In this document: piece by piece, positions 1 through 42,482 of the stretch | Layout: every line of letters begins with the position of its first letter | Position numbering within the stretch: position 1 is the stretch's first letter | Source of the DNA: Chloroflexota bacterium | GTDB lineage: Bacteria > Chloroflexota > Ktedonobacteria > Ktedonobacterales > Ktedonobacteraceae | Direction: 5' to 3' | Assembly (NCBI GenBank): GCA_027316975.1 | Contig: DAHVFL010000001.1 | Location: 1 to 42,482, forward strand | DNA: 42,482 nucleotides | The notes under the pieces: generated by a model | Databases searched by the model: none | The model's input: the letters and a program-made list of their open reading frames with translations, nothing else | Told to the model about the DNA's origin: nothing | Program-made: the position numbers and the translations under genes

Positions 1-1
1 C

Positions 2-187
2 ATAGCAGCAGCAGTCATCTGCACCGAGCAATTCATCTCCTCCGCTCGCATGACCGCGCAAACCTTCGGCATGGACGGCTACCCCATCGCCGTCATCCTC
101 CACCCCATCGGTCGCGTCACCGACCAGGAACTGGACGAACGCGCCGAGGTGGCGCTGCCACAGGTGCTGGAGCTGTTGGGAAGATAA
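2..187 (+). CDS. 3' end of an unidentified protein (partial, runs off the window start)
   Basis: Frame 2 is open from the window edge to TAA at 185-187. It translates to ...FGMDGYPIAVILHPIGRVTDQELDERAEVALPQVLELLGR*. I do not recognise a family with confidence. Confidence 0.5.
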   Translation: MAAAVICTEQFISSARMTAQTFGMDGYPIAVILHPIGRVTDQELDERAEVALPQVLELLGR

Positions 188-190
188 GGA

Positions 191-260
191 TATATTCATG
201 TAGTGAGGGATATGAAGGCGACCAATTGGTCGCCTTCATATCCCTCACTACATGAATATA
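191..260. repeat. 70-bp perfect palindrome (35-bp arms), probably a terminator or REP-like element
   Basis: TATATTCATGTAGTGAGGGATATGAAGGCGACCAA / TTGGTCGCCTTCATATCCCTCACTACATGAATATA is an exact reverse complement centred on AATT. It starts 4 nt after the upstream stop codon. A T-run (TTTTTTC) follows about 10 nt downstream. Confidence 0.9.
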
Positions 261-684
261 AAGTAGAAGATTTTTTCTTTGCTATCCCCTCATCTCCATT
301 TCTCTCTTCCCCCTGTTCACTTCTCAACAATGGAACCCACTCGAAATGAAACTGCCTGTCGAAGACGGCGACAGCGCCGATAGATGTATGAGAGAGGAAT
401 ATCCGATTTCACCTTCGTGAGGATGAACTGTTTCCTCGTATCACGCGTTGCTATCTGGTCACGTCCAGGCAGCAGTCTCTCAGGCATTATTCGCGCGCCA
501 ATATTCCACTCATTGAATATTTTCGTTGAAAGTGAGGATTTTTCTCGTGAGCATTTCTGATCAACGTCTTACTCCTGCGCCACCTTTGCTGCCAGAAGCG
601 CATCCACATAAACATTCGACTCAGCATTCGATGCGCGTTGCTGCCAGGGAGCCGCAGCGCAAGAGCCGCAATCCACTGCTGAAT

Positions 685-2757
685 ATGCCGATTGCGCGGC
701 GATTAACTCTGGGCTTTCTGATTCCCGCCCTCATTGCATCTATTGCCCTGGGCACGATCGGCTTTCAGAGCGTCCAACTTCTTTCCCAGGAGTCATCGTT
801 CTACCAGGGCCTCTTGCGTACCTATACCTCTCTCACCACCGCGAAGAATGTTCTGCAACAGATGGACACCGCGGTGCAAGGGACGCTCAACGATGCATTA
901 CTACCCCAACCATCACGCGAGACCTTGCGTGAAGACCTGAACGCAGTGCGAGGATTCTCGACGCGCCTTGAGACCCTCCTCGAAAAGAATATCCAGCAAG
1001 ATGTTCTCGATCGCAGTGCCGACCTGGTGACACTCTTTACCCAGGCGGGACATAGCCGCCAGGTGGGAGAACAACGCTTCCTCTTTAATGAGACGCAGAG
1101 AACCTGGCAGGACTACCGCACCACACAGGAACAGGTGCTTGAAGAGATTGCCGCAGGCAATGCCAAAGGGGCATACATCCTGGAATATTCTCACGCAGAA
1201 CTGAACCTGACTTACACCCTGGGAGCGCTTGAGCGCCTCACCCTGTTCAACGCCAACCTGGTGACCTCAGTCCGCGATGCAACCAACGTTGAGGTAAACA
1301 GACTGGTGCTCATTACCTCACTGGCCGGGCTGGGGGTCTTGCTTGGCATTGGCATGGTGGGGTGGCTCGTCTCCAGTACCCTGGTGCGACGTTTGAGTGG
1401 ATTACGCTCGGTGGTGCAGTCGATTGAAAAGGGCCAGCTCGATGCTCGTCTGGACACGGTTGGGCGCGATGAAGTCTCCGCTGTCTCGGCAGGTGTCAAC
1501 GCCATGCTCGACACCATCATCAACGCACAGGTGATGGAAAAACTGCACAGGGAACTTCAAAGTCAGCACGAGGCGCTCAATATTGCCCATGAACATCTCA
1601 ATGAGGCCAATGCTCGCCTCGAAGCGCTGGCGACCACCGATGCCCTCACCGAATTGCCCAACCATCGTTCACTGGTCGCTACACTCGATAAGGAACTGGA
1701 GCGGGCGCAAAGCTACTATCGTTCCTGCTCCATCCTGTTTCTCGATATCGATCATTTCAAGGCCCTCAACGATGGCTACGGTCATGCGTCAGGAGACACG
1801 GTGCTGCATGAATTCGCCCGGTTGATTCGAGCACGCTTGCGGGGCATTGACACGGCTGGTCGCTGGGGAGGCGAGGAATTCGTGGCAATTCTGCCGGAAA
1901 TGACCAGAGAAGAAGCGCTGGCCTTTGCCGAGGAGATACGAATCGACGTGGCAGCCAACCTCTTCAGCGTTGGAGGCGGCACTCGCCTGACGTGTTCAAT
2001 TGGTGTGGCCAGCTATCCCACCCATGCGTCAGGACGAGAAGAACTGATGAACGCCGCTGATCAAGCAATGTACGCAGCCAAACGCCTGGGCCGCGACCAG
2101 GTGCGTAGAATCGACGACCCACTGGTACAGGCGCTCCTCTTAGAGAAAAATGAAGAGGGAGGGCGGGAAGAGTCGGCCCTGGCGGGCATCATGGCAGCCC
2201 TGAGCAGACTCGTGGAAGCTCACGATCCTTCAATAGGTCAGCACTCCTTCAAGGTCAGCGAGCTTCTGCCTGTCTTGATGCAGAACCTGGGTTTGCCTGC
2301 CGCCGAAGCGCAGATGATTGCGCTGGCCGGTCGTCTCCATGATATCGGCAAAATCTCTATCCCCGGCACCATCCTCTACAAGCCAGGGCGGCTGACGGAA
2401 GAGGAATGGGCGATCATACGCACCCATCCAGAGATCGGAGCAGAGGTTGTCAGCAGTATTCCGGTATTGCGTCCACTCGCTCCAGTAATTCGTTCGCACC
2501 ACGAGCGATGGGATGGTCAGGGGTATCCCGACCAACTTGCGGGGAAGGCGATTCCCTTTGGAGCGCGCATTATCGCGGTGGTCAATGCCTATACGGCCAT
2601 GACTGCCGATCGCCCTTATCAGAAGGCGCGCTCCCAGGCTCTGGCCCTGGAAGAGTTACAGCGTTGCGCGGGTACCCAATTCGATCCCCAGATCGTCGAG
2701 GCTATGGAGCGACTATTGCTGTCTCAGCAGTTGGCGGAGTTGGCAGAGATCGCTTGA
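685..2757 (+). CDS. Membrane sensor with HAMP-like segment, GGDEF diguanylate cyclase domain and C-terminal HD-GYP phosphodiesterase domain
   Basis: The GGDEF domain shows RWGGEEF, preceded by DIDHFKALNDGYGHASGD. The HD-GYP domain shows HDIGK and HHERWDGQGYP. An N-terminal TM helix (LTLGFLIPALIASIALGTIGF) follows the ATG at 685, and a second TM lies near LVLITSLAGLGVLLGIGMVGWLV. The ORF is open from TTG 526, with alternative starts at GTG 547 and ATG 631, so the start is uncertain. Confidence 0.85.
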   Translation: MPIARRLTLGFLIPALIASIALGTIGFQSVQLLSQESSFYQGLLRTYTSLTTAKNVLQQMDTAVQGTLNDALLPQPSRETLREDLNAVRGFSTRLETLLEKNIQQDVLDRSADLVTLFTQAGHSRQVGEQRFLFNETQRTWQDYRTTQEQVLEEIAAGNAKGAYILEYSHAELNLTYTLGALERLTLFNANLVTSVRDATNVEVNRLVLITSLAGLGVLLGIGMVGWLVSSTLVRRLSGLRSVVQSIEKGQLDARLDTVGRDEVSAVSAGVNAMLDTIINAQVMEKLHRELQSQHEALNIAHEHLNEANARLEALATTDALTELPNHRSLVATLDKELERAQSYYRSCSILFLDIDHFKALNDGYGHASGDTVLHEFARLIRARLRGIDTAGRWGGEEFVAILPEMTREEALAFAEEIRIDVAANLFSVGGGTRLTCSIGVASYPTHASGREELMNAADQAMYAAKRLGRDQVRRIDDPLVQALLLEKNEEGGREESALAGIMAALSRLVEAHDPSIGQHSFKVSELLPVLMQNLGLPAAEAQMIALAGRLHDIGKISIPGTILYKPGRLTEEEWAIIRTHPEIGAEVVSSIPVLRPLAPVIRSHHERWDGQGYPDQLAGKAIPFGARIIAVVNAYTAMTADRPYQKARSQALALEELQRCAGTQFDPQIVEAMERLLLSQQLAELAEIA

Positions 2758-2814
2758 TGGCCTACCATCCACAGGGCGAGCACTGCCAGGTGATGCCACG
2801 ACGCGAACTGCCAG

Positions 2815-3663
2815 CTACTTGCCAACTACCAGGATAAAGCCTACCATGGGAAGCGGGTAGTCGGATGCTTTGGTCAATGCCACGGCGCGGCGCGTTGTAG
2901 GATCAATCCGATCGTGGTTTCGACAGTAGTAATAGTAGAGCCCTGGCGTATCGAACAGAATAGTGATAGTCTGGCCACCAGGAACATCTTGACTTCCCGC
3001 CATGCGATGCAGGCCAGCGTCTACCGGGTTGATCGCTGCTGGCCAGTTCGGAACCTGTCCAAAGAAATGCGCGTCTTCATCGAAGTTGTGCCAGGAGATC
3101 GAAGCGGGCGAGCTGGCGGCGATAAACTCGCTCGCATATTCATCGTGACCTGCCAGGATTGAGTTGAGGGTTGCCGTTGGAAGGCCGCTGATGAGGCCCT
3201 GGACCCAGATAATCCCGTCCATCGCAATCGGAAAACCCCGGGCGTTCTTCCCTGCTGCCACACGAGAAAAAGTCCTATTCCATGTGGCCGCCGCGGTGTC
3301 GTAGTAGTGATACAGCCCGGGCTGTGCGAAGGTGAACTGAATGCTTTGCCCCGCTGCTACAGTGAGTGAGAATGATTGGAGATTCATGAAGGCGCTGCGA
3401 TCGGGGGTTGTTGTGAACACATGAGCCACGCTATCGTCGTTTTGCCATGTCACGATAGTACGAGGCTGAACCTGCAGGATAAATGGTGTAAAGAGGTCTT
3501 GAGCGCGTGGAATAGTTACACTCGCGCGTGGAGTTATTTTCGTTGCAGATGCACTACTACTCCTGACAGGAGTAGATGTGGTGCAACTCGTCGTGGTACT
3601 CAGGATACCTCCAAGAACAATGAGGACGAGCATGCTGTTCAGGCACAAACGCGCTTTTCGCAT
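2815..3663 (-). CDS. Secreted lipoprotein with two cupredoxin-like domains
   Basis: Signal/lipobox-like N-terminus MRKARLCLNSMLVLIVLGGILSTTTSC. The second domain has blue-copper-like ligand spacing (WHNFDEDAHFF ... YYYYCRNHD ... PLPM). The first domain (VTWQNDDSVAHVF ... GLYHYYD) lacks the Cys. GAAAGGA Shine-Dalgarno (SD) site upstream of the ATG at 3663. Confidence 0.55.
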   Translation of the reverse strand: MRKARLCLNSMLVLIVLGGILSTTTSCTTSTPVRSSSASATKITPRASVTIPRAQDLFTPFILQVQPRTIVTWQNDDSVAHVFTTTPDRSAFMNLQSFSLTVAAGQSIQFTFAQPGLYHYYDTAAATWNRTFSRVAAGKNARGFPIAMDGIIWVQGLISGLPTATLNSILAGHDEYASEFIAASSPASISWHNFDEDAHFFGQVPNWPAAINPVDAGLHRMAGSQDVPGGQTITILFDTPGLYYYYCRNHDRIDPTTRRAVALTKASDYPLPMVGFILVVGK

Positions 3664-3840
3664 ACAATTTCCTTTCAAGGTAGAGTGATACTAAAACTAG
3701 TATACCTTGCTGTAGAAACCGAACCGATCAACGCGGGGCCACCTCATTCTGCTGACCACACGCCCCATAAAGCCTGCATCAAGCTGCTGATACCATACCT
3801 GTAGCGTTGTTAAAGTCGCACGCGGGCCAAATTGGTCTAC

Positions 3841-4869
3841 TTACACCCGCACATACACATTCGTTTGATCATTATAACGGTACACCGCATTGCCCTTGCG
3901 GTACACCAGGTTGCCATTAGTATCGAGCGAAAGCCAGAGCAAAACACGCGCGCCGGTAGGAAGACGCAGGGGGTAACGCCAGTGGGCCAGCGAGCCGGAA
4001 CCAACCACTCCGTACAACCACGAGCCGCCATCGTCAACAATCGTATTGGGGAGCAACTGGCTACAGGATAACCCGTTATCATCGTGCGTCGCATTAACCT
4101 GGAAATCGCAGACGCGCATCGCCATACCATTAAGCGAAGCTGACACATTAGTATACGGATACGCATCGAATCCGGCTACTGCTTTGCGGGGCAACATGGC
4201 CTGCGCCCACACCCACGCACCGGCACGCACCGGCAGCGTCGTTTGTACCGATAACGCTACCTGTACCTTCGGTGCTATACGCACTTGCAAGCGGCAGCCA
4301 GTTGAACAATCGATGCCGGTCTGCTGTTGCGTTACATTGATAAGCGGAGTTGGCAAAGGCTGAAGCGTTGTGGACGGCTCAACTTTGAGAACAATGCCGC
4401 CCAGGGCTACCAGCGGGTAATGTGGAGAAAGCGTTATTACCATGCCCGGTTGTAGCGCGTGACAATTCTGACCAATCGCGCTACTCAGAGCTTTCACGGT
4501 GGCAGGATTTGAGTCGCTAAAAACCTGTCCGGCATCGGCCATGCGTACCTGCGCAGACAGGATTTCGACACAATTGTCGCCTGCCTGCACTGTATACAGC
4601 AGAGAGCCGGGCTGCGGCAAAACAGCAGGAAAGGCCGGATACGGCGTTGCAACAGGACTGGGAGGATTACCCATGTTATAGAAATAGGTCGTCAATGCTG
4701 GCAGCAGTCGCTGTCCCACGCCAGTGCCAAGGAGAAATACGGGAAACGAAATGATGAGCAGCACAGGAATGAGCAGCAACAAGCGCCAGGGTATAGCGCG
4801 CAACACAACGCGTAAATTTTCAGCAGGGGTGCTGCGCCGGTAAACGCGACCCGCCATGATTCCTCCCAT
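3841..4869 (-). CDS. Single-pass membrane protein with a LysM-like segment; function unknown
   Basis: N-terminal TM helix (WRLLLLIPVLLIISFPVFLLGTGV) followed by YTVQAGDNCVEILSAQ...LQPGMVITLSP, which fits the LysM pattern. The start could be 4869 or 4857. Confidence 0.5.
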   Translation of the reverse strand: MGGIMAGRVYRRSTPAENLRVVLRAIPWRLLLLIPVLLIISFPVFLLGTGVGQRLLPALTTYFYNMGNPPSPVATPYPAFPAVLPQPGSLLYTVQAGDNCVEILSAQVRMADAGQVFSDSNPATVKALSSAIGQNCHALQPGMVITLSPHYPLVALGGIVLKVEPSTTLQPLPTPLINVTQQQTGIDCSTGCRLQVRIAPKVQVALSVQTTLPVRAGAWVWAQAMLPRKAVAGFDAYPYTNVSASLNGMAMRVCDFQVNATHDDNGLSCSQLLPNTIVDDGGSWLYGVVGSGSLAHWRYPLRLPTGARVLLWLSLDTNGNLVYRKGNAVYRYNDQTNVYVRV

Positions 4870-5019
4870 CCCAGGTGTAGAGCAATTTCCAGTGCATATT
4901 ATAGCAACGGACGCCAGGAATTACCACCGGCATGACCCAATATGGCCTGTTCGGATAGATAAAATGTACTTTTTGACCGAAGTTACTGTATACTTGTTAC
5001 AAGTTACGCAATCTCAAGG

Positions 5020-5433
5020 ATGGTGCCGTACTTCATGCAAAACCCTGTGAAAATTCTGGTTGTCGATGATAGCCCTACCTTATGCCTCTTTATGACTCGC
5101 GCGCTTGAAAAAGCCGGCTACCGTGTAATAACCGCCTCAAATGGAAATGAAGGGTTACAAAAGACGCTTCATGAACGACCCCATTGTGTTGTTGTAGACG
5201 TGGTGCTGCCAGGCATAAGCGGTTTTAGCCTTTGCCGCCAGATCCGCTCCTTAGACCCGCAGAGGCGTATTCCTATTATTATAGTCAGCACCAAAAATAC
5301 GCCTCTCGATCATAGCTGGGGCCTGCGCCAGGGTGCCGACCGCTACCTTGCCAAACCGTTTACGGACGAAGCGCTCGTGCATACTGTCCAGGAAGTGATG
5401 CAGGCTCGTTCAATAAGAAACGGTATTCAATGA
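5020..5433 (+). CDS. Stand-alone response-regulator receiver (CheY-like) protein
   Basis: KILVVDDSPT..., the phospho-acceptor context VVVDVVLPGISG, and the conserved LAKPF near the C-terminus. No output domain. Confidence 0.85.
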   Translation: MVPYFMQNPVKILVVDDSPTLCLFMTRALEKAGYRVITASNGNEGLQKTLHERPHCVVVDVVLPGISGFSLCRQIRSLDPQRRIPIIIVSTKNTPLDHSWGLRQGADRYLAKPFTDEALVHTVQEVMQARSIRNGIQ

Positions 5434-5459
5434 TTGCCCATGCAATGAGGTTTAATCGT

Positions 5460-6443
5460 TTATCGCCCGCCCATGGTAAGAGCCATGATGGCGTTCTGGA
5501 CATGCATGCGGTTCTCGGCCTGGTCATAGACGACCGATTGCGGGCCATCGATGACGGCATCGGTCACTTCGACGCCGCGGTCGGCAGGCAAACAATGCAT
5601 GTAGAGCGCGTCTTCTTTTGCCAGCGACATCCGGCGCTCGTCGCAAATCCAGCTTTCGTACTGGCGAATGGTATCCACCATCTTTGATGTGTCCTGCACC
5701 GCTACGAGCGGCCCCCAGCTCTTGGGATACACGATATCGGCTCCGACGAAGGCCTCGTCCATATCATGCACAAGCTTGAAACTGCCGCCGGTCTTACGCG
5801 CATTGCTGGCGGCATTATCAAGAATTTCCGGCATCAATTCAAACTCAGGGGGATGAGCCAGCACCACATCAGCGCCAAACTGGGTAAACAATTCGATCAC
5901 CGACTGCGGCAGCGAGAGCGGCTTGGTGTACGATTTGGCATAGGCCCACGACATAACCACCTTCTTGCCCTTCATGTCGCCCTTTTTCTCGATACAGGTC
6001 ATCAGATCGGCCATCGCCTGGCAGGGGTGGTAGATATCGCATTGCATATTGAGAACAGGCACTTTGGCGTGTTCTGCCACTTCGCGCAGGTATGTATTGC
6101 CGTCGCCCCAATCGCAGTGACGAATGGCAATGCCATGACCATACGACGAAAGAATCTTGCCAATTTCTTTCGGTGTGTCACCATGCGAAATCTGCATTTT
6201 GTCCGGCTCAAGGAAAATAGCATGACCTCCCAGCCGCGTCATACCCGCCTCAAATGAGTTGCGAGTGCGCGTGGAAGAGAAAAAGAAGAGCATGAAGAGT
6301 GTTTTATCTTCCAGCAGCCGCGTTGGCAGGTCAAGGCCCCATTTCATTTTGAGGTCAAAGGCGAGATGAAGAACTGTTTCGAGTTCCTCTTTCGTCCATT
6401 CCTGCGTGCTGATGAAGTCTCTTCCGCGTAAATTGGTTTTCAC
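5460..6443 (-). CDS. ygeW: Carbamoyltransferase of the ATCase/OTCase superfamily, YgeW-like (non-ornithine second-substrate site)
   Basis: Carbamoyl-phosphate motif STRTRNSFE, plus HPCQ and LYMHCLPAD. The OTCase DxxxSMG loop is replaced by DIVYPKSWGP and there is no GDxxNNV motif. GTG start with an AAAGGA SD. Directly downstream of carbamate kinase. Confidence 0.8.
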   Translation of the reverse strand: MKTNLRGRDFISTQEWTKEELETVLHLAFDLKMKWGLDLPTRLLEDKTLFMLFFFSSTRTRNSFEAGMTRLGGHAIFLEPDKMQISHGDTPKEIGKILSSYGHGIAIRHCDWGDGNTYLREVAEHAKVPVLNMQCDIYHPCQAMADLMTCIEKKGDMKGKKVVMSWAYAKSYTKPLSLPQSVIELFTQFGADVVLAHPPEFELMPEILDNAASNARKTGGSFKLVHDMDEAFVGADIVYPKSWGPLVAVQDTSKMVDTIRQYESWICDERRMSLAKEDALYMHCLPADRGVEVTDAVIDGPQSVVYDQAENRMHVQNAIMALTMGGR

Positions 6444-6449
6444 GTGTCG

Positions 6450-7403
6450 TTATCCTTTCTCATCGGGAACAATCCATGTGCCGGTTTGACCGGCCAGCGC
6501 TTTACCGATAGTTTCGGGCATGGTTATCAGGGCGGCACGTCCCCCGCGTTCCAGGTATTGAATGACGGCCTGGATTTTAGGCCCCATGCTGCCTTTAGCA
6601 AAATGCCCCGCCTTATAATATTCTTTGGCCTCGCTCAAAGTGAAGCGTTCGAGATCGCGCTGGTCGGGCTTCTTGAAGTTGAGCGCGACTTTCTCTACTG
6701 CGGTTGAGATGAGCAGCAAATCGGCCTGTAACTCGCTGGCCAGCAGGCTGGAAGCCAGGTCTTTATCAATCACCGCCTCGATACCTGAGAGTTTGCCCAC
6801 GCCATCGCGCACAACCGGGACACCACCACCACCAACAGCAGCCACGATAAACCCGTTCTTGATGAGGGTATCGATGGCATCGCGCTCGATAATCTCCTCT
6901 GGCACAGGCGAGGGCACGACGCGCCGCCATCCTCGCCCGGCATCCTCGACCATCACCCAGCCTTCGCTCTTCATTTTCGCCTGGGCCTCTGCTTCTCCAT
7001 AGAATGAGCCAATCGGCTTGCTGGGAGTATGCAAGGCCGGGTCGTCGCTATGCACCCGCACCTGTGTCACCACCGTCACGCACTGGCGCGCGATGCCGCG
7101 CCGCAAAAATTCATTATGCAGCGCTTGCTGGATCATGTAGCCAATTGCGCCCTGCGTATCCGCGCCGCAGGAATCGAGCGGTACCGGGTGCAAGACGTGT
7201 CTGGAGAGTTCCGACCGCAGCAAAATAAAGCCCACCTGCGGCCCATTGCCATGCGTGACGACTACGTTCCAGCCCTGGGCAATCATCTCGGCGATATGCG
7301 TGGCTGTTTCTCGCACCGCGTCAAACTGGTCGGGTACCGTTTTGTGCGCCTCATCTTTAATGAGAGAATTCCCGCCGATAGCAACGACCGCTAATGTACT
7401 CAT
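6450..7403 (-). CDS. arcC: Carbamate kinase
   Basis: Typical N-terminus VVAIGGNSL, THGNGPQVG, and a 317-aa length. It overlaps the upstream gene by 4 nt (7400-7403). Confidence 0.9.
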   Translation of the reverse strand: MSTLAVVAIGGNSLIKDEAHKTVPDQFDAVRETATHIAEMIAQGWNVVVTHGNGPQVGFILLRSELSRHVLHPVPLDSCGADTQGAIGYMIQQALHNEFLRRGIARQCVTVVTQVRVHSDDPALHTPSKPIGSFYGEAEAQAKMKSEGWVMVEDAGRGWRRVVPSPVPEEIIERDAIDTLIKNGFIVAAVGGGGVPVVRDGVGKLSGIEAVIDKDLASSLLASELQADLLLISTAVEKVALNFKKPDQRDLERFTLSEAKEYYKAGHFAKGSMGPKIQAVIQYLERGGRAALITMPETIGKALAGQTGTWIVPDEKG

Positions 7404-8605
7404 TTACCCTCCAGGATCAAGGGGAGCATGGCATAGAAATCGGCACACTGCGCGACTTCGGCGGCTGGCACCTGGTCCAGCGAGGTATGCGCCCAGTGTT
7501 CCTCGCCGGGGCCGAAGCCAATCGAAGGTATGCCAGCCTTGCCCATCCAGTAGGTCGCATTAGTCGAAAACACCCATTTGCTTGTCTTCGCGGGACGCCT
7601 GTAGCAGGTTTCAAAGGTCGCCCTACCCGCCTGCACGAAAGGATGATCCTCCGCTAATGACCAGGCCGGGAAGATTTTTTCAACGGGAAAGGCGAAACCT
7701 GTATAGCTGGGTTCTTCGTACATTGGCACCACGATCTCGGCAAGGTGCGCGTTGGGCAGGGCGCGTAGTTCGTTCAGCACCACCTCTTTCGTCTCAACGG
7801 GATGCATACGACGATCAAGATAAAGCGAGCATTCGTCGGGTACCGCGTTGAGCGAGACGCTGTGCGTGCTCGCGCTGGTGACAGTGATCGAGCCAGGCCC
7901 CAGAAATGGGTCGGGACGTGATCTCAACTCTTCGTGCAATCGCTCGACGCCCTGGATAAAGGGAATGGCTTTGTAAAGGGCATTATCGCCGCGTTCGGGC
8001 GCGCTGGCATGACAACTGCGCCCCTTAAAAGTGACGCTGATCTCGGTGCGCCCGCGATGACCGCGATAAATCTCCATATTGGTCGATTCGCCAACCACCA
8101 CGTAATCCGGGCGAATACCCTCGTGTTCGACCAGCGCGTTACCAGAGATGCCGTCGCACCACTCTTCCATATTGCCAAAATAATAAAGCGTCCAATCTTT
8201 CGCCAGTCCAAGCTTCTTGAGCGTTGCCATGGCATAAATCATGGGAGGTGTTGAACACTTCTCATCACCCGCGCCAAGTCCGTAAATAATGCCATCCTCA
8301 AACTTACCCTCGAAGGGGTCCCACTGCCATTGCGCGGCATCAGCGATACCAACCGTGTCGATGTGGCTATCGTACAGCAACACGCGCGGGCCGTTACCGA
8401 TTCGCCCCAGAATGTTGCCCATAGCGTCGCGCCGCACCTCGTCAAAGCCAAGTTCGCTCATACGCGCCCCCACCGCATCGCCAACCGGCCCGATCTGGCT
8501 GTCATAGCTGGGAATAGCGATCAGTTGACGCAGGAACTCAATCATAGTGTCATGATGTTTCGCCAGTTCCTCTTGCACAGCAACCTGTGCGTCATGGATG
8601 TTCAT
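7400..8605 (-). CDS. ygeY: M20-family metallohydrolase, YgeY-like (the group linked to selenium-dependent Mo hydroxylase clusters)
   Basis: M20 motifs (LLYDSHIDTV, GAGDEKC, VVVGESTN), about 400 aa. The ATG at 8605 is preceded by a strong AAGGAGG SD. The longer ORF start at 8680 would overlap ssnA. Confidence 0.8.
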   Translation of the reverse strand: MNIHDAQVAVQEELAKHHDTMIEFLRQLIAIPSYDSQIGPVGDAVGARMSELGFDEVRRDAMGNILGRIGNGPRVLLYDSHIDTVGIADAAQWQWDPFEGKFEDGIIYGLGAGDEKCSTPPMIYAMATLKKLGLAKDWTLYYFGNMEEWCDGISGNALVEHEGIRPDYVVVGESTNMEIYRGHRGRTEISVTFKGRSCHASAPERGDNALYKAIPFIQGVERLHEELRSRPDPFLGPGSITVTSASTHSVSLNAVPDECSLYLDRRMHPVETKEVVLNELRALPNAHLAEIVVPMYEEPSYTGFAFPVEKIFPAWSLAEDHPFVQAGRATFETCYRRPAKTSKWVFSTNATYWMGKAGIPSIGFGPGEEHWAHTSLDQVPAAEVAQCADFYAMLPLILEGK

Positions 8606-8618
8606 AAAATATCCTCCT

Positions 8619-9989
8619 TTACATTCTCTGCCACAGGGCCTGCGATAGCTCTCTGGCTCGCGCAGCAATACGCGCTTCATCGACGGTCAGCAGCTGGCGG
8701 TTGCGCATCAGCCAGCGACCGGCCACCATCGTTGAATTGACGTGCAGCCCATCCATGCCAAAAATCATGTGCCAGGGAAAATTCTCTTCGCTCATCGGCG
8801 TGGGCGGCACGTAATCGAGCAGAACGATATCGGCAGCCGCGCCAACGCTCAATTCGCCAACACGCGGAAAATCCGCGCAGAACGGGCGAAAGATGGCATC
8901 CACGATACGCGCATTGTTTTGAAAGGCCATTTTCCATACAAGATTCCCCGGCATGGCGCGTGGATCGGCCAGCGCGAGCTTATGCAACAAATAGGCAGCC
9001 TTCATTTCTTGCAGCATGTTCATGCTGAAACCATCAGTGCCCAGTCCCACATTGACGCCAGCCGCCAGCATCTCTTCGACAGGAGCGCGCCCGACGGCAT
9101 TGTTCATATTCGAGCGCGGGTTATGCACACAATTAGTTTGCGTTTCCGCCAGCCGCCCAATTTCCCCGCTATTGACATGCACGCAGTGCGCGGCGATGCT
9201 GCGCGGCCCCAGGATGAGATGGGCCTCAAGACGTTCAACCACTCGCTTCTGATAGCGCGTCATGCTATCGTTTTCATCCGAAATATCCTCGGCAACATGA
9301 ATATGAAAGCCAACTCCCAATCTATCTGCCCCGGCGGCGCAGCGTTCGAGCGTGGCAGAGCTAAGCGTGAATGATGCGTGCAAGCCATAACTGGCGGAGA
9401 TCATGCCCGTTTGAGCCAGTTCGCTGCGTCCGGCGCGCAGCGAACTGATGAAGCGCTCATTTTCGCGCATACTACCCGCGATTGCCTCAAGCCCATCGCG
9501 ATCAGAAACCTCGTAGGCCAGGCACGCGCGAATCCCCGCATCTTCGACGGCATCGGCAATGGCATCCAGGCTCCCCTCGATAGCATTGGGGCTGGCGTGA
9601 TGATCGACGACGCAGGTTACACCGCTGCGAATGGCATCCGCCATATACACATCGACGCTGGCGCGCGTATCCTCCAACGTTAGCGCCTTATCCAATCGCC
9701 ACCACAACCGCTCCAGAATTTCAGGAAAGTTGCGCGGGGCTTCGCCAGCAACAGCCATACCCCGCGCAAACGCGCTATAAAAGTGCGTATGCGTGCAAAG
9801 CAAGCCGGGCATAATTAACCCGCCGTGAGCATCGATGTAATGCGCGCCTGGATACTGCTGGAGCAGCGCCACATCGCTGCCAAGAGCAGCTATGCGCCCG
9901 CCTCGCACCAGCACCGCGCCATGCTCAATAAGCTGGTTATGCTCGCCTCCTGTCACAACGGTGCCATTGCCTATGAGGATGTCTGACAT
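8619..9989 (-). CDS. ssnA: SsnA-like amidohydrolase (chlorohydrolase/aminohydrolase family)
   Basis: N-terminal GNGTVVTGG..., the metal-binding PGLLCTHTHFYSAFARG signature characteristic of SsnA-type proteins, an internal HVAE, and a late GTDG. Confidence 0.8.
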   Translation of the reverse strand: MSDILIGNGTVVTGGEHNQLIEHGAVLVRGGRIAALGSDVALLQQYPGAHYIDAHGGLIMPGLLCTHTHFYSAFARGMAVAGEAPRNFPEILERLWWRLDKALTLEDTRASVDVYMADAIRSGVTCVVDHHASPNAIEGSLDAIADAVEDAGIRACLAYEVSDRDGLEAIAGSMRENERFISSLRAGRSELAQTGMISASYGLHASFTLSSATLERCAAGADRLGVGFHIHVAEDISDENDSMTRYQKRVVERLEAHLILGPRSIAAHCVHVNSGEIGRLAETQTNCVHNPRSNMNNAVGRAPVEEMLAAGVNVGLGTDGFSMNMLQEMKAAYLLHKLALADPRAMPGNLVWKMAFQNNARIVDAIFRPFCADFPRVGELSVGAAADIVLLDYVPPTPMSEENFPWHMIFGMDGLHVNSTMVAGRWLMRNRQLLTVDEARIAARARELSQALWQRM

Positions 9990-10051
9990 ACGCGCGCCAT
10001 CCTTCCTTTGAGATAAATTATCATTAAGGGCGAAATATCAAAATTTGAGCA

Positions 10052-10071
10052 GGACGCGATGAATCGCGTCC
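10052..10071. repeat. Copy of the GGACGCGAT..ATCGCGTCC palindromic element
   Basis: GGACGCGATGAATCGCGTCC followed by CTAC. This is the same family as the paired copies at 37766-37838. Confidence 0.8.
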
Positions 10072-10144
10072 CTACAGTTTTCTTCCACGTAAAGTAAATG
10101 CTCTGCCAAAGCATGTACCGCCGGGTCCTTTGCCCATATATAAT

Positions 10145-11389
10145 TTAAGTGTACCCCTGCCTCACTATGCTGCTTACCATCTCCATACCCTCCACGCCCT
10201 TCTCAATCGGTACCACACTCCCCGCCGTCCCAATGACCGCGTCAATGCTCTTCAGGCCGCTACCCGTCACCAGCAACACAACCCGTTCATCTCGCGCTAT
10301 CTTCCCCTCATCGAGCAAACGCAGCAGACCGGCGTAACTGGCCGCGCCCGATGGCTCGGCGAAGACACCTGTCTGTCTTGCCAGCTCTTTCTCGGCAGAG
10401 AGTATCTGCTCGTCCGTGACGGTCACGCCGTATCCGCCGCTTGCGCGGATGTGCTTGACGGCCATCGCGCCGTTGCGGGGCAGGCCCACCGAGATACCGT
10501 CTGCGACTGTCTGCGCGGGATACTGGCGCACTACGCCATCACCCTCCAATGCGCGGGCGATGGCAGGCGACCCTTCGGCCTGCACCGCGATCATGCGCGG
10601 GATGCGCTCGATCATGCCCAGGCGATACAGGTCTTCAAAGCCGCGATACGCGCCGCTGATGATACAGCCATCGCCCGTAGGCACCAGCACGCTATCAGGA
10701 ACCTCCCAGTTCAGTTGCTCGGCAATCTCTAATCCGACCGTTTTCTTGCCCTCAACGAGATAAGGGTTGTACCCCGTGTTGCGGTTATACCAGCCGAAAG
10801 CGTTACACGCCTCGATACACAGATCAAAGGCATCATCATAACTTCCCTGCACGGCAAAGACCGTTGCCCCGCACATCAGCAATTGCACAATCTTGGCGCG
10901 CGGCGCGTTATGCGGCACGAAGATGTAGCACGGCAACCCCTGCGCTGCCGCCTGTACAGCCAGCGACGAGGCGGCGTTGCCCGTCGAGGCACAGGCCACC
11001 GTTTTCCCTTCCGCTCGCATCACCGCGATGATGCTGGCCCGGTCTTTTAGCGACGCGCTGGGGTTGCGCGAATCATCCTTGAGCCATAGATGCGTCATTC
11101 CCAACTTCACTCTCAAACGCTCAACCGCGTACAATGGCGTCCCACCAATCGCCAGAGGAGGCACAATATTAAGGCTATAGGAAATAGGAAGGAGAGCGCG
11201 GTAACGCCACATGGTCATATCGTGATTAGTTAGCAGGGACTCACGGCTGAATTGCCGCGCAACCTGCTCGTAGTCATAATGAACTTCAAGCACACCCAAC
11301 GGGCCGCAGGCGGGACAGCTATACGCAACCTCTTCGACGCTATAGCTGGTGCCACAAAGCACACATTGCAGGTCTGTGACGTGGTTCAT
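10145..11389 (-). CDS. Threonine-synthase-like fold-type-II PLP enzyme with N-terminal zinc ribbon
   Basis: CVLCGTSY...YSCPACG ribbon, PLP-lysine context NPSASLKDRAS, and glycine loop TGDGC. 414 aa. Confidence 0.75.
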   Translation of the reverse strand: MNHVTDLQCVLCGTSYSVEEVAYSCPACGPLGVLEVHYDYEQVARQFSRESLLTNHDMTMWRYRALLPISYSLNIVPPLAIGGTPLYAVERLRVKLGMTHLWLKDDSRNPSASLKDRASIIAVMRAEGKTVACASTGNAASSLAVQAAAQGLPCYIFVPHNAPRAKIVQLLMCGATVFAVQGSYDDAFDLCIEACNAFGWYNRNTGYNPYLVEGKKTVGLEIAEQLNWEVPDSVLVPTGDGCIISGAYRGFEDLYRLGMIERIPRMIAVQAEGSPAIARALEGDGVVRQYPAQTVADGISVGLPRNGAMAVKHIRASGGYGVTVTDEQILSAEKELARQTGVFAEPSGAASYAGLLRLLDEGKIARDERVVLLVTGSGLKSIDAVIGTAGSVVPIEKGVEGMEMVSSIVRQGYT

Positions 11390-11399
11390 CGTTGTCCCA

Positions 11400-12437
11400 T
11401 CAGTGGATTACCTCGAGTTTAACGCTTGCCAGTTTCGCTTTGTCGGCATCGCTCACCGGATGTTCGCGATCTGGCACCTCCAGTTCGGTATTCACGCCGC
11501 ATAATTCGGTGGAGAAGTAGCGCAGGCCGTTGTCCGAGAGAACGGTAACGACCATGCCGATATCTGGATAGCGCTGCGCAACTTTGATGGCAGCCGCCAC
11601 GTTGCAGCCGGATGAGATGCCGCAGAAAATGCCCTCTTCACGCGACAGGCGACGCGCCATCTCGATTGATTCATCCGATGTCGTGGTGACAACGCCATCA
11701 AGATACTGCACATGCAGCACTTCGGGGATGAAGCCATCGCCAATACCCTCGATTTTGTGCGGCCCCCAGGAGCCACCTGAGAGAATATCGCATTCGGCAG
11801 GCTCAACCGCGAAAACCTTGATGCTGGGGTTCTGCTCTTTCAGGTATTTGCCCGCGCCGGTAACGGTGCCTCCCGTTCCCTGCGACAGCACTAACGTGCC
11901 GACCTTGCCCCCGGTCTGCTCCCAGATTTCCGGCCCGGTGGTGCGATAATGCGCCTCGATATTATCGGCATTGACGAATTGACCCACTTCCCAGTATTTG
12001 CCGGGCGCGGCTGCTTTAAGTTCTTTCACCTTGTCGATCACCAGGTCTACATCGCTCTCCGCGCCGGGAGTCAGTAGCAGTTCGGCTCCATAGGCGCGAA
12101 TAGTTTTCTTGCGCTCCTCGCTCATGCCATCGGGCATCACAATCACGGCGGGATAACCTCGAACGGCGGCAACGCAGGAGGTAGCGATACCAGTATTGCC
12201 GGTCGTTCCCTCGATAATGCTCATGCCGGGACGCAGATCGCCGCGCCGTTCCGCCTCCGACACCAGGTAATGCAAAATACGATCCTTGACACTGCCGCTG
12301 GGGTTAAAATATTCAACTTTGGCGACGATGGTTGGTTTTACATCCCCCACCACGCGCCGCAAACGCACCATCGGCGTCATGCCCGCCGTATCAAGAATGC
12401 TCTCGGCAATCCGAGCGCGACCATTCCAGTCAACCAT
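11400..12437 (-). CDS. Cysteine synthase / cystathionine-beta-synthase-like fold-type-II PLP enzyme
   Basis: FNPSGSVKDR (PLP Lys), TTGNTGIA and GTGGTVTG motifs. The ATG at 12437 is preceded by an AGGAGG SD. Confidence 0.8.
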   Translation of the reverse strand: MVDWNGRARIAESILDTAGMTPMVRLRRVVGDVKPTIVAKVEYFNPSGSVKDRILHYLVSEAERRGDLRPGMSIIEGTTGNTGIATSCVAAVRGYPAVIVMPDGMSEERKKTIRAYGAELLLTPGAESDVDLVIDKVKELKAAAPGKYWEVGQFVNADNIEAHYRTTGPEIWEQTGGKVGTLVLSQGTGGTVTGAGKYLKEQNPSIKVFAVEPAECDILSGGSWGPHKIEGIGDGFIPEVLHVQYLDGVVTTTSDESIEMARRLSREEGIFCGISSGCNVAAAIKVAQRYPDIGMVVTVLSDNGLRYFSTELCGVNTELEVPDREHPVSDADKAKLASVKLEVIH

Positions 12438-12552
12438 AACAATACCTCCTGTTAAGCTTAAACCAGGGCGGGGCAAATGTCACCCCTACCGCAATCTTAA
12501 CGAACCTTTACTCGGGCGGGGGCAAGCCCCATCAGCGCGAATGTAAGCACTG

Positions 12553-12625
12553 CTGTCATCCTGAGCGAAGCGAAGGAACTGCGCTTTGCCCGGCGAGAGA
12601 TCCTTCGCTGCGCTCAGGATGACAG
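12553..12625. repeat. Inverted-repeat element of the GTCATCCTGAGCGCAGCGAAGGA family
   Basis: 25-bp arms, CTGTCATCCTGAGCGAAGCGAAGGA and TCCTTCGCTGCGCTCAGGATGACAG, with one mismatch. Relatives sit at 17999-18068 and 37869-37936. GGGGCGGGGCTTGCCCCCGCCC-type units flank it at about 12513-12530, 12688-12716 and 12762-12786. Confidence 0.9.
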
Positions 12626-12788
12626 ATGACGGGCGGGTCGCCCCTGCCCTATACGCTTTATGCCCTACACTGCCAAATCGTAGCAGGGTAGGGGCGTGGG
12701 CTTGTCCCCGCCCTGGGAGGGGGGCGCGGTCCATTTCGACCCTCCTTAACTTGACGCTTATGGGGCGGGGCTTGCCCCCGCCCTGGTT

Positions 12789-13817
12789 TCACATCTTGAC
12801 CAGGCTGCGATCAATGCTCGCCAGCGTGGGGCGGCCAGAGAGCGCCATCGCCAGTTCGAGTTCTTTGCGCAACAGCTCCAGCACGGAAAAAGCGCCATCC
12901 GCGCCGCTCACGGCCAATCCCCACAGCACGGGCCGCCCAATCAGCACAGCCCGCGCTCCCAACGCCAGCGCTTTGAGAATATCTGTGCCACGCCGTATAC
13001 CCCCGTCAAAATATATTTCACATCGTCCCGCAACTGCCTCGATGATTTCGGGCAACGCTTCAATGCCGGGAATAGCTGTATCAAGCTGACGCCCGCCGTG
13101 ATTTGTGACTACGATGCCGTCAACGCCATGTTCGATAGCCAGCCGCGCGTCCTCCCCGGTCAGGATACCTTTGAGGATAACAGGCAACGATGTGATTGAG
13201 CGCAGCCACGCCAGCGATTCCCAGGTAAGCGTTACCCATGCCTGACCCACCTTCTCTACATCGACAAAATTTGCTTCCTGATAGGGAACTGGCGGAATGG
13301 TGATGTTATGACGCCGGTCCTTCTCGCGATTGCCCAGCCTGGGCAGGTCAACAGTCAGCACAATAGCGCGATACCCGGCATCTTCCGCGCGGCGCACCAG
13401 CAACTCCGCGACTTTCAGGCTGGGATAGGTATACAGTTGAAACCAGAGCGGCCCGCTTGCCGCCTGCGCGATCTCTTCAATAGTGCGGGTAGCAACGGTG
13501 CTGGCAATCATCAACGTACCCGCTCTACCGGCAGCCTGCGCCGTTGCGCACTCGCCTTCGGGATGCGCCATGCAATGCGATGCCATTGGAGCGATCAATA
13601 GCGGCATACTGACCGGCGTACCGAGTACCTCGCAATGCATATCAATAGCGCTGACATCCACCAGCACGCGCGGTCGCAGTTTGATACGCTCAAAGGCAGC
13701 GCGGCATTCCCGCATCGTCACTTCATCGTCGCTGCCTCCCTGGTAGTAGTCCCACAGGGGAGGAGCCATACGAGCCTGGGCAAGCTTTTCATAGTCAAAG
13801 ACATTCACCAGTTCCAT
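12789..13817 (-). CDS. FMN-dependent 2-hydroxyacid oxidase/dehydrogenase (glycolate/L-lactate oxidase family)
   Basis: Family-typical features: N-terminal NVFDYEKLAQ..., SNHGGRQLD-like VTNHGGRQLD, and DGGIRRGTDILKALALGA. The ATG at 13817 is chosen because the longer ORF start runs into the repeat element. Confidence 0.85.
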   Translation of the reverse strand: MELVNVFDYEKLAQARMAPPLWDYYQGGSDDEVTMRECRAAFERIKLRPRVLVDVSAIDMHCEVLGTPVSMPLLIAPMASHCMAHPEGECATAQAAGRAGTLMIASTVATRTIEEIAQAASGPLWFQLYTYPSLKVAELLVRRAEDAGYRAIVLTVDLPRLGNREKDRRHNITIPPVPYQEANFVDVEKVGQAWVTLTWESLAWLRSITSLPVILKGILTGEDARLAIEHGVDGIVVTNHGGRQLDTAIPGIEALPEIIEAVAGRCEIYFDGGIRRGTDILKALALGARAVLIGRPVLWGLAVSGADGAFSVLELLRKELELAMALSGRPTLASIDRSLVKM

Positions 13818-13837
13818 ACTTTGTCTCTTTCCAGTAT

Positions 13838-13930
13838 GCCAGGGCGACCGCAAGGGTCGCCCCTACCATACACGAATCTCGCTAACCGTTTCGAAGTATG
13901 GTAGGGGCGACCCTTGCGGTCGCCCTGGCA
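13838..13930. repeat. Pair of inverted 33-bp GGTCGCC-type palindromic units
   Basis: TGCCAGGGCGACCGCAAGGGTCGCCCCTACCATA (13838-13870) and its exact reverse complement (13898-13930). Each arm is itself internally palindromic. Related copies at 26517-26604. Confidence 0.9.
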
Positions 13931-13985
13931 ATACCCCGCAATTCTTGTTGGCACCTTTTCCTGACTTAATCATTTCAAACTAACT

Positions 13986-16949
13986 TTATCGATTTGACCC
14001 CTGCGCGCGAATAGCACGCAGCACGCGCTCCGGTGTTAGCGGAATCTGGCGAATGCGCAGGCCAAGCGCGTCGGCAACGGCGTTGGCGACGGCGGGTGCC
14101 ATGGCGTCGATAGGTATCTCAGCAATGGCTTTCGCGCCGAAAGGACCGAAGGGGTCGCTGGTCTCCACGATATACGTCTCCATCGAGGGCATATCGGGCG
14201 CGCTGAAAATGCGGTAATCGCTCAGGTTGGTAGTCAGCATGGCTCCGTTCGCGTCGTAGACCATCTCTTCGCAGACGCCGTAGCCCAACGCCTGGGTTGC
14301 GCCGCCTTCAATCTGGCCTTCCGCAGTGATGGGGTTGATGACGCGCCCGGCATCGATAGCCGAGATGGCGCGCAGCACGCGCACCACGCCCGTTTCGGTA
14401 TCGACTTCGACTTCCGCTCCCTGCGCGGCGAATGGTGGCGGCGACTCATAGCTCATCCACGAAGCAGTCGCCATGATTTGCTGCTGGTTCTCTACATGCA
14501 GCGAGTGCAGCGCGACCTGCGAAACCGTAACAGTATTGCCGTTGGGAGCCGTGATGACGCGGTCCTTGATGGTAAGCGTTTCAGGATTGGCTTTGAGCAT
14601 ACTGCCGGCCACCGCCAGTATCTGCGCTCGCGCCTGTTCCGCCGCTTTTTTAGCCGCGCCGCCGCTGATGTAGGTGGTCGAAGAGGCATATGCGCCCGTA
14701 TCAAAAGGCGTAAAATCGGTGTCCGACGAATGGATAATGATATCCTCTACGCGCACGCCCAGCGTCTCAGCTACTATCTGCGCGATTACCGTATCCGAAC
14801 CTGTGCCAATGTCGGTCGCGCCCACCAGCAGATTGAACGAGCCATCGTCATTGAGTTTGATGCTGGCGCCAGCCATATCAAGTCCGGCGATGGCTGTGCC
14901 GTGCATGGCAAGCGCCACACCCACGCCGCGCCGGTAGCGGCCTTTGCCACCCTTGCCGCGACTCTCTTTCCAGTTCAGCCGCTCCTCGACGATCTGCAAA
15001 CATTGCGGCAGGCCGCAGCTCTGGATAACCTGGTCGTACCCCTCTTTGCCTTCACCGAGCGCCTTCGCGAAAGGAATCTCCTCGCCCTCTTTAATCCAAT
15101 TTTTGCGCCGCAATTCCAGCGCGTCAATGCCCAACTGCCTCGCCACCTCGTCCATGTGGCATTCGAGCGCGAACGCACCCTGTGGGACGCCATAGCCGCG
15201 AAAGGCTCCGGCTGGCGGCAGATTGGTATAGACAACATCGGCATCGAAAAGGATATTGGGGCAGGGATAGAGCGGCAGCGTTTTGGAACCTGTGTTGCTC
15301 TGCACGGTCAGCGAATGCCCGCCATACGCGCCCGTATTAGCGATCAGCTTCATCGAATTGGCAACCAGCGTGCCGTCGCGTTTCACGCCGGTCTTCATAC
15401 GAATAATCTGTGGATGGCGCGAGCGGCTGCTGCGAAACTCCTCAGCGCGCGTCAATTCCAGCTTGACGGGCCTATCGGTCGCAATGGTCAATAACGCGCA
15501 GATATCTTCCAGCAGCACCTCCTGCTTGACGCCGAAGCCACCACCGATACGCGGTTTAATGACGCGAATGCGGCGCGGCGACAGGCCAATGACGGGCGCG
15601 ATGATGCGGCGCACATGGTAGGGAACCTGGGTGCTGGTGCGCACTACGAGGCGATCATCCTCGTCCCAGTAGGTAATCACGATATGATTTTCAATGGGCG
15701 TTTGCTGCACCTGCGGAACAATGTATTCTCCCTCGACGATCAGGTCGGATTCGGCAAAGCCGCGCTGCACGTCTCCTACTTCCGCGTGCAGGTGCGCGGC
15801 GATGTTGCGCGAGGCATCATGAATGCGATACGATTCCGGTTCGGGATGGATACGCGGCGCATCGGGGTCCATCGCCTTGCGCAGGTCCAGCACCGCGGGC
15901 TTGATCTCGTAATCGACCTTGATCAGTTTCAGAGCCTGGTCCGCAATTTCAAGAGTTTCGGCGGCCACGGCTGCTACACGATCCCCCACGAAGCGCACGA
16001 TATAATCCAGGCTGTACTGGTCATGCGGCCCCGGTTCAGGCCATGATTGCCCGGCAGTCGTATAAGGAACGCGCGGTATATCTTTATAAGTCAAGACCGC
16101 GTGGACGCCCGGCAGCGCGCGCGCCTCGGATACATCAATATCGCGAATATGCGCGTGCGCGTGCGGGCTGGTCAGCAAACGCCCGTACAGCATATCGCGC
16201 AATTCAATATCGTCCACATAGGCCGGTTTGCCCGTTACCAGTTTCACAGCATCAACTTTGCGCTCGGCCTTGCCCACGATGCTCAATTCAGTTGAAACAC
16301 GAGTCTCCGTCAACGTGGCTACGCCTCCCCCGGAATCATTCCCCTGAGCAGGCGCGCCATGCCCTTCGCCATCGTCCGGTGTACCTGAACCTGATGCGCC
16401 ATGTTCACCATGTTCGAGCGGGGAACGTCCGGGGTCCCAGGGCTGGAAATTCTCATGCGAGTCGGGACGACTGATGGGGGTCATTGTCTCGCCGCGCATC
16501 ACTGCCGCAGCCCTCAAGACGGCCTGCACCGGTTTGACGTAGCCGGTGCAGCGACAGAGGTTGCCCGAAAGCGCGTCGCGCGCGTCCGCTTCGGTCGGGT
16601 TCGCATTATTTTTGAGCAGTTCGTAAGCGGAAAGCACCATACCCGGTGTGCAAAAGCCGCACTGGATCGCCCCCGTATCGATGAAGGCTTCCTGTATGGG
16701 ATGCAACTTGCGCGCGTTGCCCAGGCTTTCCACAGTGGTAAGCGTGCAACCACCCACCTGGGCCGCGAAGGTGACGCAGCTCGGACGAGCAACGCCATCG
16801 ATCAGCACGGTGCAAGCTCCACATTCGCCCGTCTCGCAGCCATGCTTGACACTAAAATATCCTTCCTGGCGCAGCGCGGTCAGTAAGGACTGGTTGGCCG
16901 CCACATCCAGGCTCTTAATGACGCCATTGATGCGAAATTCAACTTCCAT
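13986..16949 (-). CDS. Xanthine-dehydrogenase-family molybdenum hydroxylase, fused [2Fe-2S] and molybdopterin-binding subunit
   Basis: The N-terminus has both ferredoxin cluster motifs (CETGECGACTV; QCGFCTPGM...CRCTGY). A Gly/His/Asp-rich linker (GEHGASGSGTPDDGEGHGAPAQGNDSGGG) follows, then an ~800-aa aldehyde-oxidase/XDH Mo-binding region (GGGFG, AYRGYG-like AFRGYGVPQG). Confidence 0.88.
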   Translation of the reverse strand: MEVEFRINGVIKSLDVAANQSLLTALRQEGYFSVKHGCETGECGACTVLIDGVARPSCVTFAAQVGGCTLTTVESLGNARKLHPIQEAFIDTGAIQCGFCTPGMVLSAYELLKNNANPTEADARDALSGNLCRCTGYVKPVQAVLRAAAVMRGETMTPISRPDSHENFQPWDPGRSPLEHGEHGASGSGTPDDGEGHGAPAQGNDSGGGVATLTETRVSTELSIVGKAERKVDAVKLVTGKPAYVDDIELRDMLYGRLLTSPHAHAHIRDIDVSEARALPGVHAVLTYKDIPRVPYTTAGQSWPEPGPHDQYSLDYIVRFVGDRVAAVAAETLEIADQALKLIKVDYEIKPAVLDLRKAMDPDAPRIHPEPESYRIHDASRNIAAHLHAEVGDVQRGFAESDLIVEGEYIVPQVQQTPIENHIVITYWDEDDRLVVRTSTQVPYHVRRIIAPVIGLSPRRIRVIKPRIGGGFGVKQEVLLEDICALLTIATDRPVKLELTRAEEFRSSRSRHPQIIRMKTGVKRDGTLVANSMKLIANTGAYGGHSLTVQSNTGSKTLPLYPCPNILFDADVVYTNLPPAGAFRGYGVPQGAFALECHMDEVARQLGIDALELRRKNWIKEGEEIPFAKALGEGKEGYDQVIQSCGLPQCLQIVEERLNWKESRGKGGKGRYRRGVGVALAMHGTAIAGLDMAGASIKLNDDGSFNLLVGATDIGTGSDTVIAQIVAETLGVRVEDIIIHSSDTDFTPFDTGAYASSTTYISGGAAKKAAEQARAQILAVAGSMLKANPETLTIKDRVITAPNGNTVTVSQVALHSLHVENQQQIMATASWMSYESPPPFAAQGAEVEVDTETGVVRVLRAISAIDAGRVINPITAEGQIEGGATQALGYGVCEEMVYDANGAMLTTNLSDYRIFSAPDMPSMETYIVETSDPFGPFGAKAIAEIPIDAMAPAVANAVADALGLRIRQIPLTPERVLRAIRAQGSNR

Positions 16950-16952
16950 TGC

Positions 16953-17933
16953 TTATTGCCTCTCCTTCGACGATACCATGTTACGCCAGCGCGAAATAGT
17001 GGTGGCCTCCTCGAGCGCGCGAAACGCCAGGTTTACTCCACTAATTTTGCGGTAGCCAGCGCTGGCCCGGAAGTCAGCCGGGGGTGAGAAATCCGCCATG
17101 CCTGCTTGCAGCGCGGACACGAGCACCTGTGTATTGATGGTCGTACCACCTTCATTCATGGCAACCTGCCCTTCAAGCTGCTTTTCAACCCCCTGCATAC
17201 GCACCGGTTCCATAGAGACGCCGCCCAACGCCAGGCGTACCTGCTTATACGCGCCATCCTGAATTCCGACCAGCGCGCACGCATTTAAGAGCGCGACATC
17301 CGTGGGAGTGCGGCCAATGCGCTGAAACGACGCGCCGGCGCCAGCAGCCGGGCGCGGTATGACCACTTCGACGATGAGTTCGTTGGGACGCACTTCGTGG
17401 CTCAAATTGACGCAGGAGATGCGCCGTTCCAGTTTGCCATTGAAGGTTACACCGGCCAGCGCGAAACCAGGACGCTCTACCGTTCCAGCGCTGAGATCAA
17501 CCTTCGTGCGAGAGCCGGAACGCAACAGAGCCTCAGCATCCAGCGCGGCCAGCGCAGTTAATACATCGGCCTGGGACGCCGCGCCAATCGCCAGCGTCCC
17601 GCCCAGCGTCGCGCTATTGCGAATTACACGCGAGAATGAAGACGCCTGCGTCGCCCGCGCAAGCACGCCCGTCGCCAGTTCCTTCAACACAGGCGCATCG
17701 ACCATGTTCTGTAGCGTAACCATCGCGCCAATATACACGCTCGTTGCATCCTCGCGAATATGGCCCAGCTCCAGGTCGCGCAGATCGACCACCGCCTGAA
17801 TACTGTCGTCGTCCAGGCCGAGCAGGTGTGTGCCACCGGCCAGGACCACGGTCTTCACATCCGTTCGCGCCAGTAGCAGCAGCGCTTGGTCAATATCCTC
17901 TGCCCAGTGGTATTCGAGTAAATTCAGCAACAT
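16953..17933 (-). CDS. FAD-binding subunit of the molybdenum hydroxylase (CoxM/XdhB-like)
   Basis: FAD-binding domain pattern (VLAGGTHLL, ATLGGTLA). 326 aa. Its stop lies 3 nt upstream of the large-subunit start. Confidence 0.8.
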   Translation of the reverse strand: MLLNLLEYHWAEDIDQALLLLARTDVKTVVLAGGTHLLGLDDDSIQAVVDLRDLELGHIREDATSVYIGAMVTLQNMVDAPVLKELATGVLARATQASSFSRVIRNSATLGGTLAIGAASQADVLTALAALDAEALLRSGSRTKVDLSAGTVERPGFALAGVTFNGKLERRISCVNLSHEVRPNELIVEVVIPRPAAGAGASFQRIGRTPTDVALLNACALVGIQDGAYKQVRLALGGVSMEPVRMQGVEKQLEGQVAMNEGGTTINTQVLVSALQAGMADFSPPADFRASAGYRKISGVNLAFRALEEATTISRWRNMVSSKERQ

Positions 17934-17998
17934 CTATTTTACCTTCTATAAATATGCAGGGGCACCGTCATTGTACTGAGAAAGATCGCACGCCATTT

Positions 17999-18068
17999 GT
18001 CACCCTGAGCGCAGCGAAGGGTCTCACTCGATGAGCCGAGAGATCCTTCGCTGCGCTCAGGATGACAG
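17999..18068. repeat. Inverted-repeat element, GTCA(C/T)CCTGAGCGCAGCGAAGG family
   Basis: GTCACCCTGAGCGCAGCGAAGGG ... TCCTTCGCTGCGCTCAGGATGACAG, lying between the ade stop and the FAD-subunit start. Confidence 0.9.
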
Positions 18069-18111
18069 GGCCGATTTTGATTAGTAATGTTCATCACCTA
18101 TCCACCGAGAC

Positions 18112-19839
18112 TTAGCTTTGCAATGGAAGCAGCGTGAAGGTCTCACTATCGATCAATCCCTGGTCGGTCAGCTTCAGGGATGGGATCACTGAAAGCGAGA
18201 GAAAGCTGAGCGTCATGCAGGGATGTTCAAGCGTACAGCCCAGCGCTGCGGCGGCAGCATCCAGCGCGCGCAACTGCTGCACCAGTTCGGCGGCGGGCAG
18301 CGGCGACACAAGTCCGCCCAGGGGCAGGGGCACGCGAGCCTGTACGTCTCCATCGACGACACATACAAAACCGCCACCCATTTCCGCGAGGGCGCGGGCC
18401 GCTATCAGTATGTCGTTATCGCTCGCTCCTGCTATCACCAGGTTATGCGCATCGTGCGCCACGCTTGACCCAATGGCCCCCTTGCGCAGCCCAAAGCCTT
18501 TGACCAGCCCCAGACCCACGTTGCCACTGGCATGATGCCGCTCAATTACCACCAGTTTGAGCAGGTCTCGCGTCGGATCAGCCACAATTGCGCCGTCAAC
18601 GATGGAGGCTTCTTCCCGCAAATGCCGCGTCGTAATTTGCCCCGGCTCTATGCCCACCACTTCGACTAACCCCGCTTTGCCCTCTATGCGCAAGTCCTGC
18701 AATGAAATAGCTCCCATACGTATCGTATCAGTCACACCCGTAAAGGGAGTAGCGGGCGCGTCAACCAGTAGTTTCCCGGCCTGAGCCACCAGTTTGCCAT
18801 CTTTATACACCGATTCCACCGCGAAGCTCACCAGGTCATCCAGCACCACCAGGTCTGCTATAAAGTTGGGAGCAATCGCACCCCGGTTGTACAACCGGAA
18901 ATATTGCGCGGTATTATAGGAGGCGAGACGGATAGCTTCAACCGGGTCAAGCCCCAGTTCGATAGCGCGGCGCACCATCGAATCGACATGCCCGCGCGAG
19001 GTCAGGTCCTGCGGATCGCGGTCATCTGTGACGAAGAGGACACGCGGCGGGTGCAGTTCTTTCACCAGTGGTACCAGGTCGTCCAGGTTGCGCGCGGCAG
19101 ACCCCTCGCGGATCATCAGCCACATACCCAGGCGAATACGCTGTCGCGCCTCTTCCAGCGTGGAACATTCATGGTCGGACATCACACCAGCCGTGGCATA
19201 GGCGCACAGGTCGGCCCCGGAGAGTCCGGGGGCATGTCCATCCACGACCAGTCCCCTGCGCTGCGTGGCAAGAATCTTGGCAAGCACCTGCTCATCACCA
19301 TGCAGCACGCCCGGCATGTTCATCATTTCTGCAAGTCCCAGCACGCGCTCGTCTTGTAACAATGGCAACAGGTCATCGGCCATCAAAACGCGATATGAGC
19401 TTTCAAAGGATGAGGCAGGCACGCAAGATGAGAGCATCACATAGGCATTCAGCGGCAGGCCGCGCCCCGATTCAAGCACAAAGCGAATGCCCTCTACGCC
19501 TGACACATTGGCAAATTCATGGGGATCGAGCATTACAGTGGTAACACCACGCGGGACGACGAGGCGCGCGAATTCAGAAAGCACCAGCATGGTACTTTCA
19601 ATATGCATATGCCCGTCCATCAGCGCGGGCGCGAGCCAGCGCCCCTGCAAATCGCGTTCCTGGTGGCCGCGATACCTGCCGCCCGCTTCGCTGATGCCAA
19701 CAACCAGTCCATCAGCCAGGACTACATCGGCGGGATAGCATTCGCCACTACACACGTTTACCAGCCGGGCATTGCGTAACAGCAGATCGGCTGGCTCCTC
19801 ACCCCGCGCAATACGTATGCGGCGTCGAAGTTCTTCCAT
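18112..19839 (-). CDS. ade: Adenine deaminase
   Basis: Characteristic LLLRNARLVNV..., the MDGHMHIESTML metal site, and HECSTLEEA. The ATG at 19839 (MEELRRRIRIARG...) is preferred over the longer ORF start at 19914. Confidence 0.88.
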   Translation of the reverse strand: MEELRRRIRIARGEEPADLLLRNARLVNVCSGECYPADVVLADGLVVGISEAGGRYRGHQERDLQGRWLAPALMDGHMHIESTMLVLSEFARLVVPRGVTTVMLDPHEFANVSGVEGIRFVLESGRGLPLNAYVMLSSCVPASSFESSYRVLMADDLLPLLQDERVLGLAEMMNMPGVLHGDEQVLAKILATQRRGLVVDGHAPGLSGADLCAYATAGVMSDHECSTLEEARQRIRLGMWLMIREGSAARNLDDLVPLVKELHPPRVLFVTDDRDPQDLTSRGHVDSMVRRAIELGLDPVEAIRLASYNTAQYFRLYNRGAIAPNFIADLVVLDDLVSFAVESVYKDGKLVAQAGKLLVDAPATPFTGVTDTIRMGAISLQDLRIEGKAGLVEVVGIEPGQITTRHLREEASIVDGAIVADPTRDLLKLVVIERHHASGNVGLGLVKGFGLRKGAIGSSVAHDAHNLVIAGASDNDILIAARALAEMGGGFVCVVDGDVQARVPLPLGGLVSPLPAAELVQQLRALDAAAAALGCTLEHPCMTLSFLSLSVIPSLKLTDQGLIDSETFTLLPLQS

Positions 19840-20053
19840 AGAACCAACTATCCTCTTTGCGTATTTACAATATCTACCATGCGAGATTGACGTTAGTATT
19901 GAACATCGTATCAAAAACTCAGAGCATCGTCGAGAGTCTTGCGCGTGTATATATCATCTAGCGTACAACAAATCTTCAGTGTTTGTATACCTAAGTATAC
20001 TCTCTTGAACAATAACATGGAACGCTTTTCCTCTGAGTGGAATTAAAGTTTTA

Positions 20054-20113
20054 TTGAAAGTGGGATGTGGTAGCAAGCAGCTGCAAATTGCCCGCTACCA
20101 CATCCCACTTTCA
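20054..20113 (-). terminator. 20-21 bp stem hairpin downstream of the URO-D family gene
   Basis: TTGAAAGTGGGATGTGGTAGC ... GCTACCACATCCCACTTTCA(G). It begins 23 nt after the minus-strand stop at 20136. On the minus strand it is followed by an AT-rich, T-rich tract. Confidence 0.6.
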
Positions 20114-20135
20114 GAAAATATAAACCTGCCTACCA

Positions 20136-21089
20136 TCAAGACAGATTATCCACCAGCCGGCGCGCCATATGCAGCCACTCTTCAGGGTTATCATCGGGAA
20201 TTGAGCAGCCATTCGCGAGGATCAGCCGGCGCCCCTTGACCTGAGAGACGGCCGCCATGATTTCGTTATCGATGGCGGACTCATCGCCATGCGTCAACGG
20301 ACCGCGTTCGTGCAGCCCTCCCATCAGGCATTTTAAGGTCATAGTAGCGGCTTCACTGAGACTTGGCCCGGTCAGGCGATCGCTCCAACTCATAACGGAG
20401 ACAGGATAATCGGTGAAGAGATCAAAATAGAGCTGGTCATCCACTTGTGCCGGGTCAGCATGAACATGCACACTATTCAGCCAGCCGCCAGCGGCGCCTT
20501 GCAAAGCCGCTACATCATAAGGAAGAGCATATTTAACATACTCGTCGCGCGTAAAGTCTGCGGTCGTCGCGCCCATGCACGAGAAAAAGATGCCGCTGGC
20601 TCCCGTCTCAATAGCGCCCTCCATCAGGCGGCGCAAGTTAGCAGCAATCGTACCCAGACCCTCGCCGAAAACCAGCGGATTCTTCCTGCATTCCGCGAGA
20701 GCTTTCTCTTTGCCCATAAAGCGTATGGCATAGGTCATTGGACTAAAGAGCGTCAAGATCAGCGGGTAATCACTTCCCAGTCGCTGGCGCAACAGGCGAA
20801 TGCAGGTAAGCTGCTCGCGAAACATAGGGGTATCCAGGTCAAGGCGAGGCAAGAAACGCATCTGTTCCCCCTCTATCAGAGGATCATCCGGTTGCGGGTA
20901 AGGCAAATCAGGCATAATCTTGACGATATCAAGATTAAATTTCTGCACAAAGAACTCCATCGTCACATCTGCCATGCGCTCGCCCGATCCCGCCGGCTTG
21001 AAATGATGCCAGAAACAGAACGGGACGCGGTCAACGTGTTCTCCCTTGAGCGCGGCGCGCACGCGTTCCCCAGGTGTCATACTACTCAT
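20136..21089 (-). CDS. Uroporphyrinogen-decarboxylase (URO-D) family protein, MtaA/CmuA-like group
   Basis: N-terminal MTPGERVRAALKGEHVDRVPF is typical of URO-D/methylcobamide methyltransferase-like proteins. The ATG at 21089 has an AAAGGAA SD. Confidence 0.65.
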   Translation of the reverse strand: MSSMTPGERVRAALKGEHVDRVPFCFWHHFKPAGSGERMADVTMEFFVQKFNLDIVKIMPDLPYPQPDDPLIEGEQMRFLPRLDLDTPMFREQLTCIRLLRQRLGSDYPLILTLFSPMTYAIRFMGKEKALAECRKNPLVFGEGLGTIAANLRRLMEGAIETGASGIFFSCMGATTADFTRDEYVKYALPYDVAALQGAAGGWLNSVHVHADPAQVDDQLYFDLFTDYPVSVMSWSDRLTGPSLSEAATMTLKCLMGGLHERGPLTHGDESAIDNEIMAAVSQVKGRRLILANGCSIPDDNPEEWLHMARRLVDNLS

Positions 21090-21188
21090 GGATTGTTCCT
21101 TTACTCCTACTATTGCACGTAACGCTGTAGCCAACTCTTCAACGCTTCCACCACAAATTATAACACGTTCAGAACGTCGAAACGGTGA

Positions 21189-21217
21189 TTGTAAACAGGC
21201 CTATTTCCTGCTACAAT
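21189..21217 (+). promoter_or_regulatory. Sigma-70-type promoter for the antitoxin-like gene
   Basis: TTGTAA, a 17-nt spacer, then TACAAT, about 40 nt upstream of the ATG at 21257. Confidence 0.45.
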
Positions 21218-21256
21218 GCCTCATATAGAGCAGCGCTCATACTAACAGGAGAACCT

Positions 21257-21640
21257 ATGAAAAAACTTGATGTAAGCGAATTACGCGAAGGCCGTGAACT
21301 GGTAACACGCATCAATGAGATTCTGCGCCTGGTCAAAGAAGACGGCGAGACAATCGAGATTACTGACAAAGGTAAAATTGTTGCGCATGTCGTGCCGACA
21401 AATATGCCACAAAAGGCTATCGATGACAAACTGGCTGCGTCTTTGAGAGGAATTGATGAGCTAGCAGCTAAAATCGGAGCGCGATGGAAAAGCAATTTGG
21501 ATGCAGTTGAAGCAGTTCGTGATGTAAGAGATGACACCGCGTGGAATGATTTAAAACAAATAGCTACAGAACTTGATCCTTATTGGCCCGAAAATATTGG
21601 TGCAGTTGAAACTATACACGATTGTAGACGAGAAGTGTGA
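21257..21640 (+). CDS. Phd/YefM-type antitoxin-like protein with duplicated C-terminal motif; no partner toxin
   Basis: The N-terminus (LDVSELREGRELVTRINEILRLVKEDGETIEITDKGKIVAHVVP) fits the Phd/YefM fold pattern. The C-terminal half holds two related modules (...ARWKSNLDAVEAVRDVRDD / ...PYWPENIGAVETIHDCRRE). AGGAGAA SD upstream of the ATG at 21257. Confidence 0.6.
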   Translation: MKKLDVSELREGRELVTRINEILRLVKEDGETIEITDKGKIVAHVVPTNMPQKAIDDKLAASLRGIDELAAKIGARWKSNLDAVEAVRDVRDDTAWNDLKQIATELDPYWPENIGAVETIHDCRREV

Positions 21641-21670
21641 GGAGCCGACTCATTAAAGGAGAAAAACTAC

Positions 21671-21892
21671 ATGCCTCTTGATCCCCAGGTCGAAGCCTAC
21701 ATGACTCAGATGGCGGCATTAAACGTACCCCCGCTCAATACATTTACCCCTGAGGCCATTCGCCAGTTAATACAAATGCAGATCGACTCTGGTGCCAGCC
21801 AGTTCGGCGAGCCGGAGCCGATTGCTCACGTTGAAAACCGCGCCATTCCCGGTCCGGCTGGCGACATCCCGGTCAGAATCTATAGTTGCTAA
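21671..21892 (+). pseudogene. 5' fragment of an HSL-family (HGGG/GDSAG) esterase gene, truncated by the insertion
   Basis: MPLDPQVEAYM...NRAIPGPAGDIPVRIYSC* is a typical N-terminus of this esterase family. It stops right before the expected HGGG oxyanion motif, which reappears at 25743. AAAGGAG SD. Confidence 0.8.
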
Positions 21893-21971
21893 GAATCTGG
21901 GCAAAAAGTATCTGCCCAAACCTTCGCTTTCACCTACGCCCGTTGACGAACGAACTGGGCGGGCGGTTGGA

Positions 21972-22220
21972 CTACGGCCAACCGTTTTGTTGTTTCCATG
22001 CGTGATGCCGTTGCATCAGTAAGGCTTTGACGGCTTGCCTGTCTTTGCAAGTGCGCAGTTCCTCATCTCCCCGGCGGTGCTCAATGTTGATGGCAGCATT
22101 AAGATCGGCGTGTGCCTGATAACCGCACACCTGACAGCAAAACGTTTGCTGATCGGGTCGGTTGGCTCGGTCTGGATAATGACATATGCTACACTCTTGC
22201 GAGGAGTAGGCACTTTTGAC
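21972..22220 (-). other. tnpB: In-frame continuation of tnpB after the TGA: zinc ribbon and RuvC-III segment
   Basis: It is in the same frame as 22221-23372 and open for 82 codons to TAG at 21974-21972. Translation: VKSAYSSQECSICHYPDRANRPDQQTFCCQVCGYQAHADLNAAINIEHRR.... Confidence 0.8.
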
Positions 22221-23372
22221 TCACGTGGCGACGACGCCGCGCTTGACAGCATTCCAGGCGATCTGTTCGGGGATGTGCGCGAGGTTGGAGGCACGCATGT
22301 AGGCATTCATGGCGCGTGCCTTGTGCTTCATGGTCGCCACTGAGAGATGTTCATACGCAAACTGCGCACCCTCATGCTCGGCAAAGCACTGGTTGACGGC
22401 GCGGTTGATTTCTTGACGGACGTGCCGGGTGAGACGTTGCCCGCTCTTGCTACTGGTGGAGGGAAGCTTCTCGACATTCTTCTTTTCGAGGCATTTGCGG
22501 AGCTTGGCCTTCCGCCGCCGCTTCTCGCGGTCGCGCTTCTGTCGCTCTCGCAGTTTGCCATGAAACGTGCCGTAGTGCTTGCCTGCACTGGTGGTCAGGA
22601 AGTTGGCGATGCCGACATCCACCCCGACGACCGGGGCTGCCGGTTTGGTCTGCACCAGAACGGTTTCATCATAGCTCAGGGTCAACCACCATCCATTACC
22701 GCGCTTGTTGAGCGTCACACTGGTATTACTGGTCTTGCCCGCAAGCGCCTTGCGATGATAGTCTGCCAGCTTGATGGGAACAAATAACTGTTTGCGGAAG
22801 GCGAGGGTGCTGATCTTGAGCCAGTAGTCAAAGCTAGAGTCTTGCGTGGGTTCAAGCACCGCTACATTGACGTTGGCCTGGATGCAGGTCTGTCGAAGTG
22901 TCGGGATGTTCCATTCGCGCCACACTGGTTCTTTGGCCTCTGCATCCAACGTGCCTTCGGCCTCTTGCTGGTGATAGTCCAGCAGGTCATCCAAATAGTC
23001 TTGATACGCCTGTGTGCGATTGGTGCGCCATGACTTCGCGATGCCTGCCGATTGCTGAATAGCAACCCGGTGCCAGCGTTCGGAGAGCGGCGTTGCAAAG
23101 CAGGTGGCCCGAAACTTGTCGGGGTGCTCATCGGTACAAAAAAGGGTGACATACTGTTGGCAGAGCGATAGGTAGACCTGAGCGAGATCGTCGAGCGCGG
23201 CAAGCTTGCCCGCATTGGTCGCTTCCAGTCGGATATGGGTCACAGCTTTGGTGATGGTCTGCGGTTCGTCTTGCCCGGTGTGACGGTAGTTACGCTGCTT
23301 CATGATCATGGTCCTACTTCGCTCTGTCTCTTTATACCTCTTCTTTGTAAGAGGGGAAGATGCGGTAGTCAT
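22221..23372 (-). CDS. tnpB: TnpB (IS200/IS605-type RNA-guided endonuclease family), reading frame ending at an in-frame TGA before the Zn-ribbon/RuvC-III part
   Basis: RuvC-I is PVVGVDVGIANFLT and RuvC-II is AQFAYEHLSV, with a basic linker KRDREKRRRKAKLRK. The ATG at 23372 lies 18 nt after the preceding ORF's stop, with a GTAGGAG SD overlapping that stop. Confidence 0.8.
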   Translation of the reverse strand: MTTASSPLTKKRYKETERSRTMIMKQRNYRHTGQDEPQTITKAVTHIRLEATNAGKLAALDDLAQVYLSLCQQYVTLFCTDEHPDKFRATCFATPLSERWHRVAIQQSAGIAKSWRTNRTQAYQDYLDDLLDYHQQEAEGTLDAEAKEPVWREWNIPTLRQTCIQANVNVAVLEPTQDSSFDYWLKISTLAFRKQLFVPIKLADYHRKALAGKTSNTSVTLNKRGNGWWLTLSYDETVLVQTKPAAPVVGVDVGIANFLTTSAGKHYGTFHGKLRERQKRDREKRRRKAKLRKCLEKKNVEKLPSTSSKSGQRLTRHVRQEINRAVNQCFAEHEGAQFAYEHLSVATMKHKARAMNAYMRASNLAHIPEQIAWNAVKRGVVAT

Positions 23373-23390
23373 CCCCTCTTACTCCTACAT

Positions 23391-23861
23391 CTACGAGACG
23401 CGCTGCATGGGACGCGACAATAGAGGTGTCCTCTGCTGCTCACACCAGTTCAGACATACAAACTCCCATTCTGGCAGATACCGCTCGACACTGTCATAGG
23501 AGGTGTACCCCTCGGCGCGAATGCGCTTGATGAGGGTCTTGGCCTCCTCGATATCCGGGAAGCACGCGAACTTCCCCCGCAGTTTGATGCACCCCTGTTT
23601 GCTATGAATACAGCATCTTCCATCGAGGGTGCTGTAGATCGTGTAGCCCCGGTAGTACTCATAGAACAGGGTATAGATGGTGTTCTCGTTACCGATGATC
23701 GGGTCGGTCTCGTGCAGCGTCAACCGCGCCCGCTCGACCAACTCAAGGGGCCGTGCGACCGTCGAGGGTGCGCGATGCTCTCTGACAGGGGCAGGCGCGG
23801 GTTGCCTGCGCCTGCGGTTCTTTGGCAGGCGATGCGGGTTCCCGTACTTCCTACGCTGCAT
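23391..23861 (-). CDS. 156-aa protein of unknown function with an Arg-rich N-terminus and a Cys-containing C-domain
   Basis: The ATG at 23861 has a GAAGGAG SD and lies 11 nt inside the end of the sigma-like ORF. The N-terminus is MQRRKYGNPHRLPKNRRRRQPAPAP. The C-domain is YRGYTIYSTLDGRCCIHSKQGCIKLRGKFACFPDIEEAK.... I recognise no family. Confidence 0.55.
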   Translation of the reverse strand: MQRRKYGNPHRLPKNRRRRQPAPAPVREHRAPSTVARPLELVERARLTLHETDPIIGNENTIYTLFYEYYRGYTIYSTLDGRCCIHSKQGCIKLRGKFACFPDIEEAKTLIKRIRAEGYTSYDSVERYLPEWEFVCLNWCEQQRTPLLSRPMQRVS

Positions 23862-24996
23862 GGCTCGTACTCCTTCGTGCTTTGAGGAAATCGATGGCCG
23901 TTTTCTTCGCGACGCCTGCCTCTTTTGAAAGCCTCGGACTGGTGACTCGCACACCCTGCGCTTCCAGTCGCGTACAGACTGTCTCAAGCTTCTGCTGGCG
24001 TTGTCGCGCTCTGCCCTCTTTGGGGGTCTCGCTGCGGTGCAGGCGCAGGAACATCAGCGCGTGGTCAATGCTGATTCCTACCTCTTTTGCCAGCCGGCGT
24101 CCGGTGACGATCACACCCTGCCCTTGCAGGTCGAGACATCCCTGCAACAGCGCGGCTTCCTGCTCCGGGGTAATGGTGTAGGTATTGTGGGCATCAGGGT
24201 AGAGAATGTAGGGTTTGCCGTTCCTTGTGCCGAGCGTTGCCTTGCCAAGAGCCAGCGCTCTCAACCGGGCGATGGCATCCCGTTCGGTGGTCAGGATGAG
24301 CCTGCGGTCAAGCCCTAAGAGACGGGCAATCTCGTTGGTGGTGTGCCTGCGCTCGTTGTCATCGGAAAGGCCGTAGCGCAAGCGGAAAATGGCCTGGGCG
24401 CGTGGGGAGAGATAGGAGAGCAGTGTGTCCACCTGGGCGCGTTGCTGCGGGTCACGCTCCGGCGCGGCCTCGGTGGGCAACAGAGGTGTGGCCTGCGGTT
24501 CTTCCAGGTCGTCGGTGTCGAACCATTCCATTTGCTCATCCAGACTGAGCAGGTGATCGAGCGCATCGATCAGGTTGGCGTCTCCCCGTTCGCGCGCCCG
24601 TGTCCATACCCCGTGGTTGATTTTGACCAGACCATCGTTGATGCTGGCACCTTTGACCCTCCCGCGCAGCCAGGCCGCAAGGTAGCTGGTCAGGTCTTCA
24701 ATCTGGGTGAGATCGCTGCGGATAATCACCTCGACCACCGTCAGGTTGGCCTCCCCGATAAGGTCAGGTAGATCGCGGTGATAGCGTGACTTGGGACAGA
24801 GATCAATGGCGAAGTACTTGGCGAGCGACAGGTAGCTCTCGATCAGTTGGTGCTTGATTTGAGTCGGATTGTCGGCTGTTGGAAGACCGGTGATGAGGTG
24901 CCGACGTTGCTCTTCCGAAAGGCGCGGCAGGCGTTTCAGGTCAGCGTAGTAGTACGCTTGATCGTAGGTGGTGTAGTTGGTGATGGTTTGTGTCAT
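23851..24996 (-). CDS. Divergent sigma-70-family-like protein with two extra C-terminal HTH-like modules
   Basis: Region-2-like: LIESYLSLAKYFA...DLIGEANLTVVEVI...LTSYLAAWLRGRV. Region-4-like: LSPRAQAIFRLRYGLSDDNERRHTTNEIARLLGLDRRLILTTERDAIARLR. Repeated tail: VTGRRLAKEVGISIDHALMFLR and VTSPRLSKEAGVAKKTAIDFLK. GGAAGGGA SD. Confidence 0.6.
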   Translation of the reverse strand: MTQTITNYTTYDQAYYYADLKRLPRLSEEQRRHLITGLPTADNPTQIKHQLIESYLSLAKYFAIDLCPKSRYHRDLPDLIGEANLTVVEVIIRSDLTQIEDLTSYLAAWLRGRVKGASINDGLVKINHGVWTRARERGDANLIDALDHLLSLDEQMEWFDTDDLEEPQATPLLPTEAAPERDPQQRAQVDTLLSYLSPRAQAIFRLRYGLSDDNERRHTTNEIARLLGLDRRLILTTERDAIARLRALALGKATLGTRNGKPYILYPDAHNTYTITPEQEAALLQGCLDLQGQGVIVTGRRLAKEVGISIDHALMFLRLHRSETPKEGRARQRQQKLETVCTRLEAQGVRVTSPRLSKEAGVAKKTAIDFLKARRSTSHAA

Positions 24997-25122
24997 GCGT
25001 GTTCCCTTCCAATCGTGTTATCGGGTGAAAACTTGACAGGTCGGGCGTCTCTGTGCCATGAATCTAGGCTGAGAGTGCCCGTAGGACTACTTAACAGGGG
25101 ACTACGTGTGTGCTCTCGTATG

Positions 25123-25165
25123 CTGACCTTGCCATGTACTAGACGGCAAGGTCAGTTTCTTTTCG
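25123..25165 (+). terminator. Plus-strand intrinsic-terminator-like hairpin inside the leader of the sigma-like operon
   Basis: CTGACCTTGCC-(11 nt)-GGCAAGGTCAG followed by TTTCTTTTCG. No plus-strand gene lies upstream. On the minus strand it has no U-tail. Confidence 0.4.
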
Positions 25166-25220
25166 TGTCTTCTTCTCTTTATCACCTCCTTAATATCATC
25201 CTTTGGCATACTCTGATAGG

Positions 25221-25249
25221 AGTATAAAATAATCTTCAAGAAAAGTCAA
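25221..25249 (-). promoter_or_regulatory. Candidate promoter of the sigma-like / small ORF / tnpB operon
   Basis: On the minus strand: TTGACT (25249-25244), a 17-nt spacer, then TATACT (25226-25221). This implies a leader of about 215 nt. Confidence 0.4.
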
Positions 25250-25367
25250 CTCTATTAGTGCTTTATAATCTGTTTTACATATTTAACAATATTTTTCATA
25301 CGTGAGTATGCAGAAATATCTATCTTGATGCTATGTTGGGAAGGCTAGCACATGGATAGGAAAGGAG

Positions 25368-25396
25368 TTGACCGCAGGGATCATACATACTATAAT
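25368..25396 (+). promoter_or_regulatory. Near-consensus sigma-70 promoter of the HTH gene
   Basis: TTGACC, a 17-nt spacer, then TATAAT, about 30 nt upstream of the start codon. Confidence 0.55.
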
Positions 25397-25425
25397 AGGC
25401 CCATTACTGTTAAGAGAGGGTGCAT

Positions 25426-25629
25426 ATGCCACAGCCACAAGAAAAGCTGCTTACCGTTAAGCAGGTTGCCGATATAATGAGCGTGGATGAAAAGACTATC
25501 CGTAGCTGGATACAGAGGGGTGATTTAAGGGCGGTCAATATAGGTCGTCTACGTCCTGAATATCGTATCCGGCCTACCGACCTTGATGAATTTATCTCAC
25601 ACAGACAAACAGATCGATCTGATAATTAA
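25426..25629 (+). CDS. Small excisionase-family (MerR-like) helix-turn-helix DNA-binding protein
   Basis: [34 protein letters not shown]...[12 protein letters not shown] matches the Xis/AlpA-type HTH pattern. GTG 25420 is an alternative start. Confidence 0.7.
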
Positions 25630-25654
25630 TTATTTTGCTCAATCAAACTGTAAA

Positions 25655-25731
25655 AAGCTCTGCGGCTAACACCTGTCAAAGTTGTTGCACTTCTCTCTGC
25701 TTTATTTTAAGGGGTGTTAGCCGCAGAGCTT
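25655..25731. repeat. Terminal hairpin of the insertion (19-bp perfect stem, 39-nt loop)
   Basis: AAGCTCTGCGGCTAACACC (25655-25673) pairs with GGTGTTAGCCGCAGAGCTT (25713-25731). The right arm ends 2-5 nt before esterase coding sequence resumes. Confidence 0.85.
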
Positions 25732-25733
25732 CT

Positions 25734-26432
25734 TATTTCTTTCATGGAGGTGGTTGGGTGATCTGTAATCTCGACACCCACGATGGTCTTTGCCGCAGCC
25801 TGGCGAACGGAACACATTGTATCGTCGTATCGGTAGACTACCGGCTCGCGCCCGAACACAAATTTCCTGCCGCGCCCGAAGATTGCTACGCCGCGACTTC
25901 GTGGGTAGCCGAAAACGCACCTCGGTTCAACGGCGACCCCGCACGCATAGCTGTTGGCGGGGATAGCGCGGGCGGCAATCTCGCAGCCGTTATCTCACGG
26001 ATGGCGCGCGATAAGGGAGGCCCGGCGTTGAGCTTTCAGCTACTCATCTATCCCGCCACCGTCTTTACCATAAGATACCCTTCCGTGGAAGAAAATGGCG
26101 AAGGCTATGGCTTGACCGAGCAGGATATGACCTGGTTCACGAACCATTACTTGAATAACGCGGAAGAGAAGCAGAACCCTCTCGCGTCCCCGCTGCTGGC
26201 CGCTGATCTGAGTAGATTACCTCCCGCGCTCGCCATTACCGCCGAGTACGACCCGCTCAGAGACGAAGGCGAGATGTACGGTCAGAAACTGAAAGATGCT
26301 GGCGTACCCGTCACCATCACCCGCTACGATGGTATGACGCACGGCTTTGTAGGTATGCCCTACGATAAGGGCAGGCAAGCGATTGCCGAATCCTGCGTCG
26401 CGCTGCGAGCAGCTTTTGCTCTCAAAACGTGA
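25734..26432 (+). pseudogene. 3' part of the split HSL-family esterase gene
   Basis: [17 protein letters not shown] (oxyanion HGGG), [13 protein letters not shown] (nucleophile elbow GDSAG), and a late DPLRDEG...HGF (Asp/His of the triad). The upstream part of ORF 25635 is element sequence. Confidence 0.8.
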
Positions 26433-26516
26433 TTAGCACTACTCGTACCGCAGCACATCCAGCAGCGGCCTGCGCAAGGGTACGCCCCCTTATCATGCCG
26501 CTTTGCATTATCATAG

Positions 26517-26604
26517 TATGGTAGGGGCGCACCCTTGCGGTCGCCCTGGCATTTCACCCTCTTGCGGTCGCCCCGGCACTTCACCCTCTCGCGGTCGCCT
26601 CCCA
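26517..26604. repeat. GGTCGCC-type element followed by about three degenerate ~28-bp tandem units
   Basis: TATGGTAGGGGCGCACCCTTGCGGTCGCCCTGGCA, then TTCACCCTCTTGCGGTCGCCCCGGCAC and TTCACCCTCTCGCGGTCGCCTCCC. Confidence 0.85.
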
Positions 26605-26612
26605 GTTTATTC

Positions 26613-27356
26613 TCAAAACCACCCACCCACCACTTCTGAATACAACGTACTTGTTATGCGCGCCGATTTACGCATTCGCTCCGCCAGTTCCAGCACAACT
26701 TCCCGCCGCTCTGGCGTCACATGTGTCACCAGTACATACGCGCTAGCCGTCCCCGGAATACCCTTCAACGCCCCCTGCTCGCTCGTCATCAATTGCGCAA
26801 TCACGTCAGGCGTCAACGTATCGCCCACATGAATGCCTGTTACCGCGGCGATGCGTTCTGGCCGGTGCGCAATCTCCTCGCTCAATAGCCGCATGATGGC
26901 TTCCGCGCTCATAAGCAGCAGCGCAACGTTCGTTTCAAGCGGCGCCACCGGCTCATAGTCAGCCGGAGCTTTAATCATGCGGTGACGCGCGCCATCAGCC
27001 TCGATAATCACAGCATCTGCCCCGCCTTCTTGCATCAGCAACGAAGGGATATCGGGTTGAATACTCATCAATTTCCCGCGATTATCTCTACCGGTTGCCA
27101 CCGTAATGCGACGGTGATGCGCCCACGCTGCTCTTACCTTGTTCAGCAACATGCGTGTATCAACTTCAAGAATCAACTTCTCGGTCTCATCAGAACTGGG
27201 CGTGAAAATTTGTGTAGTAGTGGCGGTGATGACGCGCTTTCCCCTTTGTGCCAGTTCGCGGGCCAGCGTGTACATCGTGGTGGTTTTGCCGCCTGCTCCA
27301 ACAATGGAAATAAGCGGTTGTTCCGGCAAATCTATCAGGTCAGAAAGCAATGGCAT
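26613..27356 (-). CDS. yqeC: YqeC-like accessory protein of selenium-dependent molybdenum hydroxylases
   Basis: N-terminal P-loop context ISIVGAGGKTTTMYTLA, TTTTQIF, and a 247-aa size, typical of YqeC family proteins. Confidence 0.7.
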   Translation of the reverse strand: MPLLSDLIDLPEQPLISIVGAGGKTTTMYTLARELAQRGKRVITATTTQIFTPSSDETEKLILEVDTRMLLNKVRAAWAHHRRITVATGRDNRGKLMSIQPDIPSLLMQEGGADAVIIEADGARHRMIKAPADYEPVAPLETNVALLLMSAEAIMRLLSEEIAHRPERIAAVTGIHVGDTLTPDVIAQLMTSEQGALKGIPGTASAYVLVTHVTPERREVVLELAERMRKSARITSTLYSEVVGGWF

Positions 27357-27538
27357 GAATACTCCAATTTTGACAAAGATTGATATTTCTACTATATACC
27401 ATAAATGCGTCTCATTCGGCGGACCTCTAACTTGCGCCAGTTAGCATAAAGTACCAGCCTTTCAACCGGAGTTTGTCAAATGGCGGCAAATCCAGTAAAG
27501 TAGGGGCATCACGAGCGAAGAAGATTGGAGAGAGTCGC

Positions 27539-28516
27539 ATGCAACAATTGGAAAAAGATACCCACCCTATTATTGCTGACTACGATGCTGATAACTATGA
27601 CTATCGTTCCCATTGGGACAACAGAGCTTACGAACAGTGGGCCGAATCTTATGCATTCAAACGTCTCCTTACTGGTATTGGAAAGGCGCAGTGGCTTATC
27701 GATTTTGGAGGCGGGTTTGGGCGCAACACCATTCACTACAAACGGCGCGCCGAACACTGTGTCATCGTTGACTATTCTATCAGAAATCTCCAACTCGCCG
27801 CCTCAACCTATGGGCCAGAGATCGAAAGTGGTCACATCTTCCTTATTCGTGCCGACCTCTACCACTTACCATTTATCGATAGCGCATTTGATGTCGGGCT
27901 TATCATCCGGGTTCTCCACCACCTCACTGAGGTAGAGAGCGCAATCAAAGAAATGGGACGTGTCGTGGGTCATGATTGGCTTCTCGATGTTCCTATTAAG
28001 CATCACGTTTTTGCGCCTATACGTGGACTCATGCATGGAGAAGCGGGCAAACTCTCCAACTGGGAACCCAGAAAGGTGGAAAATGGCGATACGCCTTTCG
28101 TGAGCTTTCACCTGGCAATGATAAGAAAACTTCTAACTGACTACGGATGGGATAGCAAAGTTATTGCAAGCGTCAACAACTTCCGGCGCTGGGATCAAGT
28201 CCTGCCTGCATGGGTTGTGACTATCCTACGGCCTCTGGTCTATGGCCTTGAGAAAGGTACGCAAAGGGTGGGCAAGGGATGGTGGGGGCCAGATCAATTT
28301 GTCCACGCAACGCGCAAAACGCCCATTCTACCGCAAGCCTCTGCAATGGTACTACCACCGGAACCCGAGGGCATGCCAATTGCAGCGCTGGCGACGAAGG
28401 TGATCTGCCCGATCTGTCAAATACCGCTGCAATGGTCAAGTGATGCAGCACGGTGCCAAAACTGCTCCCGTGAATACGTACGCACAGGGTTGGTCTGGGA
28501 TTTTGTTCCAAACTAA
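27539..28516 (+). CDS. Class I SAM-dependent methyltransferase with C-terminal Trm112-like zinc ribbon
   Basis: Motif I is LIDFGGGFGRNT. The tail is CPICQIPLQW...CQNCSREY. The ATG at 27539 follows a GGAGAG SD. The ORF is open from TTG 27473. Confidence 0.7.
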   Translation: MQQLEKDTHPIIADYDADNYDYRSHWDNRAYEQWAESYAFKRLLTGIGKAQWLIDFGGGFGRNTIHYKRRAEHCVIVDYSIRNLQLAASTYGPEIESGHIFLIRADLYHLPFIDSAFDVGLIIRVLHHLTEVESAIKEMGRVVGHDWLLDVPIKHHVFAPIRGLMHGEAGKLSNWEPRKVENGDTPFVSFHLAMIRKLLTDYGWDSKVIASVNNFRRWDQVLPAWVVTILRPLVYGLEKGTQRVGKGWWGPDQFVHATRKTPILPQASAMVLPPEPEGMPIAALATKVICPICQIPLQWSSDAARCQNCSREYVRTGLVWDFVPN

Positions 28517-28577
28517 GGCATAGAATCTGATACTACATAGCTGGATTGACACGAACGCAACGAAACCAGAAGACAAA

Positions 28578-28601
28578 CGTAGCGCCCGCGCGGGCGCTAC
28601 G
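28578..28601. terminator. GC-rich 24-nt perfect palindrome between convergent genes (bidirectional terminator candidate)
   Basis: CGTAGCGCCCGCGCGGGCGCTACG. Confidence 0.55.
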
Positions 28602-28625
28602 CCATACATCAGTCTCAACAAGCGG

Positions 28626-30122
28626 CTATTCGGCATCGCCAAAGATGGTATAGTGCCAGCCCTTACGATTCTCATTGGTCAGTTCGACCAGCACATGCTT
28701 GATCTGTGTGTACTCGTCGAACGAATACATCGACATATCCTTGCCAAAGCCGCTCTCTTTGAAACCGCCATGCGGCATCTCAGAAGTGAGCGGCAGGTGA
28801 TCGTTGACCCATACGGTTCCGAACTGCAAAACGCTGGCGGCGCGCATAGCCTTGAAGATGTCAGTGGTCCAGACCGAAGCCGCCAGTCCATACACAACAT
28901 CGTTGGCTTTCTGCAACACTTCCTCTTCGGTGCTGAAACGGCAAACCACCATCACGGGACCAAAGACCTCGTTCTGCACGATATCGGCATCGTTGCGGTC
29001 TTGCGCGATCACCGTTGGCTCGAAGAAGAAGCCTTTCTCCAACCCGGCCACATGCGCGCGCCGCCCGCCGGTGACGATATTCGCGCCGTCGCGCAGCGCG
29101 CGTTCCACAAAACCTTCGACGGTGGCGCGCTGGTTGGCGGAGATCAACGGCCCCATATCGGTGCTTTCATTGGCCGGATTGCCGACGCGCACCTGCTTGA
29201 CCTTGCTGAGGAAGGATTGCATGAACTGGTCGTAAACACCGTCCTGCACATAGATGCGCGTCGCCGCCGTGCAGTCCTGGCCGCAATTGACATAGCCGCC
29301 CACTACCGCGCCATTGGCGGCAGCCTCGATATTGGCATCTTCATAAACGATGAACGGCGCTTTGCCGCCCAGTTCGAGATGCGCGTGCTTGAGCGTTTCC
29401 GCCGCCGCCCGCATAACATGCTTACCGCTCTCGGTGCTGCCCGTCACGGAAACCATGTTGACCTGCCTGTGGCTCGACAAAGCCTGCGCCACACCGGGGC
29501 CGCTGGTCAAGATATTGAGTACTCCAGCAGGTATGCCAGCCTCCAACGCAATTTCGCCAAGCTTGAGTGTGGTCAGAGGCGTCTCGACCGAAGGTTTGAG
29601 CACAACGGTGTTGCCAGCCGCCAGGGCCGGCCCGATCTTCCAGGCCGCCATCATGAACGGGTAGTTCCAGGGGGCCAGCGATGCAACCACGCCGAGCGGC
29701 TCGCGGCGAATGATGCTGGTATGCCCGCCGGTATACTCGCTCGACGCCGCGCCAGCCAGGTGGCGAGCCGCGCCCGCGAAGTAATGGAAATTGTCGATTG
29801 CAAAGGGAATGTCGCTATCACGCGACAGCTTGATGGGCTTGCCTGTATCCTGCGACTCCAGTTCGGCCAGTTCAGAAGCGTGTGCCTCGATAGCCATCGT
29901 GAACTTTTCCAGCATCGCCGCTCGCGTGCCGTGTGCCAGCTTCGACCAGCGACCATCATCAAAAGCCTCGCGCGCCGCAGCTACCGCGCGCTCAACATCT
30001 TCTACCGAGCTTACAGGCACCTCGGCAATCGGTGAACCCGAAGCCGGGCCAATATCCTCGGCCTTTTTGCCCGCACTACTATCAACGAGTTCGCCATTAA
30101 TTAACAGTTTGTACTCAGCCAC
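28626..30122 (-). CDS. NAD(P)-dependent aldehyde dehydrogenase, aminobutyraldehyde-dehydrogenase-like
   Basis: ELGGKAP and catalytic Cys context NCGQDCTAATRIYV. GTG start at 30122 with an AAAGGAG SD (MAEYKLLINGELV...). The longer ORF start at 30191 lacks support. Confidence 0.85.
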   Translation of the reverse strand: MAEYKLLINGELVDSSAGKKAEDIGPASGSPIAEVPVSSVEDVERAVAAAREAFDDGRWSKLAHGTRAAMLEKFTMAIEAHASELAELESQDTGKPIKLSRDSDIPFAIDNFHYFAGAARHLAGAASSEYTGGHTSIIRREPLGVVASLAPWNYPFMMAAWKIGPALAAGNTVVLKPSVETPLTTLKLGEIALEAGIPAGVLNILTSGPGVAQALSSHRQVNMVSVTGSTESGKHVMRAAAETLKHAHLELGGKAPFIVYEDANIEAAANGAVVGGYVNCGQDCTAATRIYVQDGVYDQFMQSFLSKVKQVRVGNPANESTDMGPLISANQRATVEGFVERALRDGANIVTGGRRAHVAGLEKGFFFEPTVIAQDRNDADIVQNEVFGPVMVVCRFSTEEEVLQKANDVVYGLAASVWTTDIFKAMRAASVLQFGTVWVNDHLPLTSEMPHGGFKESGFGKDMSMYSFDEYTQIKHVLVELTNENRKGWHYTIFGDAE

Positions 30123-30360
30123 CTCAGTAGCTCCTTTCGCATATGCGAAATAACGGGACGTTCCAATTGGTCCCTTACACGAAAAACGCACTCATTTGGA
30201 TGGTAGTAAACGATATTCGCAGCCATTAGACACATTCATTACGAATTTTATGAATGTGTTCGCTAATCATTATGCTAGCATTTTATCACAGGCATGAGTT
30301 AAGTTCATAGGGCAATATATCTGTGTTCTCTACCCTGATTGTGTAGAGACGGATTATCCC

Positions 30361-30422
30361 TTGACTAATGGACAAATGTCCATTATACTGAACATCATAA
30401 TAATGGACAAATGTCCATTATA
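30361..30422 (+). promoter_or_regulatory. Consensus-like promoter with two identical 22-bp operator repeats
   Basis: TTGACT, a 17-nt spacer, then TATACT (30361-30389). TAATGGACAAATGTCCATTATA occurs at 30366-30387 and again at 30401-30422, and each copy contains the palindrome ATGGACAAATGTCCAT. The site lies between the divergent ALDH and regulator genes. Confidence 0.7.
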
Positions 30423-30443
30423 CCAAACACTTCGGAGATGGAT

Positions 30444-31019
30444 ATGGTCTCTTTGCATATTACAACCAACCTTCTTGCGCAATCTGTACGAGCGCATCGG
30501 GAGAGTAGAGGATTTTCATTGGGAACCCTTGCCGAACAGGCTGGTATCTCGAAAACGAGCCTCTCCAAGATTGAATCCGGACAGGGAAATCCTTCTCTTG
30601 ATATCTTGTGTCGCATTGCCAGCGCATTGAACGTCCCCGTTGGCACATTGTTCGGCGCGGAAAGTCGTCCTCAGTTACATGTCATCCGCCGCGACGAGGG
30701 ACAGATCATCACCTCCGAGTCTGGTTTATCCATCCGGCCAATCCTTACCGAGGGTCGCCATCACCGCACGGAAATCTATGAGATGCTTTTGCCAGCACAG
30801 ATAGCGTACCATTCCCTCGCTCATATCTCTGGCACGCAGGAATTTATCATCTGTATTGAAGGAGATATCTTCCTGGGACCAGAAGGACAGGAAGTACGTC
30901 TCCAACCGGGAGACGCCGTCTGGTTCTCTGCCGATCTTCCCCACTCCTATACCTCGACTAGTGGCGCAAGAGCATTCCTGGTTATGAAATACCCTCCTGC
31001 TCAAGGTGTCTTGCCATGA
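30444..31019 (+). CDS. XRE-family HTH plus cupin transcriptional regulator (PuuR-like architecture)
   Basis: The HTH is FSLGTLAEQAGISKTSLSKIESGQGNPSLDIL. The C-terminal cupin is GDAVWFSADLPHSY. The ATG at 30444 lies 6 nt after GGAG. Earlier ATGs overlap the second operator. Confidence 0.8.
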   Translation: MVSLHITTNLLAQSVRAHRESRGFSLGTLAEQAGISKTSLSKIESGQGNPSLDILCRIASALNVPVGTLFGAESRPQLHVIRRDEGQIITSESGLSIRPILTEGRHHRTEIYEMLLPAQIAYHSLAHISGTQEFIICIEGDIFLGPEGQEVRLQPGDAVWFSADLPHSYTSTSGARAFLVMKYPPAQGVLP

Positions 31020-31094
31020 GGTTTTTGTCTTACATTCAACATCCCGGGCGAGTATGCTTTGTTGTGTAGTTCCTCTAGCTGAAAGGAAACGAGC

Positions 31095-32402
31095 ATGTCA
31101 GACAAACGCGAAGACTTTCTGATCCGGTATGCGCATGATTTTGCCCCTTTCATCGTGGCGCGGGCATCTGGATCGTGGGTCGAGACAACGGAAGGTCAAC
31201 GCATCCTCGACTTCACCTCTGGTCAAATCTGCTCAACCATTGGGCACAATCACCCGCGACTTGTTGCAGCCGTACAGCAATCACTGGAGGATGTGATTCA
31301 TCTCAATTCCTGGATACTATCTGAACCTGTACTGGCGCTTGCTGAAAGGCTTGTTGGACTTGCCGCGTCATCCCTCGATAAGGTGATCCTTGTCAATACA
31401 GGGGGGGAGGCAAACGAAGTCGCTTTACGCCTCGCCAAAATGCATACAGGACGTTTCGAGATTGTGGGGCTAACTCGCAGTTGGCACGGCTTACAGGCTG
31501 GAGTCGCATCACTCAACCTGGCGGGAGGACATGCAGGGTATGGACCGATGATGCCTGGGACGCTTACGCTTCCAGCCCCGTATGCCTATCGATGCCCCAT
31601 TCGCCACTGCAACGGTACCTGTGACTGCTCGTGTTTAGAAGCTGGTTTTGATGTGATTGACCAACAATCAGTGAGATCCCTGTGCGCTGTGATTGCTGAG
31701 CCTGTGCTTTCGGCGGGCGGAATCATTGTTCCCCCACCCGATTACTTCCAACGCTTACGCGCTCTATGCGATGATCGTGAAATGCTCTTGATTATAGATG
31801 AAGCTCAGACCGGCTTTGGCCGGCTCGGAACCATGTTTGGGTTCGAGTTGTATGGGATTGAACCTGATATTTTATCTGTGTCCAAGACCCTGGGCGGCGG
31901 TATTCCTATCGCTGCCACTCTTACTACTTCAGCCATTGAGGCAGATTGTTACAACAAAGGCTTTGTACACGTCACTTCCCATGTCTCAGACCCGCTTCCA
32001 GCCTCTGCCGGGCTGGCTGTCATTGAAGTCATTGAAGAAGAGCATCTTGTCGAGCAAGCAAAGCAGCGTGGAAAGTACCTGTTGGCACGTTTGCTGGAAC
32101 TTCAGCAGCGCCATGAGCAGATTGGCGACGTGCGAGGAAAAGGGTTGCTTGTAGGGATAGAACTGGTAGAAGATCGTGTAAAGAAAACTCCTGCCGACAC
32201 ATTGGCGATAGCCGTAAGTGACGAATGCATTAGACGTGGATTATCTATGAACATTGTTCGTTCCGTCGGTGGCATGCTCAACTGTTTCCGTATGGCGCCA
32301 CCATTGTCAGTTACGGAAGGGGAGATCGATATAGCCATAGAAATCATCGATGATGCGCTGACGACTGTTCTTGCTTCGCACCTATCTCGTTCCCAGTTCT
32401 AG
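31095..32402 (+). CDS. Class-III (omega) aminotransferase
   Basis: DEAQTGFGRLG and the PLP-lysine context SVSKTLGGG. 435 aa. Confidence 0.85.
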   Translation: MSDKREDFLIRYAHDFAPFIVARASGSWVETTEGQRILDFTSGQICSTIGHNHPRLVAAVQQSLEDVIHLNSWILSEPVLALAERLVGLAASSLDKVILVNTGGEANEVALRLAKMHTGRFEIVGLTRSWHGLQAGVASLNLAGGHAGYGPMMPGTLTLPAPYAYRCPIRHCNGTCDCSCLEAGFDVIDQQSVRSLCAVIAEPVLSAGGIIVPPPDYFQRLRALCDDREMLLIIDEAQTGFGRLGTMFGFELYGIEPDILSVSKTLGGGIPIAATLTTSAIEADCYNKGFVHVTSHVSDPLPASAGLAVIEVIEEEHLVEQAKQRGKYLLARLLELQQRHEQIGDVRGKGLLVGIELVEDRVKKTPADTLAIAVSDECIRRGLSMNIVRSVGGMLNCFRMAPPLSVTEGEIDIAIEIIDDALTTVLASHLSRSQF

Positions 32403-32419
32403 AGAAAAAAGCTACATTC

Positions 32420-33589
32420 CTACGACACAGCCAACGTGCGCGTCTCTGTTACGTGCATGTCATACTTTGCCAGTTCGCGGAAGAACGGCTCGACAGGCAC
32501 GCATAGCTCAGGGCCGAGCGCGCCGCGCCGCGTAATCTCGCCATTCGCCAGCATCCGCCCCGCGATAGCCAGGGGAACGCCCGTATCGAGCGCGCCCGCG
32601 CCCACATTCCAGCGGCGATAGGGCAACACAACCACCTGGTTCGTAATCTCAACCTGCTGGCCTCCCGCTGTGCCGCTCGTGACCACACGTAACACATCGC
32701 AATCCTGCGGTTCCACATCTTCAACGGGTGCCATCTCGAGCAATTTTGCCAGCATCTCTCGCGGCGAAACCTTGACGCCGCGCACCGTAATTGGCTCATC
32801 ACTGCCAAAACCCAGGGTAACCAGAAAGGTGAGTTTCGTCATAAAATCGGTCGGAAAGGCAATCTTGAATGTGACAGAGCGTATACCCTTGTCTTGAAAA
32901 GAAACGGGGAAGGTTGCGCACTCCGAATGCAGCGAATACATAGCGGTGGCGCGACCAACAGGCAGGGGAAAAATCATCTCCTCCTGCCCGCTCAAGGGCT
33001 GCTGTGGATACCATTCGCCATCCTTGTAGACCTGCGGCTGTTTTGTGAACTCGTCAAGAATAGTGCGAATGGAGTAGGGCGCGACCAGGGGAGCCGTTGA
33101 AGGCGTGGAGTCGCTGCATCCCAATTCCACCTTCATACTCTCAACGCGGTCGAGCTTATCGGCAGCCGCGCGCGCCAGGATATTCGTAATGCCAGGAGTG
33201 CCGCCCATCCCCATAATAGCGGTGATGCCCGCCGCTTCAACCCCGGCGTGCAAAGACATCAGCCTGCGCGTCATGTGGAAGAGGCCACCGAGGTCAGCAT
33301 AATGCGCCTTCTCCCGAATACACGCCTGGAGAATAGACAGATTGAACGTATAATCTACTGCGCTCAACACGACATCCGCGCCGCGTATCAACTGGCACAA
33401 CCGCTCTTCATTGGTAACATCGATCTGACGCGCCTGCACTTTGCCGCTATTGAGCGAGGCTGCCAGTTCTTGCGCCCGCGCCTCGTTATAATCAGCGATT
33501 GTCACCAGGTCGATGTCGTCGTATTCACATAAAGCGCGCACCGTCACGCGCCCCATCGCTCCCGCGCCGCCAGCTACCACGATATGCAT
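32420..33589 (-). CDS. Saccharopine-dehydrogenase-family NAD(P)-binding oxidoreductase
   Basis: Rossmann N-terminus MHIVVAGGAGAMGRV. The length and layout are typical of the saccharopine/carboxynorspermidine dehydrogenase family. Substrate unknown. Confidence 0.65.
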   Translation of the reverse strand: MHIVVAGGAGAMGRVTVRALCEYDDIDLVTIADYNEARAQELAASLNSGKVQARQIDVTNEERLCQLIRGADVVLSAVDYTFNLSILQACIREKAHYADLGGLFHMTRRLMSLHAGVEAAGITAIMGMGGTPGITNILARAAADKLDRVESMKVELGCSDSTPSTAPLVAPYSIRTILDEFTKQPQVYKDGEWYPQQPLSGQEEMIFPLPVGRATAMYSLHSECATFPVSFQDKGIRSVTFKIAFPTDFMTKLTFLVTLGFGSDEPITVRGVKVSPREMLAKLLEMAPVEDVEPQDCDVLRVVTSGTAGGQQVEITNQVVVLPYRRWNVGAGALDTGVPLAIAGRMLANGEITRRGALGPELCVPVEPFFRELAKYDMHVTETRTLAVS

Positions 33590-33613
33590 AGAGTTACCTC
33601 CTCGCTTCGCTTG

Positions 33614-35104
33614 TTAAGCGACGGCAGCATTGGAATCATCGGCACCGGTTGCAACGAGATTGAGCGCGCCCTGCGCGGGGGTGGTTGGGGTGGTGGGTAC
33701 GGACGGCAGACTGGTGGCCGCGTCCCACTCATCGGGCACATCCGGCGTGGAAACCGACCCGCGCAGCTCGCGCAGCGTATCTTCCAGGCGGTTGAGGATG
33801 GTATCGATCTCCTCGCGTGTAATCACCACCGGCGGCTCGACGCGCACGACACGCGAGTTATTCAGCGTGCCGGAGATGAGTACGCCGCGCTTGAAGAGAC
33901 CCGAAGCTACCGCGTAGCCAACATCATCGCTGACGAAATGCTGGCCGATCAGCAGGCCCTTGCCGGTAATGTTGGTGTACACATCCCTGTGACGCCCAGC
34001 AATGTCTTTCAACCGCGCGATAAAGTATTCACCCTTTTCAGCAGCCTGTTCAGGAATGCTCTCCTCGAGCGTAACATTGATGGCAGCGATGGCGGCAGCG
34101 CAGGCCAGCGGATTGCCGCCGGTTGTCGAGGTATGGATGAACGGGTTGCTATTCATGACGCTCCAGATTTTGGGCGTGGACATGAACGCGCCGATGGGCA
34201 TCACACCTCCTCCCAGAGCTTTGGCAGAGGCGATAATATCAGGCGCGACATCCCAGTGATCTACACCCCACAGCTTACCCGTGCGACCCATACCCGTCTG
34301 CACTTCGTCAGCGATCAGCAAAACCTCGTAGTCATCACAGATGTGACGCAGGCGCGGCCAGAAATCATCCGGCGGCACTATAGCGCCCGCCTCACCCTGG
34401 ATCGGCTCCATAATAACGGCGGCAATATCATTGCCCACTTCGCGCGCGATACGCAGTTGCTGCTCTACCGCGTCAACATCGCCAAAAGGCACATGGAACA
34501 CATTATTCTGCGGCGTCATGGCCGGACGGCGGAAGATTGCCTTGCCCGTCAGCGAGAGCGAACCGGCTGTTTTGCCGTGAAAGCCGCGCACCGAGGCGAT
34601 AAAACCGCTCTTGCGTGTGTACAGTTTGGCGAGCTTCATAGCGCCCTCGACGGCCTCGGTGCCACTGCTCACGAAGAAACTGTATTGAATGTCGCCCGGC
34701 GTAATCTCGGCCAGCAGGTGCGCCAGCATACCACGCAGCGGATCAAGCAATTCCTGCGTCGGCAACGGGCTTTTCTGCAATTGTGCCTGCACGGCCCCCA
34801 CGACCTTCGGATGCGCCCAGCCCAGGTTGAAAAGGCCAAACCCACCCAGGCAGTCGATATATTCGCGGCCCAGCACATCCCGAAAGGTTGCGCCGTGTCC
34901 CGTCCATTCGACCGCCGCGAAGTCTCCTGCTTCCGCGACCGACTTACGATACTCGATAAAACCGCTATTATAATATTTGGCGAAGTTGTTGACCGTCGTA
35001 TCGATCAGCCATTCCGCTTCGCTTTTGCCTAGAACCTGCTTCTGGACAACATCGAGATACCGTTGTGAATCGTTGAGGGCCTGTCGTAAGCCATCGGTAC
35101 TCAT
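33614..35104 (-). CDS. Class-III aminotransferase, putrescine-aminotransferase-like, with Pro/Thr-rich C-terminal tail
   Basis: ADEVQTGMGRTG and the PLP Lys in ASAKALGGG. The C-terminal extension is ...PDVPDEWDAATSLPSVPTTPTTPAQG.... Confidence 0.85.
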   Translation of the reverse strand: MSTDGLRQALNDSQRYLDVVQKQVLGKSEAEWLIDTTVNNFAKYYNSGFIEYRKSVAEAGDFAAVEWTGHGATFRDVLGREYIDCLGGFGLFNLGWAHPKVVGAVQAQLQKSPLPTQELLDPLRGMLAHLLAEITPGDIQYSFFVSSGTEAVEGAMKLAKLYTRKSGFIASVRGFHGKTAGSLSLTGKAIFRRPAMTPQNNVFHVPFGDVDAVEQQLRIAREVGNDIAAVIMEPIQGEAGAIVPPDDFWPRLRHICDDYEVLLIADEVQTGMGRTGKLWGVDHWDVAPDIIASAKALGGGVMPIGAFMSTPKIWSVMNSNPFIHTSTTGGNPLACAAAIAAINVTLEESIPEQAAEKGEYFIARLKDIAGRHRDVYTNITGKGLLIGQHFVSDDVGYAVASGLFKRGVLISGTLNNSRVVRVEPPVVITREEIDTILNRLEDTLRELRGSVSTPDVPDEWDAATSLPSVPTTPTTPAQGALNLVATGADDSNAAVA

Positions 35105-35587
35105 AAAAATCCTTTCTGGTTATGCGGCTTCTCTAAATGACATCCCACCCCGGTCCGCTTACCGATTTCGCACCGTTTCCTTCCATACCATGGAATACTC
35201 CGGGCCGGTGGGTATCAAATCACGTATCCCTGGGGATAAACGCTCTGGAAAAACAAATTAAAGGACGCTTGCTACTACGTAAAGCGTACCTGATCTGTCA
35301 AAAGTGTAATACACAATAGCTTGCGTTGATCAAAGCAAGTGAGAAGTGGAAAAGCAAAGCCATGACACTTCACCCTGGCACAGACCAGGTATTTCAGGGG
35401 GCATAAAGGCTCAGGGGTAACAGGTGGACAGGTGGAAACCGCGAAATACGTAGTATTTCGGAATATAACGGCCTCGTTTTTTACCGGGTATGTCGGTGAC
35501 TTTCACGAAAAACACCAGCATTCTGCGTTCTGGGTACGAATTGTGTGTTCTTATGTAATCAGTATACCATTACCTGATATGGTTTGG

Positions 35588-35794
35588 CTAGGCAGTAACC
35601 ATCGGCGGAGGAATAGGCTCTCCTGCTTTTTGAGCATCTTCTATCCAGAGATTGATGACTTCATGAGCATTCTTAATCGCCTCTTCGTATGTTTTGCCGT
35701 GTGTTTTACATCCCGGAAGTTCAGGAACAGTAACGACGTAGATGTTGTCTCTTGGATCCCATTGAATGACCATTGAATAGTGGTTGGGGTTCAT
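35588..35794 (-). CDS. hicB: HicB-family antitoxin
   Basis: YVVTVPELPGCKTHGKTYEEAIKNAHEVINLWIE is the canonical HicB N-domain. It overlaps hicA by 4 nt (ATGA). Confidence 0.85.
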   Translation of the reverse strand: MNPNHYSMVIQWDPRDNIYVVTVPELPGCKTHGKTYEEAIKNAHEVINLWIEDAQKAGEPIPPPMVTA

Positions 35795-35997
35795 AGATCT
35801 TTGCCTACCTTTCTCAATGCTTCTCGTACGTCGTCAATTTGATATCTTTGGGCGTCATCTCCATCGTTACCCGAAAGCGTAACACGAAAAGCGGGCAATT
35901 CGAGATGTTTCCACAATGTATGGCTCCCTCTGGCTGATCTAGAATAAAATCCAGCTTTAGAAAGGGCGGCTTTAAGTTTTTTAATTTTAATGGGCAT
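35791..35997 (-). CDS. hicA: HicA-family mRNA-interferase toxin
   Basis: LKAALSKAGFYSRSARGSHTLWKH matches the HicA/YcfA motif. 68 aa. Confidence 0.85.
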   Translation of the reverse strand: MPIKIKKLKAALSKAGFYSRSARGSHTLWKHLELPAFRVTLSGNDGDDAQRYQIDDVREALRKVGKDL

Positions 35998-36089
35998 CGC
36001 TACAACTCAACTTCATCTACGCTAAATTATACAACGACTCTCTGGGTGTTTGCTATACTCGGTACACAGCCTTGTATATCACACGTTAA

Positions 36090-36959
36090 TCAATACGCCC
36101 GCCCGAACCTCGACTCCAGATAACGCGCCAGAATAGCGAGGGGATAACAGATCCAGAAGAACATCACTGCTCCGAAAACGTAAAAGAAGAGTTGCAGATT
36201 AGCGTCGGAGGCGTTCGCGGTGGCAGCCGCCGTGACCAATTGTTGCAATTCCAGTACGCCGCCAATGACGGAGAGCAACGCGCTATCCTGAACCAATGTA
36301 ATAAAGTAGTTGGTGAACGGCGGAATAGTAATGCGAAAAGCCTGGGGCAATACAATTTTACGCATGATCTGGCGCGAGTTCAGACCTAAACTCAAGGCCG
36401 CTTCGGTCTGGCCTATGGGTACCGACTCAATACCGGTGCGGAAGACCTCAGTCAAGTATGCGCCGTAATTGAAGCTAAGGCCGATGATGCCATAGAAAGC
36501 AGCATCGAAGAAATTAGGACCTGGCATAATACTATTGTTTTGCAGCAGGGTCATGAAATTATAGGCAATCGTATAGGGGTCAAAGCCTATCCCTTCGAGT
36601 GCAGCGCGAATACCAAAACCCCAGAAAAATAATTGAACCAGGATGGGAGTGCCACGGATGACCTCAACATAGATTGCTGCGATGATTCGCAATACTGCAA
36701 AATGCGAAAGACGACCCAGCGCGCCAATAAAACCAAAGATAGTCGCCAGGATCATACTTGTGATCGAAAGAAAAATCGTTAAACCTGCCCCTCCCAGAAG
36801 TGTAGGGAAATAGAGAGCGATAGAATCCCGATAGCGATAGAAGTAAAAGGCTAAACCGGCTAGCGCTGCTATAATGGCCGCATAAAAGACATAATCTAAA
36901 ATCACCAGCAAACTGCGCGGTCTGCGTTCTATATGTGGCTTTGTAATCGAGTGATCCAT
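36090..36959 (-). CDS. Polar amino-acid ABC transporter permease
   Basis: Multi-TM protein with the EAA-loop-like segment GQTEAALSLGLNSRQIMRKIVLPQA. Confidence 0.85.
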   Translation of the reverse strand: MDHSITKPHIERRPRSLLVILDYVFYAAIIAALAGLAFYFYRYRDSIALYFPTLLGGAGLTIFLSITSMILATIFGFIGALGRLSHFAVLRIIAAIYVEVIRGTPILVQLFFWGFGIRAALEGIGFDPYTIAYNFMTLLQNNSIMPGPNFFDAAFYGIIGLSFNYGAYLTEVFRTGIESVPIGQTEAALSLGLNSRQIMRKIVLPQAFRITIPPFTNYFITLVQDSALLSVIGGVLELQQLVTAAATANASDANLQLFFYVFGAVMFFWICYPLAILARYLESRFGRAY

Positions 36960-36976
36960 ACAGTATTCCTTCCAGA

Positions 36977-37669
36977 TTATAACGCTGCGCGCAGTTTGCG
37001 TTCATACCACCTGGCAAAGTACGAAGTTGGCAGGCTGAGAACAAGGTACAGTACCATCACAAGTAATATGAGCGGTGTGGGATTACTGCCATATTTATTT
37101 CGCCAGAAATCAAAAGCGGAAGTAAGTTCAAATCCAGCAATCACACTGACGATAGCAGAATCCTTAAGCATGTAAATAAGATCATTGACGAAGGGCGGAA
37201 TCATCAAGGGTATCGCTTGTGGGAACACTATGCGGAAAAAGTTCTGTCTTGAATCCAGGCCCAGAGACAGAGCAGCTTCAGTCTGACCGCGTTCGACCGA
37301 AAGAAAACCAGCGCGAAAGACCTCCGCCTCGTAGGCCGAGTAGTTGATAGCCAGCACAGCAATACCTGCAGTCCAACCATTGATGTATACAGCCAGATTG
37401 AGACCTCCCAGGCTGCTACTGATGCTAAACAGGATGGTACTCAGACCAAAGTAGATGAGAAATAGCTGGGCGATGAAAGGAGTGCTACGAATAACCTCAA
37501 TATAAATTCGCGCAGGGCCGCGTAACCAGATAAAACGTGAACTACCCATGAGCGCCAGTATAACCCCAAACAGCAAAGCCAATGGAAAAGCAACAACGCA
37601 GTAGATAATAGTGTTGAGTGTTCCACGTAAAAAATATGGCAACACTTGCGGAAGAATGCTAAAATCCAT
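36977..37669 (-). CDS. Polar amino-acid ABC transporter permease (second subunit)
   Basis: GQTEAALSLGLDSRQNFFRIVFPQA. The ATG at 37669 follows GGTGAGGG. The ORF is open to 37720. Confidence 0.85.
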   Translation of the reverse strand: MDFSILPQVLPYFLRGTLNTIIYCVVAFPLALLFGVILALMGSSRFIWLRGPARIYIEVIRSTPFIAQLFLIYFGLSTILFSISSSLGGLNLAVYINGWTAGIAVLAINYSAYEAEVFRAGFLSVERGQTEAALSLGLDSRQNFFRIVFPQAIPLMIPPFVNDLIYMLKDSAIVSVIAGFELTSAFDFWRNKYGSNPTPLILLVMVLYLVLSLPTSYFARWYERKLRAAL

Positions 37670-37765
37670 ACCCTCACCTTTTCTCAACATCACCTGGTGT
37701 TGATGTATCTGTATCACCATTCGCTAAATAAAGCGAAGAAACAACGGCGGATTAGCCTGTCACAT

Positions 37766-37838
37766 GTAGGGACGCGATTGATCGCGTCCGTTCGTGCCGG
37801 CGTTCACGCGATACGGACGCAATCAATCGCGTCCCTAC
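37766..37838. repeat. Inverted pair of GTAGGGACGCGATTGATCGCGTCC elements
   Basis: GTAGGGACGCGATTGATCGCGTCC (37766-37789) and GGACGCAATCAATCGCGTCCCTAC (37815-37838). Confidence 0.9.
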
Positions 37839-37868
37839 TGCTCTGTCAAACTTCATAGAGCATCCCTG

Positions 37869-38001
37869 CTGTCATTCTGAGCGCAGCGAAGAATCTCCTG
37901 CGGCATGGAGATTCTTCGCTGCGCTCAGAATGACAGGACTTTCCCTTGCGCTCAGAATGACAGGACTTTCCCTTGCGCTCAGAATGACAGGACTTTCCCT
38001 C
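37869..38001. repeat. GTCATTCTGAGCGCAGCGAAGA inverted repeat whose right arm is expanded into three 27-bp tandem copies
   Basis: The arms lie at 37869-37897 and 37908-37936. The unit GCGCTCAGAATGACAGGACTTTCCCTT repeats at 37921, 37948 and 37975. Confidence 0.9.
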
Positions 38002-38060
38002 GATCGGATGAAGGTAGACCATGCACTACCTTTTCCGCGACACAAGCTTCCGTCCTCCTG

Positions 38061-39047
38061 CTACCCCTTCATCACGCCGATTGAAGCCTGATCGTCATTC
38101 CAGATTTGCCACCTGTTGTAAATCTTATAGAGCGTTCCATTGGCCTTGAGGATAGCAAAAGCCTGGTTGATCTCGGGCACCAGCAAGGATGCTCTGGGAC
38201 TGCTCTTGTTGAAGCCTACATAGTAATTATCCTTGTTGAGCGTTCCACCCAGGAACGTCAACTGGGGAATTGGCTGCGCACCGGGACCGGTACCTTTAAC
38301 ATAGTACGAGGCAATCGGAAGGTCCAGGAAGAAAGCATCGACTTTATTCTGCACCAGGTCGGTAAAGGCAATATTGCCAGCGTAGGAATGAATGGTGATC
38401 TTCTTAGGCGGGTTAGTTCCATTGTAATCGTTCATGATTGTTTCAGCTTTATAGCCAGAACCGGTGCCAACGGTATACCCGCCCAGAACCGATACATCAG
38501 TCGGAGTGACACCTGTGAAACGTGAATCACCGACGCGGACGACAATCTGTTGACCATACCGGTAATAGGGAACTGAAAATAACTCGGTCTTCTGGCGGTC
38601 GGTCGTTTGTTCCCATCCATTCATTACCATGTCGACCTGATTATTCGTCAACGCCTGCTCGAGATTGGCGTAGCAGACCTCCTGTTGTGCCTGGTTGATA
38701 TTCATCAAGGCCGCGATAGCTGCCGCAATTTCAACCTCGAAGCCGATGATGCTTTTCGGATTTTTCGGGTCTTGAAATACATAGGGCGCGCCTGACACGT
38801 AGTCAGCGCCCCATTGCAGATTACCCGGCGTCTTGAGTCCATTACTGGTGACCGTTGTTGCGCCCGCTGTAGGCGTCGAACCTCCACCGGTAGATACGTT
38901 GCCGCCGCAGGCCGCGAGCAATGCCTCGATGCTACTGCCCGCCAGGACAAGCCCACCAAGCTGTCCAGCGCGTTTCACAAACGTTCGTCTGCCAATGTCT
39001 TCGATCATAAAATCATCATTGCCTTTCCGTAATTGGTCCTGGCACAT
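38061..39047 (-). CDS. Family-3 solute-binding protein of the ABC transporter, with a Tat/lipoprotein-type signal
   Basis: GRRTFVKRAGQLGGLVLAGSSIEALLAACGG (twin-Arg plus lipobox), followed by a periplasmic-binding-protein type 3 body. ATG 39008 is an alternative start. Confidence 0.8.
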   Translation of the reverse strand: MCQDQLRKGNDDFMIEDIGRRTFVKRAGQLGGLVLAGSSIEALLAACGGNVSTGGGSTPTAGATTVTSNGLKTPGNLQWGADYVSGAPYVFQDPKNPKSIIGFEVEIAAAIAALMNINQAQQEVCYANLEQALTNNQVDMVMNGWEQTTDRQKTELFSVPYYRYGQQIVVRVGDSRFTGVTPTDVSVLGGYTVGTGSGYKAETIMNDYNGTNPPKKITIHSYAGNIAFTDLVQNKVDAFFLDLPIASYYVKGTGPGAQPIPQLTFLGGTLNKDNYYVGFNKSSPRASLLVPEINQAFAILKANGTLYKIYNRWQIWNDDQASIGVMKG

Positions 39048-39068
39048 CCGAGTTGAGCCTACCTTACT

Positions 39069-39902
39069 TTACAGCATGGTAGAAAGCACGCGCTCCAGGA
39101 ATAGCTTTGTGCGCTCATGTTTGGGCTGCTTGAACAGCTCCTCGGGATCACCCTGTTCAACAATCACGCCGTCCGAAATAAAAACGACGCGATCAGAGAC
39201 ATCTCGCGCAAACTGCATTTCATGCGTCACTACGACCATCGTACTTCCCTCATAGGCCAGGTCCTTCATAACTTTAAGCACCTCGCCTACCAGTTCGGGA
39301 TCAAGCGCTGAGGTTGGTTCATCGAAAAGGAGGGCGCGTGGCTGCATCGCCAGGGCGCGCGCAATGGCAACGCGCTGCTTCTGTCCACCCGACAACTTAT
39401 TGGGGTACACGTCACGCTTTTCCGCCAACCCCACCTTCGCCAGCAATTTTTCTGCTTGCGCCACCGCCTGGTCTCTGGGCGTCTTACGCACGCGCAGAGG
39501 GGCCTCGATGATGTTTTGTAACACAGTCATATGCGGGAAGAGGTTGAAATTCTGGAAGACCATACCCAGCTCGCTGCGAATCGGGCTAAGCTGCTTTATC
39601 GAGAGGTTGGGATCAAGAAGATGCCCGTGAATGTAAATCTGGCCGCTGGTATGTTTTTCAAGTCCGTTGAAACAACGCAGCAATGTACTTTTCCCTGAAC
39701 CACTGGGGCCAATCAGGGCTACCACTTCCCTTTTATGCACTTCAAAATCGACATCTTTGAGAACATGTTTATCGCCGAAATACTTGTTCACTTTGATTGC
39801 GCTAATTATAATTTCATCTTCAACGCTATTGGTCTGAGATAGAGTACCCGAGTTGGTGAGCGGAACAAATACGCCGTCAGAGAACGACTGATGGGAGTCC
39901 AT
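39069..39902 (-). CDS. Polar amino-acid ABC transporter ATP-binding protein
   Basis: Walker [10 protein letters not shown], signature [15 protein letters not shown], Walker [12 protein letters not shown]. Confidence 0.9.
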
Positions 39903-40104
39903 GAGTTACTCCTTTTTTTTGCAAGTCAGTGAAACCTGGCAGATAGCATCACTTACTAAAATTGGTGCAGATCAGGATGTTGGCATACAGTATAGTCATC
40001 AATTATGAGCCTGTCAAGCTTTCAGCCATGCCAGAAATTATGGCGTGATATACTATCTTCATTAGCGCCGGCAAGCCGGCTCCAATCAACAGTATAGGTG
40101 AAGA

Positions 40105-40890
40105 ATGCCATTCTTTTCAATCGCGCATACCACAATGTACTACGATGTTATTGAGTCAGATTTCACCACACAGGATAATAGTACCTCGCCTTCACACCTG
40201 CTGCTTATTCATGGTTTCGGCGGCACGCCCTCAAGCGACTTTGCCGGACAATTGCCACTCTTGCGCCAGCGCTATCGCGTGATCGCGCCGCACCTGCGCG
40301 GCTATGGTCGTTCCACGCATCGCGTAGCGTATACCCTGACGTTTTACCAGGACGATGCCGCAGACCTGGCCGCTCTGCTACACATGCTGGGCATCAGCCA
40401 AACATTGGTAGTAGGCTTCAGCGACGGCGGCATTGTCGGCTTGTTGCTGGCAGCCCACTATCCACAACTTGTCAGCGCGCTGGCAGTCATGGGCGCGCAG
40501 CCCACCATCACTACGCAGAACACCACCGCCATCCGCCACTGGCTGCTCGAAAAGCCCCTACCCGAGGATTGGCAGACCGAACTGGCAGCCCTGCATGGCG
40601 ACCCCTACTGGCGCGCGCTGCCATCGATGTACGTCAAGGGCCAGGACGCGCTCGTCGCGGCAGGCGGCATCATCATCAGCGATGCAGAACTGGCAAGCAT
40701 CACCTGTCCCACCCTCATCATGCACGGTAAGCGCGACCGTATTGTCCCAGCCGAATACGCCTCCATCCTGCACGAGAAAATTGCTGGCTCAGAAATAGTC
40801 CTATTCGACGCCGGCCACGCGGCCCACCTGCGCTGCGAACAGGAATATACCTCGACAGTCCTGGATTTCCTGCGCAGGCATGACAGGTAA
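40105..40890 (+). CDS. Alpha/beta-fold hydrolase
   Basis: LLLIHGFGG, nucleophile elbow GFSDGG, and a late HGKRD...GHAAH. 261 aa. Confidence 0.8.
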   Translation: MPFFSIAHTTMYYDVIESDFTTQDNSTSPSHLLLIHGFGGTPSSDFAGQLPLLRQRYRVIAPHLRGYGRSTHRVAYTLTFYQDDAADLAALLHMLGISQTLVVGFSDGGIVGLLLAAHYPQLVSALAVMGAQPTITTQNTTAIRHWLLEKPLPEDWQTELAALHGDPYWRALPSMYVKGQDALVAAGGIIISDAELASITCPTLIMHGKRDRIVPAEYASILHEKIAGSEIVLFDAGHAAHLRCEQEYTSTVLDFLRRHDR

Positions 40891-40969
40891 GGTCATTCAA
40901 AAGTCGCGCCTCCGGCGCATATTATTGGTTATAGGTGTAAGTTTGCAGGCAGGTCCGAGCAAAATTTAC

Positions 40970-40998
40970 TTGCTATTTGTCAAGCGATGTGGTAATAT
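40970..40998 (+). promoter_or_regulatory. Candidate ssrA promoter
   Basis: TTGCTA, a 17-nt spacer, then TAATAT, about 45 nt upstream of the mature tmRNA 5' end. Confidence 0.4.
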
Positions 40999-41044
40999 TA
41001 ATGAGCATTCCCCCATACTATCAGCATGGGATGTGCAATTACCT

Positions 41045-41413
41045 GGGGATGTCGGGTTTCGACAGACGAGCAGGTTGATGAATTGCAGGTCGAGGTGTCG
41101 GTATGCGCTCTCGTAAAACAACCGACAAACAACAAATGCCAAACCGGCATACAACTACGCTCTCGCTGCCTAATAACCAGTGATGCGTCGTCCCCCTGGC
41201 TTTTTTCTGTGGGGTCAGGACCGGGCGTCGAAAACACGGGATGCTATGGTGAGTACCGCCTTCTAACCGCCATTTAAGACCAGAGGGCCAGCGCCGACGA
41301 ATCCTGTCGATGGGAGTCCGAGACGTTTAAGAAAAATCATCGACTAAACTTGTAGCATATTCATCGATAGGTTTGTTTGGACAGGGGGTTCGACTCCCCC
41401 TCATCTCCACCAC
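41045..41413 (+). ncRNA. ssrA: tmRNA (transfer-messenger RNA)
   Basis: The 5' end GGGGATGTCGGGTTTCGACAG pairs with the 3' end ...GGACAGGGGGTTCGACTCCCCCTCATCTCCACCA (T-arm, acceptor, CCA). The internal tag frame ends ...GCC AAA CCG GCA TAC AAC TAC GCT CTC GCT GCC TAA TAA (...AKPAYNYALAA**). The resume codon is not determined. Confidence 0.92.
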
Positions 41414-41416
41414 ACG

Positions 41417-41457
41417 AACGGCTTGTAAATCGGCTTTACAGGCCGTTTCGTTTTATT
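41417..41457 (+). terminator. Intrinsic terminator of ssrA
   Basis: A ~13-bp stem (AACGGCTTGTAAA / TTTACAGGCCGTT) with loop TCGGC, followed by TCGTTTTATT. Confidence 0.7.
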
Positions 41458-41523
41458 CACGCTAGCGCAAAAGCTGTACCTTACAGCTTCATCTACAGTT
41501 TACAGCCCTGAATACAGCTACAC

Positions 41524-42482
41524 TTACCGCGCTTGCTCGTCACCTCCATTATCAGGCTTGAACTCGCTATCCCACTTTCCCATTGCTTGCTCTTGTTCCG
41601 AGAGAAACACATGAGAATAGATGTTTGCTGTTATCATGTAGTTGCTATGCCCTAAGATTTCTTGTATCACCTTCATGTCTACCCCCATACCGCGCAAGAG
41701 CGTTGCCGCGCTATGTCTCAAGTCATGAAAGCGCACATGCGGTAAGCCGGCTTCAGCAAGCACTTTATGGAACAACAAGTCGAGGTAACGGGGATTAAAA
41801 TACCCGCCGTGTAAGCCAGTGAAGACAAGATCACGATTTTCCCATTGACCGCCAACCTTTAATTTTGCCTCCAACTGTTCAATACGATGCTGTTTCAGCA
41901 TATCGATCACAAAGGACGCTAACACAACCGTTCGTTCTCCCGCCGTCGTCTTTGGTTCAGTTTCTACATACCCGAACTTTCCAATATAATCTACGGTTCG
42001 GTGTACCTTGACGGTTTGTTTCTCAAAGTCAACATCAGCCCAACGCAAGGCAAGTATTTCACCTCGCCGCAGTCCGGTTGTTAATGCCAGTGTAAGCAAC
42101 ATCTCTAACCGATTGCCGCGCAAACTTTCTAGCAACTTATGCGCCTGCTCCATTGTAAGAGGCTGTATTTCATGCTTTACAAGGCGTGGAGGTGACACCA
42201 CTTCACACACATTACGGGATACCAAATTCCAGCGTACTGCATTATCTAATGCCTTATGCAACACGCCGTGTATATGGTGAATAGACTTGGGTGATAGACC
42301 GTCCATTAGTTTCCGGTTGTACAACGATTGCACATGTTGAGGGGTAAGCTTTTCCAATTTTATGTTACCCAACGCTGGTACGATGTACGTGTTTATGACT
42401 TTGCGATACTTCACGTAGGTACTCACCTTGAGGCTTGATTTGTGAACCTCTTCAAGCCAATAGGTAAGGTACTGTTCTATCG
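41524..42482 (-). CDS. Tyrosine recombinase / phage-type integrase (N-terminus beyond the window edge)
   Basis: Catalytic motifs: LTTGLRRGEILALRW (Arg), HDLRHSAATLL (H-x-x-R), and LGHSNYMITANIYSHV (His and Tyr). The frame remains open upstream of the ATG at 42426 to the window end. Confidence 0.88.
   Translation of the reverse strand, partial: IEQYLTYWLEEVHKSSLKVSTYVKYRKVINTYIVPALGNIKLEKLTPQHVQSLYNRKLMDGLSPKSIHHIHGVLHKALDNAVRWNLVSRNVCEVVSPPRLVKHEIQPLTMEQAHKLLESLRGNRLEMLLTLALTTGLRRGEILALRWADVDFEKQTVKVHRTVDYIGKFGYVETEPKTTAGERTVVLASFVIDMLKQHRIEQLEAKLKVGGQWENRDLVFTGLHGGYFNPRYLDLLFHKVLAEAGLPHVRFHDLRHSAATLLRGMGVDMKVIQEILGHSNYMITANIYSHVFLSEQEQAMGKWDSEFKPDNGGDEQAR

Follow-up and report, generated by a model that had tools for sequence, protein, structure and literature searches.

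A divergent sigma-70-family gene and a small orphan gene precede tnpB in a mobile element family of Ktedonobacteria/Chloroflexota

Results

An esterase gene interrupted by a 3.85-kb insertion

The window, meaning the whole stretch of 42,482 nucleotides analysed here, comes from a soil Chloroflexota bacterium that is host to a TnpB-bearing mobile element. An Abhydrolase_3 esterase gene is split in it by a 3.85-kb insertion (21882-25733), the interruptions at 21881/21882 and ~25733/25734 being placed by an intact esterase orthologue (P0121/L109, 87% identity). The 5' fragment of this target gene (21671..21881, plus strand) aligns to the orthologue up to ...GTCAGAATCTAT, and the 3' fragment (25734..26432, plus strand) was delimited by alignment to the same gene. 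Three minus-strand genes lie in the inserted DNA, coding for a sigma-like protein, a small basic protein and TnpB, and the position of this trio inside a mobile insertion agrees with an earlier preliminary description of the locus.

At its right end the element carries an omega-RNA-like scaffold (21882..22110, minus strand) which terminates in conserved ...TTCTTAGCAACTAT at 21882. The right-end sequence is common to eight loci up to GCAACTAT and diverges beyond it, its internal stems are invariant and its terminal hairpin, also present in the window, has compensatory changes. The eight different right-end flanks, together with the split esterase, demonstrate that the element is mobile. The predicted omega-RNA scaffold overlaps the 3' end of tnpB and ends at the transposon right end, and the guide would be the antisense of the esterase 5'-fragment end. 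The right-hand part of the element is an ordinary TnpA-less TnpB/omega-RNA unit; searches with Pfam/NCBIfam-type profiles found neither Y1_Tnp nor a serine TnpA within the window element. The left junction is not a clean joint. A palindrome with 30-nt arms (19 bp perfect; 25651..25735) ends there, ~36 bp of the esterase are absent, and the palindrome is missing from the equivalent position in five related loci. The genes upstream of tnpB could sit outside the canonical TnpB insertion sequence (IS). The DNA at 21882-25733 belongs to a family of mobile elements, ~3.7-3.9 kb in size and found in Ktedonobacteria/Chloroflexota, and this copy is in decay.

The sigma-like protein

The sigma-like gene (23851..24996, minus strand) runs from ATG 24996 to TAG 23853-23851, the end originally given for it, and encodes 381 aa arranged as sigma2, a degenerate linker/sigma3, sigma4 and two C-terminal HTH-like repeats (~277-320, 325-380). 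The preliminary description had noticed region-2-like and region-4-like segments and two extra HTH modules, and had proposed profile searches; these match TIGR02937 to residues 49-246 at 53.4 bits (cutoff 42.9) and Pfam Sigma70_r4 to residues 193-247 at 24.3 bits (cutoff 24.1), Sigma70_r2 by itself staying below its cutoff (15.9 vs 24). Compared with the PDB, the family profile matched SigA, SigB and RpoS at 3.5e-16 to 1e-9 over sigma2 and sigma4. SigA was the best match (3.5e-16), with residues 47-137 of the A1 profile on its region 2, and sigma4 fragments were matched at 1.9e-8 to 1.7e-7. The top 50 Foldseek matches of the AF2 model (pLDDT 74.7) in the PDB are all sigma factors (E 7.7e-6 to 1e-3, ~270 columns), the TM scores being low because the domain orientation differs. 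By its sequence the protein is a true but divergent sigma-70-family member and, as had been supposed, not a known transposase.

The motif DLIGEANL, kept as DLIxEaNL across homologues, resembles that of core-binding region 2.2, and the protein may bind core RNA polymerase. Region 4 is group-1-like (RLRYGL), the best specific matches being SigA, SigB and RpoS. The region 4.2 residues that read the -35 element and the Trp dyad of region 2.3 are altered, so promoter recognition and melting by this protein are putative. Among PADLOC defence models only a weak MzaA region-4 match (E 0.0038) and generic Cas12f matches for TnpB were obtained. The sigma gene is under purifying selection (dN/dS 0.17-0.38) and is intact in the window copy.

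The small basic protein

The second gene (23391..23861, minus strand) extends from ATG 23861-23859 to TAG 23393-23391. It overlaps the sigma ORF by 11 nt and has its own GAAGGAG at 23876-23870, 8 nt 5' of the ATG, both as first described; the overlap (11-14 nt) is seen again in homologous loci, and one natural sigma-small fusion was found (P0015/L031). The product is an orphan protein of 156 aa, its N-terminal tail rich in Arg/Lys and its conserved beta-rich domain (CCxH...C...C) ~90 aa long. It has no match in Pfam, NCBIfam or the PDB, and its AF2 model is beta-rich and of low confidence (pLDDT 60.6). No anti-sigma fold or domain could be recognised in Pfam, NCBIfam or the comparison of the model with the PDB, nor was there a signature or fold match of HUH, DDE, serine or tyrosine recombinases. 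The family comprises 283 homologues (49 representatives at 50% identity), occurs only with the sigma-like family, and has the invariant residues H50, D53, Y67, Y73, Y76, C83, C84, H86, Y119 and E126. Purifying selection is evident (dN/dS 0.11-0.29), and the gene is intact in the window.

tnpB and the region in front of it

The third gene (21972..23303, minus strand; ATG 23303, MKQR, to TAG 21974-21972) is a tnpB pseudogene, which had been overlooked previously. A CGA>TGA nonsense codon at 22223-22221 replaces an Arg that is invariant in five homologues and truncates the window tnpB before the part encoding the zinc finger and RuvC-III. The sequence still encodes D (VGVDVG), E (AYEHL), D (HADLNAA) and CxxC..CxxC, and is matched by the OrfB_IS605, guided_TnpB and Cas12f1-like_TNB (49 bits) profiles. 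In the window's TnpB lineage the D-E-D triad and zinc finger are invariant; both are also present in the L008 type. At the RuvC-II position G/D is found in the L005 type, where the site may have been rearranged. The triad is thus kept in two of three associated lineages and the zinc finger in all. The gene has been under strong purifying selection (dN/dS 0.09-0.13).

Between the small ORF and tnpB lies a conserved stem-loop, AAGAGGGGA...TCCCCTCTT (23349..23380, minus strand), followed by a purine-rich spacer. The preliminary description had started tnpB at ATG 23372, just after the TAG of the small ORF, but this codon falls within the stem-loop (23380-23349), and the conserved start is ATG 23303, 87 nt past the small-ORF stop (83-98 nt in homologues). 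Of the translational coupling proposed for all three genes, that of sigma and small gene stands with their 11-nt overlap, whereas close coupling from the small ORF to tnpB is unsupported because the conserved start lies after the stem-loop and a ~87-nt spacer. It is nevertheless plausible that all three share one operon. The stem-loop occurs with every TnpB type and in a serine-recombinase locus, with differing stem sequences (L066, L072, L009).

Leader, candidate promoters and the divergent HTH gene

Upstream of the sigma gene is a conserved structured 5' leader (24997..25155, minus strand), of which 23 distinct sequences were compared. A P1 hairpin lies at 25155-23, the block ACGTAG...CTACGGG is invariant, and in an anti-SD helix CCC..CC.GTC pairs with the GGAAGGG Shine-Dalgarno. 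Compensatory changes are present in nine pairs, covariation being 0.250 as against 0.147 in shuffles (0/500), and no Rfam family matches the leader. A candidate promoter for the sigma-small(-tnpB) transcript, TTGACT-17-TATACT (25221..25249, minus strand), agrees with the sigma-70-type consensus at 10/12 positions. On the opposite strand another, TTGACC-17-TATAAT (25368..25396; 11/12), precedes a gene for a 69-aa HTH_17/excisionase-family DNA-binding protein (25420..25629, plus strand; HTH_17 51 bits, TIGR01764 41 bits), divergent from the sigma operon. This protein has no catalytic domain (transpos_IS607 E 0.055). In most related loci a small HTH gene, of HTH_17 type or, in many, of XRE type, is located 5' of sigma.

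Conservation and module shuffling

The combination of sigma-like, small and TnpB genes is widespread in relatives and forms a conserved neighbourhood in many independent insertion sites. The preliminary description had proposed to test this across Chloroflexota, and the trio recurs: TnpB is downstream of sigma in 25 of 29 non-redundant Ktedonobacteria/Chloroflexota loci, and the small gene is present in 32 of 37 (absent, for example, in L059). Cassette-only copies account for 3/29 loci, and L073 has sigma and small genes and no nuclease gene. At least three TnpB lineages are involved, barely alignable to each other (BLASTP E 0.003-0.12), which interleave on the sigma tree and each have their own right-end sequence. 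Homology between loci with different TnpB types stops at about 23314-23340, 10-40 nt before the tnpB start. In one locus a large serine recombinase replaces TnpB behind sigma, small gene and hairpin, and there the sigma gene has an in-frame stop. Among the relatives, L008 alone has a Y1_Tnp gene as a neighbour of the cassette. The right-end remnant of a deleted TnpB element borders on an IscB element with HEARO RNA in L036, and L039 has two right ends in a tail-to-tail arrangement. Genes resembling GIY-YIG homing endonucleases accumulate beside the cassette.

Discussion

It is suggested here that the HTH-sigma-small cassette is the element's own transcription-control unit, gating the mobility nuclease and its omega RNA in the way that orf9/orf7/orf8 gate xis-int in Tn916. 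We consider this the likeliest of the explanations discussed, with about an even chance of being correct. In order, the cassette comprises the divergent HTH gene, host-type divergent promoters, the ~160-nt leader, the sigma-like gene, the coupled small gene and the stem-loop. The HTH protein, as a repressor, and the leader, which can sequester the Shine-Dalgarno, would hold the cassette off. Once expressed, the sigma-like protein might associate with the host's core RNA polymerase, the small protein serving as its partner or antagonist, and the complex might then drive transcription, or allow it to proceed, past the stem-loop and on into mobility gene and guide RNA. The divergent promoter-like sites, the covarying leader, the stem-loop and the small HTH gene in most loci are all consistent with such self-control. 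Against it are the altered 2.3 and 4.2 residues, the host-type promoter of the operon itself with no target promoter found for the sigma-like factor, a small protein unlike anti-sigma factors and missing in a few loci, the stop inside the sigma gene of the sole serine-recombinase locus, and a cassette that may lie outside the canonical TnpB IS. The data demonstrate the gene identities, their conservation, the mobility of the element, the leader structure and the shuffling of modules; RNA polymerase binding by the factor, its regulatory direction and its targets are what we infer. Sigma modules that are close relatives occur with at least three different TnpB lineages or, in one locus, a serine recombinase, which makes a specific sigma-TnpB interface unlikely; interchangeable partners fit generic control of a downstream mobility gene better.

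The abrupt end of homology 10-40 nt before tnpB could also mean that the cassette is a separate selfish or host module, such as a sigma/anti-sigma or addiction pair, having no joint function with TnpB. OMEGA elements of the IS200/IS605 type would then insert preferentially at its 3' stem-loop region and exploit read-through, and the linkage would reflect insertion preference and hitch-hiking. The nesting of OMEGA elements at each other's ends (L036, L039), the gathering of GIY-YIG genes at the cassette and the nuclease-free L073 are in keeping with this. However, three or four TnpB lineages occupy the same spot in the same orientation, and the near absence of lineage-specific sequence 5' of tnpB leaves no room for a separate left end. 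In the window, moreover, a single interrupted gene contains both cassette and tnpB, and the TnpB right end forms the boundary; cassette-only copies are infrequent. We regard a separate module as rather unlikely.

It is unlikely, in our judgement, that the sigma-like protein and its small partner cooperate with a TnpB-omega RNA still competent as a nuclease, or that they constitute an unknown mobility machinery replacing TnpA in OMEGA transposons. Under the first option they could bring RNA polymerase to a site specified by the omega RNA, or open that site; if so, the system would be an active-nuclease counterpart, and possibly an evolutionary forerunner, of RNA-guided transcription by dCas12f-sigmaE.

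A more specific form of cooperation, in which TnpB-omega RNA bound to its DNA target brings in RNA polymerase and the sigma-like protein, or is itself brought in by them, seems distinctly unlikely. The very consistent linkage of sigma and TnpB (25/29), the unexplained extra HTH modules and a gene content paralleling the HTH, sigma and Cas12f/TnpB-like effector of dCas12f systems (PMC12259090, PMC10691335) all invite it. If true, transcription would be guided by RNA or targeting assisted by transcription, and the system would have arisen in parallel to dCas12f-sigmaE, independently of it. The known effectors, however, are nuclease-dead and without the ZF/RuvC-III part (PMC10691335), whereas here the D-E-D triad persists in two of three lineages, the zinc finger in all, and tnpB is under strong purifying selection. 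A conserved docking surface is improbable between one sigma clade and at least three unalignable TnpB lineages, the guide at the mobile right end is new with each insertion, and the window copy has a dead tnpB beside intact sigma and small genes. The view of the preliminary description, that a module comparable to TldR or dCas12f-sigmaE might here guide transcription or targeting by RNA, finds no support in the retained triad, the swapped lineages and the mobile right end.

That sigma-like and small proteins are themselves mobility machinery or an essential transposition cofactor is very unlikely: the element has at least eight insertion sites yet no Y1 or serine TnpA, the module fills the usual tnpA position of IS200/IS605, combines with several TnpB lineages in the manner of TnpA families and lies within the 3.85 kb in the esterase, the HTH modules could bind element ends or target and the Cys/His/Tyr-rich small protein, with its ten invariant residues, might be catalytic, but the right ends differ wholly between lineages, which argues against a single end-recognising transposase, sigma2, sigma4 and the core-binding-like motif point to RNA polymerase rather than recombination, the small protein resembles no recombinase searched for, and the Y1 gene in L008 makes a TnpA acting in trans plausible.

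Comparison with known systems

No published description of the sigma-like/small/TnpB combination was found, in line with the earlier remark that the layout resembles neither IS200/IS605 nor IS607. The dCas12f-sigmaE or Sigma-TnpB clade of Bacteroidota carries out RNA-guided transcription (Altae-Tran et al. 2023, PMC10691335; Hoffmann et al. 2025, PMC12259090) and likewise shows an RNA-guided protein of the TnpB/Cas12f type in genetic linkage with an HTH gene and a gene of the sigma-70 family. Its effector is nuclease-dead, immobile and without zinc finger or RuvC-III, and its sigma is a ~190-aa ECF RpoE. In the present elements two of three TnpB lineages retain the triad and all retain the zinc finger, the right end is mobile and bears a predicted omega RNA, the TnpB partner is interchangeable and the phylum is Chloroflexota. 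The sigma is 381 aa long, its region 4 is group-1-like and it has two additional HTH modules, and the gene of an orphan small protein stands between it and tnpB. Membership was rejected, there being no nuclease-dead effector, ECF-type RpoE partner or immobile locus; TnpB lineages interleaved on the sigma tree, two of the three with D-E-D and each with its own right end, also argue against a complex of that kind. TldRs are TnpB-family proteins in similarly unusual gene neighbourhoods, but they are nuclease-dead, immobile repressors (PMC10705468), whereas the element studied here is mobile and two of the three associated lineages have not lost the triad.

With TnpA-less OMEGA insertion sequences (the IS1341 type of IS200/IS605) the elements share a TnpB with RuvC and zinc finger, a structured omega-RNA scaffold that overlaps the tnpB 3' end and ends at the right end, where the flank would supply the guide, and a multitude of insertion sites. 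No target duplication was observed. IS1341-type elements are ~1.3-1.6 kb and carry tnpB alone; the present ones add a conserved upstream cassette of ~2.2 kb. The IS200/IS605 layout was rejected for want of a Y1 (HUH) TnpA, and that of IS607 for want of a serine-recombinase TnpA, the 69-aa HTH_17 protein being non-catalytic.

The order of a sigma gene followed by an overlapping, co-translated small gene recalls sigma/anti-sigma operons (rpoE-rseA, sigW-rsiW), as does the conserved Cys/His cluster of the small protein. This protein differs from anti-sigma factors in having no anti-sigma (ASD) domain or ZAS motif, a predicted beta-rich structure and an Arg-rich tail, and also in being restricted to one sigma family, to which it is once fused. 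In Tn916, read-through into xis-int is activated by the products of orf7 (sigma-like) and orf8, two genes that Orf9 represses (PMC5812530), and orf7 has been named a sigma factor (PMC12229494). A divergent HTH repressor, a sigma-like gene, a small second gene and mobility genes reached by read-through would be common to both, a likeness of gene order. Control at the RNA level in the leader region, described for Tn916 in the literature and predicted here from the leader, would be a further similarity. Tn916 differs in that Orf7 is a short sigma-like protein and in that the genes downstream encode the tyrosine integrase and Xis of a conjugative element rather than an RNA-guided nuclease.

Conservation and exchange of partners

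TnpB and IscB transposons are regarded as minimal elements that carry a nuclease with its guide RNA and, in some cases, TnpA. The arrangement studied here, in which a sigma-like gene and a small gene precede tnpB, is real and conserved, and a search of the literature found no published description of it. Homologues of the sigma-like protein number more than 217, mostly on short contigs, and are spread over dozens of loci. A scan of species-representative genomes returned only five true relatives, all from Chloroflexota (Ktedonobacteraceae, Ktedonosporobacter and one Chloroflexia MAG), and none was present among viral contigs. In neighbourhood counts drawn from 80 metagenome loci plus the other loci, the small ORF was found in 32 of the 37 non-redundant loci with room for it, and TnpB lay downstream in 25 of 29, so the trio of the preliminary description is a conserved neighbourhood. 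One of these 29 loci has a large serine recombinase downstream, and in three neither TnpB nor a recombinase was detected. In locus L036 the downstream gene encodes IscB.

The downstream TnpBs belong to at least three lineages, of about 443, 411 and 520 aa, with a fourth in locus L068. Alignment between these lineages is barely possible (BLASTP E 0.003-0.12). On the sigma tree they are intermingled, and sigma proteins that are about 81% identical to that of the window are paired with different TnpB lineages. The module is maintained by purifying selection and is swapped among unrelated TnpB lineages; dN/dS is 0.17-0.38 in the sigma gene, 0.11-0.29 in the small gene and 0.09-0.13 in tnpB.

In one Ktedonosporobacter locus (L009, identical to L096; 5506-9667) HTH_17, sigma and small genes and the stem-loop are followed by a 688-aa large serine recombinase with no TnpB, and the sigma gene of this locus has an in-frame stop at 6571-6573. 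In locus L008 the HTH_17 gene of the cassette adjoins an ORF of 489 aa (404-1873) that encodes a Y1_Tnp (IS200-like transposase) domain and is the sole TnpA-like gene seen beside any member.

The sigma-like protein and its small partner

The 381-aa ORF (minus strand, ATG 24996 to TAG 23853-23851) encodes a member of the sigma-70 family. It matches TIGR02937 at 53.4 bits against a cutoff of 42.9 and Pfam Sigma70_r4 barely over the cutoff; the family profile matches solved SigA, SigB and RpoS chains over regions 2 and 4 (best 3.5e-16), and Foldseek matches to its AF2 model (pLDDT 74.7) are sigma factors only. The sigma-like assignment made from sequence alone is therefore upheld, as are the two extra HTH-like modules, which form repeats in a C-terminal extension that has three in some relatives. 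Identity with a known transposase family, which the preliminary description had not recognised either, is rejected, since Pfam, NCBIfam, PHROGs and PADLOC matches are all sigma. A DLIxEaNL motif resembling core-binding region 2.2 is retained, and the region 2.3 Trp dyad and the region 4.2 residues that contact the -35 element are altered. Informal inspection gave no shared promoter motif for the factor.

The 156-aa small ORF (minus strand, ATG 23861 to TAG 23393-23391) begins within the end of the sigma ORF, overlapping it by 11 nt, and GAAGGAG sits 8 nt before its ATG. These coordinates hold as first described and the overlap is conserved in relatives. Its product combines a basic tail at the N-terminus with a conserved domain of about 90 aa bearing a CCxH...C...C cluster. 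It has no counterpart among the Pfam, NCBIfam, PHROG and PADLOC models; when its profile was run against 1.84 billion representatives, 49 short proteins of its own family were all that emerged, and its AF2 model is of low confidence with no PDB match. A natural in-frame fusion of the sigma and small proteins (P0015, 5848-7578 of L031/L032) occurs in two assemblies, and its existence hints that the two proteins may act as a complex.

The leader and upstream region

Upstream of the sigma gene lies a structured 5' leader of about 160 nt (24997-25155, minus strand), defined by an alignment (A7) of 23 related loci, and its conservation exceeds that of the genes themselves. Seven pairs of its P1 hairpin show compensatory changes among 23 distinct leaders, and it contains an invariant ACGTAG...CTACGGG block. 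In a second helix CCC..CC.GTC pairs with the GGAAGGG Shine-Dalgarno of the sigma gene, and this helix is predicted to be able to sequester that site. Covariation reaches 0.250 against a shuffled value of 0.147 (0/500) and collapses in slid controls. As Rfam has no family in 21500-26000 except for a chance lncRNA match, the leader is a candidate new cis-regulatory RNA. Near its predicted 5' end, TTAAGGAGGTGAT at 25181-25193 (minus strand) is an extended complement of the 16S rRNA 3' end with no convincing ORF behind it; in the same place related loci carry AAGGAG and, after it, mini-ORFs of 2 codons. This may be an mRNA stabiliser or a leader-peptide site.

The sequence upstream of the leader is variable, usually with a small HTH gene, of XRE type in about 25 loci and HTH_17 in about 10. 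In the window this is a divergent 69-aa HTH_17/excisionase-family gene (25420-25629), and the AT-rich intergenic region of the insertion has two divergent sigma-70-type promoter-like sites. Often the small HTH protein has a GIY-YIG domain beside it or fused to it. Such nuclease-domain genes recur immediately upstream of the leader (L001 4900-5283, L029 1653-2207, L041 585-1163, L042 956-2059, L061 53-649 and L095 3688-4218), fused to or beside HTH_3, or with NUMOD3 repeats as in I-TevI-type homing endonucleases.

tnpB and the ends of the element

A TnpB-like ORF does lie downstream of the small gene as first described, but the frame from ATG 23372 is closed by an in-frame TGA (22223-22221), with the zinc-finger and RuvC-III part continuing in the same frame to TAG 21974-21972. 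Five homologues have an invariant Arg at this position, and the TGA probably arose by a CGA>TGA change. The tnpB of the window is thus a pseudogene in a degenerate copy, in which the sigma and small genes are intact. The aligned proteins start at MKQR, corresponding to ATG 23303, and ATG 23372 falls within a conserved stem-loop (23380-23349). In nearly all relatives this stem-loop lies in a spacer of 83-98 nt between the small ORF and the next gene, so the tight coupling that had been proposed between the small ORF and tnpB is not supported.

The catalytic residues D (VGVDVG), E (AYEHL) and D (HADLNAA) and the zinc finger are retained in TnpB. TnpBs of the L005 type have VV.G(D)LS at the usual site of the RuvC-II catalytic Glu and retain the RuvC-I and RuvC-III Asp; their active site is possibly rearranged, of the RIIr kind (PMC10691335).

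The right-end terminus differs with the TnpB lineage, being GCAACTAT, GAAAGGCAG or GTCAG. Eight loci of the window's lineage are alike up to GCAACTAT and diverge directly beyond it, and for this reason appear to represent eight independent insertion sites. The right-end region folds as a conserved multi-stem, omega-RNA-like scaffold whose hairpins vary with the lineage. The leader P1 hairpin and the hairpin after the small ORF, compared with these as possible TnpA-type left-end hairpins, are both unlike them.

The insertion (21882-25733, 3852 bp) was delimited by comparison with an intact orthologue of the Abhydrolase_3 esterase gene that it splits (P0121 in locus L109, 87% identity). Native esterase sequence runs to ...AGAATCTAT (21881) and resumes at about 25734, and about 36 bp coding for PPDGDGPFPVLV are absent from the site. 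Beside this loss, a palindrome with 30-nt arms, 19 bp of them perfect, occupies 25651-25735 and extends precisely as far as the left junction. Because of the palindrome and the loss, and as five related loci lack the palindrome, this junction looks like a deletion or repair product rather than a clean transposon end. The idea that the 19-bp hairpin (25656-25729) repeats target DNA in inverted form was ruled out, as GVSRRASY is not native esterase according to the orthologue. Also ruled out as a left end was a break in homology between L001 and L040. It is caused by an IS5-like DDE transposase insertion (61-846) that lies 240 bp before the sigma start in L040, whose copy is 99% identical to the L001 element; other insertion sequences target the cassette region in their turn. 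The window holds no second copy of the leader or element.

Function of the cassette

We class the element as an OMEGA/TnpB transposon carrying a novel sigma-based accessory cassette. Ranked first among its possible roles, with about an even chance of being correct, is a regulatory one. The HTH protein and the leader would gate expression of the sigma-like protein and its partner, and these in turn would regulate the transcription that passes through the stem-loop to the mobility gene and guide RNA.

It is also possible, but unlikely, that OMEGA elements use the cassette as a landing pad or hitch-hike with it. This explanation is kept alive by the way such elements pile up at each other's ends. 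In L036 (2160-3795) the IscB gene (NF040563, 277.6 bits) and its HEARO omega RNA (RF02033, 2308-2540, 75.6 bits) lie directly behind the sigma-small cassette. They are nested exactly where an L005-type TnpB element, internally deleted, has left its right-end remnant (...GATGTTTTGAAAGGCAG). In L039 (about 9400-9738) the right end of a reversed element of the window's type, GCAACTAT at 9409, comes within about 140 nt of the 3' end of an L008-type tnpB, and the two appear to lie tail to tail with right ends abutting. As L036 is the sole case, IscB was rejected as a further regular partner.

Less probable again is recruitment of the sigma-like protein by TnpB and its omega RNA, the RNA-guided transcription module of the preliminary description. 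Known sigma-TnpB/Cas12f systems have nuclease-dead effectors without the zinc finger and RuvC-III, an ECF RpoE and immobile loci (PMC10691335; PMC12259090), and none of these features is found in the window's family. That TnpB lineages are freely exchanged within one sigma clade further argues against a dedicated sigma-TnpB interface. On these two grounds the RNA-guided reading is not supported and the regulatory cassette is placed first. That the sigma and small proteins are mobility machinery occupying the TnpA slot is the least probable explanation, and a doubtful one.

The cassette represents a new accessory module, with a whole family of transposons having its own sigma-70-family protein, orphan partner protein and structured leader; no function has been assigned to the partner or to the covarying leader RNA, each of which is a new family. 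We know of no earlier case of an OMEGA transposon bringing its own sigma factor. If the cassette is regulatory this would, to our knowledge, be the first, and would provide a handle on the control of tnpB and omega RNA expression. It is also a second, independent sigma-TnpB linkage besides dCas12f-sigmaE, in which TnpB is mobile and keeps its nuclease residues, and so is informative about the origin of such partnerships ahead of exaptation. The closest functional precedent for a regulatory cassette is Tn916, where Orf9 represses orf7, which is sigma-like, and orf8, the products of these two genes being activators of read-through into xis-int (PMC5812530, PMC12229494); the likeness is one of gene order only.

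Follow-up and report, generated by a model that had tools for sequence, protein, structure and literature searches.

A multi-copy TnpB-omegaRNA element with a probable recent nonsense mutation in one copy, from a Ktedonobacteria-like (Chloroflexota) genome

Introduction

TldRs are TnpB-derived, nuclease-dead proteins, many of which are C-terminally truncated (Wiegand et al., PMC10705468). They form conserved clades with mutated or truncated active sites, are fixed beside non-transposon genes, and have guides that match a regulatory target (PMC10705468). In the dCas12f-sigmaE system of Bacteroidota, dCas12f is C-terminally shortened and nuclease-dead (Hoffmann et al., PMC12259090). This system is Cas12f-derived, tightly linked to rpoE genes of the TIGR02985 type, and nuclease-dead as a clade.

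Here we describe a tnpB gene with an early in-frame TGA in a stretch of 42,482 nucleotides (contig DAHVFL010000001.1 of assembly GCA_027316975.1; hereafter, the window). The 360-aa product of this gene would lack the C-terminal zinc-finger/RuvC segment, like TldR (PMC10705468). The TnpB/Cas12f-family gene also adjoins a sigma-70/ECF-type gene, as in the Sigma-TnpB/dCas12f-sigmaE systems of Bacteroidota (Altae-Tran et al., PMC10691335; PMC12259090). In spite of these likenesses, the TGA probably arose very recently, as a loss-of-function nonsense mutation that hit a single copy of the multi-copy TnpB-omegaRNA element of a Ktedonobacteria-like (Chloroflexota) genome.

Results

The interrupted tnpB gene and its product

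The minus-strand frame at 21972-23372 translates as ...AWNAVKRGVVAT, a stop, and VKSAYSSQECSICHYPDRANRPDQQTFCCQVCGYQAHADLNAAINIEH...NGWP, followed by the final stop (Table 1). The initial annotation had reported a TGA at 22223-22221 with 82 open codons behind it, and translation of the minus strand confirmed this. All the motifs that it had listed are present as claimed. The body encodes the RuvC-I Asp (VGVDVGI) and the RuvC-II Glu (FAYEHLS), and the tail encodes YSSQEC, the zinc ribbon CSIC...CQVC (TNB domain) and the RuvC-III Asp in HADLNAAINI. The tail is untranslated unless the TGA is read through. The 383 aa proposed there for the truncated product needs correction: in the homologues and in the gene call P0116 the start codon is ATG 23303 (MKQRN...), not 23372, and 360 aa is the more likely length.

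Table 1. Features of the tnpB locus and of the insertion that carries it (window coordinates)
Feature	Position	Strand	Remarks
Esterase N-terminal fragment, Abhydrolase_3 (HSL-type)	21671..21892	+	gene resumes at ~25731-26432 (+)
Guide-equivalent flank AGATTCTGACCGGGATGTCGCC	21860..21881	-	abuts the right end on its 3' side; antisense to the split esterase gene
3' part of omegaRNA-like scaffold and right end	21882..21984	-	three covarying hairpins; alignment A2
tnpB tail	21972..22220	-	82 codons (22220-21975) and TAG 21974-21972
TGA stop, in frame	22221..22223	-	codon 361 from ATG 23303; private to the window copy
tnpB body, P0116	22224..23303	-	360 codons; product ending at the TGA
Conserved tnpB leader with hairpin GTAAGAGGGGA...TCCCCTCTTAC	23340..23411	-	candidate left end
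ORF156, basic N-terminus	23391..23861	-	start overlaps the end of the sigma-like gene
Sigma-70-family protein, 381 aa, regions 2 and 4, C-terminal extension	23851..24996	-	profile matches
HTH_17 gene, small, excisionase/MerR-like	25420..25629	+	divergent from the sigma-like gene; HTH_17 E 1.7e-13
Inverted repeat, 17 bp, gctctgcggctaacacc / ggtgttagccgcagagc	25659..25729		left edge of the insertion

By our own rough estimate, 82 stop-free codons are expected in about 4% of random frames at this base composition. Homology, not stop-free length, is decisive in showing that the open tail is more than chance. The read-through product aligns end to end with 443-aa homologues, and it belongs to TnpB according to the NCBIfam profile NF040570 (guided_TnpB; 105.5 bits, cut-off 100). 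Pfam PF07282 (Cas12f1-like_TNB) matches residues 369-430 of this product (E 4.7e-15, 55.9 bits, cut-off 26.3), and the match region spans the TGA. The match with Pfam PF01385 (OrfB_IS605; 27.4 bits) is under the cut-off of 30.5. Both Cas12f (8j12; E 2e-12) and ISDra2 TnpB (8bf8/8exa; E 3e-6) align with the tail over their zinc-finger/RuvC-III regions. The truncation point lies just upstream of the segment that matches the solved Cas12f and TnpB structures.

D231, E320 and D402 are invariant across a 25-sequence alignment of TnpB relatives (A1). In the window copy, D and E are encoded before the TGA and the third D after it, leaving the 360-aa product without a full D-E-D; only the ancestral or read-through form carries the complete triad in one polypeptide. 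The zinc ribbon, encoded only past the TGA, is likewise absent from the 360-aa product. Lacking both this ribbon and the third RuvC Asp, the truncated protein would therefore be unable to cleave DNA. By analogy with truncated TnpB and Cas12f proteins that bind DNA, such a loss of nuclease activity would be no proof that all function is lost.

The stop codon among relatives and in an independent assembly

We found no stop codon anywhere in the tail across 87 DNA copies from 85 loci. At the stop site, these copies have AGA (28), AGG (28), AAA (10), CGT (4), AAG (4), TCG (4), CGG (3), AGC (3), TGT (2) and TTG (1). AGA is the codon mostly used by the nearest relatives, and one substitution turns it into TGA. 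Among 119 protein homologues (78-88% identity, almost all of 443 aa), the residue in this column is R in 85, K in 19, S in 11, and L, G, E or Q in one each. The initial annotation had proposed a comparison of this codon across copies, stating that a sense codon in all others and a stop in this one alone would make it a simple pseudogene. This is what we observe: none of about 200 relatives has the stop, and the window copy is unique. Lesions at differing sites are found elsewhere among 88 copies, with two stops in L058, one stop in L084 and a frameshift before RuvC-III in L090.

A near-identical sister protein of 443 aa (P0121) falls in the same 90% cluster as the window copy. The window read-through product differs from P0121 only by S>I, stop>R and H>R (99.5% identity). 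At the tail difference, the window retains the H of the family consensus, and S215 (about 22727) is a missense change private to the window copy. No second TnpB copy was found within the window.

The TnpB family is under purifying selection. The dN/dS of the segment after the TGA, another comparison proposed earlier, is about 0.1, the same level as the body (0.08-0.14 for the body; 0.03-0.13 for the tail, which was compared with 12 loci). Three of the 360 body residues and one of the 82 tail residues are private to the window copy, with no excess of private substitutions in the tail. The earlier description of the tail as free of further degradation is thus accurate. This absence of decay probably reflects recency and is no evidence of function; the tail would still look intact because there has been too little time for further decay.

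An error in the sequence itself is an unlikely explanation but the foremost of the alternatives. The true codon would then be Arg (AGA or CGA), and the TGA would be an artefact of base calling, or of assembling or polishing a metagenome-assembled genome across a repeated element. Two contigs of Logan, L086 and L087 (SRR12886061), are 100% identical to the window and end inside the element, at 22959 and 21958, as would be expected of repeated sequence. These ends leave the TGA site at 22223 outside both contigs. However, this independent assembly agrees at every base with both flanks of the insertion and with 1.3 kb of the insertion itself. Repeats do breed consensus errors and chimeric contigs, a 99.5%-identical P0121 exists, and the site is one base away from Arg; yet a consensus of mixed copies would still require reads bearing T at this position, and the private missense change S215 points to a copy that is really distinct. 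Short-read consensus sequences seldom contain single-base substitutions, which also counts against an error.

The insertion, the omegaRNA and the element ends

The tnpB gene is carried by an insertion of about 3.85 kb that splits an esterase gene and whose cargo consists of tnpB, ORF156, the sigma-like gene and HTH_17. The joined esterase fragments align as one protein with Est8 (PDB 4ypv; E 2.6e-85), and the Abhydrolase_3 match of the esterase has an E of 5.7e-81. Both insertion junctions are reproduced in L086 and L087. About 12-14 esterase codons (~39 nt) are missing between VRIY and YFHGGGW at the left junction, which rules out reading a TAM from the split esterase. The inverted repeat at the left edge (self-match 25651-25673 / 25713-25735) abuts the point where the esterase frame resumes.

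At the other end, the conserved sequence terminates at ...TTAGCAACTAT (21882) and is variable beyond. In the 75-sequence alignment A2, right-end conservation stops at ...GCAACTAT (window 21882), and homology breaks sharply at 21880-21882 in nearly all loci. RNAalifold on A2 (75 loci) gave 25 pairs, 15 of them with compensatory changes, and the first of the three hairpins extends across the tnpB stop codon. As judged from the alignment, this locus appears to have the structured omegaRNA typical of TnpB, which runs over the 3' end of the gene to the transposon right end, with the guide beside it. An Rfam scan of the window matched only tmRNA, with no omegaRNA family and no recoding element. Directly after ACTAT the loci all differ in sequence, and the window has the esterase N-terminal fragment there. 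By analogy with the known TnpB/omegaRNA architecture, this flank would serve as the guide.

The left end is less sharply marked. The conserved tnpB leader also occurs in loci without ORF156 and the sigma-like gene (L005, L008, L020, L041, L049, L046, L006, L061 and L062), and it is our candidate for the left end of a minimal unit, about 1.53 kb long. Its hairpin is conserved in a subset of loci only. A universal left end was rejected, given that the 260 nt upstream of the ATG, aligned for 72 loci, show no family-wide conservation. Pairs of loci at 88-92% identity have in common only a stretch that starts at about the ATG and runs on for 92-99 nt beyond the stop codon. Many TnpB copies form the right end of larger units whose upstream genes vary, and the copies occur in many unrelated genomic contexts. 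No TnpA (Y1 or serine) was found near any of 85+ loci, and no TnpA-like family was among the neighbours that recur at 72 non-redundant loci. Elements that carry TnpB alone and are mobilised in trans are common.

The upstream genes

The sigma-like protein matches TIGR02937 (53.4 bits, cut-off 42.9) and Sigma70_r4 (24.3, cut-off 24.1). Its family comprises 212 homologues, and TnpB lies downstream in three of six sampled contexts. In the others, we found a large serine recombinase, an IS21-like transposase, or no TnpB, which rules out an obligate sigma-TnpB pair. Seen from the TnpB side, the sigma-like gene or its remnants are upstream in ~16 of ~72 non-redundant loci, all in one sub-clade. The TnpBs downstream of sigma homologues belong to unrelated lineages.

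The sigma-like gene has a constant partner in ORF156, for which the gene calls on contig L086 of Logan likewise give 156 aa. ORF156 matched no Pfam family. Homologues lie upstream of tnpB in L010, L027, L043, L033 and L007, and remnants in six further loci. The spacer at the HTH_17 gene is AT-rich (GC 26-48% over 25200-25700) and has divergent promoter-like sites at 25368-25396 (+) and 25249-25221 (-). HTH_17 homologues are found divergently upstream of tnpB in 12 loci.

The initial annotation had coupled a truncated DNA binder to the sigma-like protein. The 360-aa protein would then be functional, as a nascent TldR/dCas12f-like, nuclease-dead, RNA-guided DNA binder, possibly acting with its sigma-like neighbour. 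Truncated TldRs and sigma-E-associated dCas12f do still bind DNA by an RNA guide (PMC10705468, PMC12259090). A sigma-70-family gene does lie upstream on the same strand, and TnpB follows this family in three of six contexts. The sigma-linked copy L090 independently lost RuvC-III through its frameshift. However, the other sigma-linked TnpBs that were inspected (L010/L088 and L092) are full length with D-E-D intact, apart from the ambiguously aligned L091, which has a D at the position matching the catalytic E. The truncation is confined to one copy, and beyond the stop the tail shows no released or altered constraint. D-E-D is also kept in every aligned family member, and the truncation is therefore very probably no evolved feature. 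Guides differ by locus and are the local flank, in the style of a mobile element, with no conserved regulatory target. The sigma-like gene also stands beside a serine recombinase or an IS21-like transposase, or without TnpB. We therefore consider a functional binder very improbable.

Discussion

The evidence is best explained by a recent nonsense mutation. A single base change would have converted an Arg codon, most likely an ancestral AGA and possibly CGA, into TGA. Residue 360 would then be the last one translated, and the Y-S-S-Q motif would lie just beyond it. Besides the short time for decay, the intact look of the tail has a further reason in that its final codons, at least the last few, lie within the conserved omegaRNA hairpin across the stop codon of tnpB. 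P0121 could supply TnpB in trans to the omegaRNA of the window copy, which appears to be still intact, and such complementation would relax selection on the window ORF. The three explanations offered in the initial annotation have thus fared differently: the recent nonsense mutation is favoured by the private stop and the Arg of P0121, while read-through and the truncated binder are not borne out.

Programmed read-through or recoding of the UGA, by a near-cognate tRNA or as selenocysteine, would give a long nuclease-competent and a short isoform. It is the least credible of these readings: basal UGA read-through does occur at low levels in bacteria and the downstream frame is open and fully homologous, but a programmed signal would be conserved and the stop is in none of ~200 relatives, the 86 nt that surround and follow the UGA are folded no more stably than shuffled sequences (z = -0.24), without any SECIS-like or stimulatory hairpin, the orthologues have Arg, Lys or Ser in this position and not Cys or Trp, no tRNA-Sec gene was found in the window, and long TGA-free ORFs across the window indicate that this genome uses TGA as an ordinary stop. 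The same long ORFs, together with R/K/S and not W/G in the relatives, rule out an alternative genetic code; the stop-codon count used against such a code is circular by construction and carries little weight.

The window tnpB would thus be a redundant transposon gene that is starting to die, seen before a second lesion, and the finding by itself matters little. An open frame past a stop is no evidence of recoding when a near-identical intact paralogue exists. The context is perhaps more useful. In Ktedonobacteria-like genomes, the position directly upstream of TnpB is repeatedly taken by a sigma-70-family gene with its constant small partner ORF. The TnpBs of this recurrent unit are predicted to be nuclease-intact and belong to unrelated lineages, and a divergent small HTH gene usually lies further upstream. 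In the window, the sigma-ORF156-TnpB unit sits inside the mobile insertion. A bolder reading, to which we give very little credence, takes the stop as a first step of exaptation, with a 360-aa omegaRNA/DNA binder acting with the sigma-70-like protein and ORF156. More broadly, and with as little credence, the Ktedonobacteria sigma-ORF156-TnpB cassette would be a working RNA-guided transcription or targeting module distinct from the dCas12f-sigmaE of Bacteroidota.

Comparison with known systems

The closest counterpart of this element is the TnpB-omegaRNA of the IS200/IS605 type, represented by ISDra2 TnpB. The two share the guided_TnpB and TNB matches, the RuvC D-E-D and CxxC...CxxC, and there is a sequence match to the structures 8bf8/8exa/8h1j. 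Further features in common with known TnpB-omegaRNA elements are a covarying RNA over the 3' end of the ORF, a sharp right end, a locus-specific guide, and copies in many genomic contexts. Unlike ISDra2-type TnpB, the window copy loses its zinc finger and RuvC-III to the early stop. The loci also differ from the IS200/IS605 type: no TnpA was found nearby, the left end is poorly defined, and many copies have variable upstream genes.

The likeness to TldR does not extend beyond the missing C-terminus. The window truncation is a one-off in an otherwise intact clade and its guide is the local flank, so that neither the clade-wide RuvC loss nor the guide to a conserved regulatory target that mark TldRs is found here. 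Programmed UGA recoding, marked by a conserved UGA and a 3' stimulatory or SECIS structure, does not describe this locus either.

The sigma-ORF156-TnpB association differs from the published dCas12f-sigmaE system. It occurs in a Ktedonobacteria-like host, its sigma protein of 381 aa has an extra C-terminal region, and it has a constant partner of 156 aa. The relatives of the window TnpB are predicted to be nuclease-intact, in contrast to the Bacteroidota proteins, and the linkage is facultative (three of six contexts) and involves unrelated TnpB lineages. The tight, clade-wide linkage of a nuclease-dead Cas12f/TnpB with an ECF sigma-E is thus not seen. The window copy instead resembles ordinary IS pseudogenisation, with a single private lesion in a multi-copy family, an intact near-identical copy, and other copies broken elsewhere. 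There is no substantive difference from such a case, and the window copy is unusual only in its recency, caught with no second lesion yet.

The interrupted tnpB gene

As the initial annotation had proposed, an in-frame TGA splits the minus-strand tnpB gene into a TnpB body and an intact zinc-ribbon/RuvC-III tail. The translation carries VGVDVGI and FAYEHLS, with the catalytic D and E, before the TGA and YSSQEC, CSIC...CQVC and HADLNAAINI after it. The read-through product, in which the TGA is ignored, scores 105.5 bits against NCBIfam guided_TnpB (cut-off 100), and its Pfam Cas12f1-like_TNB match (residues 369-430, E 4.7e-15) straddles the stop. The tail aligns with the zinc-finger/RuvC-III regions of the solved Cas12f 8j12 (E 2e-12) and of ISDra2 TnpB (8bf8/8exa, E 3e-6). 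By these matches, the read-through product is a TnpB. The terminated product, first described as 383 aa long, more likely has 360 aa (P0116), because relatives start at a downstream ATG.

We searched 5.8 billion proteins, found 1,934 relatives and examined the best 119 at the TGA column. These 119 show 78-88% identity, are nearly all 443 aa long and have no stop at the site; their named sources are Ktedonobacteraceae/Chloroflexota metagenome-assembled genomes. The column holds R in 85, K in 19, S in 11 and L, G, E and Q in one each. The corresponding codon in 87 DNA copies (85 loci) is AGA (28), AGG (28), AAA (10), CGT, AAG or TCG (4 each), CGG or AGC (3 each), TGT (2) or TTG (1), and the whole tail is free of stops in all of these copies. 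Thus, the TGA is not conserved at the homologous codon. The closest relatives mainly use AGA, so one substitution would be enough to produce TGA. The second member of the window TnpB's own 90% cluster is P0121 (443 aa, NCBI, on a 36-kb contig). It differs from the window's read-through product at three positions only: one in the body (S>I), the stop itself (stop>Arg) and one in the tail (H>R); at the last of these the window retains the family consensus.

The initial annotation had suggested calculating the post-TGA dN/dS; measured against 12 of the nearest loci (dS near 1), it is 0.03-0.13, as low as in the body (0.08-0.14). Over its whole length, the TnpB family has thus long been evolving as a functional protein. 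Residues absent from every homologue number 3/360 in the body and 1/82 in the tail; S215 is the only one of these four missing from P0121. The low tail dN/dS and the single private residue argue that the tail has undergone neither decay nor a shift in constraint, as would be expected if the lesion is very young. Three other copies in a set of 88 relatives are also broken, at different sites: L058 has two stops, L084 has one, and L090 is frameshifted after the second CxxC but before the RuvC-III motif (L090:6220-7520), so that its 423-aa product lacks the third catalytic Asp. Breakage at such differing places is a pattern of sporadic decay. L090 is a sigma-linked, independently damaged copy; its locus is that of L088/L010, taken from another sample.

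Of the explanations offered initially, a very recent nonsense mutation is probably the right one, given that the TGA is private, P0121 has Arg at the site and the tail is undecayed. The main rival, a base-call error, is rather unlikely. Two Logan contigs, L086 (26271-22959) and L087 (about 20803-21958), come from an independent assembly of SRR12886061; they are identical to the window over these spans and reproduce both insertion junctions and flanks, but both end inside the tnpB element and neither reaches 22223. These breaks indicate that the sample contains the element interior more than once; the existence of P0121 is consistent with this. It is improbable that the truncated TnpB would be an evolved RNA-guided DNA binder coupled to the sigma-like protein: TldR (TnpB-like nuclease-dead repressor) and dCas12f are genuine precedents, but nothing in our analysis marks the truncation as an evolved state. 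Programmed UGA read-through is more improbable still, as shuffled sequences fold just as well as the 86 nt at and beyond the UGA (z = -0.24), the window contains no tRNA-Sec gene, and orthologues have a basic residue or Ser at this position, not Cys. Long TGA-free ORFs throughout the window speak against a genetic code with TGA as sense. An Rfam search of the window returned only a tmRNA gene (41045-41412, +; 169 bits), with the ARAGORN tag peptide AKPAYNYALAA.

An insertion in an esterase gene

About 3.85 kb is an insertion in an esterase gene, because the fragments on both sides, when joined, give a single-protein alignment with Est8 4ypv (E 2.6e-85). About 12-14 esterase codons are missing between VRIY and YFHGGGW, which means that the insertion site is not clean at its left junction. 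The cargo comprises tnpB, ORF156 (encoding a 156-aa protein), a sigma-70-family gene and, in an AT-rich spacer, a divergent HTH_17 gene. Promoter-like sites face both directions in this spacer (25368-25396, +; 25249-25221, -). Another 12 loci have HTH_17 homologues in divergent orientation upstream of tnpB, and some of these homologues carry a fused GIY-YIG domain. The 17-bp inverted repeat is unlike the tnpB leader hairpin and the right-end hairpins, and could be a terminator or an element end. Just upstream of the esterase fragment lies a PhdYefM-like antitoxin ORF (21257-21640, +; PF02604 E 7.7e-5, below gathering score).

Features of the insertion and the interrupted tnpB gene
Feature	Position	Strand	Remark
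Esterase N-terminal fragment, HSL-type (Abhydrolase_3)	21671-21892	+	split gene
tnpB tail	82 open codons after TGA to TAG 21974-21972	-	same frame as body
tnpB ORF	23372 to TGA 22223-22221	-	translation
tnpB start in relatives	ATG at 23303	-	homologue comparison
tnpB leader with covarying hairpin GTAAGAGGGGA...TCCCCTCTTAC	23340-23411; hairpin about 23380-23340	-	upstream of tnpB ATG
AT-rich spacer	25160-25730		down to 26% GC vs about 57% around
HTH_17 gene (excisionase/MerR-like), 69 aa	in spacer 25160-25730		divergent from sigma-like gene
Inverted repeat, perfect 17 bp, 37-nt spacer	25659-25729		left insertion edge, abuts resumed esterase frame
Esterase remainder	about 25731-26432	+	split gene

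The homology shared with all other loci stops abruptly at window 21880-21882. An alignment of 75 sequences shows stronger conservation over the 92 nt that follow the tnpB stop codon than over the coding sequence; this stretch ends in ...TTAGCAACTAT, and what comes next is locus-specific. RNAalifold on this alignment gives 25 pairs, 15 with compensatory changes, and predicts a hairpin GGTTGGCCGTAGTCCAACC spanning the tnpB stop codon. This 3' segment is the right end and a putative scaffold of the omegaRNA type, for which AGATTCTGACCGGGATGTCGCC, antisense to the esterase gene, would be the guide. The leader hairpin is common to loci without the sigma-like gene and ORF156, whose last codons extend into the leader. 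This hairpin is a candidate for either a regulatory element or a left end, in which case the minimal unit would measure 1.53 kb. TnpA was not observed in the neighbourhood of any TnpB locus.

The sigma-like gene and its downstream slot

The TGA itself is an ordinary finding, and the recurring sigma-ORF156-TnpB arrangement is the more interesting lead. The 381-aa upstream protein belongs to the sigma-70 family (TIGR02937, 53.4 vs cut-off 42.9); its gene and ORF156 together occupy 23391-24996 on the minus strand. The window, L010, L027, L043, L007 and L033 have a complete pair with ORF156 upstream of tnpB, in one and the same order, and ten further loci have remnants there; with remnants counted, the sigma-like gene and its partner occur directly upstream of tnpB in about 16 TnpB loci out of about 72. 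All the loci bearing the pair or its remnants fall within one sub-clade of the TnpB tree, mixed with loci without it.

We found 212 homologues of the sigma-like protein and sampled six genomic contexts. A TnpB follows the sigma gene and small ORF in three, and in two of these it is unrelated to the window's or only 28% identical; the slot in the others holds a large serine recombinase, an IS21-like transposase or nothing (one each). Over the window, L088, L091, L092, L093, L094 and L096, identity among the sigma proteins remains at 45-68%, while the TnpBs come from lineages that are not related to one another (<=28% identity). The small partner has 131-156 aa and no known domain. Because the slot content varies over the six contexts, the constant unit is the sigma gene plus the small ORF, in most cases with a small divergent HTH gene on its upstream side; TnpB often fills the downstream slot but is facultative there.

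Recurrent neighbour families of the window's TnpB clade are all upstream, on the element side, and none downstream (L018:1490-3304, L056, L006, L017 and others), a hint that larger, variable units have tnpB-omegaRNA as their right end. They comprise a Baseplate_J-like 556-aa protein (14 loci), unknown proteins of 212 aa (13) and 113 aa (8), a GIY-YIG+HTH_17 protein (8) and a 268-aa HTH_17 protein (7).

Guides vary from locus to locus among the sigma-linked loci, and L091 has a D at the position aligned to the catalytic E. The Bacteroidota Sigma-TnpB/dCas12f-sigmaE systems are Cas12f-derived, nuclease-dead as a clade and tightly linked to rpoE (PMC10691335, PMC12259090). The window's arrangement differs from these, in that its linkage is facultative and the RuvC triad D-E-D is kept in sigma-linked TnpBs, both in the window's own family (L010/L088) and in L092.
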